Shown here one piece after another: positions 1 to 64,000 of a DNA stretch of 64,000 nucleotides. The stretch is from Oculina patagonica (taxonomy: Eukaryota). The notes under the pieces are model-generated. The model worked only from the letters and a program-made list of their open reading frames with translations, had not been told where the DNA came from and did not search any database. The translations under genes were made by a program, and so were the position numbers. The stretch is from assembly GCF_052425735.1 (NCBI RefSeq), contig NC_135759.1, positions 29,512,001 to 29,576,000 on the forward strand, read 5' to 3'. Position 1 is the first letter of the stretch; the number at the start of each line of letters is the position of its first letter.

Positions 1-24785: not shown

Positions 24786-24888
24786 TAAGGGAGGTATACA
24801 GTAACACGCCGATCACTTTCGCTACCATCTCTTTGATGTCCTCTCGCTTCTGAAGTTATCTGACCACGTCACATCATATTGGATACAC

Positions 24889-25822
24889 GTGTATTTACTT
24901 TCTCACTTTTCATCTCCAGATGTTGTTAACATTTATCAACAGCATTTAGGCTATAACACTACGAAAAACCAGCTACTATGGTCTGGTTCGGGCGACGTTT
25001 TGAGTAACTTTATTCGATTCATTCTGGATGAGATCGACGAATGCTCAATAACAACTGCGGAAGATCAAACTCACAATCTTATAACCTACAAAGCCAAAGA
25101 TGTGATAGTCAAATGGTATACGGCTACTAAAACTCTCCTAATTCAAGGCGCTGGACATGCAAGTTTCACAGAAATTTTTTTTCGAGTCTTCAACCTGATA
25201 CCTCAAATTGAATTACAAGATTCCATTTGCTACTTCTTATGGAGGGGATACCTTCCCATCTTCAGTTTCTATCACTACTTTTGAGGAAAATGTTTCTCCT
25301 CTGCATAAATGCAGCTGTGACTCAGTTTTAAACGAGCTAAGCTCCATGAAGAATTCCATTCCTGAGCTGTCGAAGCGAGTTGCTCAATTTTCGAACCTCG
25401 ACCCGCCGTCATTGTCTTCATCGACTGGCCAGGGCAGGGAGCATCTTTTACATTCTATCAGCGATTTAAAGAAGGAAAGTACTAGTTTAAAATCTGAACT
25501 AAGGGATCAAACTAAAGCCAACAAACTGCTTGAAATGAAAAGAGATAGCCTTTCAACAGCGCTTCGGCTTCTACAAGAAGATCAATTAAAAGCAACATCT
25601 CATGCCAAAGGTCACATCAATGCTGGCACGACGTCGCCACCTACTGAGAATATTCCTGAAACAGAATGTTTAATTATTGACTCTAATTACAATCTTGCCA
25701 ACCTTGGCTATTCTCCTGAGATCAGGTTAGGTGATACAAGTATAAAACGAGTCTACTCTGCTAAATCGCTTGGTGTTTATATTGATGATCGTTTATCATG
25801 GTCCACTCATATTAACCATGTG
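24889..25822 (+). pseudogene. Internally deleted LINE (CR1/L2-like): ORF1-like region joined to an RT C-terminal fragment
   Basis: ORF1-like LLWSG...VKWYTATKTLLIQG and a coiled coil ending RDSLSTALRLLQED, joined to IRLGDTSIKRVYSAKSLGVYIDDRLSWSTHINHV, typical of the post-RT region. Confidence 0.65.
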
Positions 25823-25845
25823 GAAAAAAGAGAGGTTGATGTTGC

Positions 25846-25955
25846 TGTAGCATTTGTTGTAAACTTAGGTCAGCGGTCTACATTGGGCGCATGCTCATGG
25901 TAATAAAACGTGTTCTGTACATCCGCCATCTTGTGTTGTGTTCCTTTACACTTCA
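25846..25955 (+). repeat. 5' LTR (110 bp)
   Basis: Matches the 3' LTR except for a 3-bp indel and one substitution; contains aataaa. Confidence 0.95.
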
Positions 25956-25973
25956 TGGTGTCAGAAGCGGGAT
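25956..25973 (+). promoter_or_regulatory. Primer binding site (tRNA-Leu-like)
   Basis: tggtgtcagaagcgggat directly follows the LTR and is complementary to a tRNA-Leu(CAA)-type 3' end (...cttctgacacca). Confidence 0.75.
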
Positions 25974-27033
25974 GGAGCACCTAAAACCGCCCGAAGCTCT
26001 CATACTGAGTGCGGCGACGAATAAAGCCGAGGCATGGCGGCGTTGGAAGATGTCCTGGGAGTTGTACAAAGTGGCAAGTGGTCTCGATAAGAAGGATGAA
26101 AAAATTCAAGTCGCCACGTTGCTCCATGTGCTTGGAAAGGAATGTGTGGAGGTCTATTCAAATTTTGTTTGGGAAGACGAAGGTGATCTTAACAAAATAG
26201 CGGTAGTGGAGGAGAAATTCAAGGCTTATTGTGCGCCATTAACATCAAGGCACTTTAATCGCCATTTGTTTGTCGAACGCAAACAGCAAGACGGCGAGAC
26301 AGTCGACGAATTTTGCAGCGCTTTGAAAACACTTGCCAAGAATTGTGATCTCGGCGACAAAGAAGAATCCTGGGTAACGATGTTAGTTCTGGGCCTCAAG
26401 GACCCGAGTGCAAAGGAGAAACTTATGGAAAGTGATCAGAATCTTGAAAGAACATTACAAGCCGCCCGTATCTCCGAAACAAGTAAACAACACATGAAGA
26501 CTTTAAAGGACGAGAGCAGCAAAGTCGAGAAAGTGGATTCAGTAGACAGTTCAGGTCGTAAGCATCAAGGTGGTATGGCGTGCAGGAACTGTGGTATTTT
26601 GCATGGGCTTGGGAGAGGTTTATGCCCTGTAGCTGGTAAACAATGCCACAAGTGTAAGAAGATGAATCATTTTGCAAGGATGTGCCAAAGCTCAGGAGGA
26701 CAAAAACAGCAGGTAAACACAGTTTATGATTTTGACTCTGACTCTGAGACTATGTTTATTGGTTCAGTCAACTCGGGGGACCAAGACTGGGTTGAAACAG
26801 TAGATTTTGGCAATGTTAAAGAGGTGTTTAAGCTAGACACTGGTGCCCAGTGTAATGTTTTGCCAAAAACTGTGTATGACAAGATCACAACTATGCCTTT
26901 GCTACCATCCTCTGCAAGACTAGAAAGTTATTCGAAGACCTCTATAGAACCAGTTGGAAAATGTGAGTTGACATGTTGTGTGCGGGGGCAGAAACATCAA
27001 GTCTTATTTCAAGTAGTAGATGGCAGTTATTAA
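25972..27033 (+). CDS. gag: Gag plus aspartic protease
   Basis: MEHLKPP...; two zinc knuckles (CRNCGILH...C, CHKCKKMNHFARMC); protease motif FKLDTGAQCN. Confidence 0.9.
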   Translation: MEHLKPPEALILSAATNKAEAWRRWKMSWELYKVASGLDKKDEKIQVATLLHVLGKECVEVYSNFVWEDEGDLNKIAVVEEKFKAYCAPLTSRHFNRHLFVERKQQDGETVDEFCSALKTLAKNCDLGDKEESWVTMLVLGLKDPSAKEKLMESDQNLERTLQAARISETSKQHMKTLKDESSKVEKVDSVDSSGRKHQGGMACRNCGILHGLGRGLCPVAGKQCHKCKKMNHFARMCQSSGGQKQQVNTVYDFDSDSETMFIGSVNSGDQDWVETVDFGNVKEVFKLDTGAQCNVLPKTVYDKITTMPLLPSSARLESYSKTSIEPVGKCELTCCVRGQKHQVLFQVVDGSY

Positions 27034-29348
27034 CTCCCCTCCTAGGTCGGGCTTCCCGTGAACAGATGGGTTTAATACAACGCATAAACACTATCAGTAG
27101 CAGAAGTATAAGGGATGAATTTCCAGACGTATTCCAAGGGCTGGGATGCCTACCCGGGAAATATCACATCAGCATTGACCCTTCTGTCTCACCTGTCATC
27201 CACCCACCCAGAAGAGTTCCTCACTCAAAACGGGACCCGTTGAAAAAAGAGCTAGACCGCATGGAAAGTGTTGGCATAATTGAGAAAGTGCCCTTAAATG
27301 AACCAGCAGATTGGGTTAGCAGTCTTGTGTGTGTTGATAAACCAGATGGGTCCATTCGGGTGTGCCTTGATCCAAGGGATCTTAACAAAGCCATTAAGAG
27401 GGAACATTACCCACTTCCATTAGTGGAAGATATCACAGCCAGTTGCGCAGGAGCTACATTGTTTTCAACCTTGGATGCTGAAAAGGCTTTCCACCAAATT
27501 CAGTTGGATGAGGAGAGTAGCAAACTTTTGACATTTAATACACCTTTCGGGAGGTATCGTTACCTGAGGATGCCAATGGGTATCAAGTCTGCCCCAGAAG
27601 TGTACCAATGCAGAATGGAGCAAGTGTTCGAAGGGCTCACAGGAGTCAAAGTTATCATGGATGACATAATTTTGCATGGAAGCAGCAAGGAAGAACATGA
27701 TACCCATCTGAGGGCTGTTTTACAGCGTGCCCGAGACAACAATCTGCGATTAAAGAAGTCCAAGTGTCATATCGAGCAGGAAGAGGTGAAGTTTCACGGG
27801 CACGTTTTCACAAAGGATGGGTTGAAGTCTGATCCAGAGAAAGTAAGAGCAGTGGTCGAGATGCCAAGGCCGGCTGACAAGGCTGGTGTTCAGAGACTGT
27901 TGGGCATGGTTAACTATGTCAGCAAGTTTATTCCAAACATGTCAGACCTTACTGCACCCCTAAGACAGCTGTTACATCAGGATGTAGAGTGGCACTGGGA
28001 AGAGCAGCACGAGGCCAGTTTCAAGAAAGTCAAGGAAGCTCTTGCTCTCTCGCCTGTGTTGGGGTACTACGATGCTAAGAAAGAGTTAACCCTCCAAGTG
28101 GATGCCAGCTCAACAGGTCTGGGTGCAGCACTGATTCAAGAAGGGCAACCCATAGCGTACGCTTCAAAGGCACTCACGCCCACCCAACAGAAGTACGCCC
28201 AAATTGAAAAAGAACTCTTGGCTGTGGTATTCGGGTGTGCGAAATTCCAAGAGTATATCGTGGGTCGTACGGTCACCATTGAAACGGATCACAAGCCTTT
28301 AGAGTCAATCATCAAAAAGCCCTTACATGCATCACCATTGCGCCTGCAAAGGATGCTCGTTCAACTCCAACGCTACCCAGAAATTAACCTGGTCTACAAG
28401 CGTGGTGTAAGTCTACATTTAGCAGATGCCCTGTCCAGAGCTCATCTGGAGGAACAGCTGACGAATGCTGAACAGTTAGATGTAAACTTAGTGGAACACA
28501 TGATCTCAGACCCACAGTTGGTCAGGTTCGTGGAAGAAACTAAAGAAGATGAAATCCTTCCTGAGCTGCAAGAAGTAATTTTGTCCGGTTGGCCAGAGTC
28601 GAGAGGTCAGGTGCCAGCAAAGCTGCAGGAGTTCTGGAATTACAGGGATGAGCTCACTGTATACCATGGGTTGGTATTGAAGGGCCAGAAGATCTTCACA
28701 CCTAAACGTCTAAGGGGAGAGATGCTAGAGAAATTACACGATGGACACTTGGGTATTGGCAAAACACTAATGAAAGCACGTGATGTCTTGTTCTGGCCAG
28801 GCATGGCTGCAGAAATAACTGAGAAAATCAAGAAGTGTCCAGTGTGTCTAGAGAATCGGCCAAGTCAGCAGTCTGAACCGCTAAAGTCACACGAGATTCC
28901 GCTACTGCCTTGGGCTAAGGTTGGCACAGACCTTCTGTACAAAAACGGTAGGAACTACCTTGTAACCATTGATTATTACTCCAAGTGGCCAGAACTGACC
29001 TTGCTTAACTCTATGACCAGCACTTCAGTCATTACAGCCTTAAAGTCTCAATTTGCAAGGTATGGTGTCCCATCAGTCGTCATGTCTGACAACGGTCCAT
29101 GTTACAGTTCTGAGGAGTTTAAGCAGTTTTCACAAGATTGGTGTTTTCAGCATGTCACATCTAGTCCTGGCTACCCACAGTCTAATGGTCAGTCAGAGAA
29201 AACGGTCCAAACCCTCAAAGCTATGCTGGAGAAGGCTGATGACCCATACAAAGCCCTTCTTTCATACAGAAATACGCCTTTGGAAGGTGTAAATTTGTCG
29301 CCAGCTCAGATGCTTATGGATAGACGTCTGAGAACCCCATCCCTGTAA
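27030..29348 (+). CDS. pol: Pol (RT, RNase H, integrase), frameshifted relative to gag-pro
   Basis: IRVCLDPRDLN, RMPMGI, IMDDII, VDASSTGLGA, ETDHKPL, LHDGHLG...CPVC, SDNGP, GYPQSNGQSE. Confidence 0.92.
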   Translation, partial: LTPLLGRASREQMGLIQRINTISSRSIRDEFPDVFQGLGCLPGKYHISIDPSVSPVIHPPRRVPHSKRDPLKKELDRMESVGIIEKVPLNEPADWVSSLVCVDKPDGSIRVCLDPRDLNKAIKREHYPLPLVEDITASCAGATLFSTLDAEKAFHQIQLDEESSKLLTFNTPFGRYRYLRMPMGIKSAPEVYQCRMEQVFEGLTGVKVIMDDIILHGSSKEEHDTHLRAVLQRARDNNLRLKKSKCHIEQEEVKFHGHVFTKDGLKSDPEKVRAVVEMPRPADKAGVQRLLGMVNYVSKFIPNMSDLTAPLRQLLHQDVEWHWEEQHEASFKKVKEALALSPVLGYYDAKKELTLQVDASSTGLGAALIQEGQPIAYASKALTPTQQKYAQIEKELLAVVFGCAKFQEYIVGRTVTIETDHKPLESIIKKPLHASPLRLQRMLVQLQRYPEINLVYKRGVSLHLADALSRAHLEEQLTNAEQLDVNLVEHMISDPQLVRFVEETKEDEILPELQEVILSGWPESRGQVPAKLQEFWNYRDELTVYHGLVLKGQKIFTPKRLRGEMLEKLHDGHLGIGKTLMKARDVLFWPGMAAEITEKIKKCPVCLENRPSQQSEPLKSHEIPLLPWAKVGTDLLYKNGRNYLVTIDYYSKWPELTLLNSMTSTSVITALKSQFARYGVPSVVMSDNGPCYSSEEFKQFSQDWCFQHVTSSPGYPQSNGQSEKTVQTLKAMLEKADDPYKALLSYRNTPLEGVNLSPAQMLMDRRLRTPSL

Positions 29349-29356
29349 CTGAGGAT

Positions 29357-29800
29357 ATGTTGAAACCCCAACTGTATGACCCTGAAGAAGTGCTCCCAAA
29401 ACTTAAGGAAAGGCAAAGAAAGCAAAAAATGCACCATGACAAGACAGCTAAGGAATTGCCACCTCTGAAGGAAGGTGAGGTTGTGAGAGTAAAGGAAGGC
29501 AGAAAGTGGAACCCGGCCAGAGTCACACAAGTTCTTCCTTCACCTAGATCCTATAAGGTGGAAACAGAGAATGGAGAGTACCGAAGAAATCGTCGGCATC
29601 TGTTAAAGACTGGAGAGTCACAAACACAAGATGTCACAACTGATGATGACCTAACCGAAACAGGATCAGAGTCAACTTCTGTTGCAGCTACCCCTGAGCA
29701 TCCTGAAACGCAACTGGTTGTAACGCCAACCACTACTACCACTCGATCTGGTAGGACAATCCGTGAGCCTGAGAGATTTAAAGACTATGTTAAGTACTAG
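29357..29800 (+). CDS. Integrase C-terminal tail, separated from pol by a frameshift
   Basis: LPPLKEGEVVRV...W.PARV...PRSYKV...YRRNRRHL...TRSGR..R.PERFKDYV, a typical Gypsy IN tail. Confidence 0.8.
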   Translation: MLKPQLYDPEEVLPKLKERQRKQKMHHDKTAKELPPLKEGEVVRVKEGRKWNPARVTQVLPSPRSYKVETENGEYRRNRRHLLKTGESQTQDVTTDDDLTETGSESTSVAATPEHPETQLVVTPTTTTTRSGRTIREPERFKDYVKY

Positions 29801-29944
29801 AGACAGTGTGAACTCTTAGTATACTTATATTAACTTTGTTTGTTGAGTTTACAAGTTAAGGACCATTTTGCTTAGTCACAGTTCAGTCATTAAGTCTCGT
29901 TTTGTTTTTGTTATTCCTTTGTAACGTTCGTAAAAAAAGGGGGA

Positions 29945-30057
29945 TGTACAAGCATTTGTTGTAAGCTTAGGTCAGCGGTCTACATTGGGCGCATGCTCAT
30001 GGTAATAAAACGTGTTCTGTACATCCGCCATCTTGTGTTGTGTTCCTTTACACTTCA
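29945..30057 (+). repeat. 3' LTR (113 bp)
   Basis: Follows the polypurine tract and ends ...cttca before the TSD. Confidence 0.95.
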
Positions 30058-30945
30058 GTTGCTGTTTCCACCATGAAGAAAAATGCCATATTGTTATCAT
30101 CCTCCAGAGTTTACATATCAAGTCACAAGATGCAGCTAAATAACATAACTTCTGCCCCATCCATGAGACTTCATCAAGTAAATGGCAACAGGATTATGCT
30201 ACTGGAACATCCCCTTTCAAAGAAAATGAATGTTTACCTCAGGTGTTCTTTGAACTGTTGAAAAAAACCTTTTTTTCTCAACCTCTCAAAAGACTGAGTG
30301 AAACAAAGCTTCTTGAAAGGTGTGTGCTGGCACCACCCAAAATTGCAAGGAGTGTATCAACTCACTGGTGTGGGCACATTGTCCAAAACACAGTTGCTTT
30401 TGTTGTCTGCCGCTTGTTGCCAGCAGGGAAAGATTTACGAAAAGACTATCAATACCAACCGGGGAGTATAGCAGAAAGGCCCCACGTCAAAAGGGTAAAA
30501 GACAGTTAAGACAATCAAACTCTCATGTCTCTGTGAAAAAGAAGGCAAGCGTAGCCGAGTGGTTTAGGGCGCTAGTATTGTAATACGGAGGTCAACGGTT
30601 CAAGACCTGCCATTGCCACTAGCTGGATTTGTTTCTCGGTTGTCCTGAGTTCAAATCCTCGACCACGCTTTGTACATAGCCAACTGGTCTGCCTCCTGCC
30701 AGTTGGGATTTTTAACCTTGTTATGTTCATTTAAAAGTATTTGTTTCCTCTGTTTCAGTGGCATGCCTGTAAACTAGCTATCTAGTCGAGATATGAAGCT
30801 AAGTGCATGACCACTATAAACATAATATTTTTTTTTATATTTAAAAAGAAAAAGTGCCGGCAAGGATTACAATTGATGCGAACATGCGGAGAAGCCCTAC
30901 GGGGAGGATGAGGGTGTAACTTATAAAGCTACAGGGTTGTAGACA
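30058..30945 (+). pseudogene. Kolobok-like DNA transposase C-terminal remnant, interrupted by the Gypsy element and a SINE
   Basis: KRLSETKLLERCV.GTTQNCKECINSLVWAHCPKH (TQNxNExxN-type motif) and tail ...EGVTYKATG. Reading EKREVDV/AVSTMKKN is continuous across the Gypsy TSD. Confidence 0.6.
30545..30842 (+). mobile_element. tRNA-derived SINE
   Basis: gcgtagccgagtggtttagggcgc (A box), ggttcaagac (B box), SINE body and AT-rich tail; aaaaagaa on both sides is a possible TSD. Confidence 0.8.
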
Positions 30946-31338
30946 ACTGAAATAAACATTGAAAAGATAAGTAAATGGTGAATTAATAAATAAATGAGTA
31001 AAATCTAAATAGTGTATTAAAAGTATTTTTTTGCAACGAAGATAATAAACTCAAGGCCCCATTTCAATCTAATCCAGTGAAGGCGAACAGAGTAAAGATT
31101 TGAACATTGACAAAAAATCTGGCCAATCAAATCAACTGTAGTTAAATCCCTTACAACAGTTAAACTTGTAAGAAAATAGTTATGACTTTATTGTTAAATG
31201 AATCATAATATATTGTCAAACTTTAAAAAAAAGTGTAAAAAATGTTAAAATATGTTTGTATCAAAGATATTAAAATATCATGACCCAAAATGTGTTAAAA
31301 TTGTTTCCAATTGAAATATACTAGAATTTTATTTTTAT

Positions 31339-31701
31339 TTGGTGGCCGATAGCGCTTATTTTTTAGCTCCCTGGTTACAAAAAGTTTACCCTGAAGGAAC
31401 GCGAGATCCAGATGAAATTGCATTTAATAAGGAACTTTCTTCGGCCAGAGTTTCCGTGGAGTGCGCGTTTGGAATTCTCAAAAGTTGTTGGCGTATTTTA
31501 ACAAAGCAAATCGAAAGCGGTGTTGGTTCTGGGAGTGATACAGTTCTAGCATGTGCTGTTTTACACAATTTCTGCATTAATGCTGGAGATGAATGGGAAT
31601 GGGATGATGGTGACGACGGCGAAGGAAATGATAATGATGGGAACGTTTTACGGGATGGCGATGATATCAGAGAACTACTGAAAGAGTACATTGCCATGTA
31701 A
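31339..31701 (+). pseudogene. Harbinger/PIF transposase (DDE_Tnp_4) C-terminal fragment
   Basis: VADSAY...W...FNKELSSARVSVECAFGILKSCWRIL...ACAVLHNFC; 5' end truncated. Confidence 0.88.
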
Positions 31702-31992
31702 TTTCATTTAATCGGTTATCTTTACAAAATCACATGTTGTTTCGACCTATTTTCGTTTTGTTCATGTTTTCCTGATAATATAAACTTTTTATAAGCTCTG
31801 TCATCTAAAATATAGCATTGCTTTAAACTGCTACTTGATATTAAAATGTAAATAGATTATCAATACACCAATCGATTATCTCGCAGCTCTTTACAATAAA
31901 TGCTCAAAAAACAACATAACGTTCTATATAAACCGAATACAATGTCCTTGGCTAGGATTGCACCTATACCGCAAGCGAATCTCCCACAGTTT

Positions 31993-32958
31993 TCAGAGTA
32001 AATGTTTAAAAACAGAATAAATATTCCCTTTAATTTTTTCTATGGCCTTGGTCAGAGCCGCGAGGAAACCAGTCATGGCCTGACTTTGCTCTCGTTGAAT
32101 TTCTTGCATTTGCTCTACAGCATTTGCAAATCTATCACCCTGGCGCTCCACTCTTTCAGTGAATCTAGCAAAATCCTCAGAATCATCGTTCTCCAGGCTT
32201 CTCTTGCGCCCTTTCCCCTTTCCTTTTGCCTTCTTCCTCTCGCTCCGGCTCTTGACTTTGATTCCCATCCCTTTAAGGGCTTCCTCCGCCTGATCCGAGG
32301 TATATCGCTCCTCCTCGTCACCAGCAGGCAAGTCAGGCAATTTCTCCTTGTTTTTCTCAGCTGCATTTGCTGTTTCCCGCACGTGCTTCAGAGTAACAAC
32401 ATCTCTCCCTCCGAGCACGCGGTCAAGGACATCAAAGTGTTCACAGGTCTCGTTATTTCCTCCGGTCTGCGATCGATTCCAGTCTTTGGCCTCTTTGTAC
32501 TTCTTTTTTAAGTGCTTAATTTTTTGGTTCGCATTGACTTGCAAGGCGCGTGAGGTTGAACTGCTCATTTATTTTTGAGGCGATTTCTGCCCACACTTTC
32601 CTTGCTTGTTGGCTCTCCAGCCTCGAAATATTTTCCTCCCACAGATCCACAAGGTATTTCACTTGCTTCTCTGTCCATCTGTCTTGTGTCGTAGTCTTGC
32701 CCTGCTTCTTATTTCTTCCAGTTGAAGTGGACTCACTGACGTGCTGGCAATCCCCGCGTTCGTCGGAGTGCTAGCTCCACTGCCACTGCTTCCCGCCTCG
32801 GACTGAGGACTGCCATTGATTTGTCTTGGCAGAGAACTGGTAGCAGCATGGGGCAACGGGGAATTCTGATACGGATACGACTCATAAAAAATGTAGAAAA
32901 AATAACCCGGAGGGTAGCAAAAGGGAAAGCTGTTTGGCGGGCTGTTTGGATCCGACAT
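31993..32958 (-). pseudogene. Harbinger Myb/SANT-like DNA-binding protein (frameshifted)
   Basis: Across frames: RWTEKQVKYLVDLWEEN...VWAEIASKI...KIKHLKKKYKEAKDWNRSQTGG...FDVLDRVLG; convergent with the transposase, as in Harbinger elements. Confidence 0.8.
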
Positions 32959-35900
32959 ATTGCAAACTGAAGAACGCCGGAAAACACAAAGGTCACGTTC
33001 TATTGTAACATAAGAACGGGAATTAAACCCTGCTACTCGTCATTTTTGTCCTGCCTCGGAGCAGGTCATCAGAGCCTTTGAAGTTTGCCCGTCCTCTGGA
33101 ATGTTTGGCTGACACGAAAATATGTGATCGCACTAGGACAAGTCAAGCAACGACAGATTTTTGACATAAAGTAAACAAGTTTTGATTTGTCTGGCTCTAG
33201 TGCGATTCGGTCCTTAGTAGACTTTAAATTGCCAAGGGAATTGAAATTGCTAAATGAATATGCCCCACAAAAAAAAAACGTTCTTCAAGCTGTCTAAAAA
33301 AAACCAGTTGTGTGGAGCAGATCTGTGGAACTTTTTAACATAAGATACGAATGGATGGTTTGTAATGTCAAGAATTCTTATGGTGATCATTGCAACGTGG
33401 AAAAGCTGGACTGTGTGGGGGATGTGCAAAATTAAAGAACAGGGGAAGGAACCTCATGAATCTTGAAGCAGAGACCAAATGGAAACTTGCAGATGGCAAA
33501 CCCAATGAAGAATCTGGTCGACTGAGTGAGAGCCGGATCAAGACTTTCAAGAATACTATGGTCTTGTAATTAGGAAAAATACATTTTCCATTTAGCCAGA
33601 AAAACATGCAATACAGCGCAAAACTTATCATCACAGTGATTGGAGCATAGTGGTGCTTCTTGGATCTTCAAAGGACGTTATTAAGGCAAGCAAGAGAAGA
33701 ATGGGGCCAGCCGTAGTTGACGCTAACCGATGTAATCCCTTGAGCTTGGAGAAGAAAAAAAAAAGGATCGCTCAAGTAACGTGAGTAAACCAGGAAGTGC
33801 AGAAATTAATGAAGTCTGTAAAGAGAGTTTTAAAGAAAAGTTTTCAACCGATAAGATTTAGGAAGTAAAAAGCAAGCCAATCCGAGAGACAAAACCAGTA
33901 TGGCTAAAGTTGATACATCCGTTGAAGTGGATTTATCAGAAGAAGAGAATCGCTTCATGAGTTACCATTAACTTTTTGTTCTTATATTGATCAAGTCCTG
34001 CCGCAGCAAGCGGACTGTCAGTGTTACAGTAAATTGTGTACCAAAGAGCTGAGAAGAATTCCCACAGCATTTTCCAGTCCAGACCAAGTCAACAGTACCA
34101 ACCGAGAAGCAATTGATATCAGTATTGACCAGAACGAAGGACCATCCATTGTTCAATCAAATTACCAGTTCAGCAAATTTTCCGTAGCCCACGTGAAGCA
34201 AGCGAGAGAAGTTCATTAGAAGATATCACGCCGATCGAGTCCAGGCAGTTACAGAGTGGTCCACGCATCACTTTAGAGGTCCAAGAGATCAGCGAACCCA
34301 GTGAAAAAGAAGCCAACAGACTGAATCAACGCCAAGAAACAAGCTTCGCTGGCCAAACAAAACTGATAATTAATTCACAAGGGAACACTCACAACCAAGT
34401 GACAAAAAGCATAAATTACAAAAGATCAAAACAAAACGGAACAAGACCTCACAGCGACTTTGTCTCCAGAGATGAATTAGTACACACCGAAACAGTGAGC
34501 GAGAAGATTCAGAAAGCAGAAAAAGTTGCAAAAACGAGGAAGATAACTCAAACAATAAAGAAATATGCATAGAAAATAAAATGGAAAACAAACAACAAAA
34601 AAGGACCAAATTACTGAATCAGCCACCATGGAAGCAGCAGCATTTAGAGAATTACAGGATCAGGTAGCTACTCTACAACGCCAGTTAAGATTGCAGCACC
34701 AGCAAACAACCAGCACCTAAGAGCAAGCACCACTTCCAGAAACAGTCAGCACACTAAGATAATAAATAGTTTATGAGTATGATTATTATCATCTCAAGGC
34801 ACCATCTCAACCTAATTCAGGAGAAGGCGAAAGAAACAAAGATTTGAACATTGAGCAAAAAATCTGGCCAATCAAATCAACTTTTAAACCATTTAAATTC
34901 TGATCAGTTATTTCTGTAAATCTTAATCATAAAACGACCTCTTCATTTCCTTGTCCATTAAACCATCAATTTTGCATGTAATTGGAATTGTTGATTGACA
35001 AGGAAAAGACAAGAAAGAAAAAGGAAGGAAGGAAGCGAAAAAGAATAGAAGTTAAGAGGCGCCATTAACCCCGAATTCATGAAAGGTTAGAAGAAGAAAT
35101 ATTAGAAAAAAATGTCAAGAGCACAAAATCATTTTGAAGCATTGTACGAACGAACACATTAAAGATTTGCTCTGCAAAATCGAAATAGCTGCTCACCAAC
35201 CGTTGTAAATGTGAAAGGACAGAATAGAAGTGGAATTAAAGGCCTCGAGATTATTCTTAAGGCGAATTTTTCATTTTTTATCGACAAACAAAGTAGAAAA
35301 AAAAATAAAAGTTACGTTTTTGCCCTTGTTTTTTTTTTTCATACTCAAACCTTGGGCACGGTTTTTTTCTACACCTCCTTCCCTCCCTGGGAATTCGAAT
35401 AAACTGCTGTTGGAACCAAGTTCTATTTCATCCATGATGTCCATAAGATCACTGAAGTAGTTCTTGTACATGTGTACCTGGAATTTGTGACAAGATTCCG
35501 TCCTTGCAAACCAAGTTGTGTTCTACCGAGCATATTTCACCCCGTATTTCAGTGAGTTTTAACGCATTTCCTGCCAAAGTCTAGAAGTTGCCCGTTTAGT
35601 CTGAAAAATTCACTTTCAAGCAAAACACCTATCGTCATAAAATCCAGTTCAGCCTTGCTTCTGGGACAACTCCATCTGGAGTTCAACTCGATAACAAATC
35701 AGGCCACCGTGTTACCCGAACTCTCAATCAACCCAATCATAACAACAACAAAAAATCAGTGAATTGCTGATTAGATTCACTGCAACATTCAAGTTACCAC
35801 GTTACCATTTTCAAGCTTGGGTTTGGTTTTTCTTGTTTTTTGTTTTCTTGTTTTTTTGTTTTAGTTCTTTCCCAGGGAATTCAGCACGAGAATGGATGCT

Positions 35901-37579
35901 TAACTTCCATTATACTACTGGACACTGAATGAAAGGTATTCAGAAGAATTGCCCTAATTTGATGTCTGTCCTCTAGATGACAAGGACCAGCAATTGAGAA
36001 GCCACCATCTTCATCTGCACAGCCTTGTGAATAAACAGAGATGTAGCTCAATCTATGTGAACACCTGCCAGCAAAGCACAAGAAAACCATCCAACTGTCT
36101 TTCCATAAGCCTGAAGATATTTTAGCAGATAAATTCTAGGTTAACAATCGAAGAGTGTGGTGCAACGGGGGAAATGTTACCTTTTGGCTGATGTTTTACT
36201 TATGCACCGAAGTATACAAGTTATGGGACACTGCTTTGCTCTTTGCATTAATTTTATTTTATTTTTTGTTAAAACCTGTCCTTTTAAAGATTTTAGCCCA
36301 TTTAGTAAAACTCAATTAAATCGACGAGAATAAAGAAGACAAGAGAGTTCCAAATCTGTGAGAGTCCCTGCTGTTATGCAGTCTGACAAACAAGAGAAAA
36401 CGACCCTGTACTTCTGTCATAAAGAAACGAGTGCCGTGCAGCAAGACTGTGCTCTACCAAACTTTTCCCCAGATCAATACTGCCGCTTATCTATCATCCA
36501 TTAAGCAGCACCCCAGCTGAAAGTCTTTATTCTTCCTTTAAACACGGAGTATCGCCAAAAAACCTTTTGTTGCACAATAATTAAAAAAAAAAAACATTTA
36601 TAAAACTTTTAAATATTTCTTGATTATATTTATCACTAAAAGATAACAACTGAAGTTAATTTGTCTAAAACTTGTTCAATTACGATGACATATTGGAGTA
36701 CATTTTGCAATTAGGTTTCAATCATGTATTGCATTTAACTTGAATATTTGTTTGTTTCATAAATCTATACGTATTCTACTTTTGGCCGGTTCTGTAATCA
36801 CTGGACGTGGTACTGCAATCTTCAGTGACTGACTACATGCACCACTGTAATTTCTCTAGAACGACTGCACACAACATTTTGCCCATTCAGACAAAGGGTA
36901 ATCAGAGATGGGTTTGGGATTAATAACCATAATAGATCAAAATTCCCAAGCTCAGGCTGAGACCTGTGATTTAAAATGGCTAAAGTTGTTCTCCCAAGAA
37001 AAGAAAAATTAAGCAGTAAGATAAATAAGGGTGAGAGGCAAAGCCAAGAAAGTCGAGAATGGTTGGCATAAACTGAAAACAACCATTTCCAGTAGCAAAA
37101 GACAAAGAGTAGTTCCTGAACCAAAAAAGGGGGTGGCATCAGAACAAGGAAATATGATCCTGCAGCAGGTCTAATATATCAAGAAATGCATATTCTAAGT
37201 CTTGCTTTCAAGTGGCAACATTCAATATCACCGCCTGTCTGATAACAACTTTGTTCTAGAATCTTTTCTCATTTTTACCTGCGACAATTAAGAGAACCTT
37301 TACAGGCAGATGGTGGTGATCGATTTCCGATTGGATACGGCAACAAGGGCCAAACAATAAATGGGTGGTTGATCTATTAAGCAATGTCACGTGGTTTGTG
37401 TGGAAAATCCACGATCACCCCATCGGTCAAGGAAGCCATTTGCCTGGTTACTGGTACATTGAATTCAAGAATGAAGATCAGGCATTCATAAATGAACAAC
37501 AGGAAACGAACCACTGTTTTATAGAAAGTTTAACATTGACGTGGACAGAGAAAGGAGACAAGAGAGAAGACAACAGTGA

Positions 37580-38560
37580 GAGCTTTAGCACTTCGCAATG
37601 CCTGCCATGGGATTCCAACTACCATTACAAAAGATACCGTCAAACTGTACCTAAAGAAAAAAATTATTCCATGGTGTCAAGTTAGACCTTCCAGATCTGG
37701 AACGACTTTTTGAAGTTAACATTATTGCCTACTCGTTAAAATCAACAAAACCAAATGGAGACGATGAGAGTGATACAAACAAAGGTTTCAACCAGAGTTT
37801 GCCACTCACTTGGTTTACCGTTCTCTTTTCAAACGCTCTGGAGCACCTTCTACCATAACCACTTTCAAAATTACGTCTGCTATATCAAAGACCTAGAAAA
37901 TACTCGAAGTCCTTTTGCTGTTCTCCATGTGAGAAATACTGGAAAGATGGATTCATCCTTAATAGTAATGAGAAGACTTGTGAAGCCTACGCCCATAACA
38001 AGTTTTCAGGAGGTGCTTACAGGACTCCTATAAACATCTTCGATCTTCTAGAAGATGAAGGCTTCACCATTTCCCACAGATTAAAATACTTCTCTTATAG
38101 AGCAACATTTGACTTTAATGGTATGTTAAACGCCAAGACTGGTCTTGAAGATACTGAAAAATGCCTCTGGAAAGCGAAGCACGTATCTCTCAGTGTCTTC
38201 TCTAACTAAACAAAGTGTAGTCAACCAAAGTGCTCGGTGTCAAATGGCAATTCCACTCAGCTGGTCAATAATATGATGGACTACCTTATCCAAATGGTTT
38301 GATGAAAGAAGAGTTTCATAGCATCTTTGAAGCTATTGAGAACAAGTCAGGGAGGAAAAAGAAAGCTTCACAACACAGACAACAACAAATGTGGGAGAGA
38401 ACAACGAGGAAGATGAAGGCGAAGACCTGACGGATACCAATAGTGAAAAAGACGATATAGAGTCGGAGATGGAGAAGGAAGTAGAAAAAATCCAGCGGCA
38501 AAAGATAGCCAGACTTGTCGACCAGGCTTATTCACAAGGAGAAAGTAGATCGTTGCAAAC
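37580..38560 (+). pseudogene. Degenerate N-terminal part of a second Polinton-type pPolB; further copies at ~47500-48480 and ~49665-50010
   Basis: Across broken frames: (DNNLCYFRALALHN in copy B) ...CYIKDL..YSKSFCCS.CEKYW...EKTCEA...F.GGAYRTP.NIFDLLEDEGFTI...LKYF.YRATFDF...KH.SLSVS...CFVSNGNS...MMDYLI. Family recognised from memory. Confidence 0.6.
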
Positions 38561-39469
38561 GATGCACTATTCACCACCCAAATTAAGGAGAACATTCATG
38601 CCTGATGATGGACGCCTGGTTACACTACCATGTTGAAGTGAGCAAAAAATAGATCTGAATATTGTCTTGAAAACAGCAAAAGTGTCCACAGCATTTTTGT
38701 CTTCAGCTACACAACAAGTTTTAGATAAAGAGAACATTTTTCATTTGTAGAAAAAGATGACGAGGAGAAAACAAAAAAAAGGTATACCAGGCTGTAATGT
38801 CGCACACCAGAGAACATCTATTGCACATTTAAGATACGGGGACCAATTCATCTTTTTTTCTCTGTGTCGAATAATATTGCATCAATGATGTAATTTAAAT
38901 GAACCAGATTCAATTTGAAAGAACGCTTGGAAGGATGCAACTATTCTGGCCGCTTTTTGCTACATTTAACAATTTTTATTAAGAAGCCCAAGGAAAGGCC
39001 AATGAAAGTTAAAGAAAATGCAGAATCACTGCACAAAATAATTAATTAATTATACAGACTTAGTATTTTTTCGAACATTTTGTACAATATTACTATTTTC
39101 TATTCAGAGTATGTAATTAATTTTTATACTGGTTCTGGTTATGCCTGCAAGTGGCTTTCATTTCAAAACTGGGCATATTTTTTATGTGTCAATTATCAAC
39201 TTTACTATTGTTTCCTGTTAGTTCTGTTGCCAACATTCCTGCAATTTCTTTAGAACTGCTGCACGCAACATTTCGCCCATTCAGACATCAGGTCATCCAA
39301 AAACGGATCAATAGATAATTGCCGTATCAGGCCAGAGAATATACTTCTGGCAGAGTTCGGCACAGTAGCAATGCCACTGACAATACGAAATCTGCAGAAT
39401 GACAATGAAAATGACAATGGGCAAAATACTGACATGGAAAGTATAATTGCTGAACAAATATGGAATATT

Positions 39470-39712
39470 TTCCCTGCTCACACTGGTGATGTGGTGGCGT
39501 TTAATGTGGTTCAAGTTTCGGAGGTAACATCATCAAATGCTATGGAGAAAGAGGGTTTTTCTAGGTGCATAGAGTTGCTTGAAAGTAAGGATGTTACCAT
39601 CAGCAAGATTGCAACAGACCGCCATGTGACCATCACCAGTTGTATGGCCAGGAATCACCCACATATCAATCACCAGTATGATGTCTGGCATCTGTCAAAG
39701 TGGGTGGTTTAA
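39470..39712 (+). pseudogene. Kolobok-like DDE transposase fragment; second copy at 49226-49475
   Basis: VQVSEVTSSNAMEKEGFSRC...IATDRH...HQYDVWHLSKWVVKKL. Confidence 0.65.
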
Positions 39713-40044
39713 AAGGCTATGTTTTTCGAGTAAAATGCAATGGTAAAATAAGAGAATAATAATAATAATTACGAATTTGTTGTGCGCAAATTCCATACGT
39801 AAATGTTCAAATGCGCATTACAAAAAAAAACAACAAAAAATTAAAATTAAAAATTAAAATTCTTAAAAACTAAGTTATAGGTTGAAAATTACAAGCGTTA
39901 AAGTACAATTTATACCTAACTAGAATGAACGATGTAAGATGCTATATCAACATCATGGCAATTGTTATCATCAACAATGTTTGAAACTGCAAAAGTCGTT
40001 AACAATATTCATTGTTTGTTCTGCTTTCTTTCTGACCGTGCAGC

Positions 40045-43000
40045 ATCCATTTGACTTTGAGATGACACCCCATGCTGACCGGAGAGTACGCCGCTTCGGC
40101 TGCATTTGAGAAACTATACGGCAAGACTAGTACAACGAGGTGGAGGAAGCAGTGCTGTGGTCTCTGAGTCGTTGGGGACGAGACCCGTCTTAGCTGAGGA
40201 GATTGCCAAAGCCTTGCAGAGAGCCATTGAAAGACATGTATTACAAGATGGTGCCGTAAGAGACACTGATCACTTATTGATCAATATAAATTCTAACAGA
40301 ATCAGACATGCCTACCATTCTAGAAGATTACTTGTCCGCGACTGGAGACAAAACACGACACAAGCCCAGGAACTGTTGGAACAAGTCAGTAACATGTTGA
40401 ACAGCAATGAAAACTTTAAAATGGACGACTCCTTCACTTTGAACATATCACACATTCAAGACCCTGGAAGGGGAGGTGACAATAGAAGGCTCAAACCGGG
40501 TTTAGCCCCGATTGAAGAAATCTTGGAGAAAAAGAAATGTGTTTTAAAGATTAGAAACACGGATGAACTGTGTTGTGCCCGCGCACTGGTAACTCTAAAA
40601 GCCAGGCTGGACTATGGCATGGATCATTGGTATTACAAGAACTTACTGAAAGGATTTCCAATACAAGAAAAGGCCGCCAAAGAACTACATCAACAAGCAG
40701 GCGTAGAGGAAGGTCCTTGTGGTTTGAAAGAAATAGAGTCTTTTCAAAGACATTTAAACCAGTATCAAATCGTTGTGGTGTCCGTACAACACGGCTACCA
40801 AATAATTTTCAAAGGCAAGGAGCAGACAGATGACAAGCGGTTGATACTCATCAAGCATCACGAACACTATCACGGCTGCACCTCCTTGGGGGGCTTCTTT
40901 GGCAAGAGCTATTACTGTACCAAATGCGAAAAGGGGTTCTCGCACAACGATGTGAAACAGCACAAATGCCCAGGTACCAAGTGTTACGCCTGTCATCAAA
41001 AATAATGTGTGGAATGGAAGAGAGACGGAGCCCTGGCCCGAGTGAACTGTACCGACTGTCATCGCCATTTCTTCGGGAGCGGGTGTTTACAATTGCACAA
41101 GCAGCGTACTGACACCGGAAAGGAGACAGACCCGAGCAAAAAGAACACTGTCTGTGACACGCACAAAAAGTGTGCAGGCTGTCACAAGACCTATGACCTT
41201 TACGAACTGAAAAACAAGCATCGCTGTGGACAAGCCGAATGTCCATCGTGCAAAAAGTACCATGACCTGAGGAAGCATCAATGTTACATTCAGAATCCCT
41301 TAAAGTTGGAGGAAGAAAGGAGAAATAGGAAGAGGACCAATGATGGTCGACCCAAAGAACCCGAGCCACCCATCTTTGTGAGCTGGGACGCAGAGGCCAG
41401 ACAAGATGAAGGCCAACACATAGCCAACCTGATTTGTGCCATGAGATCAGACACAGAACAAGAGAGAACGTTCGAGGAGGAGAACTGTGTGACAAACTTT
41501 TTACGTTGGTTGAGAACTTTGTCAGAGAGAAACCATGTGATAGCCGTGGCTCATAATTTTCAGGGCTACGATGCATACTTCATATTGGAAGAACTGTATC
41601 GTGAAGGTGTCAAGCCCGACCAGATTGTCAATGGTGCCAAGATCCTGAGCATGAGCATACCTAACATCACGTTTAAAGACAGCATGTGCTTCTTGCAGAT
41701 GCCACTCTCTTCGTTTCCAAAATCCTTCAGACTAACGGAACAGAAAAAGGGATTTTTCCCTCATTTCTTCAACACTGTGAACAATCAGAACTATGTGGGA
41801 CGGATCCCCGCCCGTGACTATTATGACCCCCAGGGGATGTCGAAAGAGAGGAAGGAGGAGTTTGATCGGTGGTATGCCGAACGATTGGCGGAAGACTACG
41901 AATTTGACTTCCAAAAGGAACTCGTGTCTTATTGCCGCTCCGATGTTAACTTGCTTCACGAAGGCTGTTAAGTCTTTAGACACGAATTCAAGACCATCGC
42001 TGGCTTTGATCCAATGGAGAAGTGCATCACGATAGCATTGGCATGTAACCGGTTTTACCGTATCAAATGTATGCCTGAGGGTAACTTGGCTTCAGAGCCC
42101 ATCCAAGGATGGCAAGGAAAAGGGCAAGCCCCACTCGCGGGTCTCGCTAGAGTGGCTGCATTTCCGAGACATGAATTCCACCCATGCGATCCAACATGCC
42201 AGAAACGGTGGATAACACGCCATACGTATAGCGGGGCGAGCCATCAACGTGGACGGTTAAAACCATGAGCACAAGACGGTCTACGAGTTCCATGGGTGCT
42301 TTTTCCATGGATGCCCAACTTGTTTCCCACACCGGGAAACGAAGCATCGTAAGATGGGTGACCGAAGCATGCGTGACGTGTACGAACAGACACAAGAGAG
42401 AAACCAGAGAATGAGACAGGCTGGTTACGTGGTAGAAGAGATGTGGGAATGCGAGTGGAACCGTCTCAAAAAGGAGGATCCGGAGGTGAAAGCATTTGTC
42501 GAATCGTTGTCGTTCAACTCCCCCTTGGAACCTAGAGACGCTTTCTTCGGAGGAAGAACCAATTCAGTACGATTATACGCCCAAAGCCGAGAGGGGGAAG
42601 AGATACGCTATGTGGACTTTACCTCCTTGTACCCCTACGTCAACAAAAACTGTGACTACTCGCAAGGCCATCCACAAGTCATTGTGGAGCCCGGACACAC
42701 TGACCTAACTGGTTACTTTGGACTGGTCAAGTGCACCGTGACGCCACCCCATGGTCTGTACAGTCCTGTCTTGCCATACCGTCAGGGAGAAAAGGTAACC
42801 TTCCCACTCTGCCGAACCTGCGTGGAAACGGAACAAAGCAAGCCATTGACGGAGCGGTCCGCCATTTGCCATCACACTCCTGAACAGCGTCAATTGACCG
42901 GTACATGGTGTTCGCCGGAAATAGAAGAGGCGGTGAAACAAGGGTACGTGGTGGAACATGTTCATGAGATATGGAACTTTGAAAAGAAATCAAATACCAT

Positions 43001-43830
43001 GTTCAAAGAGTACGTCAACACGTTTCTAAAAATGAAGCAAGAAGCCAGTGGATGGCCGTCGTGGGTTGGAGACGATCCGCTGAAAAGAGCCCAGTACGTG
43101 GAGGAATTCTATCAGCGAGAGGGGATAAGACTGGAGGCAGACAAAATTGAAAAGAATCCGGGTCGTCGCTCATTGGCAAAAATGATGCTCAACTCGTTCT
43201 GGGGAAAGTACGGTCAAAGAGGTAACAAAAGTCAAGTGGAAGCATTCACTTCCCCGGCCGAATTCTACGACCTGTTGAGAGATGACACAAGACAGATAGA
43301 TGACGTGCGAGTGATGAGTCCCGAAATGATAGAGGTCGTGCACAAAAGTAAAGAGGCCTCCGAAGAGGTGCAACCCGATATCAACATATTCGTCACCTGT
43401 TTCACTACCTGCTGGGCCAGATTGAAGCCGTACCAGGAAGGTTTGGCAGTACTGAAGCCAGAACAAATATTATACTTTGATACTGACAGTCTGATATTAG
43501 GAACAGATCCCTCATTACCCTTGGGTGATTATTTGGGTGATTTTACGAACGAATTGGATGATGGAGACCACATTGTTGAGTTCGCAGCTGCGGGACCCAA
43601 GAACTATGCCTATAAGACGAAACAGGGAAAAGTGGTATGTAAAGTACGTGGGTTTTCACTTAACGTGCACGGAGCCCATCAACTGAACTTTGATACATTG
43701 AGGGAAAACGTAATTGCGGAGGTCACATCTCCATTAGACAAACCCAGGGACATAGCAGTCTTTAATCCTCACAAGATCACCAGAGACAATAAGAACAAGA
43801 CCCTCAACAAGGAAAGTATAGTGTTTTCTG
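40045..43830 (+). pseudogene. polB: Polinton/Maverick protein-primed DNA polymerase B (OTU-like N-terminus, Zn-finger array, exonuclease, Vsr-like insert, polymerase); disrupted
   Basis: DELCCARAL...HHEHYHG; WDAEA; AHNFQGYD; FKDSMCF; KGFFPHFFN; YCRSDV; VYEFHGCFFHGCP...MWECEW; FFGGRTN; YVDFTSLYP; AKMMLNSFWGKYGQ; YFDTDS; GPKNYAY; KVRGF. Stops at ~41003, ~41969 and ~42258, a frameshift near 42125, and apparent C-terminal truncation. Confidence 0.93.
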
Positions 43831-43893
43831 AAACAACTATATACCTTTGTGGTCTTGCTAAGAGAGGAAACTCGTTATTCAGTGCGAGTGTAA

Positions 43894-44370
43894 CGCGTAG
43901 ACTTATCTGCACATGCGTTTAGTGCAAAGTATTTAGTTTCAGATACCACAAGGATAGCCTGGCAGTTTGTGAACAATATATAAAGGATGGTCGTCTTGCC
44001 AACTCTGTGAGTGAATCGCGTAGACTAATCTGCGCATGCGTTTAGTGCAAAGTAATTAGTTTCAGATACCACAAGGACAGCATGGCAGTTTGTGAACAAT
44101 ATATAAAGGATGGTCGTCTTGCTAACTCTGTGAAAGAATCGCGTAGACTAATCTGCGCATGCGTTTAGTGCAAAGTAATTAGTTTCAGATACCACAAGGA
44201 CAGCATGGCAGTTTGTGAACAATATATAAAGGATGGTCGTCTTGCTAACTCTGTGAGTGAATCGCGTAGACTAATCTGTGCATGCGTTTATACAAAGTAA
44301 TTAGTTTCAGATACCACAAGGACAGCATGGCAGTTTGTGAACAATATATAAAGGATGGTCGTCTTGCTAT
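43894..44370 (+). repeat. Tandem repeat, four 123-bp units (Polinton subterminal)
   Basis: cgcgtagac starts at 43894, 44017, 44140 and 44263. Confidence 0.95.
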
Positions 44371-44790
44371 CTCACTATGAAGTGCGAGTGTATCGCGAAT
44401 ATCGAGTATCGAATATCGATCGTTCCCAGGGACGCGCGGCCAGTAGGGTCGGCGCATGGGTCCCAGTTGTAGATCGGTATTTGTCAATAAATAAGTGATT
44501 TTAGAACTGCGCATGCGTGTTTGTTGCCTGTATACCACAAGGGGCGCCGTGTCCTGTGGCTATAGGGGACTCCGTCTCATTTGGGCTTCTTGCGACTTAG
44601 CCCCACCCTAACCTAATGATGACGTCATCTTTTCGGAGGTGACGTGAATTTGCCAAAGTCATGTGACCGGTCACGTGGTGTGACCCTTGTCACGTGTCCT
44701 ATATCCCTCCTATTGATTTGCCATAGACTCTTGGGCGCTTAAATACTGCTCTCTGATTGGTCGTGCTTTATCTAAGCGCCCCATACTACT

Positions 44791-47378
44791 AACATGCAAT
44801 ACAGCGCAAAACTTATCATCACAGTGATTGGAGCATAGTGGTGCTTCTTGGATCTTCAAAGGACGTTATTAAGGCAAGCAAGAGAAGAATGTAGTTGACG
44901 CTAACCGATGTAATCCCTTGAGCTTGGAGAAGAAAAAAAGGATCACTCAAGTAACATGAGTAAACCAGGAAGTGCAGAAATTAATGAAGTCTGTGAAGAG
45001 AGTTTTAAAGAAAAGTTTTCAACCGATAAGATTTAGGAAGTAGAAAGCAAGCCAATCCGAGGGACAAAACCAGTACGGCTAAAGTTGATACATCCGTTGA
45101 AGTGGATTTATCAGAAGAAGAGAATCGCTTCATAAGTTACAATTAACTTTTTGTTCTTATATTGATCAAGTCCTGCCGCAGCATGCAGACTGTCGGTGTT
45201 ACAGTAAATTGTGTGTACCGAAGAGCTGAGAAGAATTTCCACAGCATTTTCCAGTCCAGAACAAGTCAACAGTACCAACCGAGAAGCAATTGATATCAGT
45301 ATTGACCAGAACGAAGGACCATTCATCGTTCAATCAAATTCAGCAAATTTTCCGTAGCCCACGTGAAGCAGGCGAGAGAAGTTCATAAGAAGATGTCACG
45401 CCGATCGAGTCCAGGCAGTTACAGAGTGGTCCACGCATCACTTTAGAGGTCCAAGAGATCAGCGAACCCAGTGAAAAAGAAGCCAACAGACTGAATCAAC
45501 GCCAAGAAACAAGCTTCGCTGGCCAAACAAAACCGATAATTAATTCACAAGGGAACACTCACAACCAAGTGACAAAAAGCATAAATGACAAAAGATCAAA
45601 ACAAAACAGAAGAACTCACAGTGACTCTGTCTCCAGAGACGAATTAGTACACACCGAAACAGTGAGCGAGAAGATTCAGAAAGCAGAAAAAGTTGCAAAA
45701 ACGAGGAAGATAACTCAAACAATAAAAAATATGCATAGAAAACAAAAAGGAAAACAAACAACAAAAAAAGGACCAAATTACTGAATCAGCCACCATGGAA
45801 GCAGCAGCACTTAGAGAATTATAGGATCAGGTAGCTACTCTACAACGCCAGTTAAGATTGCAGCACCAGCAAACAACCAACACCTAAGAGCAAGCACCAC
45901 TTACAGAAACAGCACACTAAGATAATAAGCAGTTTATGATTATGATTATTATCATCTCAAGGCACCATCTCAACCTAATTCAGGAGAAGGCGAAAGAAAC
46001 AAAGATTTGAACATTGACGAAAAAATCTCGCCAATCAAATCAACTGTAGTAAAATCCCTTACACAAAGAGACTTTTAACCGGTTGAGTTGATTTGTTAAA
46101 TTTCCTTTATTGAAGATGTAGGCATGCAATTCATGTGTCCCCAGAGCCACTTGCTCCCCATGTTTCAGCCTCTGCTCGCTCTACTTTGGGGGTGTTATGC
46201 TAAACAGCATGGGTTTCACAGCAACCCAGCGACAGGAGTTGGTTAGTGACAGTCAGAGTTATCCTCATAATGTCACTCATTTTTAGTGCCCTGTTAGCAC
46301 TAGATGAAAACATCTCTATATCAGTTACTGTTGGACAATTCGTTCATTTTATGGTGGCCTTTAAAAACAACCCAGGCTGATTTTACTCCTTCATTTATAA
46401 ATTTATATTGCTGTTATGACAGAAAGTGGGCAGGTCTGATAACAAGAGTTTAAGAGCACTACCGGCATGAAAAAAGATAAATAAGTAAAACGTAAATAGT
46501 TTATTGTTAGTACGTATACTTTTGTAGTGTATTTGTAACTAGTATTGGTAGAATAGAGTGTCATTATAAATATAAAAATGAAAAAATCATCGAAAACAAA
46601 CAAAAAAAACTTCAGATTAAAATTTCCATTACTCCTATAATTCATTTTTTTTTTACTGCAAGGAAGATAATAAACAGTTTATGATAATGATTTTTATCAT
46701 CTCAAGGAACGTTTCAACCTAATCCAGGTGAAGGCGAAAGAAAGAAATATTTGAAGATCGACAAAAAAAAATCTGACCAATCATATCAACTGTAGTAACA
46801 TCCCTTACAACAATCCTTGATACGTTTCTGGTTACAAAGTGCTTGTAAGTAACAGTTATGACTTTTTGTTGTATGTATCATAATTATACTCAAACCTTGG
46901 GCACAGTTTTTTTCTACACCTCCCTCCCTCCCTGGGAATTCGAATAAACTGCTGTTGGATCCAAGTTCTATTTCATCCTTGATGTCCATAAGATCACTGA
47001 AGTAGTTCTTGTACATGTGTACCAGGAATTTGTGACAAGATTCTGTTCTCGCAAACCAAGTGGTGTTCTACCAAGCTTATTTCCCCCCGTATTTCAGTGA
47101 GTTTTAATGCATTTCCTGCCAAAGTCTAGAAGTTGCCCGTTTAGTCTGAAAAATTCAGTTTCAAGCAAAAAACCTATCGTCATAAAATCCAGTTCAGCCT
47201 CGCTTCTGGGACAACTCCATGGGAGTTCAACTTGATAACAAATCAGGCCACCGTGTTACCCGAAATCTCAATCAACCCAATCATAACAACAACAAAAAAT
47301 CAGTGAATTGCTGATTAGATTCACTGCAACATTCAAGTTACCACGTTACCATTTTCAAGCTTGGGTTTGGTTTTTCTT

Positions 47379-47416
<38 letters not shown>

Positions 47417-50400
47417 TTCTTTCCCAGGGAATTCAGCACGAGAATGGATGCTTAACTTCCATTTTACTACTGGATCGTGATTAGAATGGCAATAAACTTT
47501 ATGACAACAACCTCTGTTACTTTAGAGCTTTAGCACTTCACAATGCCTGCCATGTGATTCTAACTACCATTACAAAAGATACTGTCAAACTGTACCAAAA
47601 GAAAAAAAAAAGATTCCATAGTGCCAAGTTAGACCTTCCAGATCTGGAACGACTGTTTGAAGTTAACATCATTGCCTAGTCGTTAAAATCAACAAAACCA
47701 AATGGAGACGATGAGAGTGATACAAACAAAGGTTTCAACCAGAGTTTGCCACTTACTTGGTTTACCGTTCTCTTTTCAAATGCTCTGGAGCACCTTCTAC
47801 CATAATCACTTTCAAAATTACGTCTGCTATATCAAAGACTTAGAAAACACTCGAAGTCCTTTTGCTGCTCTCGATGTGAGAAATACTGGAGAGATGGATT
47901 CATGCTTAATAGTTATGAGAAGACTTGTGAAGCCTACGCCCATAACAAGTTTCCAGGAAGTGCTTTCCGGACTCCTCCAAACATCTTCGATCTTCTAGAA
48001 GATGAAGGCTTTACCATTTCCCACAGATTAAAATACTTCCCTTATAGAGCAACATTTGACTTTGATGGTATGTGTTAAACGCCAAGACTGGTCTTGAAGA
48101 TACTGAAAATGGCTCTGAAAGGCAAAGCACTTATCTCTCAGTGTCAGAGTCGTCTCCAACTAAACAAAGTGTAGTCAACCAAAGTACTCTGTATCAAATG
48201 GCAATTCCACTCAGCTGGTCAATGATGTGATGGACTACTTTATCCAAATCGTTTGATGAAAGAAGAGTTTCATAGCATCATTGAAGCTATTAAGAACAAG
48301 TCAGGGGAGGAAAAAAGAAAGCTTCAGAACACAGACAACAACAAATGTGGGAGAGAACAACGAGGAAGATGAAGGCGAATACTTGACGGATACCAATGGT
48401 GAAAAAGAAAAAAATCCAGCGGCAAAAGATAGCCAGACTTGTCGGCCAGGCTTATTCATAAGGAGAAAGTAGATCGTTGCAAAGGCTGCACTATTCACCA
48501 CCCAAATTAAGGAGAACATTCATGCCTGATGATGGACGCCTGGTTACATTACAATGTTGAAGTGAGCAAAAATATAGATCTGAATATTGTCTTTAAAACA
48601 GCAAAAGTGTCCACAGCATTTTTGTCTTCAGCTACACAACAAGTTTTAGATAAACAGAACATTTTTCATTTGTAAAAAAAGATGATGAGGAGAAAATAAA
48701 AAAAGGTATACCAGGCTGTAATGTCGCACACCAGAGAACATCTATTGCACATTTAAGATAAGGGGACCAATTTATCTTTTTTTTCTGTGTCCAATAACAT
48801 TGCATCAATGATGTAAGTTAACTGAACCAGATTCAATTTGAAAGAACTCTTGGAAGGAAACAACTATTCTGGCCACCTTTTGCTATATTTAACCATTTTT
48901 ATTAAGCCAAAGGAAAGGCCAATGAAAGTTAAAGAAAATGCAGAATCACTGCACAAAATAATTAATTAATTATACAGACTTTACATTTTTTTCAAACATT
49001 TTGTACAATATTACTATTTTCTATTCAGAGTATGTAATTAGTTTTTATATTGGTTCTGGTTATGCCTGCAAGTGGCTTTCATTTCAAAACTGGGCATATT
49101 TTTTATGTGACAATTATCAACTTTACTATTGTTTCCTGTTAGTTCTGTTGCCAACATTCCTGCAATTTCTTTAGAACGGCTGCACGCAACATTTCGCCCA
49201 TTCAGACATCAGGTCATCAAAAGATGTAACATCATCAAATGCTATGGAGAAAGAGGATTTTTCTAGGTGCATAGAGTTGCTTGAAAGCAAGGATGTTACC
49301 ATCAGCAGGATTGCAACAGACCGCTATGTGACCATCACCAGTTGTGTGGCCAGGAATCACCCACATATCAATCACCAGTATGATGTCTGGCATCTGTCAA
49401 AGTGGGTGGTTAAGAAGCTCACCAACAAAGCTAAACAAAGGGGTTGCGAGGAACCATCTCCTTGGATACTGTCCATTTCAAAACTGGGCATATTTTTTAA
49501 GTGTCAATTATCAACTTTACTATTGTTTCCTGTTAGTTCTGTAGCACACATGCACACATTCCTGCAATTTCTTTAGAACGTCTGCACGCAACATTTCGCC
49601 CATTCAGACATCAAGTCATCAAAAAAAGGTCAATGGATTATTGCCGTATTAGGCCGAATCAGTAAACCAAAGTGCTTTGTGTCGAATGGTAATTCCACTC
49701 AGTCGGTCAATAATATGATGGACTACCTCATCCGAATCAGCAAGGAAGTTATCGTTTTATGAAAGAAGAGTTTCATAGCATCTGAGAAGCTATTGACAAC
49801 AAGTCAGGGGAGGAAAAAGAAAGCTTCAGAACATCGTCAAAAACAAATGTGGGAGAGAACAACGAAGATGAGGCAAAGACTTGTGGATTCCAATGGTGAA
49901 AAAGACGATATAGAGTCGGAGATGGAGAAGAAGTAGAAAAAATTCAGCGCCAAAAGATAGCCAGACTTGTCGGCCAGGCTTATTCACAAGGAGAAAGTAT
50001 GATCATTGCAAAGGCTGCACTATTCACCACCCGAATTAAGGAGAACATTCATGCCTGATGATGGACGCCGGGTTACACTACCATGTTGAAGTGAGCAAAA
50101 AAATAGATCTGAATATTATCTTGAAAACAGCAAAAGTTTCCACAGCATTTTTGTCTTCAGCTACACAACAAGTTTTAGATAAAGAGAACATTTTTCATTT
50201 GTAGAAAAAGATGACGAGGATAAAACAAAAAAAGGTATACCAGGCTGTAATGTCACACACCAGAGAACGTCTATTGCACATTTAAGATAAAGGGACCAAT
50301 TTATCTTTTTTTTTCTGTGTCCAATAACATTGCATCAATGATGTAAGTTAACTGAACCAGATTCAATTTTTGATTGAATTCTTGGAAGGATGCAACTATT

Positions 50401-51620
50401 CTGGCCACTTCTTGCTACATTTAACAATTTTTATTAAGAAGCTAAAGGAATGGCCAATGCGGAAAGTTTAAGAAAACGCAGAATCACTGCACAAAATAAT
50501 TAATTAATTATACAGACTTTATATTTTTTTCAAACATTTTGTACAATATTACTATTTTCTATTCAGAGTATGTAATTAATTTTTATACTGGTTCTGGTTA
50601 TGCCTGCAAGTGGCTTTCATTTCAAAACGGGGCTTTTTTTTTATGTGTCAATTATCAACTTTACTATTGTTTCCTGTTAGTTCTGTTGCCAACATTCCTG
50701 CAATTTCTTTAGAACTGCTGCACGCAACATTTCGCCCATTCAGACATCAGGTCATTAAAAAACAGGTCAATGGATTATTGCCGTATCAGGCCAGAGAATA
50801 TACTTCTGGCAGAGTTTGGCACAGTAGCAATGCCACAATACGAAATCTGCAGTATGACAATGAAAACAACAAAACAATGGGCAAAATTTTAACAAGTATA
50901 ATGTTGAAAAAATATGGAATATTTCCTGCTCATTAAAGGAATGGCAACAAACCAGTCACCTTGAAATTCACATTTCAATTCAAAGGGAGAGAGCCAAAAT
51001 AAGGAGTCATAATCATAGTCAAAATAAGGAAACATTAGCCATAACTAAATAATTTTTTTTGCACTTAGATTTTTCCTTTTTATTTCATAACTTGTCAGGT
51101 TGATTCTTATACCTGAATTCCCCTTTTCGCCCATTTAGTTGCTTTGCTTGCTTTTGGCTTGAACTTTACTTGAATTTACAAATATATGTAAGTTTGAAAT
51201 GGTCAACTAAAAAAAAATACAAAAATTCTTAAAACACAAAACAAAATAATAAAGATACCCGTCACTTTTGATTTCATAAAACATAAGCATGTGAACTTTC
51301 CAAAATTTTAGCTTAGTCAATGTAAAGGCCTTGTTCTGAAAGCCTTTGGTTTTACTCCTCCTTTTTTAGTAAAGGTAGCTGAAAGAATTCTTGGAAGGAT
51401 ACAACTATTCTGGCCACTTTTGCTACATTTTATTAAGAAGCCAAAGGAAAGGCCAATGGAAGTTACAGAAAATACAGAATCACTGCACAAAATAATTAAT
51501 TAATTATACAGACTTAATATTCTTTTCAAACATTTTGTACAATATTACTATTTCTTTTCATAGTTTGTAATTTTTATACTGGTTCTGGTTATGTCTGCAA
51601 CTGGCTTTCATTTTCAAAAC
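44791..51620 (+). repeat. Mosaic duplicated block, copy B plus partial copies C/D
   Basis: Starts aacatgcaatacagcgcaaaac, as at 33603. The 38240-39480 segment recurs at ~49680-50932 and partly at 51380-51620. Confidence 0.88.
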
Positions 51621-51644
51621 TTGGCTTTTAATTTTATCTGTAAC

Positions 51645-53629
51645 AACCATGTATGCCATTCGCACAAATTAATGTTATTTTTAGCCTTTTATTCTTATTG
51701 TCTATTGTTTGTATGCACATATTTTTAGCGTTTTTACTATATTTACACATGTAATTTTATTCTAACACCAAACTTGAGAATGACTGTTAAATGGTTGAAA
51801 TGTCGTTCTTTATTAGCATTTACTAGTTACCGGTATATCAACTTCCAAAAACTTGTTGATTCAAAAAATATTCTTTTCAAAAAAACATTTTGTGATGACA
51901 TTTTTTTCTTTACTCCAATAAGGTTTCAACTGTGGCTCCAGACTCACCGGTTCTCGTATAGTGGGTGGTACCAGGGCCCAAGAAAACAGCTGGCCAAGGC
52001 AGGTCCCTCTTGGACATAATGGCTGGCTGACCTGTGGTGGATTTCTTATTGATGAACAATGGGTGTTGACTGCTACTCATCGTGTTTATCCTTGTGATAA
52101 TCATCGTGAATATTATGTTGTAAGGTAAGGTTTGTAAATATTCTTTTTTAAAAAAAATTCATTGAGAAATTTTTTTCTTTACTCCTATAAGGTTTCAACT
52201 GTGGTTCCAGGCTCACCGCTTCTCGTATCGTGGGTGGTACCAAGGCCCCAGAAGACAACTGGGCGTGACAGGTCACACTTGGACATAATGGCTCGCTGAC
52301 CTGTGGTGGATCTCTTATTGATGAACAATGGGTGTTGTGACTCACTCAGCGCAACATTTTTTATTTAGATTATTTTAAGGTATTTTAATATTCCTATTCT
52401 TGTCCTTTTATACGCTTTTAAAGATATCTTTGCCAACCATGTATGCCATTCGCACAAACTAATGTTATATTTAGCCATTTTTAGCCTTCTATTCTTATTG
52501 TCTATTGTTTGTATGCACCTATTTTGGCGTTTATACTATATTTACACATATAATTTTATTCTAACACCAAACTTGAGAATGTTAAATGGTCGAAACATCG
52601 TTCTTTACTAGCGTTTACTTTTATAGTTACCGGTATATCAACTTCCAAAAACTTGTTGATTTGAAAAATATTCTTTTCAAAAAAATTTTTGTGATGAAAT
52701 TTTTTTTTAACTCCTATAAGGTTTTCAACTTCCAGACTCACCGGTTCTCGTATCATGGGTGGTACCAGGGCCCAAGAAGACAGCTGGCCAAGGCAGGTCG
52801 CGCTTGGACATAATGGCTGGCTGACCTGTGGTGGATTTCTTATTGATGAACAATGGGTGTTGACTGCTACTCATTGTGTTTATCCTTGTGATAATCATCG
52901 TGAATATTATGTTGTAAGGTTAGGTTTGTAAATATTCTTTTACAAAAAAATTTTGTTGAGGAATTTTTTTCTTTACTCCTATAAGGTTTCAACTGTGGCT
53001 CCAGACTCACCGGTTCTCGTATCGTAAGTGGTACCAGGGCCCAAGAAGACAGCTGGCCAAGGCAGGTCGCGCTTGGACATAATGGCTGGCTGACCTGTGG
53101 TGGATTTCTTATTGATGAACAATGGGTGTTGACTGCTACTCATTGTGTTTATCCTTGTGATAATCATCGTGAATATGTTGTAAGGTTAGGTTTGTAATTT
53201 TATTTCACTAAACTTTAGACAGGAGTAAAAAAAATGAGTACATCTATGTAGTACATAGATATTTGTTTTTGCACTTGGATTTTTCCTTTTTATTTGATAA
53301 GAATTTAAGATTTTAAAGAAGAGCCAGAGTAAGCTTGATTGTTTGATTTTTGAGATGCCTTTTTATGACTTTTTAAGCCGAAGCTTAACAAACAAAGCGA
53401 CTCGCTAAGCTCAAAATTATTTATTTAGATTATTTTAAGGTATTTTAATATTTGTATTCTTGTCGTCTTATATATGCTTTTAATTATATCTTTTACAATC
53501 ATGTATTTCATTCGCACAAATTAATGTTTTTTAGCCATTTTTAGCCTTTTATTCTTATTGTCTATTGTTTGTATGCACATAATTATTTTTAATTAGTGCT
53601 TTTACTATATTTACACATGTAATTTTATT
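51645..53629 (+). repeat. Complex tandem array containing orphan trypsin-like exons
   Basis: Module catgta..cattcgcacaaa... starts at ~51645, ~52435 and ~53498. Exon copies at ~51922-52123, 52192-52338, 52721-52918 and 52986-53184, with a partial copy at 55862-55950. Confidence 0.85.
52986..53184 (+). pseudogene. Trypsin-like (S1A) serine protease N-terminal exon, least disrupted copy
   Basis: tataag|[57 protein letters not shown]...VVR|gt. The 52192 copy retains RIVGG and CGGSLI. Confidence 0.85.
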
Positions 53630-54131
53630 AGTAGTAAAGTAGTAATGTACTTCACTCTGGGGCAATGATCGTATGATTTTTCTTAGCCAATCAAAAACTT
53701 CACATTTTGCTACATAATTGTGAAATATTTTGTGAAACGTTATTCATTTTTTGAAATATTTTTGTGAAGATGCCTTATTCCACCAAGCAACTCGATCAAC
53801 GCTACAAAGACGTTTGTAGCAACATAGAAGATACAAGAGAGTATACTTTAAAGTTCTAATTTAAAGAGTGTTGTATCCATGTATCTTGACACTTTCTTCA
53901 AGGATCTACACAAGCAAGACCTTAAACAATGCGAGAAAAAGTTGGAGGCGATTAAAGAAGTTCTTCATAGAAAAATTGAGTCAAGGTCATCAGGCAGTCG
54001 CACGATTTCATTGACCAATCATATTACGACAAGTAAAGAAGTTTTATAAATTATTCAAGTAAATTTTACTTTAAATTTTGAATTTTACTCCCAAAGTTTA
54101 TTCTGATATTTTTGTGCTACCCTAAAGCAAT

Positions 54132-54425
54132 ATGCCCAAGTCTATTTCAACCCTGCAAGGACAAATAGCAAATTGCGAAAGAAGTATGAAGGAATCCCTT
54201 GCTATTTGTATCGATGAATTCAACAATTCAGAATATACTTTCAGTTTTAATTTACACAACTTCACAGCTACATTGCCTTCAATCAACCTGGAGGAAGCTC
54301 AAACATCGCTTACTAAAGCCATGAGTATGCTGACTGAATGTGGAAAGATGCTTACTATTATAAGAAAGAAAAGGGCATATCAGCAAGAAATTAAAGAGGT
54401 TTTGATAGCTCGCAATCGAAAATAA
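54132..54425 (+). CDS. Small helical hypothetical protein in the mini-element
   Basis: Intact 97-aa ATG ORF in a compact, intronless, virus-like gene run; no motif recognised. Confidence 0.4.
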   Translation: MPKSISTLQGQIANCERSMKESLAICIDEFNNSEYTFSFNLHNFTATLPSINLEEAQTSLTKAMSMLTECGKMLTIIRKKRAYQQEIKEVLIARNRK

Positions 54426-54443
54426 TCTATCAAACATTTAACC

Positions 54444-54635
54444 ATGGAGGCTCATTTCAACGAGAAAATAATACCATTCGCCACCACTTCAATAGCAAAT
54501 ACGGATGCCGATAAAATCACTGTTGATCCCAATCAGATCCCAACAGCTGAGGATATTGATGAGCATATTGATGTGAATGCCGATGAAATGCCTGAAGCTA
54601 TCAAGCAGGATACCAATGAAGAAGAACTTGACTGA
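54444..54635 (+). CDS. Small acidic hypothetical protein in the mini-element
   Basis: 63-aa ATG ORF in Kozak-like context (accatgg), 18 nt after the previous ORF. Confidence 0.35.
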   Translation: MEAHFNEKIIPFATTSIANTDADKITVDPNQIPTAEDIDEHIDVNADEMPEAIKQDTNEEELD

Positions 54636-54666
54636 TATAAATTTTTCTTATATAATAGTATATAAA

Positions 54667-55225
54667 ATGCATTGTAATGCTGTTATACATCAAGATTTGA
54701 TTAAATTTGATCAATATTCCTGTACAAATTGTGGTGATTTTTTAATTACTCAAGACAAAACAATCGATTCGTGTTGTAATCAACCAAATATAGTCAAGGA
54801 AAGCTATTCTCAAATTTGTTCTTATTGCGGGACTCAGAATTATGCATATGTTAGCGAGTATTTTGATTTTTAAGAGAACAGACACAAGATATGCCGTAAA
54901 AGCATCTATCATCATAAATACCACATTGAGAATGTTTAAAACGATTTATGTATTAAAAATGGAGTTGAATTGTCTCAAAATCAGCGCGATAAGATTTACA
55001 AAGTGTTTCACGAGATCGGTACAATTCTCCCATATATAAATAAAAGAAGAAAGAGGGTGATCTCAACAAGATATATTTTAAGACAGCTGTTTAAAATGCT
55101 CGGTATCCCATACAATTTCATCTGTGTTACTAAATTTAAAAAAAAACGTGAGCTTTTAATGATCAGTATTGGGCTGAGATTTTAGCATTAAAATCGGCCC
55201 AGATTGCACGGATTATTCGGTAAAT
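54667..55225 (+). pseudogene. VLTF3-like (poxvirus late transcription factor 3-like) zinc-ribbon protein, disrupted
   Basis: One frame: MHC...CTNCG...SCC...CSYCG...EYFDF*ENRHKICRKSIYHHKYHIENV*...KIYKVFHEI...RKRVISTRYILRQLFKMLGI...TKFKK, then a frameshift to DQYWAEI. Resemblance recognised from memory, not searched. Confidence 0.6.
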
Positions 55226-55704
55226 TTATCATCATACTTGAGCAGATACCGATCGATTATTGGGCCGGTATCGCATATGAAGTCGTCAGTAGTTTTCATC
55301 ATTAAAAAGATATTGGATAGTTCATATTCCCCTGTTCTTAACATGAATTTTATTGTAAATTAAGCAAGTGCTGATAGCTTTGATAAGCAAAAATTCCATT
55401 TTGAATTTTCAAATCGAGATTCTGATGCTGAAGCCAGCCTTGTATCAATAAAGCTCCCGTGCTGATTGCAATCAGGCTGATACCAACTGTTGAAATGGAC
55501 GATACTATGCCCCCCGAAGCGAATAAAATAGCCAGCCAATTGCCTATTAATTTCAGCCTTCTAAAGCTTTTTGTAGCTTGTTTATAACACCAACACTTCT
55601 TATGGTATACTCTGTAGTATTCTTTCAATTCTTGAATTTGCGCTTGATTTAACTTGTCACTAATATGGTTCCATTCGAATATATTTTTGCGTTGTTTCGG
55701 CATA
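55215..55704 (-). pseudogene. Hydrophobic hairpin (2-TM, SLATT-like topology) protein, frameshifted near 55350
   Basis: IFEWNHISDKL...ELKEYYRVYHKKCWCYKQ...LIGNWLAILFASGGIVSSISTVGISLIAISTGALLIQGW...FAYQSYQHLLN, continuing in another frame as LRTGEY...DDFICDTGPIIDRYLLKYDDKFTE*. Confidence 0.55.
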
Positions 55705-58011
55705 TATAAATATTTGTTCCAATATTTTTTCCAGCCGGCGGGCAAGTAGTGATGTACTACATCTCTGAGGCAAATTGCCCCAGAGTGTAGTACATTTACT
55801 ACTTTTATTCTAACACCAAACTTGAGAATGACTGTTGAACAGTCGAAACGTCATTCTTTACTGGCAGGTCGCGCTTGGATATAATGGCTCGCTGACCTGT
55901 GGTGGATCTCTTATTCATGAACAATGGGTGTTGACTGCTACTCATTGTGTCTTCGTGAATATGTTTGAAGGGTAATAGGTAATGTTTGAAGTGAATATTA
56001 GTGTAACTTTGCTGTTATACATAATTATTTTCCCTTTCCACTAATAAGTTTATTTAACCCTTCATTATATTTTCATTTTTTGTTGCAAAAAAGGTTTTTT
56101 TTTGGTTGCAGAAGAAATTAACTTTTACCTTCTTAATATTTCCTTAATTAATTAATTAATTAATTAATCTATTTTAGTCATTCCTTTTTAGTTTCTCATA
56201 TTTTTAAACTACATTTATTTGTTTTCCTTCTCTTTGTTTTTCTTGGTACTATGTTAATGTATTATTGTTGTATGTTATAAAAAAGGCCTTGTTGTGAAAC
56301 TCTTTTTACTCACCCTTTTACAGTGAAGGGTGTGAATGAAAGAACCATGGAAGAACCATTGGAAACCAGAGGTTTTCTGACAGTTTTGGACAGGAAGATC
56401 ACTTTCAAAATTAATATATTCAGCTGAGATGTAAGATCTTTAGAAAGAGCAAGAAGTTGTAGTGTACATTGCTCACATTGTGCGATTTTTGACAAATTAT
56501 GCAGTTTTATACAATACTACGCGCATTGTGATTGGTTGATGCCTGACACCAATAAGAGTACAGACACACAGATGATGTCACTGCGTGGTGTGACTTGGAC
56601 GCGTGTTTAGAGATCATAGTCCAAATCAGCATTTGGCAAAGTTTTTCAAAACTCGCGGGCCACAACAAAACACAAAAGTTCAGTTTGATGATCAATCTGC
56701 AACGAGAAACAATTTGCCAAGTATTGTATACCTTTCAAAATATTTAACTGGACTAAACAAGCTTGAAGTAGACAGTGAATAATTCGAGAAATCGAATGTG
56801 TCAGAGTTTGTCCATTGTTGAACAGTTGGACTACGCCACACACAAGAAATCCATGAATGGCAGTTGAACCTAACAGTAAGTTTAAAGATTGCAGATTTGA
56901 ACAACTTTCCAAATGGAATAAAGGCTATTTCATTATTCTGTTTATTTAATCGGTTTAACAGTGCTTCGTGCTTCGTAAAATGAAAACAACTTAAGCACAA
57001 TGGTAGCGGCATTGCTTACACTGAATTGTACTAAAGTCTTGTGTTAATTGTATAAAACAAATAGATTCTGTTTTGCCATGGGTCTGTTTTCTTAACATTG
57101 TAATTCATTTGTGTTGATGACTGTAGGACTAAGAACCATTTGTGTGGAAGAGTGTTTGGAAGTAAAAATACCATAATTTCACACCTTTTTGCTGCCACAA
57201 TCACCATTCATTTACTGCAGCTGTGTGCTATTTGTTATTCAAGAAGTATCTCATTTGCATTTGTAACATACATCATTGTATATAAACACTAGTTCATCTG
57301 AATAAATATTGAACAGGTCAATGCTTTGTTTGCCTCTTTGTTTTGCAGGCAAATGAAAGAACATTATCTGTTGTTGTGGATTTCCAACCTGTTTCCAATT
57401 GATATTTGGTGAGAGTAAGGCCTAGTAAGTAAGATTATGAGGAAGATGATCCAGTGCCACATACACCTTGGCTGGATGTTCTAGTCTGCAATTGTAATTG
57501 CTCGAATTTCCCACTAGCTGGAAAAGTAATTGTGGACAGATCCAGTGGCACTGATACCACAGAGCAGTTATCCTATCAGTCCAGTACTCACTTGAGTGAT
57601 GAAAGCAAATCAGAGGGGAGTGATGAGGGGCTAGATGAAGACCTAGATGGGGAAACTGCAGTCAGCAATGAAAGTGCACAGTTTACCGAGTACTTCACAT
57701 TAAAAGGAAGCAGCAACAACGAGGATGCCAGAAAACTTTACGAAAATGTAAAAGAATCTGACCCACCCAATATGCATTGCACGCTTGCATCAGTCAAATC
57801 GCCATTATTGGGACACCCGATCAGCTAGTTCGAACAACTGAGATTTGCTATTGGTTTCCATTGAGCGTTTTACACGAAAGACCGTTCTCTTTTTTTCGGA
57901 AATATTACTATTTGATCATTTATCTTTCTTTAGAAGTTTTTATTTTTTAATAGTCGCTGTTTTTCTAAGCGTTATTGGGTTTGTTTTGAACGGTCGATCT
58001 TCGCGATCGTA

Positions 58012-58257
58012 ATGTCGGCGAATCGTCCAAGAAAGGGACGTCCCCGTCGTCCAGAAGGCATAAAGAGGTTAAAATTAAGGGAATCGACCTACACTCTTTG
58101 GAACAAGTGTAAGGAGCCTCTTGGTGTTTATGGTTTGACCAACAGCGAGTTTGCTGAGATGCTTCTGCATCAAAATTTCTCAGGCCAAGGAGATCTCAGA
58201 GACATTACGGAAACGCGCCCATTGAAAAAAAAGCGTCGCACGGGAAAATGCAAATAA
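58012..58257 (+). other. Probable exon of a transposon-derived DNA-binding protein (AT-hook-like)
   Basis: MSANRPRKGRPRRPEG..LKLRESTYTLW...LTNSEFAEMLLHQ; basic GRP motif; no complete gene model could be built. Confidence 0.35.

Positions 58258-64000: not shown

Follow-up and report, generated by a model that had tools for sequence, protein, structure and literature searches.

The 2.2-kb insertion at positions 53630–55803 of the window (the whole 64,000-nt stretch of DNA analysed here) is very probably a deletion derivative, now inert, of a family of large virus-like transposons, Polintons (polintoviruses), that is widespread in genomes of the stony-coral type. Both arms found in its relatives are absent. 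The insertion keeps the outer 29 nt of one terminus, with an 8-nt reiteration, and about 95 nt of the other, and its interior holds a central pair of genes, encoding a two-transmembrane (2TM) protein and a VLTF3-like protein, together with a conserved non-coding block (Table 1). Between 53630 and 55803 there is no polymerase, integrase or capsid gene, as the initial annotation had noted; we found neither an rve integrase nor the morphogenetic module (double-jelly-roll capsid, penton, A32 ATPase, protease), and the A32-type ATPase is present in the relatives. As to timing, we lean slightly towards the deletion having preceded integration.

Table 1. Features of the insertion and its target site, with positions in the window
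Feature	Position	Strand	Basis
Empty paralogous target site 1, in tandem trypsin-like protease repeat	51756–51761		Single TTTATT
Empty paralogous target site 2, family D12, 95% identical to site 1	52555–52560		Single TTTATT
TSD, left copy, TTTATT	53624–53629		Direct reading
Left terminus, 8-nt AGTAGTAA reiteration then 29-nt TIR arm	53630–53666	+	Reading and terminus comparison
Conserved non-coding block with reiterated TTGTGAA motifs	53667–53792		Alignment to relatives
Lineage-specific spacer with orphan ORFs of 56, 97 and 63 aa	53793–54666	+	Homology searches
VLTF3-like zinc-ribbon transcription-factor gene, broken	54667–55223	+	Profile, alignment, lesion count
2TM-hairpin protein gene, one frameshift	55213–55703	-	ORFs, profiles, homology, lesion count
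Remnant of the parent family's AT-rich subterminal repeats	55709–55744		Alignment to L003
Right terminus, 59-nt near-palindrome (inner arm 55745–55774, outer TIR arm 55774–55803)	55745–55803		Reading, alignment, folding
TSD, right copy, TTTATT	55804–55809		Direct reading

Ends of the insertion

By direct reading the insertion has the outer bases AGTAGT...ACTACT; its left edge runs ...GTAATTTTATT and, across the boundary, AGTAGTAAAGTAGTAATGTACTTCACTCTGGGGCAAT, and its right edge runs ATTGCCCCAGAGTGTAGTACATTTACTACT and then TTTATTCTAACACC. A repeat finder reported terminal inverted repeats (TIRs) of 23 nt at 96%, which by eye are 29–30 nt long with one mismatch and one 1-nt indel, and the TIR 30-mer occurs nowhere else in the window (0 chance matches expected). 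A 6-bp target-site duplication (TSD) flanks the insertion and two paralogous copies of the host repeat (families D12 and D18) read through the site uninterrupted (...ACACAT(G/A)TAATTTTATTCTAACACC...), so the boundaries are exact. These readings bear out the initial annotation on the ends, the ~30-bp TIR, the 6-bp TSD and the empty site in two paralogous repeats. The insertion thus has both the 5'-AG...CT-3' termini with TIRs and the 6-bp TSD by which Polintons/Mavericks are recognised.

The two termini differ in structure. In the right one a second copy of the terminus lies inward of the outer TIR arm, and the resulting palindrome folds as a DNA hairpin (-18 kcal/mol, z -8.1); relative L003 has the same structure at 9451–9508 and 17982–18039, and L059 ends in a variant of it. 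The left one is without the inner palindrome arm present at the other ends of this Polinton family and has no hairpin potential on folding, and its 28–29 nt recur at element ends in L003 (9508 and 18039) and L004 (975). Window positions 55709–55803 align to L003 17945–18039 at 86%.

In L003 the insertion's terminus stands at the ends of PolB-carrying elements; the element with the variant terminus in L059 has an integrase, A32, PolB and a GTPase; L058 and L059 have an rve+Chromo gene; and same-terminus elements occur in the closely related assembly ENA ERZ25067872. A long element sharing the TIR had been proposed as something to look for, and the PolB-carrying elements of L003 share the terminus; these common termini uphold the proposal that the insertion is Polinton-derived and non-autonomous. 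That it is instead an assembly artefact, or some other TIR transposon whose AGT-type end arose by chance, is highly improbable. The insertion itself does lack polymerase, integrase and capsid genes, as such a reading would have it, but the 28–29-nt terminus and subterminal sequence common to the ends of PolB-carrying elements contradict it, the genes are 93% (2TM, 5' part) and 35–67% (VLTF3 pieces) identical to those of integrase- and PolB-carrying elements, and the empty paralogous sites argue against an artefact.

The window holds one other Polinton, with its PolB at 40106–43922 and an ACTACT end at 44784–44789. Its PolB is only 29–36% identical to the PolB of the insertion's relatives and its terminus differs, in agreement with the earlier assignment of the two to different families. 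As a helper for the insertion this Polinton (PolB 40.1–43.9 kb, end at 44789) was rejected because both its terminus and its PolB are too different.

A gene pair shared with full-length Polintons

The 2TM/VLTF3-like gene pair recurs in coral metagenomes and is internal and syntenic in about 45 loci. Full-length relatives exceed 20 kb, and their termini are palindromes, about 58 nt long, that can form hairpins. Their gene order runs from an rve-chromo integrase through a PLA2-like gene, structural genes, an A32-type ATPase and a long variable protein to the 2TM gene, the convergent VLTF3-like gene, sometimes an HNH endonuclease, a protein-primed PolB and an EF-Tu-like GTPase; a 417–427-aa protein of the relatives, a putative capsid candidate, had no Pfam match. 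The 2TM gene is always tail-to-tail with the VLTF3-like gene in this Polinton group, and the 11-nt overlap of the two in the window is the same in intact relatives. Among intact relatives the median dN/dS is 0.19 and 0.34 for the two genes, both values indicating purifying selection.

The content given in the initial annotation stands (small ORFs, a VLTF3-like gene in decay and, convergent with it, a gene for a hydrophobic hairpin), with the amendment that the hairpin gene is broken too, by one frameshift. The VLTF3-like copy carries two in-frame stops and one frameshift and leaves no intact frame. Its pieces are 35% and 53% identical to the intact 186-aa protein of relative L001. We rejected an alternative genetic code as the source of the in-frame stops, since neighbouring ORFs and intact relatives use standard stops and there is a frameshift as well.

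Three kinds of evidence bear on the identity of the zinc-ribbon gene. Against PF04947 the window piece scores 20.1 bits (E 5.5e-4; cut-off 25 bits), and 26 of the 32 intact relatives match at E<=0.01 (best 2.6e-9), so the VLTF3-like family is a member while the window copy taken alone falls below threshold. Many of the relatives already carry precomputed PF04947 annotation. In a Foldseek search of BFVD about a third of the 50 matches listed, several among the best, were giant-virus VLTF3-like proteins, all at E >0.1; these matches are local (68–90 residues, rmsd 1.6–3.5, probability up to 0.97), and the query model has a pLDDT of 69.7. Like VLTF3 of the poxvirus A2L type (PF04947, Nucleocytoviricota), the proteins of this family have a CxxC...CxxC zinc ribbon at the N terminus and a helical domain after it; they differ in that the family is short (186 aa), the Foldseek E values exceed 0.1 and the matches are local. 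Judged from profiles and predicted structure, then, the gene appears truly VLTF3-like, as first proposed, and the window copy is a pseudogene.

The 2TM gene falls in a large protein family that lacks annotation and comprises, at 50% identity, at least 510 clusters. Its intact members close to the window copy are 162 aa long, and the top match is 93% identical over the 5' part. In five family members a hydrophobic stretch lies at about residues 50–93, and AF2 helices span it, consistent with a two-TM helical hairpin. Against the SLATT profile (PF18181) the protein scores 17.2–17.5 bits, below the 26.3-bit cut-off, and matches at E<=0.01 came from 19 of 30 close relatives (best 3.6e-5) versus 4 of 47 distant ones. 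The family thus resembles SLATT/CBASS-type 2TM effectors in being helical, in having a Gly/Ser-rich two-TM hairpin at the centre and in its recurrent sub-threshold matches. Unlike them, however, it never reaches the Pfam gathering score, its signal fades in distant members, its fold matches are generic helical bundles and it has no adjoining nucleotide-signalling partner: no SMODS/SLOG-type genes were found beside the 2TM gene, the neighbours always being the long variable protein and the VLTF3-like gene. A fold search of the PDB with the 2TM model returned only generic helical bundles, and PDB sequence searches with the profiles of both families gave nothing below E 0.1. Identity as a defence effector was rejected as unproven, PADLOC giving only a few weak '2TM effector' matches. 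Scanning IMG/VR viral contigs with the 2TM alignment found no relatives, so nothing there suggests a free virus.

The conserved block at the left lies, in relatives, internally and upstream of the VLTF3-like gene. It is 92–94% identical to L001, L002 and L058 and 87% identical to L003, and the VLTF3-like gene adjoining it is only ~48% identical. For the spacer, a homology search among 5.8 billion proteins found no homologue of the 97-aa ORF, tblastn of the small ORFs against 57 loci (L001–L057) gave nothing beyond one 18-residue stretch, and there was no Pfam match above noise. Both members of the gene pair in the window copy, like the genes of intact relatives, retain an ATG-abutting TATATA-type motif, which precedes most genes of those relatives and is lacking from the spacer ORFs. 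The spacer is probably non-coding to judge by its sequence, and the proposal that the small ORFs are cargo was not borne out. Rfam had no match on the whole element.

These observations also bear on the suggestion that the insertion belongs to a satellite-like family of mini-Polintons kept by selection, whose VLTF3-like and membrane cargo would act on the late transcription or the membranes of a helper. The clean ends and TSD, the retention of exactly two conserved genes with a highly conserved non-coding block, the TATATA-type motif at both genes and the purifying selection on both across the family would all fit, but the two genes of the window copy bear four disabling lesions between them, and they are the parent's standard core-adjacent genes, a syntenic module from the middle of full-length Polintons, rather than acquired cargo. 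In addition, the search of 60 loci found no other mini copy, the small ORFs are orphans and IMG/VR viral contigs gave no relatives of the family. We regard the suggestion as very improbable, and a current function is not supported, both genes being disabled here. Of the proposed dN/dS check, the part on intact relatives came out in favour of selection and the window copy itself proved broken; on its sequence the gene pair there should encode nothing functional today.

Timing of the deletions

The insertion has the composition of a non-autonomous derivative: its termini are common to L003 and L004, and in variant form to L059, and its interior is a subset of L001, L003 and L058, with the exception of the ~0.8-kb spacer, which has no match. 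In L001 and L058 the stretches that align to window segments 53665–53792 and 54846–55708 lie inside and not at the ends. Related assemblies commonly hold other copies that are deleted or rearranged: PolB is mostly gone in L060, the PolB arm is absent in L004, and L001 and L002 are rearranged. By alignment mapping both deletion junctions lie at short AT microhomologies, one of them where the conserved 58-nt hairpin palindrome of the terminus has its apex. Identity to the sampled relatives is 93–99% at the ends versus 70–78% or no match in the centre; hence the sampled relatives do not include the true parent lineage, whose gene order close to the ends is an assumption.

Many ~2-kb copies had been named as what would support a family. 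We found no second copy in the 60 fetched loci (the host's own genome lies outside that collection), no second mini-element when inverted repeats flanking the gene pair were sought in all fetched loci of >=2.5 kb, and no near-identical truncated product among 5.8 billion proteins; mobilisation as a mini-element is therefore not demonstrated. The truncated 2TM products P0073 and P0076, from other assemblies, lie within larger Polinton contexts and are not minis. Exact look-ups of the window's 97-aa ORF and of a 791-aa retrotransposon ORF had no match, so the window's genome is absent from the searched collection.

Three features were counted in favour of deletion before integration. First, both deletions spare the ends, stopping within 37 and 95 nt of the termini. 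Second, one junction falls exactly at the hairpin apex. Third, the left end carries the 8-nt terminal reiteration. Terminal reiterations are a product of slide-back protein-primed initiation in phi29 and adenovirus. Against these stands the point that end-joining in the chromosome after insertion would leave microhomology junctions just as readily.

The alternative is that a full-length Polinton inserted and afterwards lost its arms in place through two independent chromosomal deletions, the 2.2-kb form never having been mobile. This is a real possibility, to which we give somewhat less than even weight. It fits a single copy as far as seen (window, 60 loci, protein collection), the decay of both genes and junction microhomologies typical of end-joining, and partial deletion of integrated copies is common in related assemblies (L060, L004). 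Yet it needs two large losses (~10 kb and at least 7 kb), each ending 37–95 nt from a terminus, with termini and TSD untouched and one loss ending exactly at the palindrome apex.

Under the slightly favoured order, deletion before integration, strand switching at microhomologies, while the parent was replicating or recombining, would have produced a defective short genome that still bore ends recognised by the family integrase. Integrase supplied in trans would then have inserted it into the tandem trypsin-like protease repeat with its TTTATT TSD, decay following after integration. The gene pair was probably retained because of where the breakpoints fell and not through selection as cargo. The more specific proposal, a natural defective genome of an animal polintovirus that arose by strand switching at the terminal hairpin in protein-primed replication and integrated at 2.2 kb, we consider unlikely.

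Known counterparts and biological meaning

A VLTF3 homologue is already described for a subgroup of stony-coral polintoviruses (PMC11131425), so that the headline feature of the locus, VLTF3 in a Polinton, is known. With the coral Polintons/Mavericks of that account the insertion shares AG...CT termini, TIRs and a 6-bp TSD, and its relatives share protein-primed PolB, rve integrase and A32-type ATPase; it differs in lacking the hallmark genes and in measuring 2.2 kb against >20 kb. A term search of that paper found no mention of the 2TM partner gene, the EF-Tu-like GTPase or the terminal hairpin palindrome.

Non-autonomous Polinton families such as Polinton-1N1_DR (named in PMC9341505) are catalogued. 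Like these and internally deleted DNA transposons in general (PMC3014272), the insertion keeps the ends of an autonomous family and has lost interior sequence, and such an element depends on enzymes supplied in trans. In contrast to the catalogued families no multi-copy family is demonstrated here (60 loci), and in contrast to a simple end-to-end collapse the two deletions left the central gene pair. Transpovirons are linear mimivirus plasmids, ~7 kb long and bounded by TIRs, that descend from polinton-like viruses through the loss of genes and are defined by an SF1 helicase fused to an inactivated PolB domain (PMC5499653). They are likewise reduced derivatives of the Polinton world that keep TIRs and a zinc-ribbon gene and have shed the capsid module; the insertion, however, lacks the helicase-PolB fusion, is integrated in an animal genome and has broken genes.

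By itself the insertion matters little, adding another decayed piece of a transposon to an animal locus rich in repeats. Its uses are smaller: it brought to light the large 2TM family, 162 aa long and so far unannotated, which is paired with the VLTF3-like gene and under purifying selection, and its exact boundaries show cleanly how few terminal nucleotides an integrated copy of the family keeps. The hairpin-forming terminal palindrome and the ATG-abutting TATATA-type motif are descriptive leads on replication and transcription in the family. Were the insertion indeed an integrated defective genome, it would be a fossil recording the least that integration in this family requires in cis, ~30 nt of one end and ~95 nt of the opposite one; polintoviruses would make defective genomes as adenoviruses do, and the TTGTGAA-repeat block by the terminus could be a cis-acting site rather than a bystander.

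Boundaries and host setting of the insertion

The 2.2-kb Polinton-like element at window positions 53630-55803 reads AGTAGT at its start and ACTACT at its end. A repeat finder returned an inverted repeat of 23 nt (96%), and by eye the terminal inverted repeat (TIR) arms measure 29-30 nt and differ by one mismatch and a 1-nt indel; no further match to the terminal 30-mer was found in the 64 kb window, where 0 are expected by chance. TTTATT stands on both flanks (53624-53629 and 55804-55809), which are part of a trypsin-like protease segment repeated in tandem, and two other repeat units carry a single, uninterrupted TTTATT (51756-51761 and 52555-52560). Given these flanks and the two uninterrupted units, the insertion and its boundaries are real and exact, as the initial annotation had held.

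The host genome is of animal type, with about 38% G+C. Trypsin-like serine-protease exon fragments form a tandem array at window 51700-53300 and 55860-55950, in units of about 800 and 269 bp with 82-100% identity, and local amplification of this array preceded the insertion. The filled unit lacks about 180 bp found in the empty ones. The window also holds a Ty3/Gypsy-type retrotransposon (25208-29800, with a reverse transcriptase-RNaseH-integrase ORF of 791 aa) and the right arm of a second, unrelated Polinton (40106-44789, ACTACT end at 44784-44789), in which the protein-primed DNA polymerase (PolB) is split across three ORFs and subterminal tandem repeats of 123 bp span 44001-44368.

The gene pair and its full-length relatives

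Small ORFs (56, 97 and 63 aa) precede a zinc-ribbon gene on the element's plus strand, and the gene that converges on it from the minus strand encodes a long hydrophobic stretch. Pieces of the zinc-ribbon gene matched A2L-type zinc ribbons below threshold, and likewise Pox_VLTF3 (E 5.5e-4, 20.1 bits, below the 25-bit cut-off). The proposed VLTF3 likeness is supported by the relatives, as 26 of the 32 with an intact gene match PF04947 (best E 2.6e-9). In a Foldseek search with a family model, giant-virus VLTF3-like proteins made up about one third of the 50 matches listed and were several of the best, all as local matches with E-values above 0.1. VLTF3 in stony-coral polintoviruses has already been published (PMC11131425).

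With intact relatives as the reference, the VLTF3-like gene has two in-frame stops and one frameshift. The initial annotation was right that this gene is decayed, and the membrane gene is broken as well, by one frameshift. In intact copies both genes are under purifying selection (median pairwise dN/dS 0.19 and 0.34 for the two genes).

At every relative locus that is long enough, the membrane gene lies tail-to-tail with an intact VLTF3-like gene (184-192 aa), the two overlapping by 11 nt. Genes for an A32-type ATPase and for a long, variable protein lie upstream of the pair; on the downstream side some loci have an HNH endonuclease, and next come a protein-primed PolB (1133-1312 aa) and an EF-Tu-like GTPase, to our knowledge an unusual gene for a Polinton. 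The far left of loci L058 and L059 encodes an rve+chromo integrase and a PLA2-like gene. These relatives are bona fide Polintons with a full length of more than 20 kb. The HNH gene is variable in presence and absent from L058, a patchiness as expected of a homing endonuclease parasitising the Polinton.

The membrane gene matched the SLATT_1 family below threshold (E 0.006), and this likeness stays sub-threshold throughout the family and weakens in distant members. Sequence and fold searches of the PDB with the protein were uninformative. In contrast to the SLATT likeness, what stands firm for this helical membrane protein is its conserved hydrophobic hairpin of about 44 residues. Relatives made up 471 of 480 candidates, nearly all of 162 aa, and the ENA contigs bearing them reach several Mb; a full HMMER scan gave 510 clusters at 50% identity. 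One cluster member lies in Oculina patagonica. A further source is JGI metagenome contigs (53 loci), which to judge by their sample-id series are probably coral-associated.

Conserved non-coding sequences and termini

In intact relatives (gene starts of L058 and L059) an AT-rich TATATA-type motif abuts the ATG of most genes, often preceded by TAAC/CTAA. Both conserved genes of the window keep it (54650-54669 and 55703-55720) and the element's orphan ORFs do not have it. By inspection, the motif recalls the late promoters that large DNA viruses have close to the ATG. Four reiterated TTGTGAA motifs mark a non-coding block in which the element shares 92-94% identity with L001, L002 and L058, and 87% with L003; the adjoining VLTF3-like gene shows only 48-70% identity. 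This block might act in cis, for example as a promoter or an array of protein-binding sites.

Coordinates of recurrent features in the window and in loci carrying relatives of the element
Feature	Window	L001	L002	L003	L058	L059
EF-Tu-like GTPase gene (PF00009), directly after PolB				7676-8650, 16697-17617	15719-16417	18082-19005
HNH endonuclease gene, between VLTF3-like gene and PolB			6898-7644	11938-12687		11599-12651
Hairpin-forming terminal palindrome	55745-55803			9451-9508, 17982-18039		~19903-19969
Non-coding block	53667-53792	6255-6381		11399-11513	11204-11330	

Elements in the closely related ENA assembly ERZ25067872 end in the same terminus (L003 9508 and 18039; L004 975), and L059 ends in a variant of it, about 0.6 kb past the last called gene (102 aa), which itself follows PolB and the GTPase. 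At these ends an inverted inner copy precedes the outer arm, and the resulting palindrome, about 58 nt long, folds into a DNA hairpin (-18 to -22 kcal/mol, z -8 to -10), with AT-rich short tandem subterminal repeats just inside it. A term search of the coral polintovirus paper PMC11131425 found no description of hairpin palindrome ends. The element's right end (55709-55803) has the complete palindrome and subterminal repeats; its left end has the outer arm only, plus an extra AGTAGTAA, and no hairpin potential. Just outside one Polinton end, at L003 18113-18298, lies a unit of 186 bp whose inverted ends are 28 nt long and start AGTAGTAAAGT; it has no clear target duplication and may be a tiny element derived from a Polinton end.

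Missing arms and the origin of the element

Window 53665-53792 matches sequence that in L001, L002 and L058 is internal and intergenic, lying upstream of the VLTF3-like gene; 54846-55708 aligns to the gene pair of the relatives and 55709-55803 to one of their termini. The alignments place the left junction at a palindrome apex with 2-nt microhomology, and the right junction in the TATATA tract that immediately precedes the ATG of the membrane gene. Both arms are therefore absent relative to the sampled full-length copies, by roughly 10 kb and at least 7 kb.

The element's ends are 93-99% identical to copies in ERZ25067872, its centre is 70-78% identical or without match, and the shift falls within the membrane gene. 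Intact copies are also mosaic, with membrane proteins 94-96% identical where VLTF3 is merely 67-70% identical. This mosaicism in both implies frequent recombination in the family and an immediate parent that is unsampled. Rearranged Polinton copies are common in the ERZ25067872 genome; its contig ctg20480 (L001/L002) carries tandem partial copies 8.6 kb apart and a perfect 129-bp inverted duplication (2755-2883 versus 6443-6571).

The timing of the deletions can be read in two ways. That two deletions occurred yet both ends were spared, that one junction sits at a hairpin apex and that the left end bears a terminal reiteration all lean towards deletion before integration, a defective genome having been integrated in trans. 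Leaning towards loss of the arms in situ, after integration, are the single-copy state of the element in all accessible data, the decayed state of the two genes and the many copies in relatives that were deleted in situ (L060, L004, L001/L002). The initial annotation had proposed a satellite or defective element mobilised in trans; a selected satellite carrying functional cargo is unlikely: both genes are broken here, and the supposed cargo is the central module of the parent Polinton itself. What remains is a Polinton copy with internal deletions, non-autonomous and by now inert.
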